51,776 nucleotides of DNA from an uncultured Clostridium sp. (GTDB lineage Bacteria > Bacillota > Clostridia > Oscillospirales > CAG-272): the NCBI GenBank assembly GCA_964629615.1, contig CAZVUD010000003.1, forward strand, positions 11,764-63,539, read 5' to 3'. Within the stretch, counting starts at the first letter, position 1. Every line of letters starts with the position of its first letter. Under the pieces are notes generated by a model. It searched no databases and was not told the DNA's origin. It saw only the letters and a program-made list of their open reading frames with translations. Shown piece after piece: positions 1-51,776 of this stretch. Made by a program: the position numbers and the translations under genes.

Positions 1-734
1 CATCTCCTAAGATCTGCAGAGAATGCGGTGAGACTTCAGGAGATGCTCTTGGACATGATTGGAAATCCGCTACATGCACATCTCCTAAGATCTGCAGAGA
101 ATGCGGTGAGACTCAAGGCGAAGCCATAGATTATATGCACGATTATGTTAATGGCAAATGCACACATTGCGGTGATAGATGCAGCACAGGATTACAAATA
201 TCCGGCGGATGCGTTTTAGGCATCGGAAGCTGTACAGACCCAGAGATCGTAATTCCTACAGTTCACAATGGTGTTAAAATCACTAAAATTGAAAACTTTG
301 CTTTTGCTTATGAGACAGGTATTACAAGTATTATAATTCCGGACACGGTAACTGAAATCGGGTCGTGCGCTTTTTATAAATGCGACAACCTTAAAAACGT
401 AGATATCCCTGACAGTGTCACGAAAATTGGCCAACAAGCCTTTGCAGAATGCGCGAGTATTGCAAGTATAGTTTTGCCAAGAGGTTTACGTTCCGTTCAG
501 CAAATGATGTTTTATGGATGCAAAAGCCTTGTCAGCCTTACTATATCTTCAAACGTGAACTCGCTTGGTTCAGATTTGTTCTACTCTGTAAAAAATCTTA
601 AAAGTATTTATTACGATGGAAGTTTATCGGATTGGGAAAAGATAAGTAAGGATAGCAGTTGGAAGAGTATGACCTCAACATTTACAGTATATTGTAATGA
701 TGGCTACAAAACCTATACAGGTGTATTAAAATAA
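1..734 (+). CDS. Cell-surface leucine-rich-repeat (BspA-type) protein with N-terminal Cys-rich repeat modules; 5'-truncated by the window edge
   Basis: The frame of ORF 135..734 stays open back to nt 3 (SPKICRECGETSGDALGHDWKSATCTSPKICRECGETQGE...), so the CDS starts upstream of the window. The C-terminal part has roughly 23-aa repeats of the I.IP..V..IG..AF..C..L type. Confidence 0.7.
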   Translation, partial: SPKICRECGETSGDALGHDWKSATCTSPKICRECGETQGEAIDYMHDYVNGKCTHCGDRCSTGLQISGGCVLGIGSCTDPEIVIPTVHNGVKITKIENFAFAYETGITSIIIPDTVTEIGSCAFYKCDNLKNVDIPDSVTKIGQQAFAECASIASIVLPRGLRSVQQMMFYGCKSLVSLTISSNVNSLGSDLFYSVKNLKSIYYDGSLSDWEKISKDSSWKSMTSTFTVYCNDGYKTYTGVLK

Positions 735-774
735 GTAAAAATTTCATTTCAATTGTAATTTTGAATACAGGAAA

Positions 775-804
775 GGACTCACAGCATGCTCTGTGAGTCC
801 TTTT
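775..804 (+). terminator. Rho-independent terminator after the LRR gene
   Basis: GGACTCACAG-catgct-CTGTGAGTCC followed by TTTT. Confidence 0.8.
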
Positions 805-869
805 ATGATGCTGATTTATATGATGTATAATGATTTAGCTCAAACTGTTATAAAATGCGGTCAAATCAC

Positions 870-898
870 TTGATATTTTTATAAATATGTTGTATAAT
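870..898 (+). promoter_or_regulatory. Sigma-A type promoter of the mrp-like gene
   Basis: TTGATA (870-875), 17-nt spacer, TATAAT (893-898). Confidence 0.6.
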
Positions 899-947
899 AT
901 ACATGTATGTAAATTTTTGCTTTTATATAAAGAAAGGGATCGTAAAA

Positions 948-1784
948 ATGTCAGAATCATGTAATCACGATTGTTCGAGCTGTTCTGCAAACTGCTCGTC
1001 AAGAGAAAATGCAATAGTTAAGGATGCGCTTAATCCCCACAGCCGCGTGGGACATGTTATAGCTGTCTGCAGCGGAAAGGGCGGAGTCGGTAAATCTCTC
1101 GTCACCTCAATGCTTGCTGTAAGCATGGCACGAAAGGGATACAGCGTTGGTATACTTGATGCGGATATAACCGGACCCTCCATTCCGAAGGCATTCGGAC
1201 TTAAGGATGAGGTAAACGGCGACGGAGAGGGAGCTATGCTTCCGCCTGTTACCTGCACGGGCATTCAGATAATGAGTGCAAATCTTTTGCTGGATGACGA
1301 AACATCGCCCGTAATATGGCGCGGTTCGCTCATAGCCAGCACTGTACGCCAGTTCTGGAAGGATACCGTCTGGAACTGTGACTATCTGTTTATCGACTGT
1401 CCTCCCGGAACAGGTGATGTTCCGCTTACCGTATTCCAGAGCATAGATGTTGACGGAATTGTTATAGTTTCAAGTCCTCAGGAGCTCGTTTCCATGATAG
1501 TCAAAAAGGCGGCTAATATGGCTGATATGATGAATATACCCGTATTCGGACTTGTAGAAAATATGAGCTATGTAAAGTGCCCCGATTGCGGTGAAGAGAT
1601 AAAGCTGTTTGGTGAGAGTGGCATTGAAAACATTGCGAAGGATTTCGGATACGATCTCCTTGCACGCATACCGATCGATCCCGAGATCGCTTCATATGTG
1701 GATCGCGGTTGGATAGAGACCATCAAGACCAACTATCTTGAAGAGGCAGCCGATATCATTGAGAAAAAATGTAATGCAGAATAA
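948..1784 (+). CDS. Mrp/NBP35 (ApbC-type) P-loop ATPase, Fe-S cluster carrier
   Basis: Motifs CSGKGGVGKS (deviant Walker A), DCPPGTGD and a C-terminal CPDCG. Start is moved to ATG 948 (MSESCNHDCSSC...), which is preceded by AAAGGGA. The upstream ATG 903 has no RBS. Confidence 0.85.
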   Translation: MSESCNHDCSSCSANCSSRENAIVKDALNPHSRVGHVIAVCSGKGGVGKSLVTSMLAVSMARKGYSVGILDADITGPSIPKAFGLKDEVNGDGEGAMLPPVTCTGIQIMSANLLLDDETSPVIWRGSLIASTVRQFWKDTVWNCDYLFIDCPPGTGDVPLTVFQSIDVDGIVIVSSPQELVSMIVKKAANMADMMNIPVFGLVENMSYVKCPDCGEEIKLFGESGIENIAKDFGYDLLARIPIDPEIASYVDRGWIETIKTNYLEEAADIIEKKCNAE

Positions 1785-1794
1785 TAATATTGAA

Positions 1795-1840
1795 AAAATT
1801 TCCGCTTGGGTAAACAAAAGACCCAAGCGGAAATTTTATT
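1795..1840. terminator. Bidirectional terminator between convergent genes
   Basis: Perfect 17-bp stem AAAATTTCCGCTTGGGT / ACCCAAGCGGAAATTTT with a 9-nt loop and A/T runs on both sides. Confidence 0.8.
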
Positions 1841-1846
1841 GTATGG

Positions 1847-2662
1847 TCAAATATCTATCTCAAGGTTTCCGTTATGGAAAAGGTAGTGCTTTTTCATGTG
1901 AAGCTCGCTCATCCATCCGCGTACTATAACAGTCTTGTAGAAGCCCGTATCGTAGCCGCCCTCACCCATGTTGTTCCAAAGCCATGTGGGAGTGCACCAG
2001 AGGCAGTATTTCGGAGAGATGGTCTGATAAACATCTTTTTCAACGCCACCCTGACCGTGATGTGCCATCTGAACATAATCGCAGTGCAATTCATCTGCGC
2101 TGTTCTGCTCTGTAAGCTCAACGCCGCCTTCCGTCGTAAGATCTCCGAGGAAGAGTATGCGTGCATTTTCTGTGTCAAGTCTGTATACAACAGAAGAATT
2201 GTTGAATAATTCGCGTGTGATGGAGGGGTTCGGAACATGCAATACCTTTACGCTGTAATTACCTATCTGATATACATCGTGAAGAGCGGGAGTTATAACA
2301 TTTATGCCGTATTTTTTAATAATAGCATCTATCTTGTCAAGCAAGGGAATAGAATGCTGTGCATCATGCATGGCATATTCTTCCATTAATGAGCGTGAGA
2401 TGAAATTAAAGCAGAGATTGTGTACCTTTATCTCATCACCGTGTTCCTCCATAAGTGCGCAAAATGCGCCAATGTGGTCATCATGTGGGTGTGTCAAAAA
2501 CCATGTGTGGATCTCACCGCCCGCATTTTTGATCCTTTCGTAAAGATTTTCGCTCTCAAAGGGATAACCGCCGTCGAAAACGCAAACGTTACCTCCGTCA
2601 GAGTAGATGAAAGACATGCATATCGTGTCCCTTACAGATGACTGCATATAAAGCTTTCCCAT
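1847..2662 (-). CDS. MBL-fold metallo-hydrolase
   Basis: HPHDDHIG (HxHxDH) motif; downstream His and Asp residues spaced as in beta-lactamase-fold hydrolases. Confidence 0.8.
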   Translation of the reverse strand: MGKLYMQSSVRDTICMSFIYSDGGNVCVFDGGYPFESENLYERIKNAGGEIHTWFLTHPHDDHIGAFCALMEEHGDEIKVHNLCFNFISRSLMEEYAMHDAQHSIPLLDKIDAIIKKYGINVITPALHDVYQIGNYSVKVLHVPNPSITRELFNNSSVVYRLDTENARILFLGDLTTEGGVELTEQNSADELHCDYVQMAHHGQGGVEKDVYQTISPKYCLWCTPTWLWNNMGEGGYDTGFYKTVIVRGWMSELHMKKHYLFHNGNLEIDI

Positions 2663-2692
2663 TTTCAGATCCTTTCTACGTTTACACGTATT

Positions 2693-3622
2693 TTAATTTA
2701 TTTCGTCCCGACGTTCATCTATGCGGCTCTTGTATACCGTTTCCTGATAAAGACGGGCAATGCTCTTTAGTATATCGGTGTGCGAAAAATCCTTGTTATA
2801 TGCGATGTTTACCTCGCGCGTCATGCTGAGATTTTCTATAGGCAGGGTAGTGATCTTGCCTTTTCTAACGTCACTTATGCAGGCGCTCTGCGGCAGTATG
2901 GAAACGCCAAGGTCCTTTCTTACAAGCTCCTTTATTGTTGCAACGTTATCCACCTCAAGGGATACATTGAAATCATCAAGCGAAACTCCAACGCCTGCAA
3001 GCGTTGCTTCAAAAAGCTCACGTGTGGCAGAGGAGGGAAGTCGCAATATCATGTTCTCTCCGCGAAGCTCGCTTACAGTGACCATGGATTGCTTTGAAAG
3101 GGGATTGTCGTTTGACAGCGCGCATACAAGAAAGTCTGTATCGAGCATAAGGTAATTAAATTTTTGTGTTGGGCGTTTGCCGTCAACTATGGCGATCTCA
3201 AGCTCGTAATTCTCAAGCATATCATAAAGATTATTTATGGTGTCAGTAATAACCGTTATGGTAATGCTGGGATTCTGGTTGGCATATTTGGCAAGGATCT
3301 CGGTTATCTTGTTGTTTTCCGAGGTGTGAGTTATGCCTATGCGGAAGCGTGAGATGTGGCGCTGCTCGTCGGATATCTTAAGCAGCATCTTCTCGTGCAG
3401 TGCCTTAAGTCTGCGTGCGTATTTAACTGCAATTTTTCCTTCAGGTGTAAGTCGGAAATCTCCCTTGCCCCTGATAAAGAATTTTGCATTGCATTCCTTT
3501 TCGAGCTGATTGATATGATTGCTCACAGCAGGCTGTGTCAGTGAAAGTATCTCTGCCGCCTTGGTGAAATTTTTACATTCGGCAACGCATAACAATGTTT
3601 CAAGCTTGACATCAAGCATCAT
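2693..3622 (-). CDS. LysR-family transcriptional regulator
   Basis: N-terminal winged HTH (FTKAAEILSLTQPAVSNHINQLE), about 300 aa, with a substrate-binding-type C-terminal domain. Confidence 0.9.
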   Translation of the reverse strand: MMLDVKLETLLCVAECKNFTKAAEILSLTQPAVSNHINQLEKECNAKFFIRGKGDFRLTPEGKIAVKYARRLKALHEKMLLKISDEQRHISRFRIGITHTSENNKITEILAKYANQNPSITITVITDTINNLYDMLENYELEIAIVDGKRPTQKFNYLMLDTDFLVCALSNDNPLSKQSMVTVSELRGENMILRLPSSATRELFEATLAGVGVSLDDFNVSLEVDNVATIKELVRKDLGVSILPQSACISDVRKGKITTLPIENLSMTREVNIAYNKDFSHTDILKSIARLYQETVYKSRIDERRDEIN

Positions 3623-3777
3623 ATCACCTCACATATCACAAAAAATTATAGTCGCCCAAAAAAGTATAATTTGACATTATGCTAAAATTATTATATCATA
3701 TGTTTATACGATTTGCAAGTGTTTTAAGATATTTTATCGCAAATACTTGCAAAATATTTTTTCGGAGGGCTCTGTAA

Positions 3778-5223
3778 ATGCTGAATTCATTCTATGAAAG
3801 ACTTGCAGAGAGATCCGGGGCGTCGGTGATAATAATATCCATTGCCATAATGCTCCTGTGCGGATTTCTCATGACTCGCGTGACTAAAAAACTAAAGCTC
3901 CCAAATGTGACCGCATATATCGTGTCGGGCATACTGATAGGACCTTTCTGTCTTGACCTTATACCGGTCAGTGTTATCGAGGGCACAGAATTCCTTGCCG
4001 ATATCGCGCTTGCATTTATTGCATTCAGCACGGGTGAATTCTTCAAGTTTTCAAAGCTGAAGAATAATGCAGGAAAGGTAATAGTTATAACGCTTCTTGA
4101 GGCGCTTACCGCATCGCTCGCGGTATTCGTGCTGACCTTCTTTGTGCTTAAGCTTGATCTTGCGTTTTCCATCGTGCTTGCCGCACTTGCATCTGCAACT
4201 GCGCCTGCATCGACCATGATGACCATACGCCAGACAAAGGCGCACGGTGATTTTGTAGATACGCTCCTTCAGGTCGTCGCATATGACGATATAGTGGCAC
4301 TTCTTGCATACAGTGTTGCCATTTCGATCGCAGTGACCTCTGTAACGGGTGAGGCCTTCAATTTTATGGATATTGTCCTTCCCATACTTACCAATCTTGC
4401 AACTCTTGCCTTGGGCGGACTTTTTGGACTATTCATGAAGCTGCTCATACAGAAAAAGCGTTCTACCGACAACCGCCTTATAATTGCCATAGCGCTTCTG
4501 TTTGCATTCTGCGGAGTCTGCGCCGCGCTTGGCGTATCACCTCTGCTCGGTTGCATGGCTATGGGAACGGTGTATATAAATATCACTGACGACGATAAGC
4601 TCTTTAAGCAGCTCAACTATTTCAGCCCCCCGATAATGCTTCTGTTCTTCGTGCGCTCGGGACTTTCATTTGACCTTAATGCTCTTATAAATCCTTCAGG
4701 CGCTATCGGCGGAGTTCCGCTTATAATAATCGGAGTGCTGTATTTTATCGTGCGCATATTTGGAAAATACGCAGGCGCATTCATCGGCTGCTTTGTTACA
4801 AAAAAGCCTCGGGATACGAGAAATTATTTCGGACTTGCATTGATACCGCAGGCAGGTGTGGCAATAGGTCTTGCCGCACTTGGTGCACGAGCCATCGGCG
4901 GCGAGGCAGGCAATGCACTTGAAACGGTGATACTTGCATCAAGCGTATTGTATGAGCTGATAGGACCTGCATGCGCAAAGCTTTCCTTGTACCTGTCGCA
5001 CTCATATTCAAATAAGCTTGAAGAGATCGTCACAGTAGAAGAGAAGGGCGAGGACGGCAAGGAAAAAAGCTCATTTGACCTTCTTGTCGAGCGCATCCAG
5101 AAAATACAGGAGGAGCTTGCCGAAGAAAATGAACGGGAAACAGAAGAGGAAAAGGCATTCACGGAGGCGGCTGAAGAGCACATGCGTGATCAATTACATA
5201 TGAATATAGGAGGTAAGATATAA
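3778..5223 (+). CDS. Cation:proton antiporter (Na+/H+ exchanger family) with acidic C-terminal tail
   Basis: Polytopic membrane protein with an N-terminus typical of the family (LPNVTAYIVSGILIGP). GGAGGG RBS lies 8 nt upstream. Confidence 0.75.
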   Translation: MLNSFYERLAERSGASVIIISIAIMLLCGFLMTRVTKKLKLPNVTAYIVSGILIGPFCLDLIPVSVIEGTEFLADIALAFIAFSTGEFFKFSKLKNNAGKVIVITLLEALTASLAVFVLTFFVLKLDLAFSIVLAALASATAPASTMMTIRQTKAHGDFVDTLLQVVAYDDIVALLAYSVAISIAVTSVTGEAFNFMDIVLPILTNLATLALGGLFGLFMKLLIQKKRSTDNRLIIAIALLFAFCGVCAALGVSPLLGCMAMGTVYINITDDDKLFKQLNYFSPPIMLLFFVRSGLSFDLNALINPSGAIGGVPLIIIGVLYFIVRIFGKYAGAFIGCFVTKKPRDTRNYFGLALIPQAGVAIGLAALGARAIGGEAGNALETVILASSVLYELIGPACAKLSLYLSHSYSNKLEEIVTVEEKGEDGKEKSSFDLLVERIQKIQEELAEENERETEEEKAFTEAAEEHMRDQLHMNIGGKI

Positions 5224-5939
5224 TGTCAGATCCAATTGCAAGCATACTCGGCGAATGGTCTGTCGGGATAAATGTATACAGTATAATATTCAGGATCGCA
5301 CTGTCGGTGGTCATGTCTGCGATAATCGGATGTGAAAGATCCGGAAAGCGACATTCTGCAGGACTCAGGACCTTCATGCTCATATCCTTGGCTTCCACCA
5401 CTGTCATGCTGCTTGACAAATATCTTATGTCAGGTGACGGACTTGATATATATATACTTTCGTGCGCATGTATAATCGGTGTTGCGGTAATAAGCGTGCA
5501 TTCATTGCTTGTAAGCTCACGAAGCCAGATACGCGGTCTTACGACTGCGGTGGGAATGTGGACGAGCGCCATAACGGGACTTACGATAGGCGCAGGATTT
5601 TATACCGTGACCCTCATAGCCTTTATAATTCTTTTGTCCTGCCTTTCTGTATTTCCTTCCATGGAGAGATATCTTAAGAACCGCTCAAACCATTTTGAGG
5701 TGCATCTTGAGCTTAAGAGCAGCAAATATCTGCAGAATTTTGTCAGCACCATAAGGCGGTTGGGCTTGCGAATAGATGATATCGAGGCAAATCCCGCATA
5801 TTCGGATTCAGGTCTCAGTGTCTATTCCATCGCCATAACCATCGGAAACGAGGAGCTTAAGAAGTATAAGACGCACGAGGAGATAATTGAGGCTCTGCGC
5901 AGTCTTGATTATATCTACCACATCGAAGAGATAACTTAA
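5223..5939 (+). CDS. MgtC/SapB family membrane protein
   Basis: IGCERSGKRHSAGLRTF signature, four to five TM segments, and a soluble ACT-like C-terminus. The start overlaps the upstream stop (TAATG). Confidence 0.8.
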   Translation: MSDPIASILGEWSVGINVYSIIFRIALSVVMSAIIGCERSGKRHSAGLRTFMLISLASTTVMLLDKYLMSGDGLDIYILSCACIIGVAVISVHSLLVSSRSQIRGLTTAVGMWTSAITGLTIGAGFYTVTLIAFIILLSCLSVFPSMERYLKNRSNHFEVHLELKSSKYLQNFVSTIRRLGLRIDDIEANPAYSDSGLSVYSIAITIGNEELKKYKTHEEIIEALRSLDYIYHIEEIT

Positions 5940-5943
5940 TAAT

Positions 5944-5994
5944 ATGTCCGACGCCATTGATGACCATCAGTATATGAGCGTCGGACATTTTTTT
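5944..5994 (+). terminator. Terminator after the mgtC-like gene
   Basis: ATGTCCGACGC ... GCGTCGGACAT stem followed by TTTTTT. Confidence 0.7.
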
Positions 5995-6016
5995 GCTCGT
6001 AAATTTGAAATAGCTA

Positions 6017-6045
6017 TTGCAAAATCCTTTGTTTTGTTGTACAAT
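6017..6045 (+). promoter_or_regulatory. Promoter of the M16 peptidase pair-lgt-folD cluster
   Basis: TTGCAA, 17-nt spacer, TACAAT. Confidence 0.5.
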
Positions 6046-6083
6046 ATATAATGTATTATTGTGTACTTTTTGAAAGGTAAGAT

Positions 6084-7385
6084 ATGAATAAAAAAGAGAT
6101 AGATATAAAAAGCGGCGTGAGGCTCAATATGATAGGCACTGACAGATTTAAAATGTCGCGCCTGTCGATATCCTTTATATACGATGCCGACGAGCTGATG
6201 TCCCCGATGCGAAAGCTGATGTTCTCTATACTTATGAGGGGAAGCCGAAATTATCAGTCGGTCGCCGCTATAAACCGCGCGCTTGATGATCTGTACGGAA
6301 GCACAGTCTCATTCAGATGCTCCGCAGACGGTGACAGGCATGTTTTCACATTCGTATGTGAGATGCTTGATGAGCGATATATATACAACAACGATGGTAT
6401 CGATATACTTCACGGCACTCTTGAGATATTAAAGGATATACTTTTGCATCCGCTGAAGGACGGCGAAATGCTGACGGAAGATTTTATCCGCAGTGAAAAG
6501 AAGAATGCCGCAGACGCCATAAGATCCAAAGCAAACGATCAGAGGGCTTACAGCGCAGAAAAATGCAGGCGCATCATGTTTGGCGGTGAAAAGTGTGGTA
6601 TATCCGGAGACGGAAATGAGGAAATGATCTATTCATTCACCCCCGAGCAGCTGACAGAATGCCACAGATGCATGTTTAACGATGCAAGCGTTATCTGCTT
6701 TTACATAGGATCAAAGTCTGAGGATATCATAAAAAGAGAGATACAGGGGCTGTTTTCTGATGTTACGCTCTCAAGCGATGCTCGCAAGGGCTACACACCC
6801 TATGTATCGACCCGTGATATCATATTTGAAAGCGAAGAAAAAGCAGTCGCGCAGAGCAGGCTCAATATTGGCATGAGGATGGGAGTTGTCCTCTCAGACC
6901 GCGAATATTACGCCGCAGTCTTGTTTAATGAGATATTCGGCGGATCGTCCACATCAAAGCTATTTATGAACGTGCGCGAAAAAAAGAGCCTTTGCTATTA
7001 TTGCTCGTCTGTATATATGGTGTCAAAGGGGGCGGTGTTCGTTTCCTGTGGAATAAATGCCGACAAGAGAGATGATGTATATGATGAGATCATGTATCAG
7101 CTAAATGAGATGAAGCTTGGAAATTTCACCGACGGCGAGATATCTGTGGCTAAAAAACAGATCATCAATTCCTTTAAGCAGGTCAGTGACAGTCCGTCGG
7201 GACTTGACAACTATTATTTCAGGCGCGATATGGCAGGCATTGGGCTTACACCGAGCGAAAGCATAGATATGGTAATGGCTGTGACGCGTGAGGATATCAT
7301 GAATATCGCAAAGCGTACAGTGCCTGATACCGTATATTTTCTCGGCGGTGCTGAATGTGAGGAGGCAGAAGGCTATGACGAATAA
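6084..7385 (+). CDS. M16 (insulinase/pitrilysin) family protein without the HxxEH zinc motif (YfmF-like)
   Basis: Size and C-terminal M16 features fit the family. I could not find an HxxEH motif. It is paired with an HxxEH-containing partner immediately downstream. Confidence 0.65.
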   Translation: MNKKEIDIKSGVRLNMIGTDRFKMSRLSISFIYDADELMSPMRKLMFSILMRGSRNYQSVAAINRALDDLYGSTVSFRCSADGDRHVFTFVCEMLDERYIYNNDGIDILHGTLEILKDILLHPLKDGEMLTEDFIRSEKKNAADAIRSKANDQRAYSAEKCRRIMFGGEKCGISGDGNEEMIYSFTPEQLTECHRCMFNDASVICFYIGSKSEDIIKREIQGLFSDVTLSSDARKGYTPYVSTRDIIFESEEKAVAQSRLNIGMRMGVVLSDREYYAAVLFNEIFGGSSTSKLFMNVREKKSLCYYCSSVYMVSKGAVFVSCGINADKRDDVYDEIMYQLNEMKLGNFTDGEISVAKKQIINSFKQVSDSPSGLDNYYFRRDMAGIGLTPSESIDMVMAVTREDIMNIAKRTVPDTVYFLGGAECEEAEGYDE

Positions 7386-8658
7386 TGTAAAACTCTATAC
7401 CTCCGATATATTAAAGGAGAATTATTGGCGTGCCGAGCACGACAGCGGACTTAGCGTATATGTTTTTCCAAAAGATATGAGCGGAAGCTATGCTATATTG
7501 TCCGCAAAATTCGGCGGAGCAGTGTCCTCATATATGCGCGACGGAAAGCAAGTGACGATACCCCTCGGATGTGCACATTTTCTTGAGCATAAGATGTTTG
7601 ACAATGAGGGAAGAGCCGGGGCAGATGACATCTTTTCCGCGCTCGGCGCATACGATAATGCCTATACATCAAATGACCGAACTGCATATCTGTTCAGCTG
7701 CTCCGATAATTTCAGTGAATGCCTGACAGAGCTTTTGCGATTTGTCACAGAGCCGTATTTTACAGAGGCATCTGTGAAAAAAGAGATCGGTATAATAGCC
7801 GAGGAGATACGCGGATGTCTGGACGACCCATATGACAGATGCCATATGGATCTTCTGAAAGCTATGTACCATGTGTCAAATGTAAGGAATGAAATATGCG
7901 GTACGGAAAGATCGATATCCGAGATAACGCCCGAGATACTGTATTCCTGCTGTGAGGATTTTTACCACCCTTCAAACATGGTGCTTACTGTTTGCGGAAA
8001 TGTCAGTGTTGACGAGGTTATGGATGTCGTATCAAGCGTGCTGTCAAATGACCGCAGATGCCATGATATATCCGTGTGTACAAACAACGAGCCAAGCCAC
8101 GTTTTAAAGAAATATACCGAAAGGAAGATGGACGTCGGACGCGCCATTCAGTGTATCGGTATAAAGGATGCAAATATCCCTGCAGACGCAACCGAGCGCT
8201 TGCGCCGTATCATTGCCGTAAATCTGCTGTGCAAGATACTTTTTGCCGAGTCGGGAGAGTTTTATCTTGATATGCTCAATAAAGAGATATTCACTCCGAA
8301 TTTTGATTGCGGATATTCGGCTAATAAGGACACGGGATACATACTTATATGGGATGAAAGCTCAAATGAGGAAGCCTTGCTTGAAAGCATAAAGCAGCGC
8401 ATAGAGGATGTAAAGATAAACGGCATCGACCTTGAATCATTCGAAAGGGAAAAGCGTGCCGCCTATGCCGCCTATGTGTCGGATTTTGATTCGACCGAGG
8501 ATATAGCATTTGCTCTGCTTTCCTATGCAGGTGAGGAGCTGGATATTTTTGAATATCCGCGAATACTTGATTCAGTAGATGTCAAGTACATAGAGGGCAT
8601 ACTTAAAGAGATGTTTGAGCCTGACAGATTTGCAATGTCTGTCATTAAGCCCATGTGA
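7375..8658 (+). CDS. M16 family zinc peptidase (YfmH-like)
   Basis: HFLEHKMF (HxxEH) motif near the N-terminus. Start is set at ATG 7375 (MTNNVKLY), preceded by GAGGAGG. It overlaps the upstream gene by 11 nt. Confidence 0.75.
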   Translation: MTNNVKLYTSDILKENYWRAEHDSGLSVYVFPKDMSGSYAILSAKFGGAVSSYMRDGKQVTIPLGCAHFLEHKMFDNEGRAGADDIFSALGAYDNAYTSNDRTAYLFSCSDNFSECLTELLRFVTEPYFTEASVKKEIGIIAEEIRGCLDDPYDRCHMDLLKAMYHVSNVRNEICGTERSISEITPEILYSCCEDFYHPSNMVLTVCGNVSVDEVMDVVSSVLSNDRRCHDISVCTNNEPSHVLKKYTERKMDVGRAIQCIGIKDANIPADATERLRRIIAVNLLCKILFAESGEFYLDMLNKEIFTPNFDCGYSANKDTGYILIWDESSNEEALLESIKQRIEDVKINGIDLESFEREKRAAYAAYVSDFDSTEDIAFALLSYAGEELDIFEYPRILDSVDVKYIEGILKEMFEPDRFAMSVIKPM

Positions 8659-8685
8659 TACTAAAATAAAAGGAGAAAAATTTAT

Positions 8686-9759
8686 ATGACACATATTTCA
8701 TTTCCCGGTATAGGCATAACCGAGGGCTTTGATATAAACAGAGTTGCCTTTACATTGCCTATAGGTGACGGGCTTCCGGTGCATTGGTACGGTATAATAA
8801 TAACCTGCGGTATAATACTTGCGGCTTATTATGCTTATTACCGTTCCAAAAACGAAAGTGTAAAGACAGACGATATACTTGATATATCTATATGGACCGT
8901 AGTTTGCGGAGTTATAGGTGCAAGACTTTATTATGTTGTGACATCCCTTGATAAGTTTGTTCCCAAGCCATTCGATCTTTGGACATTTATAAAGAATGTA
9001 TTAAGCTTTCGCGACGGCGGACTTGCGATATACGGCGGTATAATCTTCGGTTGTGCGGCTATAATTATCGTTTGTATCATAAAAAAGATAGATCCCTTAA
9101 AGGTTACGGATATGGCAGCTCCCGGAGTTATGATAGGTCAGCTCATGGGAAGATGGGGAAATTTCTTTAATGCAGAGGCGCATGGCGGAATAGTTGAAGA
9201 GGGACATCCTCTCTATTTCCTCAGAATGGGATTGCTTCCAAATGAGGACAGTCTGTTTGAAACATACTATTATCATCCGACATTCCTTTATGAATCTGTT
9301 TGGAATCTTATCGGATTTCTGATCATAAACGCGTTCTATAAGAAAAAGAAATTCAACGGTCAGATATCCTGCATGTACCTTGCTTGGTACGGATTCGGAA
9401 GAATGTTTATCGAGGGACTGCGCACAGACAGCCTCTATGTCGGATCTGTGAGGATATCACAGCTCGTGGGCGCATTGTGCTTTGTTATATTTGGCGGTCT
9501 GCTCGTTGCAGGGCTTATATATTCCAAGAGATTTGCGATTGAAGGATATCAAGCCAAAGGCTTTGCCGCGCTCCTCAAGCCCTCTTTGGTAGAGCGTTAC
9601 GAGTTCATTGAAGCGGAAAAGCAAGCTGAAATGTTAAAGAAAAATGGCAAAAACAAATTTAATGAAATGCAGAACGACGAAAATATGCAGGACGAAGATG
9701 TAATAAACGCGGATGCGGAAGAAAATGAAGGCGGTGACACAGATGGCAACGATAATTGA
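8686..9759 (+). CDS. lgt: Prolipoprotein diacylglyceryl transferase with a charged C-terminal extension of roughly 80 aa
   Basis: GRWGNFFNAEAHG and LYESVWN signatures; multi-TM protein; AAGGAG RBS. Confidence 0.9.
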   Translation: MTHISFPGIGITEGFDINRVAFTLPIGDGLPVHWYGIIITCGIILAAYYAYYRSKNESVKTDDILDISIWTVVCGVIGARLYYVVTSLDKFVPKPFDLWTFIKNVLSFRDGGLAIYGGIIFGCAAIIIVCIIKKIDPLKVTDMAAPGVMIGQLMGRWGNFFNAEAHGGIVEEGHPLYFLRMGLLPNEDSLFETYYYHPTFLYESVWNLIGFLIINAFYKKKKFNGQISCMYLAWYGFGRMFIEGLRTDSLYVGSVRISQLVGALCFVIFGGLLVAGLIYSKRFAIEGYQAKGFAALLKPSLVERYEFIEAEKQAEMLKKNGKNKFNEMQNDENMQDEDVINADAEENEGGDTDGNDN

Positions 9760-10591
9760 CGGAAAGGCGACCTCAGGTAAGATACGCCAACAGATAAAGG
9801 CAGAAGCCGAGCAGTTTGCAAAAGAAAACGGATACGCCCCGGGGCTTGCCGTAATAATCGTCGGAAACGACCCTGCATCTCAGGTGTATGTAAGAAATAA
9901 GAAAAGGGCTTGCAGTGAGGTGGGATTTGTGTCTGTCGAATATGAGCTTGCTGAGGATACGAGCGAGGAAGAGCTCATATCGCTCATACACAAGCTTAAT
10001 CTCGACACCTCAATACACGGTATACTTGTACAGCTGCCATTGCCGAAGCATATAAATGAAAAGCGAGTTTTGCTTGAGATATCGCCCAAAAAGGATGTCG
10101 ATGCATTTCATCCTCAAAATGTCGGCAAGATAATGATAGGCGACTACGACCTGCTTCCTTGTACACCTGCTGGTGTTATGGAGCTGATCGCGGAATACGG
10201 TATAGATGTTGAAGGGAAGAGATGCGTGGTCATCGGCAGATCCAACATAGTGGGTAAGCCCATGGCAATGCTGCTCCTCCATAAAAACGGCACAGTCACT
10301 ATCTGCCACAGCAGATCAGCCAATATTAGAGAGATATGCAGTGAGGCAGATATACTTGTAGCATCTGTCGGAATACCGAAATTTGTCACTCGTGACATGG
10401 TGAAGGAGGGAGCTGTCGTTATCGATGTTGGAATAAACAGACTTGATGACGGTACGCTTTGCGGAGATGTTGATTTTGAGGGCGTTGAGCCTATCGCATC
10501 ATATATTACTCCCGTTCCGGGCGGAGTTGGTCCCATGACGATAACCATGCTTCTGAAAAATACACTTACAGCCGCAAAAATACAGATTTAA
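9743..10591 (+). CDS. folD: Bifunctional methylenetetrahydrofolate dehydrogenase/cyclohydrolase
   Basis: MATIIDGKA... start and the motifs VGNDPASQVYVRNK and PVPGGVGPMT. The start at 9743 overlaps the end of lgt. Confidence 0.9.
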   Translation: MATIIDGKATSGKIRQQIKAEAEQFAKENGYAPGLAVIIVGNDPASQVYVRNKKRACSEVGFVSVEYELAEDTSEEELISLIHKLNLDTSIHGILVQLPLPKHINEKRVLLEISPKKDVDAFHPQNVGKIMIGDYDLLPCTPAGVMELIAEYGIDVEGKRCVVIGRSNIVGKPMAMLLLHKNGTVTICHSRSANIREICSEADILVASVGIPKFVTRDMVKEGAVVIDVGINRLDDGTLCGDVDFEGVEPIASYITPVPGGVGPMTITMLLKNTLTAAKIQI

Positions 10592-10605
10592 TTGCAAAAA
10601 AGTAC

Positions 10606-10634
10606 TTGAAATTTCAGAACATTTGTAGTATAAT
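10606..10634 (+). promoter_or_regulatory. Promoter of tRNA-Arg
   Basis: TTGAAA (10606-10611), 17-nt spacer, TATAAT (10629-10634). Confidence 0.6.
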
Positions 10635-10667
10635 ATATGAGGTGTGTTTCAAACACCTCATATATTA
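10631..10667. promoter_or_regulatory. Perfect 15-bp inverted repeat overlapping the -10 box; either the folD terminator hairpin or an operator
   Basis: TAATATATGAGGTGT-gtttcaa-ACACCTCATATATTA. Confidence 0.5.
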
Positions 10668-10683
10668 TATCAAAATTGAATAT

Positions 10684-10758
10684 GCCCTCATAGTTAAATG
10701 GATATAATAAGCCCCTCCTAAGGGTTAGTTATGGGTTCGATTCCCGTTGGGGGTGCCA
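10684..10758 (+). tRNA. tRNA-Arg (anticodon CCT), CCA encoded
   Basis: Hand-folded cloverleaf. Acceptor GCCCTCA/TGGGGGT, D-arm GTTA-aatggata-TAAT, anticodon stem AGCCC/GGGTT with loop CTCCTAA (CCT at 10717-10719), T-arm ATGGG-TTCGATT-CCCGT, discriminator G plus CCA. Confidence 0.85.
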
Positions 10759-11090
10759 AAATACCCGACCGCGTTTGCGGTCGGGTATTTGCATCCCCCT
10801 AAATGAGCACCATCGAATGCTTTTTCCAATTGCAATGGGATGTTGAAAGTAAGAAGCAAAATGCAATTGGAAGAAGGTTCAGATTCCCGCCTTAGGTGCC
10901 AAAATACCCGACCGCGTTTGCGGTCGGGTATTTGCATCCCCCTAAATGAGCACCATCGAATGCTTTTTCCAATTGCAATGGGATGTTGAAAGTAAGAAGC
11001 AAAATGCAATTGGAAGAAGGTTCAGATTCCCGCCTTAGGTGCCAAAATACCCGATCGCGTTTGCGGTCGGGTATTTTGCATCCCCCTAAT
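10752..11090. repeat. 143-bp tandem repeat, about 2.4 copies, starting in the last 7 nt of tRNA-Arg
   Basis: GGTGCCA recurs at 10752, 10895 and 11038. Copies 1 and 2 read identical by eye. Copy 3 is partial, with one substitution and one extra T. Each unit is a 14-bp-stem hairpin, a 9-bp-stem hairpin, and a tRNA-3'-like end GGTTCAGATTCCCGCCTTAGGTGCCA. Confidence 0.9.
11044..11077. terminator. Hairpin of the third repeat copy; likely serves as the nadE terminator on the minus strand
   Basis: AAAATACCCGATCGC-gttt-GCGGTCGGGTATTTT, 55 nt downstream of the nadE stop, with T runs in both orientations. Confidence 0.6.
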
Positions 11091-11131
11091 TTTCCGATAA
11101 GGACAACGACCTATTTCGGATTTACTTTTCA

Positions 11132-13066
11132 TCAAATATTTTCTTTCAGCCTTTCGATTTCTTGAAGCCAGATCGTGCTCTGTGCATCAGAAGGCATCTT
11201 CCAGCCCTGACGCGGTGAGAGGGATATCTCGGTAGCACGCGGTCCGTCAGGCATGCAGGAGCGCTTGAACTGCTGTGCAAAGAAGCGCTTGAAGAATACC
11301 TCCAACCAACGCAAGAGGGTCTCATCATCATAGTAATCGCCGAGGGATTGCTGTGCTATCCTGAAGAGCTTTTCGGGAGAAAAGCCGTACTTGACCGTAT
11401 AATATATATAAAGATCGTGTATCTCGTAAGGCCCGACAAGATCCTCGGTTATCTGTGATATGTCACCATCCTCGTCGGCAGGCAAGAGCTCGGGGGATAC
11501 GGGAGTATCCAAAATGTCGTAGAGCACGTCTGCAAGCTCGTTGTTTTCGTTATATCTTTCAAGATCGGCGTAAAATCTCACGATTGCTCTGATAAGAGTC
11601 TTCGGAACACTTGCATTTACCGAATACATAGACATGTGGTCACCGTTATATGTGGCAAATCCGAGAGCCAGCTCGGAAAGATCGCCTGTTCCGACAACTA
11701 TGCCGTTTACTTGATTGGCAATATCCATAAGGATCTGTGTGCGCTCACGCGCCTGTGCATTTTCATATACTGCATCGTGAAGATTTTTATCGTGACCTAT
11801 ATCCTCAAAATGCTTATTTACAGATTCAAGAATATCTATATGCCTCAATGTAACGCCAAGCTCATCGCAAAGCACGCATGCGTTATTTTTAGTGCGCTTG
11901 GATGTACCGAAGCAGGGCATTGTAACAGCTATTACATCTGTTCTCGGTCTGTCAAGTATGTCCATTGCCTGTACTGCAACAATTAAGGCAAGAGTTGAGT
12001 CAAGTCCACCGGATATACCTATGACAGCAGTTTTTGCGTGACAGCGCAGCAACCTCTGTGCAAGTCCCTCTGCCTGTATAAGTAAGCTCGTTCGGCATAC
12101 CTTTCGGAGCTGCTTTTCATCCTCGGGGATAAAGGGATCTCTGGGGTATTCACGCGTAAGCTCGGTCGTTGTAGGGAACATCTCAAATTCATACTCGCAA
12201 AACGTTGAGTCGTTTTTATCGCGAACAAAAAGCGTGTCGCGGCGGCGCTCACTCTCAAGAAGCTCAACATCTATCTCGGTTATAATAAGCTCTGATCGGT
12301 CGAACGGGGCTTTCCGCTTTATCATCTTGCCGTTTTCGCATATAAAGCAATATCCGGAATATACATTATCGGTAGTGGATTCACCGCACGATGGGTCTGC
12401 GTGTATATATGCTGTGTGATATCTTGCCGAATCTGCCATCATAATGCTCTCGCATCTATCAATGATACATGGATCATGGGGATATGCAGAGGGATTTGCA
12501 ATAATATACGCACCCGCTTTTGCAAGATCGCCCGAAACTCCGTTCGATGACATTGTATCCTCACCTATCTCAAGTCCTATCTTGAAGCTCGGAATGTCCA
12601 TGCAAACAAAAAATTGATCATTGCCGAGAGTTACTATGGATTCGTCGAATGTTACCGCTATATTTGAGGACGGTGCAGGTGAAAAATATCTTGCCATATC
12701 AAGGTCGCATGAGATATTCTTTTGGGGTACGATACCGAGAACTGCGCCGTTATATACTACGGCAGAGCACGCATACAGCTTGTCCGCACATACAAAGGGA
12801 AGTCCGATAACAGATACCGTGTCCAGCATAGCTGTGGCGTAAACGTATGTCTTAAGCGCTTCCTTTGCGCTCTCAATAAGCCTTGAAGAGAAGAAGAGAT
12901 CGCCGCAGGTAGCGCCTGTTATGGCGAGCTTCGGAAATACGATCAGCTTTGCGCCTTCATCGCTTGCCGCCTCGCAAAGCCTTATACATTCATTTACATT
13001 GTAGTCCGTATCTGCCACTCTAAGATTAGGAGAAGCCGCACAGACCTTGATAAACCCGTTATTCAT
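11132..13066 (-). CDS. nadE: Glutamine-dependent NAD(+) synthase (CN-hydrolase domain plus PP-loop synthetase domain)
   Basis: 644 aa, with SGGLDSTLA PP-loop and an N-terminal nitrilase-like domain. Confidence 0.9.
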   Translation of the reverse strand: MNNGFIKVCAASPNLRVADTDYNVNECIRLCEAASDEGAKLIVFPKLAITGATCGDLFFSSRLIESAKEALKTYVYATAMLDTVSVIGLPFVCADKLYACSAVVYNGAVLGIVPQKNISCDLDMARYFSPAPSSNIAVTFDESIVTLGNDQFFVCMDIPSFKIGLEIGEDTMSSNGVSGDLAKAGAYIIANPSAYPHDPCIIDRCESIMMADSARYHTAYIHADPSCGESTTDNVYSGYCFICENGKMIKRKAPFDRSELIITEIDVELLESERRRDTLFVRDKNDSTFCEYEFEMFPTTTELTREYPRDPFIPEDEKQLRKVCRTSLLIQAEGLAQRLLRCHAKTAVIGISGGLDSTLALIVAVQAMDILDRPRTDVIAVTMPCFGTSKRTKNNACVLCDELGVTLRHIDILESVNKHFEDIGHDKNLHDAVYENAQARERTQILMDIANQVNGIVVGTGDLSELALGFATYNGDHMSMYSVNASVPKTLIRAIVRFYADLERYNENNELADVLYDILDTPVSPELLPADEDGDISQITEDLVGPYEIHDLYIYYTVKYGFSPEKLFRIAQQSLGDYYDDETLLRWLEVFFKRFFAQQFKRSCMPDGPRATEISLSPRQGWKMPSDAQSTIWLQEIERLKENI

Positions 13067-13109
13067 AAATACACCGTTCCTTTCAAATAGAAACTAACTT
13101 TACAGATAC

Positions 13110-13138
13110 ATTATAGTACAAATAAGCTGATTTGTCAA
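13110..13138 (-). promoter_or_regulatory. nadE promoter
   Basis: On the minus strand: TTGACA, 17-nt spacer, TATAAT. Confidence 0.6.
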
Positions 13139-13148
13139 CAAATTGAAT

Positions 13149-13191
13149 AAAAAACTGTACAGACAGCGGCTGTGTGCCTATCTGTCCGTAC
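13149..13191 (-). terminator. Terminator after the acyl-CoA synthetase gene
   Basis: Imperfect 10-bp stem (one mismatch) plus an inner GGC/GCC stem, followed by TTTTTT on the minus strand. Confidence 0.55.
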
Positions 13192-13203
13192 TTAATTTAA
13201 ATA

Positions 13204-14928
13204 TTATTTTACGAGCTGACGCTTTATCTTCTTTGACGAGGTCTTTTCAAATTCAGTCTTGCGTATCTCAACAGCTCTTATCTGCTTGAATGAGGGGAGC
13301 TTCTTATTTATTGCATTAACAGACTTGCGTATAGAGTCCTTGATGCTGTCCTCATCTGCATCCGCACTGAATTTTGAATAATCGGGGTATACAACAGCCG
13401 TAAGCACGACCTCATCACTGTCATCGGCTTTTCTGCCTATAACGCAGGACTCCGCAATAGTGTCAATCTCCTCCAGATATTCTTCGATCTCCTCGGGGAA
13501 GACATTCTTGCCGTTTTCAAGCACTATGACGAACTTGATCCTTCCCGTGATATAAGCATATCCGTCAGAATCAAGATATCCTATATCTCCTGTTCTGAAC
13601 CAACCGTCACTTGTGAATACATCGGCATTTGCCTCGGGATTATTGTAATATCCTATCATTACGTTGTCACCCTTGACCTGTATCTCACCCATCGGATATC
13701 CGTCGTCCGAAACATCTCCGTTGGGATCTATGCGCATCTTGCATGTAAGCACAGAGGGACCTATAGAACCGAGCTTTCGCGCAGTGTAAGGTGTTACTGC
13801 AACAAGGGGGGAGCATTCTGTAATGCCGAATCCCTCGTATACCGCGATACCGAAGCTTTCAAATGCAAGCACGAGAGAGGGGTTGAGCTTTGCGCCGCCG
13901 CATATGATCTTATTAAGATTTCCGCCAAATGCGTCAAGCACAGACTTAAATATCTTGCGTCTTGCATCTATTCCGCAGGCAAGCAAAGCATTTGATATCT
14001 TCATGCCTGTCTTCAGCACCTTTGTCTTTCCGCTCTTTTCAGCCTCAGACCAGATCTTCTTGTACATAGTGTTGAGGAACAGGGGAACAAGGACAAGTCC
14101 TGTGGGCTTGAATCTGGCGAAATTCTTAAGCACGTGGCGCAGAGAATCGTTTATGCATGTGGTGCATCCAAGCACAAGCTCGGCTAAAAGGCACATAAGC
14201 TCGTATGTGTGGTGAACAGGTAGTACCGATACAAGTACATCGTCCTTTTCAAAGCAAACGCCGTCAACCGCAGATGCAACTGCGGAAAATATGTTTTCCT
14301 GTGAGAGCATAACGCACTTGCTCGTTCCCGTCGTACCCGATGTGAACAGCATCTCGCACATTACACTGCGGTCAGTCTGTGCCTTGAATTCGTATCCGCG
14401 CGCGCAAGCCTCCTTGCCTATCTCGATCATTTCGGAGAAGGGGATAACATTGTCGCCCTTGGTGCTGTCATCAGGGTCTATCGGGATATAGTACTTGATG
14501 GTGGGATGTGACTCTGCAACAGAGGCAAACTTTGCGTTAAACGACGCGGAATATACCACGGCGTCTGCCTCTACCATAGATAAGAACTTTTCTATTTCAG
14601 AGAGCGCAAGCTCCTTGTCCATAGGTATTATAACAGCTCCTGCAGCTATCGCAGATATGTAAGTTGCTATCCAATGCGGAGATGTTTCACCGATGACAGC
14701 GATCTTTTTGCCGCAAAGGTCCTTTTGTGTGATGGCGGCAGAGAACTGCTTGATCATCTCGTAGAGCTCGGAATATGTCATCTCAAGAACATCCTTGCCG
14801 ACAAAGTATTTATATACTGTCTTGTCTCCGTGAAGCTGTATCCTGTCAAGAAGATCGTTTACATCCCATATACGGGGAAAATCTCTTTCAAGTCTTCTTC
14901 TGTTTACTAATTTTTGTGAGGTCTGCAT
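13204..14928 (-). CDS. AMP-dependent synthetase/ligase (long-chain fatty-acid--CoA ligase-like)
   Basis: LFTSGTTGTSKCVML AMP-binding motif, GWFRTGDIG, and a C-terminal KKIKR lysine motif. Confidence 0.85.
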   Translation of the reverse strand: MQTSQKLVNRRRLERDFPRIWDVNDLLDRIQLHGDKTVYKYFVGKDVLEMTYSELYEMIKQFSAAITQKDLCGKKIAVIGETSPHWIATYISAIAAGAVIIPMDKELALSEIEKFLSMVEADAVVYSASFNAKFASVAESHPTIKYYIPIDPDDSTKGDNVIPFSEMIEIGKEACARGYEFKAQTDRSVMCEMLFTSGTTGTSKCVMLSQENIFSAVASAVDGVCFEKDDVLVSVLPVHHTYELMCLLAELVLGCTTCINDSLRHVLKNFARFKPTGLVLVPLFLNTMYKKIWSEAEKSGKTKVLKTGMKISNALLACGIDARRKIFKSVLDAFGGNLNKIICGGAKLNPSLVLAFESFGIAVYEGFGITECSPLVAVTPYTARKLGSIGPSVLTCKMRIDPNGDVSDDGYPMGEIQVKGDNVMIGYYNNPEANADVFTSDGWFRTGDIGYLDSDGYAYITGRIKFVIVLENGKNVFPEEIEEYLEEIDTIAESCVIGRKADDSDEVVLTAVVYPDYSKFSADADEDSIKDSIRKSVNAINKKLPSFKQIRAVEIRKTEFEKTSSKKIKRQLVK

Positions 14929-14959
14929 ATTAAATTCCTTTCAAAATCTTCTCTCTTAC

Positions 14960-15412
14960 TTATATCTCGTCCGCCGAGGCATTGATATTGGCATTTATTG
15001 CATCAAGCACCTTATAGAAGCACTTGAGCTCCTCAACACTGACGCAGTCGTATATATTGCCAATGACCTTGTCAACGAGCAGCTTTATCTCTTCGATGAT
15101 AGCAACGCCCTTATCCGTAAGTATATATTTTTGCTTGTACTTTCTTCCGTCGCTGAATCTTTCATTGAATGTAATGAGATCTCTCTCTGTAAGATCGCAT
15201 GTTATTCTTGATACGAAAGCCTTGTCTATCGCACATGTGCGTGATATCTCCGTCGGCGTAAGACCGTCCTCTGTGCGATATATATGTATCATGCACATAA
15301 GGTGTGTCGCGCGCAGACCGTATTCAGCCATTTTTTTACTTTTGATCTTGTGCAGACTGCGTTCAATGTTAGACAGATGAACAGTGAATGCAGTAAATCT
15401 TTCCATATACAT
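14960..15412 (-). CDS. MarR-family transcriptional regulator
   Basis: About 150 aa with a central winged HTH (LTPTEISRTCAIDKAFVSRITCDLTERDLI). The start could instead be ATG 15406. Confidence 0.85.
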   Translation of the reverse strand: MYMERFTAFTVHLSNIERSLHKIKSKKMAEYGLRATHLMCMIHIYRTEDGLTPTEISRTCAIDKAFVSRITCDLTERDLITFNERFSDGRKYKQKYILTDKGVAIIEEIKLLVDKVIGNIYDCVSVEELKCFYKVLDAINANINASADEI

Positions 15413-15444
15413 GTTTCCACCTCATAATATTTGATCATACAGTA

Positions 15445-15477
15445 ATTATACATCAAAATTATTGACTTGTCAACAAT
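15445..15477 (-). promoter_or_regulatory. marR promoter with a candidate operator palindrome over the -35 box
   Basis: On the minus strand: TTGACA (15468-15473), 17-nt spacer, TATAAT (15445-15450). Inverted repeat ATTATTGAC-tt-GTCAACAAT lies at 15458-15477. Confidence 0.6.
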
Positions 15478-15518
15478 ATATAAATTCATTAACACTTTAT
15501 TTACAAAAAATACAAGTG

Positions 15519-17291
15519 TTATTTTACGCGCATATTCTGTATCTTATCTTTGTCGGGGGTGACCGTGCAGGACCAATTGCTGTGGTATATTACCATACCC
15601 GGTCTTGCGCCCAAAACCTTTTTTACACCGCGCGCAAAGAGATAGTCAACATCTGTGCTTGCGCCCCCTGAGGATTTGGAATAATATGCTGCGATCTCGG
15701 CTGCATCCGTGAAATCCTGGGCAGGCGGCTCGTCGCCACCCGTTACGAGAAGCACATGCGAGCCGGGGACACCCTTTGCATGAAACCAATAGTCGTTCTT
15801 TTGAGCCAATTTGTGAGTGATATATTCATTTTGCAGATTATTCTTTCCGCAATATACAGTATAACCGTTTGTCGTTTTGAATTTTGCTATGATCGGCGCA
15901 GGGTGTTTCTTTTGCGCCACATATCCCTTCATGCGTGAAGCATAACCGCTTCTGTACAATTCCTCTCGGATCTCGGCGAGGTCCTGCAGAGTCTCGGCTC
16001 TTGAAAGAGAGTCAAGCACGGTGCGGATATATTCAAGCTCCTCCTCACCCTTAGTGATCTGCTCGCCAAGTACTGCCTTTGCCGTTTTCAGCTTGCTGTA
16101 TTTTTTATAATACTTCTGTGCGTTTGCCGAAGGTGAGAGCCTTGTATCAAGCTCTATCATGCGCGTTGCATATTCGCCCTTGTCCTCGTCCCAGCTTTCA
16201 TAATCCGTAAGGTATGCGACCTTATCGAGCCGTGATATCTTGTAGATGTTCGCATTTATCATGTCACCGCATTTTTTGTATTCGCTTGCTTTTTCGCATT
16301 CGGAGATCTCAGATCTTTGTGCATCAAGCTTTTTAAGTATCCTGCTTTCTGCGCGTGTCAGTATCTTGAGTATGTCTGAAGCTCGCTGGCGTATACGTGC
16401 TTCCTTGTCGCGAGTCCTGAAAAATTCATCCAGCATTTCGGACAGAGAAGTGTAATGTGTTTGCTTTACACCTTCACCGTAGTGAGTAAGGCTCATAAAG
16501 CTGTATTCTGCAGGCACACCACTATCTCCGTACACGACGCTCGGGCAAAGCTCATGCCGCTTTAAGAGATCCATAACGCATGAGAATCCAAGGTAGAGGG
16601 TATCCGCATCGCATGCGTCTTTTGTTGTAAACGCACAGCCGGTGCTTCTCATTACCATCTCGCGCGCAGTTGCAGACGAAAGCCCGAGATATGTGGAGGT
16701 TATAAATTTTTCGCACAGACCGCCGTCAGGATAGCTTTCATAAGCAGATGCAAAGCTATCGCGATCTGTCTCTTGAGGGTCAAGCTTATTTTGCGCAGGC
16801 GGAAGCTCATATCTCATGCCCGGCAATACCTGGCGCTGTGAGCTTGTCGAATAGTCTATGATCTTAAGCGCAGAGATGACCTTCATATCGGCATCTGCAA
16901 ATATAAGATTGCTGTATTTGCCCATGATCTCGGCTATGAGATATTTTTTGCATTCATATCCAAGCTCATCGCGCGTGTCAAATTCCAGCACGGCGGCTCT
17001 CTCAAAGCCAAGCTGCTTTACCGAGACCAAAAATGCGCCCGTGAGATGCTTTCGCAAAAGCATGCAAAGCATTGGGGGAGCTGCGGGATTTTCCTTTTGT
17101 ATGTCCGTAAAAGATATGCGCGGATTGCTTGACGAGCAGTTGAGCAAAAGCTTTTTTCCGCCAAGTGTGGTGCGCATCTGCAGTATTATCTCTTCTTTTT
17201 CGGGCTGATATATCTTTTCTATCCTGCCTCCTGCCGCGATAGAATCTATCTCATATACGACGGAGGAGAGCATTGCGGCGTCAAATGCCAT
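15519..17291 (-). CDS. rqcH: Ribosome quality control protein RqcH (NFACT / FbpA-type)
   Basis: N-terminus MAFDAAML..., a central coiled coil, and the C-terminal NFACT-R signature DYWFHAKGVPGSHVLL. Confidence 0.85.
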   Translation of the reverse strand: MAFDAAMLSSVVYEIDSIAAGGRIEKIYQPEKEEIILQMRTTLGGKKLLLNCSSSNPRISFTDIQKENPAAPPMLCMLLRKHLTGAFLVSVKQLGFERAAVLEFDTRDELGYECKKYLIAEIMGKYSNLIFADADMKVISALKIIDYSTSSQRQVLPGMRYELPPAQNKLDPQETDRDSFASAYESYPDGGLCEKFITSTYLGLSSATAREMVMRSTGCAFTTKDACDADTLYLGFSCVMDLLKRHELCPSVVYGDSGVPAEYSFMSLTHYGEGVKQTHYTSLSEMLDEFFRTRDKEARIRQRASDILKILTRAESRILKKLDAQRSEISECEKASEYKKCGDMINANIYKISRLDKVAYLTDYESWDEDKGEYATRMIELDTRLSPSANAQKYYKKYSKLKTAKAVLGEQITKGEEELEYIRTVLDSLSRAETLQDLAEIREELYRSGYASRMKGYVAQKKHPAPIIAKFKTTNGYTVYCGKNNLQNEYITHKLAQKNDYWFHAKGVPGSHVLLVTGGDEPPAQDFTDAAEIAAYYSKSSGGASTDVDYLFARGVKKVLGARPGMVIYHSNWSCTVTPDKDKIQNMRVK

Positions 17292-17353
17292 AATAAAATT
17301 CCTTTCAAAAACGACTGATCATTGTAAAATTTCATTATTATTATACCATACTA

Positions 17354-17382
17354 TTGATTTTTTGGCAAGATAGTGTTATAAT
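17354..17382 (+). promoter_or_regulatory. coaW promoter (extended -10)
   Basis: TTGATT, 17-nt spacer, TGtTATAAT. Confidence 0.55.
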
Positions 17383-17416
17383 TTATTAGAGAAATATTTG
17401 AAAGGGCAACAGTGCT

Positions 17417-18274
17417 ATGAAAAGCAAGAATATAAATGTTATAGGAATCGACGTCGGCGGAAGCACCACGAAGATAGTCGGATTTAAGTACACTGACGGG
17501 TGTGAGCGTAAGCTCATATCTCCTTTTCTCGTTCGTGCCACCGATCCGTTGACATCCATATACGGCGCATTCGGAAGATTCGCCTCCGAAAACGGCATGT
17601 CGATAAATGATATAGACAGAATTATGATAACGGGCGTGGGCGCTACCCACATGTCGGGATCTATATATTCGATAGATTGCAATCTCGTCCCCGAATTTAC
17701 GGCTGTCGGTCTTGGCGGACTTTACCTTTCAGGACTTGATGAGGCTATCATAGTAAGCATGGGAACAGGTACTGCTCTCGTGCACGCAAAGAAAGCAGGC
17801 GAGCGCACAGAAATAAATTACCTTGGCGGAACGGGAATAGGCGGAGGCACGCTTCTCGGGCTCACCAAGAAGATGATAGGAATCGATACCATCGAGCATA
17901 TTGAAGAAATAGCCATGAACGGCGATCTTGATAAGGTGGATCTGAGAGTAAAGGATATATCCAAGGATGCTGATTATACAGGCGTCAATGCAAATCTCAC
18001 TGCCGCCAATTTCGGCAAGCTTTCAGACCTTGCCGATCAATCAGATATCGCGCTCGGACTTGCCAATATGGTCGCGGAAACTATAGCCATGCTTGCGGTG
18101 TTTGCCGCACGGGGCAATAAGATAAAGGACATAGTCCTTATAGGCAATCTCACAAATATCAAGCCTGTGCGTGACGTTTTCGAAAACCTTGGAGAGGATT
18201 TCGGCGTAAATTTCATCATCCCCGAAAACGCAAGCTTCGGCACGGTAATAGGCGCGGCGCTTTCCGAGCTTTGA
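17417..18274 (+). CDS. coaW: Type II pantothenate kinase
   Basis: IGIDVGGSTTKIV, GGTGIGGGTLLGL and DLRVKDISKD...LTAANFG match my recollection of the staphylococcal CoaW sequence. Confidence 0.8.
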   Translation: MKSKNINVIGIDVGGSTTKIVGFKYTDGCERKLISPFLVRATDPLTSIYGAFGRFASENGMSINDIDRIMITGVGATHMSGSIYSIDCNLVPEFTAVGLGGLYLSGLDEAIIVSMGTGTALVHAKKAGERTEINYLGGTGIGGGTLLGLTKKMIGIDTIEHIEEIAMNGDLDKVDLRVKDISKDADYTGVNANLTAANFGKLSDLADQSDIALGLANMVAETIAMLAVFAARGNKIKDIVLIGNLTNIKPVRDVFENLGEDFGVNFIIPENASFGTVIGAALSEL

Positions 18275-18313
18275 TGCCGCTTATATTTTAGGGCGCAAAA
18301 ACCAAAAAATTTA

Positions 18314-18342
18314 TTGACATATCACAAAAGTAATGGTATAAT
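18314..18342 (+). promoter_or_regulatory. alaS promoter (consensus, extended -10)
   Basis: TTGACA (18314-18319), 17-nt spacer, TGgTATAAT (18334-18342). Confidence 0.7.
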
Positions 18343-18395
18343 TAAAATTGTACAGAAAATTTTAAGCATATTAAATGAAAGGCAATATAAATCCC

Positions 18396-21026
18396 ATGAA
18401 ATGGACATCTCTTAACGACATCAGAGAAAAATATCTCTCATTTTTTGAATCAAAGGGACATTTAAGACTTCCTTCGTATTCACTTATCCCCCATAACGAT
18501 AAATCTCTCCTTCTCATAAACTCAGGTATGGCACCTATGAAGAAATTCTTCACAGGTGAGGAAGTACCTCCGAGAAACAGAGTGACCACCTGCCAGAAGT
18601 GCATAAGAACTCCCGACCTTGAAAGAGTAGGTCACACCGCACGTCACGGAACATTCTTTGAAATGCTCGGAAACTTTTCCTTTGGAGATTATTTCAAGGT
18701 GGAAGCTATAACATGGGCATGGGAATTTCTGACCGAAGTGCTTGAGATCCCGAAGGATCTTCTCTGGCCCTCAATATACGAAGAGGACGAAGAGGCATAT
18801 GAGATCTGGGTAAACAAGATAGGCGTTGACCCTGCGCATGTTGTAAGACTCGGTAAGGCAGATAACTTCTGGGAGCACGGAAGCGGTCCTTGCGGTCCTT
18901 GCTCTGAAATATATTTCGACCGTGGCGAAAAATATGGTTGCGGATCTCCCGACTGTAAGCCCGGCTGTGACTGCGACAGATTTATTGAGATCTGGAACAA
19001 CGTATTCTCACAGTTCAATAACGACGGTAACGGCAATTATACCGAGCTTGCTCAGAAGAACATAGATACAGGTATGGGACTTGAGCGTCTTGCATGCGTA
19101 ATGCAGGGTGTTGACAATATGTTTGAGGTGGATTCCATACGTAAGGTAATTGATAAGGTATCTGAAATATCCGGCAAAAAGTACGGCGAGGATGCAAATA
19201 ATGATATCTCCATCCGTGTTATCACAGACCATTCAAGAAGTGCAATGTTCATGATAGCCGACGGTGTAATTCCTTCAAACGAGGGCAGGGGATACGTTCT
19301 GCGCAGAATCATCCGCCGCGCATGCCGTCACGGAAAGCTTCTCGGCATAAATCATTCCTTCCTTGTTGATACCGTAACCGTTTCCATAAATGAGAGCGCG
19401 TGCGCATACAAGGAGCTTGAGGAAAAGAGAGATTATATACTTAAGGTCATCTCCATGGAGGAAGAAAGATTTGATGCGACTGTAGACGCAGGTCTTTCCA
19501 TCCTTTCCGACCTCGTTCGCGGAGCTATATCCGAGCACGCAGATACTATCTCGGGAGAAGATGTATTTAAGCTCTACGATACATTCGGCTTCCCGATAGA
19601 CCTCACCCGTGAGATTGCGGCAGAAAGCCACCTTAGAATAGATGAGAATACCTTCAACATTCTCATGCTTCAGCAAAAGAAGAGAGCAAGAGAGGCAAGA
19701 AGCAATATTGGCGGTTGGGACGAATCCTCAAAGTCCATCATATCAGGACTTCCGAAAACGGAATTTACAGGCTATACCGACTACAGAAGCAATGCCAAGG
19801 TCATCGCTATACTCACAGATAACGGTTCTGTTTCCTCTGTAAACGAGGGCGATTGCTCCATTATACTTGACAGAACGCCCTTCTATGGAGAAGGTGGCGG
19901 TCAGGTAGGCGATACGGGTACTATCTATTCGGATAACTTTATCGCCAATGTATACGATACAAAGAAGACCGACGGCGTTTATATACACGCATGTACGGTA
20001 GTAAACGGAAATTTGAATGTCGGCGACGCCGTTTCTGCCGATATTGAAGACGCAAGACGCGATGCTATACGCAGAAATCACTCCGCGTGCCATTTGCTTC
20101 AGGCGGCACTCCGTGCTGTGCTCGGCAATCATGTAGAGCAGGCAGGCTCTTATGTAAGCAACAGCGTGTGCAGATTTGACTTTACACATTTTGCTCCACT
20201 CACAAATGAGGAAATTAAGGCTGTCGAGGGTCTTGTAAACCTCAATATCCTTGCCGCAAATGATATAGTTACGGTAGAAACCGATATAGAGACTGCAAGA
20301 AAGAACGGTGCTATGGCACTCTTCGGCGAAAAATACGGCGATGTTGTCCGCATGGTAAAGATGGGCAAGTTCTCAACAGAGCTTTGCGGCGGTACTCACT
20401 GTGATAATACAGGCAAGATAGGTCTTTTCAAGATAACATCCGAAGCAGGTGTTGCAGCCGGTGTCAGACGTATCGAAGCAGTTACAGGACTTGGTGTGCT
20501 TGGACTTATATCCGAGAAGGATAAGCTCATAAGCGATACTGCAAAGGAGCTTAAGGTCGCAAATACACATGAGATAGCAAAGCGTGCAAATGCTCTTACC
20601 TTGGAGCTTGCAAATGCAAAGAAGGAGATCGAACAGCTCAATGCGCGCATAGCTGCAGGCATGACAGACTCTCTCATTGCTGATGCTGTAAATATCGGAT
20701 CTGTAAGACTTATAAAGAAGCATCTCAGCAATACTAACATCGATGTGGCAAGAAGCCTCACTGATAAGATCAAGTCCGAAAACAGCGATGCTGTAGTAGT
20801 TCTTGCGGTAACTAATGAAGGCAAGCTCAATTTCATAACCGCGGCAGGCAAGGATGCCGTAAGCTGCGGTGTTCATGCAGGTAAGCTTGCAGGTCAGGTA
20901 GCGGCTGTTACAGGCGGTAAGGGCGGCGGACGTCCCGACAGCGCAATGGCAGGCGGACATGACGTAAATAAGATCACAGAGGCTCTTGATGCTGCAAGCA
21001 GCATATTGGCTTCTATGATAAAATAA
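18396..21026 (+). CDS. alaS: Alanine--tRNA ligase
   Basis: MKWTSLNDIREKYLSFFESKGH N-terminus, FEMLGNFSFGDYFK, and editing-domain HxxxH/CxxxH motifs. ATG 18375 is an alternative start. Confidence 0.95.
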   Translation: MKWTSLNDIREKYLSFFESKGHLRLPSYSLIPHNDKSLLLINSGMAPMKKFFTGEEVPPRNRVTTCQKCIRTPDLERVGHTARHGTFFEMLGNFSFGDYFKVEAITWAWEFLTEVLEIPKDLLWPSIYEEDEEAYEIWVNKIGVDPAHVVRLGKADNFWEHGSGPCGPCSEIYFDRGEKYGCGSPDCKPGCDCDRFIEIWNNVFSQFNNDGNGNYTELAQKNIDTGMGLERLACVMQGVDNMFEVDSIRKVIDKVSEISGKKYGEDANNDISIRVITDHSRSAMFMIADGVIPSNEGRGYVLRRIIRRACRHGKLLGINHSFLVDTVTVSINESACAYKELEEKRDYILKVISMEEERFDATVDAGLSILSDLVRGAISEHADTISGEDVFKLYDTFGFPIDLTREIAAESHLRIDENTFNILMLQQKKRAREARSNIGGWDESSKSIISGLPKTEFTGYTDYRSNAKVIAILTDNGSVSSVNEGDCSIILDRTPFYGEGGGQVGDTGTIYSDNFIANVYDTKKTDGVYIHACTVVNGNLNVGDAVSADIEDARRDAIRRNHSACHLLQAALRAVLGNHVEQAGSYVSNSVCRFDFTHFAPLTNEEIKAVEGLVNLNILAANDIVTVETDIETARKNGAMALFGEKYGDVVRMVKMGKFSTELCGGTHCDNTGKIGLFKITSEAGVAAGVRRIEAVTGLGVLGLISEKDKLISDTAKELKVANTHEIAKRANALTLELANAKKEIEQLNARIAAGMTDSLIADAVNIGSVRLIKKHLSNTNIDVARSLTDKIKSENSDAVVVLAVTNEGKLNFITAAGKDAVSCGVHAGKLAGQVAAVTGGKGGGRPDSAMAGGHDVNKITEALDAASSILASMIK

Positions 21027-21041
21027 TATTAATATATTTAC

Positions 21042-21069
21042 AAAAATCGGTGCGTGAGCACCGATTTTT
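21042..21069 (+). terminator. alaS terminator
   Basis: AAAAATCGGTGC-gtga-GCACCGATTTTT. Confidence 0.85.
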
Positions 21070-21116
21070 GTATTTAACTTTCGGGAATAACGCAACCAAG
21101 TGTTGTTTACAAATTA

Positions 21117-21158
21117 TTAACAATATATATATATATATATATATATTTGTGATAAAAT
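21117..21158 (+). promoter_or_regulatory. Putative promoter of island gene 1, with (AT)12 between the -35-like box and an extended -10
   Basis: TTAACA (21117-21122), then (AT)12, then TTG, then TGaTAAAAT (21150-21158). The -35 to -10 spacer is 30 nt as assembled. Confidence 0.4.
21123..21146. repeat. (AT)12 dinucleotide microsatellite
   Basis: 24 nt of uninterrupted AT repeats. Confidence 0.95.
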
Positions 21159-21217
21159 GTACATAAATTGAGTATTATCTCAATAAATTCATTGTGATAT
21201 TTATACGGAGGTTATGA

Positions 21218-22402
21218 ATGGAATTTCATCAGGATTATTACAAACTAGAAAAAGCTGCAAGCTTAATGGAAAAAATTCCTAAATTAATACAGCAAATTAA
21301 TTATTTAGAAAGTGAAAGATCTCATAATAGTGCCATCATAAGCTCAAATTGGCAAAGCAAATACAGAGAGAGCACGTATTATTATGATCTTGCCTATAAG
21401 CGAGAAACTGACCGTGTTGCAGCCGCTAAGTTAGCCGCACAAAAGAAAAGATCCTTTCGTAATATGATCATCTCAGCAATATTGCAATTTATTGCTTTAA
21501 TTGCAATGATCATTTTATCAGTTCACAACCTTGAAGGTTCATTTTATTGTATTGAATATTCGGTGATCATAATGATTTTGACGATCTATACTCAATATAA
21601 GAATTATCGCAAAAATATCACTGACTCTGCATCCGGGATATCAGTGCTAATACCAAAAATTGTGAGTATAATTCTGGTTGTTAGTGTTTTTATCTTTAAT
21701 TTAGACATATCTTTTCTCGGTGGTATTATTGTAGATAATATCACTTATGAAGGCACGATTCTTGTACCAATTATAGGAATGATCCAGAGTATAATTGCCG
21801 GATATTTTGTATTTACTCTAAATAAAAAATGCAGAGCACATGCTGTAATTGATCAAGCTGTGTTAGATAAAGCAAGAGCAGTGGATGAAAGAAGTAATAA
21901 GAGACGCCAAAATGAATTAAAAGAAAAATATGAATCTGATAAAAACACTGCTAAATTGGAAATTCGCAATATAAACGCTGTAATTAAACAATGTGAAGCG
22001 GAAATTGCAAACTTAAAGTCCGAGATAGCTGCAATTGGAATTTTAAATCGCAGTGAATATGATAACCCTAACAATGATCTTTCATTTGATTATATGATAG
22101 CAACGAAATATGCCGCAGACATTTACAGTGAAACAATGCAAACAGGCAGAATGGTTGATGTTGAATACGCACGTTACACGGAGAGCAAAAAACGTCGTGA
22201 TTTGAAAATTGCAATGGAGAATGCTAAAATGGCAGATGAAATGCGTAAACAACAGCAAACAGAAGAGTTTTTTGCACGTATGGATAGATATTATGACCGG
22301 CAGGAAACCCGCCGCAAAATATCCGATTTAGAGAAAAGTATAGATAATTATGCGGATAAAACAAAAGAACTGACAGAGGAATTAAAAAAATTCAGAGATT
22401 AA
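21218..22402 (+). CDS. Hypothetical membrane protein: soluble N-terminal region of about 80 aa, four predicted TM helices, C-terminal coiled-coil region of about 190 aa
   Basis: GGAGG RBS 6 nt upstream. Hydrophobic stretches at about aa 83-103, 108-128, 142-163 and 180-201. The C-terminus is rich in K/E/R/Q heptad-like sequence. I recognise no family motif. The gene is very AT-rich. Confidence 0.7.
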   Translation: MEFHQDYYKLEKAASLMEKIPKLIQQINYLESERSHNSAIISSNWQSKYRESTYYYDLAYKRETDRVAAAKLAAQKKRSFRNMIISAILQFIALIAMIILSVHNLEGSFYCIEYSVIIMILTIYTQYKNYRKNITDSASGISVLIPKIVSIILVVSVFIFNLDISFLGGIIVDNITYEGTILVPIIGMIQSIIAGYFVFTLNKKCRAHAVIDQAVLDKARAVDERSNKRRQNELKEKYESDKNTAKLEIRNINAVIKQCEAEIANLKSEIAAIGILNRSEYDNPNNDLSFDYMIATKYAADIYSETMQTGRMVDVEYARYTESKKRRDLKIAMENAKMADEMRKQQQTEEFFARMDRYYDRQETRRKISDLEKSIDNYADKTKELTEELKKFRD

Positions 22403-22405
22403 ATC

Positions 22406-22446
22406 AATGGGATTGTTGCAAATTAAAATGCAACAATCCCATTTTT
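22406..22446 (+). terminator. Terminator between the two island genes
   Basis: AATGGGATTGTTGCA-aattaaaa-TGCAACAATCCCATT followed by TTTT. Confidence 0.85.
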
Positions 22447-22474
22447 GACCATAATAAGAAATGTAGCATATAAT
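22445..22474 (+). promoter_or_regulatory. Promoter of island gene 2
   Basis: TTGACC (22445-22450), 18-nt spacer, TATAAT (22469-22474). Confidence 0.5.
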
Positions 22475-22507
22475 AGAGTAGTTTAATTTAAAGGAGTGGA
22501 TTTATCT

Positions 22508-23851
22508 ATGATATGCGGAAGTATTGGCAGAGAAGGCGGAAACTGTTTTATAAGTGAGGAAGCAGACAATGAATATATTAATATACATAATATCTACAAA
22601 ACCAATATAAAGCTGTCATCAGATGTAAATAAGCATGGAGTTTTGATACACGAAGGCATAAAATATGCATGCGTGCTCTGCGGTGAGTTGTATAACAGAA
22701 ATGAGCTTTTATCACTGATAAAAAAAGAATGCAGATGTAATATTGATCTGAACATCTCTGACTCTTTGCTGCTTATCTGGATGTATATATTTTACGGTAT
22801 GTATTCTCCAAAATATATAAACGGGAAATTTGCATATATCATATATTCCGAGGCTGTAACGCCCAAAATGTTTTTGGCAGTGGACAGATTTGGCTTTCGA
22901 AGTATATATTACAGAGAAGACAGAAATAATTTTTGCTTTTCAAGCAGCTTTGAAAGAATGCTTAAAGCAGGGAAGAGCACACTGTCTTATAATGGGATCG
23001 GAAATATATTTTATCTTGACGGAAATACATTTGATGATTTCACCGTGATAGATGAAATAAAAAAGATACCCTCCGGTGAGTGCGCCTGTATCGACTGTCG
23101 TGAAGAGATCAAAATGATAAGAAAAAGTTATGTACATTATAATAAAAATACGGACAGCAGCATTCAAAGCAAAGAAATGCTTTTAAATACATATCAAGAT
23201 ATCACCGCGCTGACTGAAGTTACAGATTGTATAAATATACCTGATACATTGGATATTTATAAGGCATTTTCAAATTATAAGGGGGATGACAATGTATATT
23301 CAAATATAGGTGCTGTCCTTTTTCAAGTACCATGTCTTGGCAGATCCCGTGGATATTTTCCATGGGTCATTGATCCGTATGAAAGTATATCTATTCTTGA
23401 TAGAAGCAGGATAAATATGACATATGCTTTTGATGGTATAAACAAAAAGAGGCAAAAATATGCTGATCCTGACAGCAGGACCTATTTTTTAGACTCTGCA
23501 GTGAAGCTCTATCTCCCAATGAAAATACGCAAAACAGAAATGATATCGGGATCTTTCAACATAAACATAAAGTATCCGCTTTGTGATGTGAATTGTATTC
23601 GTCACATTTATACATCCGAAAACTGCAATATATCAGATCTCAAAGCCTTTAAGTATAATAATAAAAATCATAAATATATTGAAAGCTTCACGAAAAAGCT
23701 TATACAGCTCTCAAATTCAGAGTCATCTATAGTAAACTACATTTCAAAAGAAGAGATAATAAAAGAAAATATGGGAAATATAAAAGCAATAAAGAAGCTT
23801 TATATGACCCATATTTTTATTCAGAAATATTCACTTGATCTTGATATTTGA
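22508..23851 (+). CDS. Asparagine-synthase-like protein, apparently degenerate (no SGGxDS PP-loop seen; N-terminal Cys displaced)
   Basis: Blocks align by eye with E. coli AsnB. CGELYNRNEL matches NGEIYNHQAL, SDSLLLIWMY matches SDCEVILALY, GKFAYIIYSE matches GMFAFALYDS, VDRFGFRSIYY matches RDHLGIIPLYM, IKKIPSGE matches IKEFPAG, and KTEMISGSFNINIKYPLCD matches ANKAMSAWGVEARVPFLD. AAGGAG RBS is 11 nt upstream of ATG 22508. Confidence 0.6.
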   Translation: MICGSIGREGGNCFISEEADNEYINIHNIYKTNIKLSSDVNKHGVLIHEGIKYACVLCGELYNRNELLSLIKKECRCNIDLNISDSLLLIWMYIFYGMYSPKYINGKFAYIIYSEAVTPKMFLAVDRFGFRSIYYREDRNNFCFSSSFERMLKAGKSTLSYNGIGNIFYLDGNTFDDFTVIDEIKKIPSGECACIDCREEIKMIRKSYVHYNKNTDSSIQSKEMLLNTYQDITALTEVTDCINIPDTLDIYKAFSNYKGDDNVYSNIGAVLFQVPCLGRSRGYFPWVIDPYESISILDRSRINMTYAFDGINKKRQKYADPDSRTYFLDSAVKLYLPMKIRKTEMISGSFNINIKYPLCDVNCIRHIYTSENCNISDLKAFKYNNKNHKYIESFTKKLIQLSNSESSIVNYISKEEIIKENMGNIKAIKKLYMTHIFIQKYSLDLDI

Positions 23852-23852
23852 T

Positions 23853-24524
23853 TTAAGGCTTAAACGGATTTTTCGCAGCTGCGTCCTTCATGCTGATTAT
23901 AACATTTCGCGGCTTTTTGGATTTGAATATTGCGGATCCTGCCACGATTATATTTGCACCTGCCGAGGTGCAAAGTCCGATATTATCCGCGTTTATACCG
24001 CCGTCCACCTCAATATCAAGATTGATACCTCTCTCCGCAACATACTTGCGAAGTGCCTGTACCTTGTCAAGGCAATCGGGAATAAGCGACTGACCGCCAA
24101 ATCCGGGCTCTACAGTCATGATGAGAGCCATGTCTATATAGTTGACAAGTGGGTAGAGAACATCTACAGGTGTATTGGGCGAGATCGCAAGCGCCGCCTT
24201 CATCTCATAGGAATGTATGAGATGTATGACAGACATGGGATTTTCACATGCCTCGTAGTGAACGGTTATTATATCAGCTCCTGCCTTGACAAATCGGTCG
24301 ATGTATCTTTCAGGGCGCTTGATCATAAGATGCACGTCAAAATAGAGGTCAGTGCACTTGCGTATGCATGATACAAGCTCAGGACCGAATGTAATGTTCG
24401 GAACGAAAGCGCCGTCCATTATGTCAAGATGAAGGTACTTTGCGCCTGCATCGGCGACCTTAGTGATTTCGGATTCCAGATTTGAAAAATCAGCCGCAAG
24501 AAGCGAAGGGGCTATATATAGCAT
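23853..24524 (-). CDS. rpe: Ribulose-phosphate 3-epimerase
   Basis: MLYIAPSLLAADFSNL start, HLDIMDG, VEPGFGGQ. Confidence 0.95.
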   Translation of the reverse strand: MLYIAPSLLAADFSNLESEITKVADAGAKYLHLDIMDGAFVPNITFGPELVSCIRKCTDLYFDVHLMIKRPERYIDRFVKAGADIITVHYEACENPMSVIHLIHSYEMKAALAISPNTPVDVLYPLVNYIDMALIMTVEPGFGGQSLIPDCLDKVQALRKYVAERGINLDIEVDGGINADNIGLCTSAGANIIVAGSAIFKSKKPRNVIISMKDAAAKNPFKP

Positions 24525-24670
24525 TACTTTTTCATCCTTTCTGATGATCAGGTTTAAATGATCGTTTAAAAATATAAGACTATGCTTTGATCTATCGGGG
24601 GACTTGCAATTTTAAGGAAGTGGTGCGTGTGAGCGATAGCTTCAAAGTGATAATATATCCCTCAATAGGA

Positions 24671-25150
24671 TTATTGGGGGAGCTTTTTTAAGATACACAC
24701 AGCGTGAGCGGATATGCCGAGTCCCTCGCCCGTAAATCCGAGCTTTTCTTCCGTCGTTGCCTTTACACTGACGCATGATATATCAACAGAGAGCGCATCT
24801 GCAATGTTTTTTCTCATTTCATCTATGTATGGGGAAAGCCGCGGCTTTTGCGCGATAACGGTAGAGTCAATGTTTCCGACAGCATACCCCTTGTCGCGTA
24901 TCAGCTCATTTACCTTGCAAAGCAGCTTTATGCTGTCCGCATCTTTAAAGCTGTCGTCGGTATCGGGAAAATGCTTTCCAATATCACCGAGAGCCAATGC
25001 GCCAAGCATTGCGTCCATTATGGCATGCACGAGCACGTCCGCATCAGAGTGACCGAGCAATCCGACAGGACTGTCTATAAATACGCCGCCTATTATGCAT
25101 TTCCTGCCGCTTGTCAATCTGTGAACATCGTATCCGTGTCCTATCCTCAT
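24671..25150 (-). CDS. ispF: 2-C-methyl-D-erythritol 2,4-cyclodiphosphate synthase
   Basis: [12 protein letters not shown] and [11 protein letters not shown] motifs. Confidence 0.95.
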
Positions 25151-25920
25151 GACGTTTTCTCCGAAAGCCGAGCTTTCAGTATTGCCTCTGCATACAAAAT
25201 GTCGTATGGCTCTGTTATTTTTATGTTCTCACGCGATCCCTCACACAGCTTAACGGGTATTCCTATATGCTCCAGCATAATAGAATCGTCTGTTGCCTCA
25301 AATTTCTCATCGCGTGCGATATATGCCGCGCCTCTGTATGCGTTTATATTAAACACCTGCGGTGTCTGTGCCAGATACACATGCTTGCGCTCGGGAGTTG
25401 ACTCAACGAACGCACTCTTGTCGCCTATCTTTACGGTGTCCGTTGCTTTGACCGCAAGCAGGGAATTTCCGTGTATATATGCTCCGCGGCAAGCACGCGC
25501 TATCAGCTCGGGAGTTATCAGGCACCTCGCGGCATCGTGTATACATACAAATCTTGCCTTATCCGACACGACATCAGATCCTATCCTTGCCGATTCCTGA
25601 CGTGTAGCACCGCCAATAACAACGCGAAGGGGCTTAGACAGAGAATATTTTTCGGCAATATCAGAATAAAGCTCTGTTTCGCCCTCCTTTGCCACAACTA
25701 TGATCTCGTGTATATAATCACAAGAATCAAATTGCATAAGAGTTCTTGCCACGATCGGAATACCGTCAAGCTCAATAAACTGCTTTGTGGTATCGCCGCC
25801 CATACGGGTAGATGAGCCTGCCGCAAGGATGACGGCAGATGTGAAATTCTTTATACAGGGCTTGCCCTTTGCAGCTCTGATTATCTCTGCGATCTTGTGG
25901 GCAGTTGTAGTTTCTGACAT
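25147..25920 (-). CDS. ispD: 2-C-methyl-D-erythritol 4-phosphate cytidylyltransferase
   Basis: [13 protein letters not shown] motif; 4-nt overlap with ispF. Confidence 0.9.
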
Positions 25921-25935
25921 AGATATCGCCTCAAA

Positions 25936-26394
25936 TCACTTTCTGTTTTTGTTTTCAATATCGGTAAGCATGGCAACACGTGCATCGTGTCTTCCGCCAA
26001 GATAGTCGGTTTCGATAAATGCATCTACAAGATCCATTGCAAGTCCTGCTCCCACAACGCGCTCACCGAAGCAGAGCACATTCGCATTATTGTGCATTCT
26101 CGTCATTCTTGCAGAGAATGTATCAGAGCAGCATGCCGCGCGTATACCGTTGTGCTTGTTTGCCGCCATGGACATACCAATTCCCGTACCGCAAATGAGA
26201 ATGCCAAGCTCAAATTCGCCTGCCTGGATCCTTTCGCAAAGTGCAGATGCATATTCAGGATAATTGCAGGATTCCTGTGTGTAAGTTCCGACATCGAATA
26301 CTTCTATTCCTTTATCCTCCAGATGCTCTATGACCTTTGCCTTAAGTCCGAGAGCCGCATGATCGCAACCGATCACTATCTTATTAATATTCAT
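25936..26394 (-). CDS. rpiB: Ribose 5-phosphate isomerase B
   Basis: IGCDHAA, ICGTGIGMSMAANK; about 150 aa. Confidence 0.9.
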   Translation of the reverse strand: MNINKIVIGCDHAALGLKAKVIEHLEDKGIEVFDVGTYTQESCNYPEYASALCERIQAGEFELGILICGTGIGMSMAANKHNGIRAACCSDTFSARMTRMHNNANVLCFGERVVGAGLAMDLVDAFIETDYLGGRHDARVAMLTDIENKNRK

Positions 26395-26422
26395 ATCAAA
26401 GACCTCTCAATCCAAGTTATAG

Positions 26423-27130
26423 TTAAAATTTTACACCACTGTTCAAGCGCTCATTTCTTTCGCGTTCCGCCTGTGAAAGACGCAGATAAGACGGCGAAAG
26501 ATCCTTGTCGCTTACATATTCGCCACGTCTGTAGCTGTCATATGCACACATGCATGCACTGTAAGCTGACTGTATGCGCGATCTGTCGGGGACATATTCA
26601 ATATGTGTAAGCTTAAAATTCTTTTCGCAGATATCATATCCGTCACCTGACAGATATATCTTTTCGCCATAAGAAGCAAGCTCTGCATCAAGCTCTTCGA
26701 CGGATATTGCTCTGTCGGGCGTCAGCCTTACAAGTATACCGTCGTGACACGAGAAGATGGCATTATATACCTGCATCCGCCTTGCGTTTATGACAGGTGA
26801 TATGATCCCGTTATAGCCACAAAGATTTTTTGCAAGCGACTCAAGGGAGGATATCTCACAGCAAGGAATGTCCTTGGCAAATGCAAGTCCCTTGATGGTA
26901 GCCGCACCGATCCTGACTCCCGTAAATGAGCCGGGTCCGACACAGCAAGCAAACATATCTATTTTTGAAATATCCGTGTGTGAGAGCTTGAGTATATCCT
27001 CAATAGCGGGGAGCAGGATCTCACTGTGAGTGTTTCCCGTATTTACCGTTATCTCGGAAATGAGCCTTTCATCCTCACAAACAGCCGCACAGCACACATT
27101 GGCTGTACTGTCGATTCCAAGTATCTTCAT
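26423..27130 (-). CDS. tsaB: tRNA t6A37 biosynthesis protein TsaB
   Basis: MKILGIDSTANVC start and GPGSFTGVRIG motif. Confidence 0.9.
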   Translation of the reverse strand: MKILGIDSTANVCCAAVCEDERLISEITVNTGNTHSEILLPAIEDILKLSHTDISKIDMFACCVGPGSFTGVRIGAATIKGLAFAKDIPCCEISSLESLAKNLCGYNGIISPVINARRMQVYNAIFSCHDGILVRLTPDRAISVEELDAELASYGEKIYLSGDGYDICEKNFKLTHIEYVPDRSRIQSAYSACMCAYDSYRRGEYVSDKDLSPSYLRLSQAERERNERLNSGVKF

Positions 27131-27143
27131 AAATGATCTGACC

Positions 27144-27599
27144 TCAAATTACTTTACTTATGTTTATATCTCTGCCGTTTCCGTCATCCGTCTTTGTGAT
27201 ATCCACCTTGATATATTCCTCGGGCAGAGCGTAGGGAATAAGCTCACACCATTCCGCAATGCATATCTCTCCGCTGTCCAGATAGTCGTAAAAGCCTATG
27301 GAATAAAGGTCATCCTCGCCTGTTATTCTGTACATATCGAAATGATATACTCTGCCTATCGAGTCATGTGAGCATTTGTAGTCATTTACGAGCGCAAAGG
27401 TAGGTGAGCGCACCGCGCAATCCCTGCAAAGGACACTGCAAAATCCGCGCACGAATGCGGTCTTTCCAACTCCGAGATCTCCGAACATCGCTACAAATCT
27501 CGGGGCGTCCTTGTCACCTGCAATATACCTTGCAAGCTCCTGTCCGACCTCTTCAGTCGTCGTGACTGACTCTGAATGAACTGTATATGGAAATCTCAT
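27144..27599 (-). CDS. tsaE: tRNA t6A37 biosynthesis ATPase TsaE
   Basis: GDLGVGKTAFVRG Walker A; about 150 aa; adjacent to tsaB. Confidence 0.9.
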   Translation of the reverse strand: MRFPYTVHSESVTTTEEVGQELARYIAGDKDAPRFVAMFGDLGVGKTAFVRGFCSVLCRDCAVRSPTFALVNDYKCSHDSIGRVYHFDMYRITGEDDLYSIGFYDYLDSGEICIAEWCELIPYALPEEYIKVDITKTDDGNGRDINISKVI

Positions 27600-27601
27600 G
27601 A

Positions 27602-29275
27602 TCAGAACAGTCCCGTAATGTTGCCGTTTTCGTCAACATCTATATTGTTTGCCGCAGGTATCTTGGGCAGACCCGGCATGGTCATGACAGATCCTGTAAG
27701 TACAACTATAAATCCTGCACCTGCGGAAAGCTTTACCTCTCTGACAGTTATCTTAAATCCCTCGGGGCGTCCGAGCAATGAAGCATCGTCAGAAAGAGAA
27801 TACTGGGTCTTTGCCATGCATACGGGCAAGAGCGCGTAATCCTTTGAAAGCGAGAGTATGTCGGAAAGCTGTTTTTTAGCCGCTGATTCAAATACCACAC
27901 CGTCAGCACCGTATATGTTCTTGGCTATTATTTCTATCTTTTCCTCGATAGAGCAGGAATCCTCATACATATATCTGAAATCCGAAGCATCCTCACACGC
28001 CTCAACAACAGCATGTGCAAGCTCGATACCGCCATCGCCGCCGTGTGCGAACACGTCGGAAAGCGCAAGGCGTACGCCCTTTGCGCGGCACAGCTCTCTT
28101 ATGATATCAAGCTCGTTTTCGGTATCCGTGTCAAATTTGTTTATCGCAACTACGCAGGGAAGTCCGAATTTGCGGATGTTGTCTATGTGAGCCTCAAGAT
28201 TTACGATACCGCGTCTGAGAGCATCGGTATCCTCTGCCTTAAGCTCGGTCTTTTTAACACCGCCGTTATATTTAAGCGCGCGAACGGTTGCGACCAATAC
28301 CACCGCATCAGGGGATATTCCTGCCTTTCTGCACTTTATATCAAGGAATTTCTCTGCGCCGAGATCGGCTCCAAAGCCTGCCTCTGTTATAGTGTAATCG
28401 CAAAGCTTCATTGCAAGCTTTGTGGCTCTCACGCTGTTACAGCCGTGAGCGATGTTTGCAAAAGGACCGCCATGTATTATTGCAGGCGTGTTCTCAATGG
28501 TCTGTACGAGATTGGGCTTTATTGCATCCTTAAGCAGAGCAGTCATTGCGCCCTCTGCATGTATGTCGCGGCAGTATACGGGAGAGCCGTCGTATTTGTA
28601 TGCAATAAGTATGTCGCCAAGGCGCTTTTTCAGATCGTTTATATCTGATGCAAGGCAAAGTATAGCCATTACCTCGCTTGCCACGGTGATAGTGAAATGA
28701 TCCTCTCTCGGAATACCGTTCACCTTGCCGCCAAGACCAACTATGATATTTCTGAGTGCACGGTCATTTGTGTCTGTAACTCTTGCAAATGTGATCCTGC
28801 GCTCATCTATGGAAAGCTCATTACCTTGCTGAAGATGATTGTCGATCATAGCACAGAGCAGATTGTTGGCTGCGGTTATAGCGTGGAAATCTCCCGTGAA
28901 GTGAAGATTTATATCCTCCATGGGGAGGACCTGCGAATATCCGCCTCCTGCGGCACCGCCCTTGACGCCGAAAACAGGTCCGAGGGAAGGCTCGCGCAAT
29001 GCGATTATCGCACTCTTACCTATCTTCTTCATAGCCATTCCGAGTCCTATGGAGGTCGTTGTCTTTCCTTCACCTGCGGGTGTGGGATTTATCGCTGTAA
29101 CGAGCACGAGCTTACCGTCCTTGCGATCACTGACTCTTTTTGTCAAGTCATCAGAGAGCTTTGCCTTGTACTTACCGTAAAGCTCAAGCTCGTCCTCCAA
29201 AATACCGACAGAAGCGGCAATCTCTTTTATGGGAAGCATATTTGCTTCATGTGCTATCTGAATATCTGTTTTCAT
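27602..29275 (-). CDS. fhs: Formate--tetrahydrofolate ligase
   Basis: MKTDIQIA start with GGAGGT RBS, and [11 protein letters not shown] motif. The upstream ATG 29296 lacks an RBS. Confidence 0.95.
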
Positions 29276-29315
29276 ACCGTACCTCCGAAAACTCAAAGAT
29301 TATTTTTATTAAAGA

Positions 29316-30404
29316 TCATGCCATTTCAGCCATAGAAGCTATGGCAGCGGCAAAACGCTTGTCACTTCTTATCGGTGCCCAGATCCTGCTTGAGAATCTT
29401 CCGCGCAAAAGCTTTGCGCAAAGGGAAACGCTCTCGCTCTCCTTCTTGTGCTCGATCTTGTTGAGAAGAAGTGAGGAATAATTAACACCGTCAGGTCTTG
29501 TATCATAGCTTATGGCATGCTTTGCCATCTTTTCTATGCAATCTATGGCAGACTCATTATCTCCGCCCATAAGGTAGAGCATCGCAAGCTGTCTGTAGGA
29601 GTTGGCAAGTCGGTCGTGGTAATAGAGATAGTCGCCGTCAAACACGACAGAGAAGAGCTCTATTCCTTTTTTCATTATGGTTATCTTCTGTTCAAGAGTA
29701 TAGTTGTTTTCGGAAATATCGGGTACACATGCGATGTTGTATATATGCCACCACATATTGTCTGCAAAATACATGATGTTCTTCTGAGCCTGACAAAATG
29801 CGATATCACCCGTAAGTACGGTAGCCTTTACGATCTCTTTACTGTAGCTCATGCCGTGAAGCCTGTCTGCAATATCAAGAGCCATCTTGTCATTGCCGAG
29901 CTGATGTGAATATATGTCGCAAAGCGTTTTTTTGGTTTCATCGCGAAGCTCATCGTCGGTGCAATCGTCAAGGATATGATTGCACAGGGATATAGCCTCC
30001 ACAAGCTCGTTCTTTTTGGGCTTGCCCTGAGCATTTATCTCTGAAAGCACCTTTGCAAGCTCAAGCTGTATAACGAAGGAGGAGGGTATCTCCGCATAGG
30101 CTTCTCTCAATATATCCAGCGCGGCGGCAAGATCGTCTCTTTCAAGCGCAAGATCTACCTTATCGAGATATTCCTTTATCTTGCTCTCCTTTTGCACGCT
30201 GTCGTAGCACAAAAGCTCGTCCATGCTGATGCCGAAAAAGTCGGCTATCTGGGGGAGAGTTTCTATATCGGGATAGCATATCTCAGACTCCCATCTGGAC
30301 ACTGCCTGTGGGGTCACACCGAGCGCAGATGCAAGCTTGTCCTGCGTTACGTCATTTTTCTTTCGCAATAAGCGGATCTTCTGTCCGATCTTAATCTCTG
30401 TCAT
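29316..30404 (-). CDS. XRE-family HTH regulator with a C-terminal TPR-like helical repeat domain
   Basis: N-terminal HTH (IRLLRKKNDVTQDKLASALGVTPQAVSRWE) followed by about 290 aa of helical repeat-like sequence. Confidence 0.75.
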   Translation of the reverse strand: MTEIKIGQKIRLLRKKNDVTQDKLASALGVTPQAVSRWESEICYPDIETLPQIADFFGISMDELLCYDSVQKESKIKEYLDKVDLALERDDLAAALDILREAYAEIPSSFVIQLELAKVLSEINAQGKPKKNELVEAISLCNHILDDCTDDELRDETKKTLCDIYSHQLGNDKMALDIADRLHGMSYSKEIVKATVLTGDIAFCQAQKNIMYFADNMWWHIYNIACVPDISENNYTLEQKITIMKKGIELFSVVFDGDYLYYHDRLANSYRQLAMLYLMGGDNESAIDCIEKMAKHAISYDTRPDGVNYSSLLLNKIEHKKESESVSLCAKLLRGRFSSRIWAPIRSDKRFAAAIASMAEMA

Positions 30405-30597
30405 GTCGGTATTCCTTTCCGTAAATAGTTTTCCACGGTAACATAAATATTATATTAATATTATATAACATCTCCTGCAATAAGTCAATATTCAATTTAA
30501 AAAAATAAACATTTTGTTTAAATATTCAAATTTTTCCTTGCAAGAGCGGATTTTTATGTCAATTTAAAGATTTTTTCAAAAAATTATAAAAAAGCTC

Positions 30598-30626
30598 TTT
30601 ACTTTATCGCGATAACGTGTTAAAAT
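30598..30626 (+). promoter_or_regulatory. yerC-like operon promoter (extended -10)
   Basis: TTTACT, 17-nt spacer, TGtTAAAAT. Confidence 0.45.
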
Positions 30627-30683
30627 ATTATGTTGGAAATGTTGATGTTAAATAGTTAAATATATGAAAGAGGTAATTAAAGA

Positions 30684-30974
30684 ATGGTAAAAACAGACGC
30701 GAACATTGAATACCTGATAAAATGTATTTCGTCGCTCAAGTGTGAAGATGACTGCAGGAGATTTCTTGAGGATCTCTGCTCGATATCCGAGCTTTATGAG
30801 ATGTCGCGCCGCTTGCGTGCGGCAAGAATGCTGAATGAAGGACGTGTATATTCCGATATAGCCGCCGAAACAGGACTCAGCACAGCAACGATAAGCCGCG
30901 TGAATCGCGCATTGAAATACGGCAACAACGGTTTCCAGACCGCATTTTCTGCCACAAGTGAAACGGAGAATTGA
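30684..30974 (+). CDS. YerC/YecD-family TrpR-related DNA-binding protein
   Basis: About 96 aa, with ELYEMSRRLRAARML...GLSTATISRVNRALKYG. Confidence 0.85.
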   Translation: MVKTDANIEYLIKCISSLKCEDDCRRFLEDLCSISELYEMSRRLRAARMLNEGRVYSDIAAETGLSTATISRVNRALKYGNNGFQTAFSATSETEN

Positions 30975-30980
30975 TGCGAT

Positions 30981-31760
30981 ATGTATTCAGGATACAGCTC
31001 GATCTCGGAAATATACGATAAGATAAATGCCGAGGTCGATTACAGAGCTTGGGCAGACTATTTTGAAGAGTGCTTCGACAGATTTTTGCCATCGCGTCCC
31101 GGGCTGATACTTGACCTTGCCTGCGGAACGGGGAGCATGACTCTTGAGCTTGCAAGCCGAGGCTATGATATGATCGGCGCAGACGGTAGTGATGCCATGC
31201 TCACACGAGCGCTTGACAATGCTTATGACCGAGGCATATCCGATGTTCTTTTTATACATCAGGACATGCAGAGCTTTGAGCTGTACGGAACAGTCGGAGC
31301 GATAACCTGTTGCCTTGACAGCATAAATTATCTCACAGACAAAGAAGATCTTATAAAATGCTTTTCGTCGGTGCATAACTATCTTGATCCCGACGGACTC
31401 TTTCTCTTTGATGTGAATACACCCTATAAGTTTGAAAATGTATATTCCGACAACTCCTATATACATGAGGTGTATGATGAGGAACTGTCACTGAATTGCT
31501 ATTGCGGATGGCAGAACGAATTTGACAGGGATACCGGGCTGTGCAATTTCTATCTTTCGGTATTTACCGAAAAAAACGGCGTATACACACGCGAGGATGA
31601 GGTGCAGACCGAGCGTGCTTATGACATGAGCGAGATAAAGGACGCGCTCACAAAATGTTCATTTGAACTTATCGGTGTATATAGCGGATACGGATTTGAA
31701 GAGATATGCGACACAACGGAAAGATGGCATTTTGTCGCACGTGCAAAAAAGAATGTCTAA
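30981..31760 (+). CDS. Class I SAM-dependent methyltransferase
   Basis: ILDLACGTG motif I; about 260 aa. Confidence 0.8.
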   Translation: MYSGYSSISEIYDKINAEVDYRAWADYFEECFDRFLPSRPGLILDLACGTGSMTLELASRGYDMIGADGSDAMLTRALDNAYDRGISDVLFIHQDMQSFELYGTVGAITCCLDSINYLTDKEDLIKCFSSVHNYLDPDGLFLFDVNTPYKFENVYSDNSYIHEVYDEELSLNCYCGWQNEFDRDTGLCNFYLSVFTEKNGVYTREDEVQTERAYDMSEIKDALTKCSFELIGVYSGYGFEEICDTTERWHFVARAKKNV

Positions 31761-31817
31761 ATTTATACGTATATAAAATACGCTCTTTATGAGCATTTCG
31801 GAAAGGTAAGGATATTT

Positions 31818-32732
31818 ATGGCAAACTCTAATATCCTGCGCGCCATGACAAGTGACGGAAGCGCGCGGATACACATTATAAATTCAACAGATATAGTAAA
31901 TAAAGCAATAAAATGCCACGACACGAGCCCCGTTTGCAGTGCCGCGCTCGGCAGACTCTTAACGGCAACATCCATGATGGGATGCATGCTCGGAGAAGAG
32001 AAGGACACCATCACGGTCACGATCAGCGGCGACGGACCTGCAGGCAAGATAATCGCTGTCGGTGACTACATCGGAAACGTGCGTGGATATATTCAGAATA
32101 CAAATGTAGATATCCCGCTTAAATCCAACGGCAAGCTTGATGTCAGCGGTGCTGTAGGCAAGGGCTGTCTTAATATCGTCCGTGACATGGGCGTTGATGA
32201 GCCTTACAGCGGTTCCATTGAGCTCGTATCAGGTGAGATAGCAGAGGATATCGCATCCTATTATGCTTCAAGTGAGCAGATACCCACAGTTTGTGCCTTG
32301 GGAGTTCTTGTCGACACAGATTGGTCCTGCCGCGCCGCGGGAGGTATAATAATACAGCTGCTTCCATTTGCCGATGAGGATACGGTAAGTCAGATAGAAA
32401 AAAATCTGCCGCTTATAAGCAATGTATCCGCGCTTTTCGACAAAGGACTTTCAAATGAAGAGATATGCAGTATTGCCATGACAGGCATCGACTACGATCT
32501 TTTTGACACCATAGATGTAGACTATAAGTGCACATGCTCTTATGACAGAATGAAGAATGCACTGACATCAATGGGTGAGCGTGATATAAGAAAGCTGTTT
32601 GACGAGCAATTAGCCGAGGGAAAGCCCGAGGAGCTTGAGGTAGTATGCCGTTTTTGCAATTCAAGATTTACATTCACGCCAAGCGATCTGATAGCAAATG
32701 ATACATCGAAAGGATCGGAGAGTGGCATATGA
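31818..32732 (+). CDS. hslO: Redox-regulated chaperone Hsp33
   Basis: C-terminal zinc centre CTCS...CRFC and an N-terminal Hsp33-like sequence. Confidence 0.9.
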   Translation: MANSNILRAMTSDGSARIHIINSTDIVNKAIKCHDTSPVCSAALGRLLTATSMMGCMLGEEKDTITVTISGDGPAGKIIAVGDYIGNVRGYIQNTNVDIPLKSNGKLDVSGAVGKGCLNIVRDMGVDEPYSGSIELVSGEIAEDIASYYASSEQIPTVCALGVLVDTDWSCRAAGGIIIQLLPFADEDTVSQIEKNLPLISNVSALFDKGLSNEEICSIAMTGIDYDLFDTIDVDYKCTCSYDRMKNALTSMGERDIRKLFDEQLAEGKPEELEVVCRFCNSRFTFTPSDLIANDTSKGSESGI

Positions 32733-33718
32733 AGAACATTTTGCTTATAACCACGGGCGGCACGATAGCATCGCTTGAAAGTGACGGCGGACTTGTACCT
32801 GCGCTTGCCTCGGATCAGCTGCTGAGCCACGTGCCCGAGGTACAGAATATCTGTAAGGTATCGACAGTCCAGCTCTATAATCTCGACAGCACCAACATGA
32901 AGCCCGAATATTGGCTGAATATAGCAGGATATATATCCAAGGTATATGATGATTACGACGGATTTGTGATAACCCACGGCACCGATACCATGGCATATGC
33001 CGCCGCGGTGCTTTACTACCTCATACAGAACAGTAATAAGCCGATTGTTCTTACAGGTGCACAGATACCGATAGAGAAGCGCGATACCGATGCAAGAGAA
33101 AATCTCGCAGATGCATTTATATACGCGTCCGATGACAACGCATGCGGTGTGCATATAGTTTTTGACGGCAAGATAATAGCGGCAACCCGCGCAAGAAAAA
33201 CACACTCAAAAAGCTTCAATGCTTTCTCAAGCATTGACTATCCCGATATCGGATTTGTCCGCGGCGGAAGAGTTAAATACTACATCAGGGAAGATCTCAA
33301 GGGTCCCGTCAGATTTTACAATGAGATAGATCCGTCCGTCGTCGTTGTGAAATTAGTTCCCGGCATGCGTGCTGATATATTTGATTACGTTGCCGATAAA
33401 TGCCACGCAGTCATAATCGAGAGCTTCGGTGTCGGCGGAATACCGTATTATGAAAATGACGAATTCGTCGAAAAGATCGAATACCTTATATCAAAGGGCG
33501 TAAAGATAATCATAACTACACAAGTACCGCACGAGGGAAGTGATATGACAGTATATCAGGTGGGACTGCGTATAAAGCAGAAATATGAGATCCCCGAATC
33601 ATATGATATGACCACAGAGGCTCTTGTGGCAAAGACCATGTGGGCATTGCCGAGAACATCATCCATGCATGATTTTGCTGTTCTTCTGCACACTCCGATA
33701 GGAAATGATATGATATAA
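32729..33718 (+). CDS. ansA: L-asparaginase (type I)
   Basis: ITTGGTIAS and HGTDTMAY motifs; 4-nt overlap with hslO. Confidence 0.85.
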   Translation: MKNILLITTGGTIASLESDGGLVPALASDQLLSHVPEVQNICKVSTVQLYNLDSTNMKPEYWLNIAGYISKVYDDYDGFVITHGTDTMAYAAAVLYYLIQNSNKPIVLTGAQIPIEKRDTDARENLADAFIYASDDNACGVHIVFDGKIIAATRARKTHSKSFNAFSSIDYPDIGFVRGGRVKYYIREDLKGPVRFYNEIDPSVVVVKLVPGMRADIFDYVADKCHAVIIESFGVGGIPYYENDEFVEKIEYLISKGVKIIITTQVPHEGSDMTVYQVGLRIKQKYEIPESYDMTTEALVAKTMWALPRTSSMHDFAVLLHTPIGNDMI

Positions 33719-33763
33719 GATAAGACCCGAGCAAACGTATACCTGCGCTTGCTCGGGAATTTT

Positions 33764-34324
33764 TTATATAAACAGCTTGCGTATCTGCCTGCCTTGGAGC
33801 GCCTGATCCACCGTATCACGCAAAAGTGTGAAGTCACAGACCAATGAATGCGGCTTGTTTTCGGGATCGTCCTGCTTTAAGGGAACAAAAAATACATTCT
33901 TGCGCTGTAAAAGTGATGCTATATTTTTAAGATTTGCAGACATCGCATCATTGCTTGCAAGCGCTATAACAAGAGGACGGTCCTGGCGCATGTGCGCCTT
34001 TGCCGCCATGCATACGGGTGTGTCTGTTATTCCGTTGGCTATCTTGGCAAGCGTGTTTCCCGTGCACGGGCATATAACCATGTATTCAAGCTTGTATTTC
34101 GGACCGAGCGGCTCTGCATCCTTTATAGTGTGTATTATCTCCCTTTGGCATATCTCCTTGCACTTGTCTCTCCATTGCTTTGCGCTTCCGAACCTTGTAT
34201 CGGTATAGTAAACGGTATCGCTCATGATGGGCATTATATCATTGCCGAGATCACTTATATATCCCATCTGCTCGATTCCGTGTCCGAGAGTGCAGAACGA
34301 GCCGCACATAGCAAAACCTATCAT
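33764..34324 (-). CDS. dpaB: Dipicolinate synthase subunit B
   Basis: Flavoprotein-like, about 186 aa, N-terminus IGFAMCGSFCT, overlapping the dpaA-like gene. Confidence 0.8.
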   Translation of the reverse strand: MIGFAMCGSFCTLGHGIEQMGYISDLGNDIMPIMSDTVYYTDTRFGSAKQWRDKCKEICQREIIHTIKDAEPLGPKYKLEYMVICPCTGNTLAKIANGITDTPVCMAAKAHMRQDRPLVIALASNDAMSANLKNIASLLQRKNVFFVPLKQDDPENKPHSLVCDFTLLRDTVDQALQGRQIRKLFI

Positions 34325-35232
34325 AAAACATCACCTTCACCTTCAAAATAACTGTCTATCCATGCCTGTGTCTCATCAAATATATATTCACCTGCGCTTC
34401 GCGGTGCGTACCTTGACGGCAAGGAGGGAGCATATATGTTATTAAAACCGAGCTCTCTTGCTTTTTGTGCATCTATACCGCCGGGCAAGGATGCAAGCTC
34501 GATATATATGGGTCTTTCCTTCATTGCTTCAAGTGTATCTGCGCCTATGACCCTACTTGGAACAGTATTGAATATGACCGAGCACATATCAAGCGAGGCG
34601 GCAAGATCACTTGCATACCAGTTATGTCTACCATCACCGCACAGCCTGAAATGTCCGTATCCGTCTGCCGCGGCAGTATCCCGTCTTGCGTATACTGTAA
34701 CATCTGCTCCCAGCAGCTTAAGTATCCTTGCAAGCTGTTTTCCTATCCTGCCGTACCCGATGACAGCGTATTCTGAGCCTGCGATAGTGTCCTTCGTGTT
34801 TGACATGGCAATGGATAGCGCACCCTCAGCTGTCGCGTAGGCATTTTTCAGCATAAGACTCTCGCTTTTGTAATAATCGTATACCGTATGCCCCATATCT
34901 TTAAATCTGTCCGAAATATTCTCGGGTATCATTCCTCCGAGTATCAGCTTCTTTTTATTTCCAAAGTGCAAATGATCCAGTGCCACCTTTTCTTTAGATG
35001 ACGATATATATATCCCGTCGCGCGTAAGGGGGAGGGGAAGCAATATTACATCCGATGCACCTATGACCTCATTTTCGCTGTCGCATATGGTCGCACCATT
35101 AAGACCTTCAGTGTCGCAAAGACCGAATACATATACTTTATATCCCTCGCATACATATCTTTCCGCGAGATATACGGTCCTCATATCTCCGCATAGTATG
35201 CCGATGCTGTTCTTTTCTGTGAGTCTGTCCAT
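34321..35232 (-). CDS. dpaA: Dipicolinate synthase subunit A
   Basis: Dehydrogenase-like Rossmann fold (VIGYGRIGKQLA), about 300 aa, 4-nt overlap with dpaB. Confidence 0.8.
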   Translation of the reverse strand: MDRLTEKNSIGILCGDMRTVYLAERYVCEGYKVYVFGLCDTEGLNGATICDSENEVIGASDVILLPLPLTRDGIYISSSKEKVALDHLHFGNKKKLILGGMIPENISDRFKDMGHTVYDYYKSESLMLKNAYATAEGALSIAMSNTKDTIAGSEYAVIGYGRIGKQLARILKLLGADVTVYARRDTAAADGYGHFRLCGDGRHNWYASDLAASLDMCSVIFNTVPSRVIGADTLEAMKERPIYIELASLPGGIDAQKARELGFNNIYAPSLPSRYAPRSAGEYIFDETQAWIDSYFEGEGDVL

Positions 35233-35437
35233 ATAATGTGCCTTTCTGAAATCAAGATCCTCATATTATATAGTATTCAGATCTACAAATTTTGACATGA
35301 TCTGAGCATAAAAAATTGTTTTGGAATATTTGCGATATTAACAATTAGTTCATACAATTTCATGCACAATGTGATATAATTAGGATGTAATTGTATGCAA
35401 AAATAATTAACACAATAAAACACAACGGAGGATTATT

Positions 35438-36910
35438 ATGGCTGATCTTAAAATGCTTGCCATCGACCTTGGCGCTTCAAGCGGCAGAGGTATAGTTGGC
35501 TCATTCGACGGTGAAAAGCTTACACTCAGAGAAAATCACAGATTTTCCAACGACCCCGTATTCGTAAACGGCAGATTTACATGGGATATTCTCAGAATAT
35601 TCTTTGAGATCAAGAACTCTATCACAAAGACCGTCATCGACGGTGACGATATCCACAGCATGGGTATCGACACATGGGGCGTTGACTATGCGCTTCTTGA
35701 CAAGAACGGAAGGATGATGGCAAACCCCGCTCACTACAGAGATACAAGAACTGTAAATATCACAGATTATGTAAAGCAGTTCGTTTCTCCCGAAGAGATC
35801 TACAGGATCACAGGTATCCAGGCTTGCGATTTCAATACTCTCAATCAGCTTGCAGCTGACAGAAGAGATGATCCCGACAGCTTCGAGCGCGCAGATAAGA
35901 TGCTCTTTATCCCCGACCTTCTCAACTACTTCCTTACAGGTAAGATGGCTACAGAATACACCATTGCATCCACAGGTATGATACTTGATGCGGCAAAGAG
36001 AGATTTTGCTTACAGCCTCACAGACGCTATCGGCGCAAAGAGATCTCTGTTCGCTCCCCTCGTTCAGCCCGGAAATTGCCTTGGCGGACTTCTCCCCCAG
36101 ATCAACGACGAGGTCGGCAAAAACCACATCAAGGTAGTAAACGTTGCATCTCATGACACTGCAAGTGCGGTAATATCCGTTCCTGCGACAAATGATGACT
36201 TTATCTACATATCCAGCGGTACATGGTCGCTCATGGGCGGCGAGCTCAAGGCTCCTCTCATCAACGACGCAACAAGACTTGCAAACTTCACAAATGAAGG
36301 CGGCGCTCTTAATACGATCAGATTCTTAAAGAACATAATGGGACTTTGGATCATTCAGGAATCAAGACGTCAGTGGAAGAGAGAGGGCAACGAGTACAGC
36401 TTTGCACAGATGGAAGCATGGGCAAAGGAAGCAACACCCTTCGCATCTCTCATCAACCCCGATTACCATACATTCGGTACTCCCGGAAATATGCCTGAAA
36501 AGATCCGCGACTACTGCCGCATGACAGGTCAGCACGTTCCCGAGAGCGTAGGAGAGGTAGTTCGTTGCATTTACGAATCTCTCGCGCTTAAGTACAGATA
36601 CACGGTTGAAACAATTGAAAAGCTTAACGGCAAGGCTACTAAGATGATCAATGTCGTTGGCGGCGGAACAAAGGATAAGTTCCTCTCGCAGATGACAGCC
36701 GACGCTTGCGGTATACCTGTATGTGCAGGACCTGAGGAGGCAACATCCATAGGTAACCTCATGATGCAGGCTATCGCGGCAGGTGAAGTGCGCGACCTTA
36801 CAGAGGCGCGCGAGGTAGTCAAGAATTCCTTCGAGCTTAAGCACTATGAGCCTACTTCTGAAAGAGGCGCATGGGATGCAGCTTACGAGAAATTCTGCAG
36901 CCTGCAGTGA
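35438..36910 (+). CDS. rhaB: FGGY-family sugar kinase, rhamnulokinase-like
   Basis: AIDLGASSGRG N-terminal motif, about 490 aa, FGGY C-terminal GGG motif (VVGGGTKD). Confidence 0.7.
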   Translation: MADLKMLAIDLGASSGRGIVGSFDGEKLTLRENHRFSNDPVFVNGRFTWDILRIFFEIKNSITKTVIDGDDIHSMGIDTWGVDYALLDKNGRMMANPAHYRDTRTVNITDYVKQFVSPEEIYRITGIQACDFNTLNQLAADRRDDPDSFERADKMLFIPDLLNYFLTGKMATEYTIASTGMILDAAKRDFAYSLTDAIGAKRSLFAPLVQPGNCLGGLLPQINDEVGKNHIKVVNVASHDTASAVISVPATNDDFIYISSGTWSLMGGELKAPLINDATRLANFTNEGGALNTIRFLKNIMGLWIIQESRRQWKREGNEYSFAQMEAWAKEATPFASLINPDYHTFGTPGNMPEKIRDYCRMTGQHVPESVGEVVRCIYESLALKYRYTVETIEKLNGKATKMINVVGGGTKDKFLSQMTADACGIPVCAGPEEATSIGNLMMQAIAAGEVRDLTEAREVVKNSFELKHYEPTSERGAWDAAYEKFCSLQ

Positions 36911-36920
36911 TCTTATAATT

Positions 36921-36947
36921 TGAGTAACGGCATTTTGCCGTTACTCA
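36921..36947 (+). terminator. Hairpin after the kinase gene (weak U-tract)
   Basis: TGAGTAACGGCA-ttt-TGCCGTTACTCA. Confidence 0.4.
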
Positions 36948-37007
36948 AAGTGTTTATCGCACAGTTTAAATATTTTTTGTCAATTATATAAAACGGAGGA
37001 TGATTTT

Positions 37008-38144
37008 ATGAAAGACGCACAGATCGCCGAGTTGAGTGTTATAGGAATGCGCGGATGCGAAACCTTTGCTGAACAAGTGGATAGCTACCTTAGGGAGTGG
37101 CGCAGACACAACAGCGAGGAAACTTACCTTGTTGATGCCGCTTGTCCGAGATTCGGAACGGGTGAGGGAAAGGGACTTATCCATGAATCCATGCGCGGAC
37201 AGGACGTTTACATCATATGCGATGTATTTAATTATGGTGTGACCTATAACATGTACGGACAGACAGTGCCGATGAGCCCTGATGACCACTATGCCGACCT
37301 TAAGAGGATCGTTGCCGCCATTGCAGGTAAGGCACGCAGGATCACCGTTATAATGCCTATGCTCTATGAGGGCAGACAGCACAAGAGAAATGCAAGAGAA
37401 TCTCTCGACTGCGCAATAATGCTTCAGGAGCTTGTAAAGATAGGTATTTCCAACATTATCACATTTGACGCACACGACCCCAGAGTTTGCAATGCAATAC
37501 CACTTTCGGGATTTGACAATGTGCGCCCCTCCTATCAGATGATCAAGGCTCTTATAAGAGCTGTTCCGGATATTGAAATTGACAAAGAACACCTCATGAT
37601 GATATCCCCCGATGAGGGTGCCATGGGCAGATGCATGTATTATTCTTCTGTTCTCGGCGTTGATATCGGAATGTTCTATAAGCGCAGAAACTATTCAGTT
37701 GTTATCAACGGTAAGAACCCGATCGAGGCTCATGAATACCTCGGTCAGGATCTCACAGGCAAGGATGTTATCGTGGTAGACGATATGATCTCATCCGGAG
37801 AATCCATGCTCGATGTCTGCCAGCAGCTCAAGGACAGAGGCGCAAAGAGAATATTCGCATTTGCCACATTCGGACTCTTCACGGACGGATTTGACAAATT
37901 CGACAAAGCATATGAAAACGGAATACTCTCAAAGGTATTTACCACAAACCTCGTATACCGCCGTCCCGGTCTTACAGACAAGCCTTGGCATGTAGATGTA
38001 AACATGTGCAAATACATGGCATATCTTATAGACACACTCAATCATGATGCTACCATAAGCCTTCTGCTCGATCCTGTAAAGAGGATCAACTCTATCGTAA
38101 ATAAGCACAAGGCGCAGATGGAAGAAGAAAAAGCAGCTAAATAA
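37008..38144 (+). CDS. prs: Ribose-phosphate diphosphokinase family protein (long form, 378 aa)
   Basis: PRPP-binding loop VIVVDDMISSGES and the DAHD motif. Confidence 0.8.
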   Translation: MKDAQIAELSVIGMRGCETFAEQVDSYLREWRRHNSEETYLVDAACPRFGTGEGKGLIHESMRGQDVYIICDVFNYGVTYNMYGQTVPMSPDDHYADLKRIVAAIAGKARRITVIMPMLYEGRQHKRNARESLDCAIMLQELVKIGISNIITFDAHDPRVCNAIPLSGFDNVRPSYQMIKALIRAVPDIEIDKEHLMMISPDEGAMGRCMYYSSVLGVDIGMFYKRRNYSVVINGKNPIEAHEYLGQDLTGKDVIVVDDMISSGESMLDVCQQLKDRGAKRIFAFATFGLFTDGFDKFDKAYENGILSKVFTTNLVYRRPGLTDKPWHVDVNMCKYMAYLIDTLNHDATISLLLDPVKRINSIVNKHKAQMEEEKAAK

Positions 38145-38154
38145 AGCTTACAAC

Positions 38155-38195
38155 AAAAAATACCGAACCGACTGTTTGTCGGTTCGGTATTTTTT
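38155..38195. terminator. Bidirectional terminator between prs and the KH-domain gene
   Basis: AAAAAA-TACCGAACCGAC-tgttt-GTCGGTTCGGTA-TTTTTT. Confidence 0.85.
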
Positions 38196-38213
38196 GTTAA
38201 GTAACATTGAAGA

Positions 38214-38450
38214 TCAGCGGATATCTACGTTTACTCTCTTGCCGCAATCAGCAGATGCAGCCTTGATGACCGTGCGTATCGCCTTTGCGATCCTGCCGTT
38301 TTTGCCGATAACCATACCCATATCATCAGGGGCTACGCTGAGCGTAAGGTTGATGCAGTTCTCGGTTTCATCGCATGCAATAACAACTTCATCGGGACTG
38401 TCAACTATAGCAGCCGCTATGTTACGAAGTGTTGCCTGTAAATCCGTCAT
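38214..38450 (-). CDS. KH-domain RNA-binding protein (YlqC/UPF0109)
   Basis: VIGKNGRIAKAIRTV (GxxG), about 78 aa, downstream of rpsP. Confidence 0.85.
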   Translation of the reverse strand: MTDLQATLRNIAAAIVDSPDEVVIACDETENCINLTLSVAPDDMGMVIGKNGRIAKAIRTVIKAASADCGKRVNVDIR

Positions 38451-38498
38451 TTCAAGACCTATCCTTTTAATTCGTTCCGATTATCTGACAGATATCTA

Positions 38499-38741
38499 TC
38501 AGTCAATGATACCGGACTTCTTAAGAAGAGATTTAACTGTATCTGTGGGCTGTGCACCGTTTGCGAGCCACTTCTTTGCGCTCTCAGCGTCGATCTTTAC
38601 CTCAGCAGGATTTGTGCCGGGATTGTAGTAACCGATCTCCTCGATGAAACGTCCATCTCTGGGGTAACGGCTGTCTGCTACTACTACGCGATAGAAAGGA
38701 GCCTTCTTTGCGCCCATTCTCTTAAGTCTGATTTTTACCAT
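38499..38741 (-). CDS. rpsP: 30S ribosomal protein S16
   Basis: [20 protein letters not shown], with GGAGGA RBS 7 nt upstream of ATG 38741. Confidence 0.95.
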
Positions 38742-38812
38742 TTTTTTGTCCTCCAAAAATTTATATATATTATTTATTATTTATCCGCGTTGCGGTATAA
38801 AACTTTTTATTG

Positions 38813-40156
38813 TCAGAACGGCAGCTTGAATCCGCTCATCCTGCGCTTTCCTTGCTTTGTCTTTGACATATCTGAAAATTGCTTCATCATCTTCTTGATC
38901 TGCTCATGCTGCTTCAAGAGCTTGTTGACCTCCTCAACGGAAGTGCCGCTTCCTTTAGCAATGCGGACCTTGCGCGATGCATTAAGCATCTCGGGTCTTT
39001 CACGCTCCTTGCGTGTCATGGATCTAATGATAGCCTCCTGACGGATAAGTATCTTGTCGTCAAGCTTTGCATCCTTGAGCGCACATGGCTTCATACCGGG
39101 CATCATGCCTGCAAGCTGTTCAAGACTTCCCATACCCTTGAGCTGTTGCATCTGCTCAAGATAATCGTCAAGAGTGAATATCGACTGTCTTATCTTTTCT
39201 TCAAGTTCAGCCGCCTTCTTTTCATCAAACTGCGCCTGCGCTTTGTCTATAAGAGTGAGCACGTCGCCCATGCCGAGTATCCTGCGCGCCATTCTGTCGG
39301 GGTGGAAGGGCTCGATAGCATCAAGCTTCTCTCCGATACCGATGAACTTAATGGGCTTTCCCGTTACATAGCGTATGGAAAGTGCCGCGCCGCCTCTCGT
39401 ATCACCGTCAAGCTTTGTAAGTATGACACCTGTGATATCAAGTAGGCTGTTAAAGGTTTCTGCAACGTTTACGGATTCCTGACCTATCATGGAATCCACC
39501 GTAAGCAGAATCTCGTCAGGGGAGATCTCAGCCTTTATGTCGATAAGCTCCTTCATCAGGACCTCATCTATCTGCAAACGACCTGCAGTGTCCACAAAGA
39601 CCATGTCATATCCCTTTTGCTCTGCATATTTTATACCCTCAGAGGCGATCTTGACAGGGGATACCTTATCGCCCATCTGGAAAACGGGAATACCAAGCTT
39701 TTCACCAACCACCTCAAGCTGCTTGATAGCGGCGGGACGGTATACGTCACATGCCACGAGCAAAGGATTCTTGCCTTGCTTTTTATACATTCCGGCAAGC
39801 TTGCCTGCATGAGTTGTCTTACCTGCACCCTGCAGACCGACCATCATTACTACCGTAGGTGGCTTTGACGCTATGGTAAGCTTTGACTGTGTCGATCCCA
39901 TAAGTGAGGTCAGCTCCTCACAAACTATCTTGATGACCTGCTGACCGGGATTCAAGGACTCAAGGACCTCCGAACCGACAGCACGCTCGGATACTGTTTT
40001 TATAAAGTCGCGCACCACCTTGAAGTTGACATCAGCTTCAAGCAATGCGAGCTTGATCTCACGCATACCCGCTTTAACATCGGATTCGGTGAGCTTTCCC
40101 TTATTCTTAAATTTTCTGAAGGCGTTTTCAAGCTTTTCGCTTAAATTCTGAAACAT
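38813..40156 (-). CDS. ffh: Signal recognition particle protein
   Basis: GLQGAGKTT, DTAGR, TKLDGD, and a Met-rich C-terminal M domain. Confidence 0.95.
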   Translation of the reverse strand: MFQNLSEKLENAFRKFKNKGKLTESDVKAGMREIKLALLEADVNFKVVRDFIKTVSERAVGSEVLESLNPGQQVIKIVCEELTSLMGSTQSKLTIASKPPTVVMMVGLQGAGKTTHAGKLAGMYKKQGKNPLLVACDVYRPAAIKQLEVVGEKLGIPVFQMGDKVSPVKIASEGIKYAEQKGYDMVFVDTAGRLQIDEVLMKELIDIKAEISPDEILLTVDSMIGQESVNVAETFNSLLDITGVILTKLDGDTRGGAALSIRYVTGKPIKFIGIGEKLDAIEPFHPDRMARRILGMGDVLTLIDKAQAQFDEKKAAELEEKIRQSIFTLDDYLEQMQQLKGMGSLEQLAGMMPGMKPCALKDAKLDDKILIRQEAIIRSMTRKERERPEMLNASRKVRIAKGSGTSVEEVNKLLKQHEQIKKMMKQFSDMSKTKQGKRRMSGFKLPF

Positions 40157-40173
40157 AATACGACCTCCTTATA

Positions 40174-40506
40174 TCAGCCCACACTGCGCAAAAGGAGCGT
40201 TATCTCTTCTTTGAGAGCAGGGGAGAGATTCTCTCTTTCGCATATCTCAAGCGCGCACCTTGCGTGCTTTTGCGCCTCGCCGAATTTGCGTGCAAGTCCG
40301 AGCTTTTCTTCATAAAAGGTAAGCTCATCCTCCGCCTTTTTGATAATATCTCTGACTCCTTGGCGTGATATACCCATTTCCTCGGCTATCTCGGAAAGTG
40401 ACATATCATTATTATAATAGAGATCAAGAGCATCTTTTTTTCTCTCGGTCAAAACATCACCGTAAAAATCAAGGAGATATCCAATATTCAAATTTTTCTC
40501 AAACAT
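40174..40506 (-). CDS. ylxM: YlxM-type putative DNA-binding protein (UPF0122)
   Basis: About 110 aa, sigma-70 region-4-like HTH (MSLSEIAEEMGISRQGVRD), directly upstream of ffh. Confidence 0.85.
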   Translation of the reverse strand: MFEKNLNIGYLLDFYGDVLTERKKDALDLYYNNDMSLSEIAEEMGISRQGVRDIIKKAEDELTFYEEKLGLARKFGEAQKHARCALEICERENLSPALKEEITLLLRSVG

Positions 40507-40571
40507 AATACCTACCTCAAATCAACCGTTTTACGGATCGCTCATGCGGTGTAAAGCAAAATACTTTACAG

Positions 40572-40600
40572 ATTATATCATGTATTTGTCATCTTGTCAA
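40572..40600 (-). promoter_or_regulatory. ylxM-ffh operon promoter
   Basis: On the minus strand: TTGACA, 17-nt spacer, TATAAT. Confidence 0.65.
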
Positions 40601-40758
40601 TAGTTTTTTGAAATTTTTTTCAAACATTTCATTATATATTAAAGAGGGAGAGCATTGCCAATACCTATCATATACATCGCATATTCTGAATTTATGCATA
40701 AATATTCGTATAATCGCAAGAATTATTCAATTTTTTTGAAAAATATTCAAAAAAGGGG

Positions 40759-40787
40759 TTGACAAATGCATAAAACCATGCTATAAT
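40759..40787 (+). promoter_or_regulatory. Amino-acid ABC transporter promoter (consensus, extended -10)
   Basis: TTGACA (40759-40764), 17-nt spacer, TGcTATAAT. Confidence 0.7.
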
Positions 40788-40831
40788 ATGCACATAACAA
40801 GCAAACACATCAAAAAAGAAAGGCAAAAATC

Positions 40832-41701
40832 ATGAAAAAGATCATTTCACTTTCAATCGCAGCGATCATGCTGTTTACGGCTCTTGCTGCCTTCACATCA
40901 TGCAACAAAAAAGACGACGAACTCGTAGCTATCCCTGCTACAGACCTTATTGAAGAGGATTTCGGTATAGCAGTTAAGAAGGGCAACACCGAGCTTCTCG
41001 GAATGATAAACGCAGTTATCAGCGAATGGCTTGCTAACGGCACCATGGATAAGTATATTGAATACTACGATGCAGTATCCAAAAATGAGAATCCCGATGC
41101 AGGCGATCTCAAGACATCATGGGATTTCGGAAGCGCAACAGAAACCATTACGGTATACACAGAGAGCGGCTTTGCTCCTTATGAGTTTGTATCCGATGGT
41201 AAGGTCATCGGCGTTGACATTGCTCTTATGAGTGAGGTAGCGGTTAAGAACAATATGAAGATCGAAGTAAAGGATGTTGCATTCGATACCATAACCACTT
41301 GTGTTAAGTCCGCTGACGGTCACGCAGTTGGTGCGGCAGGCATGTCTATCACTCCCGAGCGTAAAGAAGAAGTAGATTTCACTGATGTATACGCAAGCTC
41401 AACGATAGTAGTCGTTTCCGCTTCGGGTAAGGCTTACACCAGCGTAGCTGATCTCTCAGGTCTCAAGGTAGGCGTTCAGGAGGGAACAGTAGCCGATCTC
41501 ATAATCACAGATGCTTCAACCAGCAAGGGTTATACCGTTGACGAGGAAGCAGGCAAGATCATTAAGATAAATGAAAAGACAGAGGTCAAGCAGTATAAGC
41601 AGTATGCACTCGCACTTCAGGATCTTAAATCCGGAAGAATAGATGCAATACTTATGGATAAGCTTCCCGCTATCGCAATGATCGAAGCTTCAAAGGGCTG
41701 A
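40832..41701 (+). CDS. Amino-acid ABC transporter substrate-binding protein (lipoprotein-type signal)
   Basis: Signal peptide ending in ...AAFTSC. Family-3 SBP features, and the C-terminal part follows the usual DAxxxDxxxA pattern (RIDAILMDKLPA). Confidence 0.8.
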   Translation: MKKIISLSIAAIMLFTALAAFTSCNKKDDELVAIPATDLIEEDFGIAVKKGNTELLGMINAVISEWLANGTMDKYIEYYDAVSKNENPDAGDLKTSWDFGSATETITVYTESGFAPYEFVSDGKVIGVDIALMSEVAVKNNMKIEVKDVAFDTITTCVKSADGHAVGAAGMSITPERKEEVDFTDVYASSTIVVVSASGKAYTSVADLSGLKVGVQEGTVADLIITDASTSKGYTVDEEAGKIIKINEKTEVKQYKQYALALQDLKSGRIDAILMDKLPAIAMIEASKG

Positions 41702-41720
41702 TAAAATATTATTATTAAAT

Positions 41721-41744
41721 GGTGAGCGGAATTTTCCGCTCACC
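41721..41744 (+). other. Intra-operon hairpin between the SBP and permease genes
   Basis: GGTGAGCGGA-attt-TCCGCTCACC with no U-tract. Confidence 0.5.
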
Positions 41745-41758
41745 GTAAAGGACTTTAT

Positions 41759-42469
41759 ATGGAATTTTTAAACGATATATGGAAGAGCTTTGAGAAATCC
41801 TTTCTGATCGAAGACAGATGGAAGCTGTATCTTGAAGGCTTGAAAAATACACTTGTCATCGCATTTATTGCCGCACTTATCGGTATAGCCATAGGTGTCG
41901 TGCTTGCAATGACGAATTACATAAACAAAAAAACAGGAAAATTAAAAATATTTACCGCAATAGCCAACGTATACATTACCGTGATCCGAGGAACACCTGT
42001 GGTCCTTCAGCTTATGATAATGTATTTTGTTGTGTTCGTGTCATGGGACAACGGAATAATGATAGGCGCTATAACCTTCGGTCTTAATTCGGGTGCTTAT
42101 GTTGCTGAGGTCGCAAGAGCGGGATTTGAGGCTGTTGATGACGGTCAGAGAGAAGCGGGACGCGCGCTCGGACTTTCAACATGGCAGACCATGCGCCTTA
42201 TAATCATACCTCAGGCACTGAGAAATTGCCTACCTCCGCTGTTCAATGAATTTATAACACTTATCAAGGAAACAGCGGTTGTCGGATATGTGGGCATTTA
42301 TGACCTTGGTAAGATACCCGGACTTATACAGTCCAGAACATTTGACTATCTGTTCCCGTTGCTCATCGCCGCAGTGATGTATCTTGCAGTCGTGCTCGTG
42401 CTTACGAAAATATTGCACATACTTGAAAGCAAGCTCTCACGCGGTGTGCGCGGTTCATCCGGAAAATAA
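41759..42469 (+). CDS. Amino-acid ABC transporter permease (His/Glu/Gln/Arg/opine family)
   Basis: EAA-like loop ([25 protein letters not shown]); about 236 aa; multi-TM. Confidence 0.85.
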
Positions 42470-42485
42470 TTTTGGAGGATATGCT

Positions 42486-43277
42486 ATGAATAACGAAAAT
42501 AATAATACATGCACACCTCTCATCTCGGTCAGAGATCTCAAAAAGAGCTTTGACGGCATCAGCGTGCTGAACGGTATATCCACAGATATATATCAGGGTG
42601 AAAAGGTAGTAATTATAGGTCCGTCGGGCGGCGGAAAAAGTACTTTTCTCAACTGCCTCAACTGCTTGCAGGATCCCGACGGCGGCACGATAACCTTTGA
42701 GGGCGTTGAAATATCCGACCCGAAGGTCGATATCAATATACACAGACAGAAGATGGGCATGGTGTTCCAGCAGTTCAATCTTTTCAATAACCTGAACGTG
42801 CTTGACAACATTACACTTGCACCCGATACCATCATGTGCAAAAGAGCCAAGAAGAACGGCAAGACCAAATCCGCCGTGCGCACAGAAAACAAAGAAAGAG
42901 CCATGGCTCTGCTTGAAAGGATCGGTCTTGCAGACAAAGCACACGTGCATCCCTCGACTCTCTCGGGCGGTCAGAAGCAGAGGATCGCAATAGTGCGTGC
43001 ACTTGCAATGAACCCTGATGTCATGCTTTTTGACGAGCCCACGAGTGCCCTTGACCCTGAAATGGTCGGCGAGGTGCTTGACGTAATGAAGCAGCTTGCC
43101 CGTGAGGGAATGACTATGGTGTGCGTTACGCATGAAATGGGCTTTGCACGCGAGGTCGCTGACCGAGTGCTATTTATTGCCGACGGCGTTATCGCAGAGG
43201 AGGGAACACCCGAGCAGATATTCGACCACCCGCAAACTCCGCGTCTCCGTCAGTTCCTCGGAAGCATACTCAAATAA
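42486..43277 (+). CDS. Amino-acid ABC transporter ATP-binding protein
   Basis: GPSGGGKST Walker A, LSGGQKQR signature, [11 protein letters not shown] Walker B. Start at ATG 42486, after GGAGGA. Confidence 0.9.
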
Positions 43278-43299
43278 ATATAAAATCTGCCCATATTTA

Positions 43300-43334
43300 C
43301 GGGAGCCTTATATCATTTTGGCTCCCGTTTTTTT
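43300..43334 (+). terminator. Terminator of the ABC transporter operon
   Basis: CGGGAGCC ... GGCTCCCG followed by TTTTTTT. Confidence 0.75.
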
Positions 43335-43403
43335 ATTGTTCTGCAAAATGTTTCAAAATTGTTTCACCACTGCAAAAATGCCGTAAATTAAGTGCTTTTT
43401 CTG

Positions 43404-43432
43404 TTGACTTTTATAACCTGTAATGTTATAAT
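43404..43432 (+). promoter_or_regulatory. Promoter of the six-gene Dlt-like operon (extended -10)
   Basis: TTGACT (43404-43409), 17-nt spacer, TGtTATAAT. Confidence 0.65.
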
Positions 43433-43475
43433 TATATGTGTACTAAATTTTGCGGTAGCGCGGAAGGTGTTTTGA

Positions 43476-44795
43476 ATGACAGATCTGAGATCACTTAGAA
43501 ATAAACGTATAAATATACTTAAAGCGGTGATATTTGCACTTATGATACTCATAGCTGCAGATATTGCTCTTATAACCATATTCAGCATATCCGGAAAGAC
43601 TATCCGAATAGAAGCCGGCGACAGGATCGACCTTGCCGATGTGTTCAAGGACGCAGATGCAGAATTTGATGCCGATTTTGATACAGACATGCTCGATCAT
43701 CCCGGTACATACAAAACATATGTATATGTCGGATCAAAGAAAAAGCAGCTTAAGATCGTGGTCACAGATACAAAGGCTCCCGAGATCACACTGCATGAAA
43801 AGGTGTGTATATCATCGCTTGACTTCGCACTCACTCCCGAGCATCTTGTAAAGTCCGGATACGATCCCGACGGATACAGCGGTCATTTCATAACCAATAT
43901 GAATTTTGAATTCCGTATGGGAAGCTCATATGCTGTGAAAGTGTATTATACAGACCCGTCAGGTAACAGGACCGAGGATATGCAGGCGGTGATATCATTT
44001 ATCAAAGATACCGAAGCCCCCGTCATTGAGATAAACGGCGATATCAGCTTTGCCACGGATGACGCGATATCCTATAAGCAGTTTATAAAGGTAAGTGATA
44101 ACTGTATCGGTGATATAGCTCTTGAGGTAGACGACAGCAAGGTGGATTATAAGACTATCGGAGAATATGAGATAACCGTAAATGCCACCGATCTTGCAAA
44201 CAATACATCCACTCTTACCGCAAAGGTAAGCATCACCGCAGGTAAGAGCTATGATCCGTCGCTTGAAAAGCTGAATAAGAAGCTGTCAGAGCTCATGCCC
44301 TCCATTATAAACGGTGATATGACGAGCGAGCAGAAATGCCGTCAGATATATAATTACGTGCAAAAGAACATAACATATGCAAGCACATCCAAGAGCGACG
44401 ATTATGTAGATGTCGCGTACGACGCGCTTTTCGTGTCAAAGGAAGGCGACTGCTTTGCGTTCTTTGCCGCGGCGAAAGCAATGCTGAATTATCTTGAGAT
44501 CGAAAACATGGATATCGAACGCTCGGACGACGGCATAGACGGCACTCATTTTTGGAATTACGTAAATATCGGAACAAAGGAATCTCCGAGATGGTATCAT
44601 TTCGATTGCACGCGCCTTAATGCAAAGTATAACGAATCAGGATGTCTTTTGACTCTTGCACAGGTCGAAGCATACGATAAGTGGAGATATGAGTCCGATC
44701 ATGTTTATTTCAGGCAATACGATAGATCAAAATATCCAAAGACATCAACGGAAATAATAACCGAAACACCGAATATTAAGGACTATATGAAATAA
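43476..44795 (+). CDS. Membrane-anchored protein with Ig-like repeats and a C-terminal transglutaminase-like cysteine protease core
   Basis: N-terminal TM segment (AVIFALMILIAADIALITIF), DTKAPEI / DTEAPVIE Ig-like (DUF5011-type) starts, and a Cys-His-Asp set (EGDCFAF, THFWNYV, WYHFDCT). Confidence 0.7.
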   Translation: MTDLRSLRNKRINILKAVIFALMILIAADIALITIFSISGKTIRIEAGDRIDLADVFKDADAEFDADFDTDMLDHPGTYKTYVYVGSKKKQLKIVVTDTKAPEITLHEKVCISSLDFALTPEHLVKSGYDPDGYSGHFITNMNFEFRMGSSYAVKVYYTDPSGNRTEDMQAVISFIKDTEAPVIEINGDISFATDDAISYKQFIKVSDNCIGDIALEVDDSKVDYKTIGEYEITVNATDLANNTSTLTAKVSITAGKSYDPSLEKLNKKLSELMPSIINGDMTSEQKCRQIYNYVQKNITYASTSKSDDYVDVAYDALFVSKEGDCFAFFAAAKAMLNYLEIENMDIERSDDGIDGTHFWNYVNIGTKESPRWYHFDCTRLNAKYNESGCLLTLAQVEAYDKWRYESDHVYFRQYDRSKYPKTSTEIITETPNIKDYMK

Positions 44796-46324
44796 TGTAT
44801 TACACTAATATTTTACAATATCTTGAGGATACGGTAAAAAAGTATCCGCAAAAGATCGCATTTTCAAACGAGTCTGAAAATAAAAGCTTCAAGGAGCTTT
44901 ATGACGAATCAAGATCTGTTGCAACTTTCCTTGCAAGTCACGCACATTACAAAGAGCCTGTCGTTGTGCTTATGGACAAGCACCCAAACACCATGGCGGC
45001 TTTTTTCGGAATAATATACGCAGGCTGTTTTTATGTTGCGATAGATCCCGATATGCCGAAGATGCGAGTACAGCTCATACTTGAAAGCCTGTCGCCAAAA
45101 GCCGTTATATATGATGAAAAGAACGAAAGGGCGGCAAATGCTCTCCCGAGCTCACTTGAAAAATACAGCTTTCGCGATATATGCAGCTGTGTGACCGACA
45201 TACAAAAGCTTGATGAGATAAGGCGCGCCCAGATAGATACAGATCCTATATACACCGTATTCACATCAGGCTCCACGGGTATTCCGAAGGGCGTTTGTGC
45301 ATGTCACAGATCTCTTATAGATTACACGGAAACTCTCTGTGAGGCCGTGGGATTTGACAGTGATACGGTATTCGGCAATCAGACGCCGCTGTACTTTGAC
45401 GCTCCCATGAAAGAGATAATGCCAACGCTGAAGTTCGGAGCTACTACATACTTTATTCCAAAGCAGTTATTTATGTTTCCGACGCGTCTGTGCGATTATT
45501 TAAATGAGCATAATATCAATACCGTATGCTGGGTAGTATCTGCGCTTACGATGATATCATCTCTCGGCGCATTGAAGACAAACCCACCTTTAAGCCTTAG
45601 GCTCGTCTGCTTTGGCAGTGAGGTCTTTCCGATAAATCAGTATAAGCTTTGGAGAGAATGCCTGCCGAACGCCGAATTTTTCAATCTCTACGGCCCTACC
45701 GAGGCTACGGGAATGTCCTGCTATTGGAAAGCCGACAGAGAGTTGTCTGATGGCGAAGCCATACCGATAGGACGCCCGTTCCGCAACACACAGGTATTAT
45801 TGCTTGATGAAAACGGAAGAGAAGTGCCACTTGGAGATGTCGGTGAGATAGTGCTCCGCGGAACATGCGTAACTCTCGGATATTACAATAATCCCGATAA
45901 GACCAATGAGGCATTCGTCCAGAATCCTCTGAACTCTGCATATCCAGAGCTTGTATATAAAACGGGCGATCTTGCGCGCTACAATACGCACGGTGAGCTC
46001 GTGTTCGTCTCAAGAAAAGACTCGCAGATAAAGCATATGGGGCATCGCATAGAGCTTGGCGAGATCGAGAGCGCTGTAACATCAGATCCGCTCGTACGTC
46101 AGGGATGCTGCGTATATAACAAAATCGCAAAAAAGATATTCGTATTCTATACGGGAGATACAGCGCCTAAGGAGCTGCTTGCATATCTCAAGGATATGCT
46201 ACCGAGATATATGCTTCCCGCAGTGTGCGAAAAGCTGGATGTCATGCCTCTCACCGCCAACGGAAAGCTTGACCGCAAGGCGATGCAGGCAAGAGCAGAA
46301 GAATATTTTGCAGATCAGAATTAA
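44795..46324 (+). CDS. Adenylate-forming enzyme, DltA-like carrier-protein ligase
   Basis: FTSGSTGIPKGV, LYGPTEAT, YKTGDLAR, GRKDSQIKHMGHRIELGEIE and NGKLDRKA adenylation core motifs. About 509 aa. TAATG overlap with the upstream gene. Confidence 0.8.
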   Translation: MYYTNILQYLEDTVKKYPQKIAFSNESENKSFKELYDESRSVATFLASHAHYKEPVVVLMDKHPNTMAAFFGIIYAGCFYVAIDPDMPKMRVQLILESLSPKAVIYDEKNERAANALPSSLEKYSFRDICSCVTDIQKLDEIRRAQIDTDPIYTVFTSGSTGIPKGVCACHRSLIDYTETLCEAVGFDSDTVFGNQTPLYFDAPMKEIMPTLKFGATTYFIPKQLFMFPTRLCDYLNEHNINTVCWVVSALTMISSLGALKTNPPLSLRLVCFGSEVFPINQYKLWRECLPNAEFFNLYGPTEATGMSCYWKADRELSDGEAIPIGRPFRNTQVLLLDENGREVPLGDVGEIVLRGTCVTLGYYNNPDKTNEAFVQNPLNSAYPELVYKTGDLARYNTHGELVFVSRKDSQIKHMGHRIELGEIESAVTSDPLVRQGCCVYNKIAKKIFVFYTGDTAPKELLAYLKDMLPRYMLPAVCEKLDVMPLTANGKLDRKAMQARAEEYFADQN

Positions 46325-46350
46325 AGCCATAAGTCATAGGAGATATAACA

Positions 46351-46578
46351 ATGGAGAAATTAATAGAAATACTCACAGAGCTTCATCCCGATACGGATTT
46401 TTACAGTGAAACGGGACTTGTTGACAACGGAATACTCGATTCGCTTGATATAGTAACACTTATAACCGAGATAAATGACAGATTTGATGTTTCCATCCCG
46501 GCTGAAGAGATAGTGCCTGAAAACTTCAATTCGGCAAACTCTCTCTATGAGCTCATACTCAGACTTGATGAAGAATAA
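46351..46578 (+). CDS. Carrier protein, DltC-like (phosphopantetheine attachment Ser)
   Basis: 75 aa with GILDSLDIVTL (DSL motif). AGGAGA RBS. Confidence 0.8.
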   Translation: MEKLIEILTELHPDTDFYSETGLVDNGILDSLDIVTLITEINDRFDVSIPAEEIVPENFNSANSLYELILRLDEE

Positions 46579-48179
46579 TGTCATTCACATCATTTAAATT
46601 CCTTCTTTTTCTTGTCATAACGGTAATACTTTACTATATAATCCCAAAGAAGCATCAGTGGAAGGTCCTGCTTGCAGCAAGCTATATTTTCTACTTTTTC
46701 TGCGGAAAATGGTATCTGCCGTACATAATGCTCACAACAGTGACATCTTATTTTGCCGCCGTGGCAATGAAGAAGAATCTTGAAGGCGAAAAAAAGTACA
46801 TCGATGCTCACCGCGACCGGATGTCCAAGGAAGACAGAAAAGCATACAAAGCCGATGAAAAGAAAAAGCGCAGGATAATACTTATATCTGCCCTTATACT
46901 TAACTTCGGCATACTCGGCGTGCTGAAATACACGGGATTTATGATATCAAACATTAATTCCGTCATACATATATTCTCCCCCGACACATCTCTCGGCATC
47001 CCCTCGCTCATACTTCCGCTTGGTATATCGTTTTATACCTTTCAGACGATGGGATATCTTATCGATGTTTACAGGGAAAAGACATGTGCTGAGAGCAATA
47101 TATTCAGATTTGCACTCTTCGTGTCGTTTTTTCCTCAGCTCCTTCAAGGACCGATATCGCGTCATTCCGCGCTGTCTGAACAGCTATACTGCGGTCACAG
47201 CGCAAGCTGGGACAATATCTCATCCGGAGCCTTAAGAATAGCATACGGCTATTTCAAAAAGCTCATAATCGCAGATACGGTCATGATAGCAATAAATACC
47301 ATCATCGGCGAACCTGACACATACAGGGGAGCATATGTGTTTATACTCATAATCGCATATTCGGCTCAGATATACGCGGATTTCACTGGCGGCATCGATG
47401 TTACGCTCGGTATAGCCGAAGCCCTTGGCATCAGACTTGCAGAAAACTTCGACCACCCCTTTGCCTCCGTATCCACAAAGGAATATTGGAATCGCTGGCA
47501 TATAACTATGGGTTCGTGGTTTACAGACTATGTTTTCTATCCATTGTCCATCTCAAAGCCTATGCAAAAGCTTTCAAAGGTATCGCGTGCAAAGCTTGGA
47601 AATGCGATAGGAAAGCGAGTGCCCGTATATACTGCCACAATAGCTACATGGTTTTTGACGGGACTTTGGCACGGGGCATCCTGGAATTTTATTGTATGGG
47701 GGCTTATGAACTGCCTCATCATACTCATATCCCAAGAGCTTACACCTCTCTATGCAAAATTCCATAATAAATTTCCGCGCCTTAAAGACAACAATGCTTA
47801 TATCTTCTTCTGCCGCACGAGGACCTTCCTTCTCATGGGAACTGTAAGAATACTCGATTGCTACAGAGATGTGCCTGCAACATTTAAAAATGTCGGCAGC
47901 ATGTTCACCATGCCCACAACATGGAAGGATATGCTTACAGGCGGTATACTTAAGCTCGGGCTCGATATAAATGATATATTGCTCATACTATGCGCGGTAG
48001 CTGTAGTATGTATAGTCAGCAGATATCAACGAAGTGAGGGTGTATCCCTTCGCCACAGAATATCAAAAAGCCCCGCAATTACATGCGCTGTAATATGCGC
48101 ACTCATTACAGTCATCGCCGTGTTCGGTGCGTACGGACTCGGATTTGACTCATCACAATTCATATATACACAGTTTTAA
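46578..48179 (+). CDS. MBOAT-family membrane O-acyltransferase (AlgI/DltB-like, 533 aa)
   Basis: Polytopic protein with the conserved His context EYWNRWHITMGSWFTDYVFYPL. TAATG overlap with the carrier protein gene. Confidence 0.85.
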   Translation: MSFTSFKFLLFLVITVILYYIIPKKHQWKVLLAASYIFYFFCGKWYLPYIMLTTVTSYFAAVAMKKNLEGEKKYIDAHRDRMSKEDRKAYKADEKKKRRIILISALILNFGILGVLKYTGFMISNINSVIHIFSPDTSLGIPSLILPLGISFYTFQTMGYLIDVYREKTCAESNIFRFALFVSFFPQLLQGPISRHSALSEQLYCGHSASWDNISSGALRIAYGYFKKLIIADTVMIAINTIIGEPDTYRGAYVFILIIAYSAQIYADFTGGIDVTLGIAEALGIRLAENFDHPFASVSTKEYWNRWHITMGSWFTDYVFYPLSISKPMQKLSKVSRAKLGNAIGKRVPVYTATIATWFLTGLWHGASWNFIVWGLMNCLIILISQELTPLYAKFHNKFPRLKDNNAYIFFCRTRTFLLMGTVRILDCYRDVPATFKNVGSMFTMPTTWKDMLTGGILKLGLDINDILLILCAVAVVCIVSRYQRSEGVSLRHRISKSPAITCAVICALITVIAVFGAYGLGFDSSQFIYTQF

Positions 48180-48193
48180 AGGTGAGATCATCA

Positions 48194-49228
48194 ATGCATA
48201 AAAAAATAAAGATAGCCATAAGCATATGCCTGTCCGTAATAGTCCTGTGCGCAGTGCTGTTTTTGCTGACACACCTTCTCACTCCCAAAAGCACAGATCC
48301 GAGAGAGCGAGGGCTGATAGGCGAATACTACGACGAGATAGAGCAGGGAAATGAGCACCAGGTAATATTCATAGGCGACTGCGAGGTGTATGAATCATTC
48401 ACACCACCCACGCTGTGGAATGAATACGGTATAACATCCTATATACGCGGAAGCGCACAGCAGCTGATCTGGCAGTCATACTATCTCCTTGAAGAGACCT
48501 TCAAATATGAATCTCCGAATGTCGTTGTCTTCAACGTGCTTTCCATGAAATACGGAGAGCCGCAAAAGGAAGAATATAACCGAATGACACTTGACGGCAT
48601 GAAGAATTCAAGTATAAAGCATGACGCGATCAAAGCATCCATGATGGATGACGAATCATTGCTGTCCTATTATTTTCCGATCCTCAGATATCACTCAAGG
48701 TGGAAGGAAATCTCCGCATACGATATCACGCATATGTTTAATGAAGAAAAGGTATCACACAACGGATACCTCATGATGACCGATATAAAGCCCATGGATA
48801 GCCAGCGTGAGCCTGATGCACTGCTTGATTACACTCTGCCTTCTGTCTGCTTTGAATATCTTGACATGATGTCAGAGCTTTGCAAAGAAAACGGAGCCGA
48901 GCTCGTGCTTATAAAAGCTCCGACAAATTCATGGAAATACTATTGGTATGACAAATGGGATGCTCAGATATGCGAATACGCAAAGAAAAATGAGCTTGCA
49001 TACTATAATTTTATAGATAACGGGGACATCGGAATAGATTGGGATCATGACACATACGACGGCGGAATGCACCTGAATGTATACGGAGCCGAAAAGCTTA
49101 CGCATTATTTCGGTAGGATACTGTCAGAGTCGCACGGAGTGACATCAGAAAAGGACGATCCCGATATATCTGCCGCATGGACGGAAAAATACAACGCATA
49201 TATAAATGAAAGAAACAGCACTCAATAA
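48194..49228 (+). CDS. Membrane-anchored SGNH/DltD-like acyltransferase/esterase-fold protein
   Basis: N-terminal TM segment, block I-like VIFIGDCEVYE, block V-like DGGMHLNVYG. Located directly after the MBOAT gene. Confidence 0.6.
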   Translation: MHKKIKIAISICLSVIVLCAVLFLLTHLLTPKSTDPRERGLIGEYYDEIEQGNEHQVIFIGDCEVYESFTPPTLWNEYGITSYIRGSAQQLIWQSYYLLEETFKYESPNVVVFNVLSMKYGEPQKEEYNRMTLDGMKNSSIKHDAIKASMMDDESLLSYYFPILRYHSRWKEISAYDITHMFNEEKVSHNGYLMMTDIKPMDSQREPDALLDYTLPSVCFEYLDMMSELCKENGAELVLIKAPTNSWKYYWYDKWDAQICEYAKKNELAYYNFIDNGDIGIDWDHDTYDGGMHLNVYGAEKLTHYFGRILSESHGVTSEKDDPDISAAWTEKYNAYINERNSTQ

Positions 49229-49252
49229 TATACCGACATATGGAGGAAACTC

Positions 49253-49771
49253 ATGAAAAGAATAATATCGATAATACTTTGTATAGCCGCCGCGCTTTGC
49301 ATGCTTACAGCATGTAATACAGACACTGAAGATAACGGTAAGGACGATGCAGGCAAGACAAACGCTGCCGCGTTTTCAGATTTCAGCTATAACGGCACAC
49401 AGATAAAGATAAATGCAGATGCCAAGGATATAGTATCAAAGCTTGGCGAGCCAAAATCAACAGAGGACTTTGATGCAGGATGCGGCGACACAGCACGTGG
49501 ATATATATATACCTACAATGGATTTGAGATACGCACAAACCCTGTTGACGGTGCAGATCTTATTGATAAGATAACCTTGATCAATGATCTTGCTTCAACT
49601 CCCGAGGGGGCACATATAGGCATGACATGCGATGAGATCAAAAAGATATACGGTGATCCGAACGCCAAGACTGACGAGATCATGCAGTACACAGCAAACG
49701 GTGTTGACCTGCGCTTTGAGATAAACTCGGATAAGACAGTCATAAAGATAACCTATACACCTTCGAAATAA
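49253..49771 (+). CDS. Lipoprotein of unknown function
   Basis: Signal peptide with LTAC lipobox. GGAGGA RBS. Last gene before the operon terminator. Confidence 0.7.
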   Translation: MKRIISIILCIAAALCMLTACNTDTEDNGKDDAGKTNAAAFSDFSYNGTQIKINADAKDIVSKLGEPKSTEDFDAGCGDTARGYIYTYNGFEIRTNPVDGADLIDKITLINDLASTPEGAHIGMTCDEIKKIYGDPNAKTDEIMQYTANGVDLRFEINSDKTVIKITYTPSK

Positions 49772-49816
49772 CGTAATTTAAACACCTTTTAGTCATATGT
49801 GACAAATTTAATACAT

Positions 49817-49853
49817 ATCACCCGACCAAGTATTAGCAGGTCGGGTGATTTTT
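49817..49853 (+). terminator. Terminator of the Dlt-like operon
   Basis: ATCACCCGACC-11 nt-GGTCGGGTGAT followed by TTTT. Confidence 0.8.
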
Positions 49854-49896
49854 AGCACTGTTCATAAAATGTTAACAAAAATAATTCAAAAAATAC

Positions 49897-49924
49897 TTGA
49901 CAACAGAAAAAAAAGTGGTAAAAT
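49897..49924 (+). promoter_or_regulatory. hrcA-grpE-dnaK promoter
   Basis: TTGACA (49897-49902), 16-nt spacer, TGgTAAAAT. Confidence 0.7.
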
Positions 49925-49936
49925 AGTATCATAAGG

Positions 49937-49963
49937 TTAGCACTTAGAGCAAATGAGTGCTAA
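49937..49963. promoter_or_regulatory. CIRCE operator (HrcA binding site)
   Basis: TTAGCACTT-agagcaaat-GAGTGCTAA, compared with the consensus TTAGCACTC-N9-GAGTGCTAA. Confidence 0.95.
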
Positions 49964-50025
49964 TTTCAAGAAAATGCATAACATAAAGGCAGTTAAAATA
50001 AATTGTGTAAAAGGGGGAAGCAAAA

Positions 50026-51120
50026 ATGGCTGGAAAGTCGGGGGAACAGTTAAGTGAAAGAAAGAAGCTCATACTCAAGGCTATTATTGATTCTCACATA
50101 GCGGACGGAGAGCCTGTCGGCTCGAAGTACCTGCTTCAAAATGAGCACTTGACCTGCTCGTCTGCTACCATAAGAAACGAGATGGCAGAGCTTGAGCATC
50201 TCGGTTACCTTGAACAGCCGCACACCTCATCGGGAAGAGTGCCAACCGAGCTCGGTTACAGATTTTATGTCGATTCGCTTATTGAGAGCTATGCAATGAC
50301 GACAAATGAGATCAATGAGATAAATAAGCTTTTGAAATCCAAGATGAATCAGCTCGATCAGATATTGCTTACAGCATCAAAGCTTGCAGGTAACATCACA
50401 AATTACACGAGCTTTCTTATAAAGCCCAAGGCTTCCATGGTCAGCATAAAGAGATTTGACGTGATATACGTCGATCAGCACAGCATGCTGCTTGTCATGA
50501 TAAGCTCAAACGGGGGAATAATAACAAAGCAGTTGTCCATCGAAGCAAATATCTCACAGCTCACAGTCACGGATCTTTCCATGGCACTGAACGACCACAT
50601 AGCAGGTCTTACCGCAAACGAGATAACTCTTCCGATAATCATTGAGCTTGAAAAGATGATGGGGGACAGATCAGATATCGTAACTCCCATAATCAAGATC
50701 ATATACGAGAGCATGAGCGAGATCGACGAAGGCGACCTCCGCGTAAGCGGTATGGACAGACTTTTGCAATATCCCGAATACAGCAATAAGGATCAGCTCC
50801 GTGAGCTTCTGACGACCCTTGAAAATAAAGAGGATATACTTGATATCGTTTCTGACACTGATAAAACGAGCGACAGGGTAAACGTCGTTATCGGCTCGGA
50901 AAGCGAGGTTAAGGTAATGAATAATTCCGCGATCGTTTTCAAGCCCGTTGTCAAGGACGGACAGACGCTTGGCGCTATAGGTATTATAGGACCGAGGCGA
51001 ATGGATTACGCAAAGGTAGTTGCCACGATAGACGGACTTACGGGAAATATAGAAAACATACTGAACGAAAACAATTTGATAAATAATGATAGAAAAGGAG
51101 AGGAAAGCAATGGAGGATAA
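50026..51120 (+). CDS. hrcA: Heat-inducible transcription repressor HrcA
   Basis: LSERKKLILKAIIDSHIADGEPVGSKYL N-terminus; CIRCE upstream; grpE downstream. Confidence 0.95.
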   Translation: MAGKSGEQLSERKKLILKAIIDSHIADGEPVGSKYLLQNEHLTCSSATIRNEMAELEHLGYLEQPHTSSGRVPTELGYRFYVDSLIESYAMTTNEINEINKLLKSKMNQLDQILLTASKLAGNITNYTSFLIKPKASMVSIKRFDVIYVDQHSMLLVMISSNGGIITKQLSIEANISQLTVTDLSMALNDHIAGLTANEITLPIIIELEKMMGDRSDIVTPIIKIIYESMSEIDEGDLRVSGMDRLLQYPEYSNKDQLRELLTTLENKEDILDIVSDTDKTSDRVNVVIGSESEVKVMNNSAIVFKPVVKDGQTLGAIGIIGPRRMDYAKVVATIDGLTGNIENILNENNLINNDRKGEESNGG

Positions 51121-51688
51121 AGAAACAACCATCTCTGAAGAGAATATCGAAGAGATAGACGTTTCCGCCGAGGCTGAAAACACTTCTGACAAGGAAGCCA
51201 AGGGCGACAAGAAAAAAAGCAAAAAGCTTGAATCCGAGATATCCCGACTCAATGAAGAATTAAAGGGAAAGGATGCGGAGATCAAGGATCTTAATGACAA
51301 ATATACAAGAATGTACGCGGAATATGACAACTTCCGCAAAAGAAGCGCAAAAGAAAGGGATGGTATATATGCGGATGCTTATGCAGATGCGATATCGTCA
51401 ATACTCCCGATCCTTGACAACATAGAACGCGCCGTAGGATATACGGATGCGGAGGCTGTGCTAAAGGGTGTGGAGATGATCCTTAAGGGCGCGAATGAGA
51501 CCTTTGAAAAGATGGGCGTTAAGTCCTTCGGTCAGGTAGGCGACGCATTCGACCCCAACAGGCACAACGCAGTAATGCATGTCGAGGATGAATCCCTCGG
51601 CGAAAATGTTATCACCGACGTATTCCAGAAGGGATATACGAAGGGTGATAAGGTGATCAGATACGCTATGGTAAAGGTAGCAAACTGA
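51110..51688 (+). CDS. grpE: Nucleotide exchange factor GrpE
   Basis: YDNFRKRSAKE, FDPNRHNAV. Start at ATG 51110, after GGAGAGG. Overlaps the end of hrcA. Confidence 0.9.
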   Translation: MEDKETTISEENIEEIDVSAEAENTSDKEAKGDKKKSKKLESEISRLNEELKGKDAEIKDLNDKYTRMYAEYDNFRKRSAKERDGIYADAYADAISSILPILDNIERAVGYTDAEAVLKGVEMILKGANETFEKMGVKSFGQVGDAFDPNRHNAVMHVEDESLGENVITDVFQKGYTKGDKVIRYAMVKVAN

Positions 51689-51732
51689 TATTTTATAAGA
51701 AAATTTTTATTATCCCTAAGGAGGAATTTATT

Positions 51733-51776
51733 ATGGGAAAAATCATTGGTATAGATCTTGGTACAACAAACTCTTG
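51733..51776 (+). CDS. dnaK: Chaperone DnaK, 5' end only (truncated by the window edge)
   Basis: MGKIIGIDLGTTNS, preceded by AAGGAGG. Confidence 0.9.
   Translation, partial: MGKIIGIDLGTTNS

Follow-up and report, generated by a model that had tools for sequence, protein, structure and literature searches.

A 51.8-kb stretch of DNA from an uncultured gut Clostridia lineage (hereafter the window) carries a sharply AT-rich block of two uncharacterised genes lodged between the housekeeping genes alaS and rpe. Does this block represent one imported system, or do its two genes have separate histories? The original prediction took it for a single, compositionally foreign two-gene cassette. Our analysis indicates that the segment is probably composite, made up of two unrelated genes of different age that do not form one system.

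Layout of the alaS-rpe segment

In 400-nt windows, G+C fell to 0.27-0.36 at 21000-23999, against 0.44-0.50 on both sides, and the AT-rich segment at 21.0-23.9 kb, where G+C drops from about 0.46 to 0.30-0.34, has the lowest G+C of the whole stretch. GC3 was 0.27 in gene 1 and 0.32 in gene 2, compared with 0.43-0.51 in eight neighbouring genes. The sharp compositional break that had been predicted is therefore confirmed. The neighbourhood is of housekeeping type (NFACT, a pantothenate-kinase-like gene, alaS, rpe, ispF, ispD, rpiB and tsaB). The left flank is alaS (alanyl-tRNA synthetase; 18375-21026, plus strand; PF01411 E 8.9e-198, with tRNA_SAD and DHHA1), which is 70-83% identical to its counterparts in related MAGs, and the right flank is rpe (ribulose-phosphate 3-epimerase; 23853-24524, minus strand; PF00834 E 4e-75). 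The sole tRNA lies at 10684.

The alaS terminator (21039-21072) is of the bidirectional type, with a perfect 15-bp stem, an A-tract on its 5′ side and a T-tract on its 3′ side. It is followed by the AT-rich leader of gene 1 (21073-21217, plus strand), which includes a (TA)11 tract (21126-21147), a promoter-like site GTGATA-18-TATTAT (21149-21178) weaker than the gene 2 promoter, and a GGAGG (21207-21211). Gene 1 (21218-22402, plus strand) encodes an orphan membrane protein of 394 aa and is closed by a terminator hairpin (22406-22443; perfect 15-bp stem, 8-nt loop, T-tract). Gene 2 (22508-23851, plus strand) encodes a 447-aa asparagine synthase paralogue; its promoter, TTGACC-18-TATAAT (22445-22474), matches the consensus at 11 of 12 positions. 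We read gene 2 from ATG. Starting at a GTG at 22496 would lengthen the protein to 451 aa, but with no spacing between that codon and the GGAG. As gene 2 ends at 23851 and the convergent rpe at 23853, a single base separates the two stop codons; in relatives, the rpe stop overlaps or abuts that of the gene 2 homologue.

At the composition of the segment, stops would occur at a frequency of 0.084 per codon, so that a frame as long as gene 1 would remain free of them with a probability of about 1e-15 and one as long as gene 2 with about 1e-17; hence neither ORF is due to chance. As had been proposed, each gene has its own promoter-like site, with a terminator between them. Because this terminator and a separate promoter conserved across the gene 2 family lie between them, we regard the two genes as independent. 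We also considered the region upstream of gene 1 as a duplicate of the gene 2 promoter, but 46 of 1000 shuffled sequences scored as high in local alignment, which is too weak a signal for such a claim. Among the ORFs of the segment we found no integrase, transposase or recombinase, and apart from short repeats at chance level it has no flanking repeats, in agreement with the original prediction.

Gene 2 is an asparagine synthase paralogue that has lost its catalytic motifs

Residues ~1-210 of gene 2 correspond to a class-II glutamine amidotransferase fold and residues ~230-447 to a remnant of the synthetase domain devoid of the PP-loop. The only Pfam match was PF13537 (GATase_7 amidotransferase domain; E 1.5e-12, above the gathering score), which was found in all 13 members of the family; the Asn_synthase domain PF00733 matched neither gene 2 nor these 13 members. 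Against TIGR01536 (AsnB), gene 2 scored 44.8 bits for a cut-off of 267.1, and hhalign aligned it to AsnB over its full length (probability 100, E 5e-51). An AF2 model built on a 45-sequence alignment had a pLDDT of 83.5 and gave TsnB9 (7ylz, TM 0.77) as its top Foldseek match, that is, an AsnB fold, although the model leans to this fold because real AsnB proteins are part of its input alignment. A model from a 4-sequence alignment was unusable (mean pLDDT 32.6). Taken together, alignments and model indicate that gene 2 retains the two-domain architecture of AsnB.

The catalytic elements have not been kept. Gene 2 starts with MICG and has no Cys directly after the initiator Met; N-termini in the family include MSSICG, MSGICG, MSSLSG, MPKICG, MPKIYG, MFGIID, MDFICG and MSFIRG, and the later Cys is not conserved. 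For the glutamine site, we take the numbering to be that of E. coli Arg49, Asn74 and Asp98: in gene 2 and the shorter members of the family the RLSIID (Arg49) region is absent, Asn74 is replaced by Cys, Thr or Asp within xGExYN, and the Asp of xDTE is variable. The SGGxDS PP-loop region is deleted in the gene 2 alignments, together with ~100-150 surrounding residues. SGExxDE is lost or degenerate in gene 2 and the shorter members, in which ExRxPFxD and the C-terminal helix positions remain alignable. No nucleotide-binding motif is left in gene 2. Judging from these losses, both glutamine hydrolysis by an N-terminal nucleophile and adenylation of a substrate through a PP-loop would be impossible for gene 2, and the earlier description of an asparagine-synthase-derived protein without its catalytic motifs stands. 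Eight residues are nevertheless invariant (C192, D196, C197, R198, W286, D289, P290 and Y291) among members that are only 18-35% identical, and 'dead' could be too strong a word if those of CAYxDCR and WxxDPY form a new catalytic or metal site.

We then compared gene 2 with known systems. It shares its fold and the N-to-C order of elements with AsnB (TIGR01536; GATase_7 plus Asn_synthase), especially with the clostridial 600-aa proteins P0157 and P0158, and the motifs GExYN, RDRxG, YFPW, xPFxD and a C-terminal W/F-x-x-K/E-Y/F ending are common to both. It differs from AsnB in lacking Cys1, the Arg49 region and the PP-loop, in the replacement of Asn74, in its degenerate SGExxDE, and in the restriction of its family to one host sub-clade and one locus. 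The top structural matches were the hydroxyamidotransferase TsnB9, beta-lactam synthetase and carbapenam synthetase (E 1e-15 to 1e-10 as a group). The last two are also devoid of a working glutaminase nucleophile. All three, however, keep the PP-loop and ATP site and belong to biosynthetic clusters, neither of which applies to gene 2. Lasso-peptide cyclases (NF033535), which are AsnB homologues devoid of glutaminase activity, show a weak N-terminal likeness to gene 2 (45.9 bits for a cut-off of 525) and likewise have a non-catalytic amidotransferase-like domain, but they need the PP-loop that gene 2 is missing. No lasso-peptide precursor or leader peptidase gene was found near gene 2, whose neighbours are alaS, gene 1 and rpe. 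Literature searches for a role of asparagine synthase in defence, or for a pseudoenzyme form of it, turned up a review of viral pseudoenzymes (PMC7605207) as the only relevant item. The viral pseudo-glutamine-amidotransferases that it covers resemble gene 2 in that fold and selection were kept after loss of the catalytic residues; they have no sequence relationship to gene 2 and offer an analogy for its proposed mode of action.

Gene 2 appears to be an old resident of the locus

When 1.84 billion representatives were searched exhaustively with a profile, the gene 2 family came to ~8 clusters, six full-length and two partial; the remaining ~15,900 matches were to ordinary AsnB proteins of 600 aa and did not extend beyond their amidotransferase domain. 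A GTDB scan with a 4-sequence alignment of the family found nothing, and the GTDB relatives were recovered through an rpe-anchored scan and a 13-sequence profile. A metagenome scan yielded two weak partial matches only. All members with readable context lie beside rpe in convergent orientation, and in 11 of the 13 lineages the homologue directly follows alaS. In the other two, L001 and L101, something other than alaS is found upstream. The leftmost 112 nt of L001 had no match among the sequences compared and may represent a different gene or an assembly chimera. We found no conserved partner genes next to the family, nor any active AsnB gene within the 51.8 kb. Outside the locus, the nearest full-length relative is P0015, which adjoins MBOAT and DHHW envelope-modification genes.

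The carriers, all uncultured gut Clostridia, group in a single sub-clade in a tree of rpe, ispF and alaS. The tree of the gene 2 family has the same topology as this host tree, a simple neighbour-joining tree of three proteins. Identity in gene 2 also tracks identity in rpe (67%/93%, 34%/90%, 26%/85% and 22%/81%, respectively). The shared locus of the carriers, their confinement to one sub-clade and the matching trees therefore argue for vertical inheritance. The ORF is intact in 13 lineages, with dN/dS of 0.19-0.22 overall and 0.12 in residues 46-210. Only the basal member L027 (622 aa) has kept Cys1 (MCSICG); it also matches PF00733 (E 3.9e-23), with a degenerate PP-loop, LSGRPDFF. The G+C deficit of the family grows gradually along the lineage, from -0.03 in basal members to -0.15 in this window. 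Since the locus is fixed, the sub-clade single, the tree host-like and dN/dS ~0.2, and since a basal member retains Cys1 and the synthetase domain, gene 2 appears to be an old, vertically inherited resident pseudoenzyme and not a recent import. The original prediction had counted conservation at the locus with host-like composition against itself, and most of this is what we observed for gene 2, whose family occupies this locus in every carrier with readable context.

The promoter is part of this inheritance. The -10 context GCATATAAT (22466-22474) is common to the window, L001, L003, L004, L086 and L101, and the hairpin at 22406-22443 is also found upstream of the gene 2 homologue of L001, which has no gene 1. 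The gene 2 promoter thus predates gene 1.

In our preferred reading, gene 2 derives from a clostridial-type AsnB gene that has stood beside rpe, as a rule with alaS on its other side, from the common ancestor of a single sub-clade of uncultured gut Clostridia onwards. It has lost the N-terminal Cys nucleophile, the glutamine-binding residues and the whole PP-loop region while keeping its two-domain fold, its promoter and purifying selection. The putative pseudoenzyme would now be a binding or regulatory protein, with constraint presumably acting on the amidotransferase-like core and on the family-specific motifs CAYxDCR and FFPWIxDPY. Most likely, we infer, it uses its conserved N-terminal domain to associate with a partner, such as an active enzyme of the AsnB type. 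Its AT-richness would reflect faster evolution under AT-biased mutation and not a foreign origin.

The junction itself is variable. In eleven related species it is empty, with 54-126 nt between alaS and rpe that hold only terminator hairpins (one or two, of the alaS-terminator type). Empty sites are limited to a sister sub-clade, which has either an empty site or unrelated cargo. The comparison of the junction that the original prediction called for thus shows a variable site.

Gene 1 is an orphan membrane protein with deeply diverged alleles

In gene 1, a helical N-terminal stretch (residues 1-82) is followed by about four TM helices (83-201) and a helical, charged C-terminal region (205-394). 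Hydropathy revealed three strong hydrophobic segments and a weaker one, in keeping with the predicted 394-aa, four-TM protein, and with a positive-inside pattern that predicts both termini to be in. Among 5.8 billion proteins searched, its homologues were conspecific alleles only. Nothing significant was found in Pfam, NCBIfam, PADLOC, the PDB (by sequence or profile), phages, plasmids, viral contigs or GTDB genomes, and gene 1 has no similarity to cargo ORFs at the same junction in other genomes. Weak matches to PHROG, Pfam and a signal-peptidase subunit (E 0.01-0.8) were rejected as chance matches to coiled-coil or TM segments. As had been anticipated, neither protein of the segment falls in a known family, since no curated family or defence model matched. 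Searches with both of them gave no family in PADLOC-DB 2.0 at E up to 1, and no relatives in phage, plasmid and viral-contig collections.

No gene 1 lies upstream of gene 2 in L003, L004, L005, L006, L085, L086, L087/88, L089, L098, L101 and L001. At least ten lineages thus have gene 2 alone, gene 1 was seen in this species only, and the two do not form a conserved pair. The absence of gene 1 from these relatives fits a later insertion, for which our searches found neither source nor mechanism. Gene 1 appears to be a much younger orphan; it occupies the interval from the alaS terminator to the promoter of gene 2, a spot that holds different genes in other lineages. Every conspecific contig seen has gene 1 beside gene 2, and for this reason a species-specific functional link may exist.

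Within the species, the leader at 21161-21220 is identical in contig L002. In contig L104, the gene 1 core is only 56-85% identical, versus 97-100% in alaS, gene 2 and rpe through tsaB. Identity and dS against conspecific alleles delimit a hyper-divergent core of residues ~55-255 (21382-21981, plus strand), most extreme at residues ~101-165 (TM2-TM3); dS reaches 0.58-0.68 in codons 101-240, versus 0.03-0.09 in flanking genes. Between alleles, dN/dS is 0.48, with 0.8 in parts and 0.17 in TM4. All six alleles are intact and two of them, P0162 and P0165, are mosaic. The membrane segment thus exists as two old, deeply diverged allele classes, between which recombination takes place inside the species. 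The predicted membrane-anchored helical protein would work independently of gene 2 and putatively belongs to the envelope, where diversifying or balancing selection would act on it, for instance when phages or competitors are encountered.

Weighing the alternatives

Could both genes have arrived together as a horizontally acquired accessory module, with the membrane protein as effector and the enzyme-derived protein as its sensor or partner? The low G+C, the junctions empty in many relatives, the uncharacterised nature of both proteins, their adjacency in all conspecific contigs seen and the hyper-variability of gene 1, as is often found for defence and exclusion genes, would agree with this. 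But gene 2 is vertical at its locus, at least ten lineages have it with no gene 1, and between the two genes stand a terminator and a promoter older than gene 1. The lack of PADLOC matches, of phage, plasmid or viral-contig relatives and of mobility genes or repeats, and the housekeeping neighbours, also oppose it, so that we hold an imported module to be highly improbable. The claim of a single foreign cassette is not supported, given the vertical inheritance of gene 2, its gradual drop in G+C and the separate transcription units, nor is that of a defence, abortive-infection or toxin-type module, given these searches and neighbours.

It is also very unlikely that the AT-richness marks DNA being lost, with gene 2 a functionless, decaying relic and gene 1 a weakly constrained or meaningless ORF. 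Such decay would account for the loss of all catalytic motifs, the stepwise shortening of the family from 622 to 447 aa with its drift to AT, the empty site in the sister sub-clade and the dN/dS of gene 1. It is at odds with ORFs of 394 and 447 codons that chance would scarcely leave open, with a gene 2 intact in 13 diverged lineages at dN/dS 0.12-0.22 with invariant family-specific motifs and a conserved promoter, and with six out of six intact gene 1 alleles and a constrained TM4. Somewhat different is the idea that gene 2 is an enzyme with new chemistry, CAYxDCR and WxxDPY lining the cleft left by the deleted PP-loop and acting perhaps on the envelope, as some AsnB paralogues do. The eight invariant residues and the MBOAT and DHHW genes beside P0015 speak for it; yet no nucleotide-binding motif remains, no partner genes are conserved beside the family and the conserved residues may be structural, and we consider it unlikely. 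The composite of two unrelated genes remains our preferred reading. A bolder version of it, which we advance only tentatively, would make gene 1 a new strain-specific envelope determinant (phage exclusion, receptor masking or immunity) with allele classes kept by frequency-dependent selection, and/or the gene 2 family a new, long-lived pseudo-asparagine-synthase regulating nitrogen or envelope metabolism via a new conserved site made of CAYxDCR and FFPWIxDPY.

Neither gene touches a long-standing open question at present. The locus does call for caution in genome scans, as an AT-rich block among housekeeping genes can be an old, fast-evolving resident and not a recent import; here, synteny and tree comparison told the resident from an import. 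The gene 2 family offers a stepwise enzyme-to-pseudoenzyme series at one fixed locus, under purifying selection throughout, from full-length members with Cys1 and a decayed PP-loop, through deletion of the PP-loop region, to shorter and more AT-rich forms. Such series are rare and could help to study how enzymes that have lost their activity take on other functions. Gene 1, for its part, displays an unusually deep polymorphism inside one species of an uncultured gut Clostridia lineage, and loci polymorphic in this manner often mark contact with phages or competitors.

An AT-rich segment with two genes between alaS and rpe

A sharp and real break in composition sets the DNA between alaS and rpe apart from its surroundings. 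In 400-nt windows, G+C falls to 0.27-0.36 at about 21000-23999, against 0.44-0.50 on both sides, the lowest values per kilobase anywhere in the window. Two ORFs lie in this segment: gene 1 (21218-22402, + strand), encoding a 394-aa membrane protein, and gene 2 (22508-23851, + strand), encoding an AsnB-like protein of 447 aa counted from the ATG. Their GC3 is 0.27 and 0.32, respectively, compared with 0.43-0.51 for the neighbours, and the chance of staying open at such a composition is about 1e-15 for gene 1 and 1e-17 for gene 2. On the left flank, alaS stops at 21026, ahead of a hairpin with a perfect 15-bp stem (21039-21072); on the right flank, rpe (- strand) ends at 23853, one base past the gene 2 stop. 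A second hairpin with a perfect stem follows gene 1 (22406-22443), and a promoter-like site, TTGACC-18-TATAAT, precedes gene 2 (22445-22474). A GTG at 22496 that abuts GGAG is an unlikely alternative start for gene 2; in the conspecific contig L002 the gene caller likewise placed the start at MICG.

The composition break, ORFs, hairpins and promoter-like site are thus as the original prediction described them. It had also reported no integrase, transposase or flanking repeats, and our search of the segment for these likewise found none. The flanking genes are housekeeping genes (NFACT, a Fumble/BadF-type kinase, alaS, rpe, ispF, ispD, rpiB and tsaB).

Gene 2 is a predicted pseudoenzyme of the AsnB superfamily

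The sole domain detected in gene 2 is a class-II glutamine amidotransferase domain (PF13537, E 1.5e-12). The Asn_synthase domain was searched for and is absent, the score against the NCBIfam asparagine synthase model (44.8 bits) is below the cut-off of 267, and a PADLOC search gave no match. Aligned profile to profile with 34 AsnB-type proteins, the gene 2 family matches over its full length (probability 100, E 5e-51), with a large deletion that takes out the PP-loop region. The Cys following the initiator Met is gone in all short members of the family, whose N-termini read MICG, MSSICG, MPKIYG, MFGIID, MSFIRG and so on, the later Cys not being conserved. The short members also lack the RLSIID segment, and SGGxDS is deleted from them; in the family, the Asn of NGEIYN is replaced by Cys, Thr or Asp, and SGExxDExFGGY is degenerate. 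Positions corresponding to YFPW, xPFxD and the C-terminal helix of a clostridial 600-aa AsnB (P0157) are still discernible.

An AF2 model built from a 45-sequence alignment (pLDDT 83.5), biased towards the AsnB fold because that alignment included AsnB proteins, has as its best PDB match the AsnB-fold enzyme TsnB9 (7ylz, TM 0.77); next come beta-lactam synthetase, carbapenam synthetase and asparagine synthetases. Taken with this fold, the motif losses lead to the prediction that gene 2 can perform neither AsnB half-reaction. The protein falls within the AsnB structural superfamily but lacks the catalytic features that define asparagine synthase, lasso cyclases or beta-lactam synthetase-type enzymes; the best description is a pseudoenzyme branch of this superfamily that is new and confined to one clade. 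The branch is small. Among 5.8 billion proteins we found four close clusters, and exhaustive scanning of 1.84 billion representatives with an HMM recovered six full-length clusters and two partial ones, the remaining ~15,900 matches being N-terminal domains of ordinary AsnB.

Gene 2 has been inherited vertically at a fixed site

Scanning 185,579 species genomes with rpe retrieved about 34 related species of uncultured Clostridia, Eubacteriales and Oscillospiraceae from animal guts. The carriers of gene 2 fall into one sub-clade of a neighbour-joining tree built on rpe, ispF and alaS; ruminant-gut samples that contain carrier contigs include SRR22923244 and SRR17221342. The gene 2 family tree has the topology of the host tree, and identity to the gene 2 protein of the window declines in step with rpe identity. 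Wherever the context is readable, the homologue is convergent to rpe, and it directly follows alaS in L003, L004, L005, L006, L027, L085, L086, L087/L088, L089 and L098. The -10 context of its promoter, GCATATAAT, is kept in six lineages. In the related locus L101, the conserved promoter is preceded not by alaS but by a divergently transcribed gene for a secreted protein that has a signal peptide and repeat-like sequence (L101 3-290, minus strand). In L001, the hairpin ahead of the homologue is the one that comes after gene 1 in the window, and before it lie 112 nt of unrelated GC-rich DNA instead of alaS (L001 1-112), possibly a further insertion or a chimeric assembly. Several relatives have an overlap of 4-13 nt between the 3' ends of the homologue and of rpe (L003 1724-1734; L086 2224-2236; L087 2097-2100; L101 1912-1915), so the convergent transcripts must overlap.

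A basal 622-aa member in L027 (6677-8542, minus strand) begins with MCSICG and retains PF00733 (E 3.9e-23) but has a degenerate PP-loop (LSGRPDFF); the family motif FFPWIxDPY is already there. This member seems to stand midway between enzyme and pseudoenzyme. Measured against rpe, the G+C deficit of gene 2 is -0.03 or -0.04 in basal members and reaches -0.13 and -0.15 in the window and L001. The dN/dS of gene 2 is 0.19-0.22, against 0.02-0.05 for rpe, and drops to 0.12 for residues 46-210. Gene 2 proteins evolve about ten times faster than their neighbours and remain under selection.

The original prediction had read the AT-richness as the mark of a foreign cassette. That part did not stand for gene 2, which by vertical descent has kept the same alaS-rpe or rpe-adjacent locus, largely what the prediction itself had said would count against it; its low G+C is not a mark of recent import. 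We conclude that an asnB paralogue took up the junction in the ancestor of the sub-clade, was passed on vertically and lost catalysis in steps.

The nearest outgroup of the family, P0015 (L097 230-2026), is an AsnB-like protein of 598 aa that lacks Cys1 and whose PP-loop is altered (TSGLDSL). Its gene is not located at alaS-rpe and adjoins MBOAT and DHHW-motif genes, a context of the envelope-acylation type.

The junction is a variable spot

In the sister sub-clade, which lacks gene 2, the alaS-rpe junction is either empty or filled with unrelated cargo. Empty junctions (L007, L010, L012, L015, L016, L021, L026, L029, L030, L032 and L038) measure 54-126 nt and contain a single strong hairpin or two, bordered by A- and T-tracts; these hairpins look like bidirectional terminators common to the convergent alaS and rpe. 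Cargo, in L018/L020, L022/L028/L034, L025, L033 and L035/L036, comprises a 151-aa MerR/HTH_17-like protein, a TMEM164-family membrane protein, a dehydrogenase-like ORF, an ABC transporter with a TetR-like regulator, and proteins of 550 aa and 401 aa that have no Pfam match. Because this cargo is unrelated, we regard the junction as a general variable spot.

Gene 1 is a dimorphic orphan added later

Gene 1 gave nothing above noise against Pfam, NCBIfam, PADLOC and PHROGs, and no match in PDB, phage records, plasmid records, viral contigs or GTDB genomes. Among 5.8 billion proteins, its homologues are its own 90% cluster and a single other one, P0007 (77-78% identity); it is a member of no known family. 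Hydropathy places transmembrane helices at about residues 83-101, 109-125 (weaker), 141-160 and 180-201. Lys/Arg-rich segments lie ahead of the first, between the second and third, and past the fourth, a placement from which both long helical ends are predicted to be cytoplasmic. Since in relatives carrying gene 2 nothing but a terminator and the conserved promoter separates alaS from gene 2, gene 1 is a later addition.

Within this species, gene 1 exists as two deeply diverged allele classes between flanks that are 97-100% identical. Comparison of the window with the conspecific contig L104 yields nucleotide identities of 98.6% for alaS, 98.0% for gene 2 and 99.3% for rpe (dS 0.03-0.09), versus 85% for gene 1 (78% for the protein), with a drop to 56-85% at 21382-21981 (L104 about 1000-1600). 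Over codons 101-240, dS between alleles is 0.58-0.68, which makes the alleles far older than their flanks; relaxed constraint does not by itself explain the divergence. Two members of the gene 1 cluster, P0162 and P0165, join the N-terminus of one class to the centre of the other, showing recombination between classes.

A (TA)11 microsatellite (21126-21147) lies in the gene 1 leader within a 32-nt imperfect palindrome (21103-21166), and the Logan contig L002 breaks exactly at it.

Possible roles of the two genes

The original prediction had treated the pair as one module resembling defence, abortive-infection or toxin systems. Its observations hold, and its reading was partly right. This species is the only one to have gene 1, and gene 2 occurs in it anyway; the two co-occur nowhere else. 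At least ten lineages carry gene 2 homologues without gene 1, and the genes are kept apart by a terminator and by a promoter that predates gene 1. We saw no connection between the locus and any defence island or mobile element.

Beyond the fold, motif losses, synteny, vertical descent and purifying selection established directly for gene 2, its constrained parts would be the amidotransferase-like core and the invariant CAYxDCR and WxxDPY motifs of the family. In AsnB and human ASNS this core is a dimer contact. Gene 2 may be a non-catalytic binding or regulatory protein; the simplest guess, if a rather improbable one, would be a partnership with an active AsnB-type enzyme. For gene 1, where orphan status, insertion position, predicted topology and allelic dimorphism are established directly, we infer an envelope protein with diversifying or balancing selection probably acting on its membrane and loop segment, and a putative part in interactions with phages or competitors is plausible. 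The locus offers a well-resolved case of enzyme-to-pseudoenzyme decay at a fixed site, together with a hyper-polymorphic orphan membrane gene.

The sole Rfam match in the window is a tRNA (10684-10755, + strand), distant from and unrelated to the AT-rich segment. A further hairpin (23465-23482), short, GC-rich and with T-runs on both strands, falls inside the coding sequence of gene 2 about 370 nt beyond the rpe stop; it could either terminate rpe transcripts or be a chance match.
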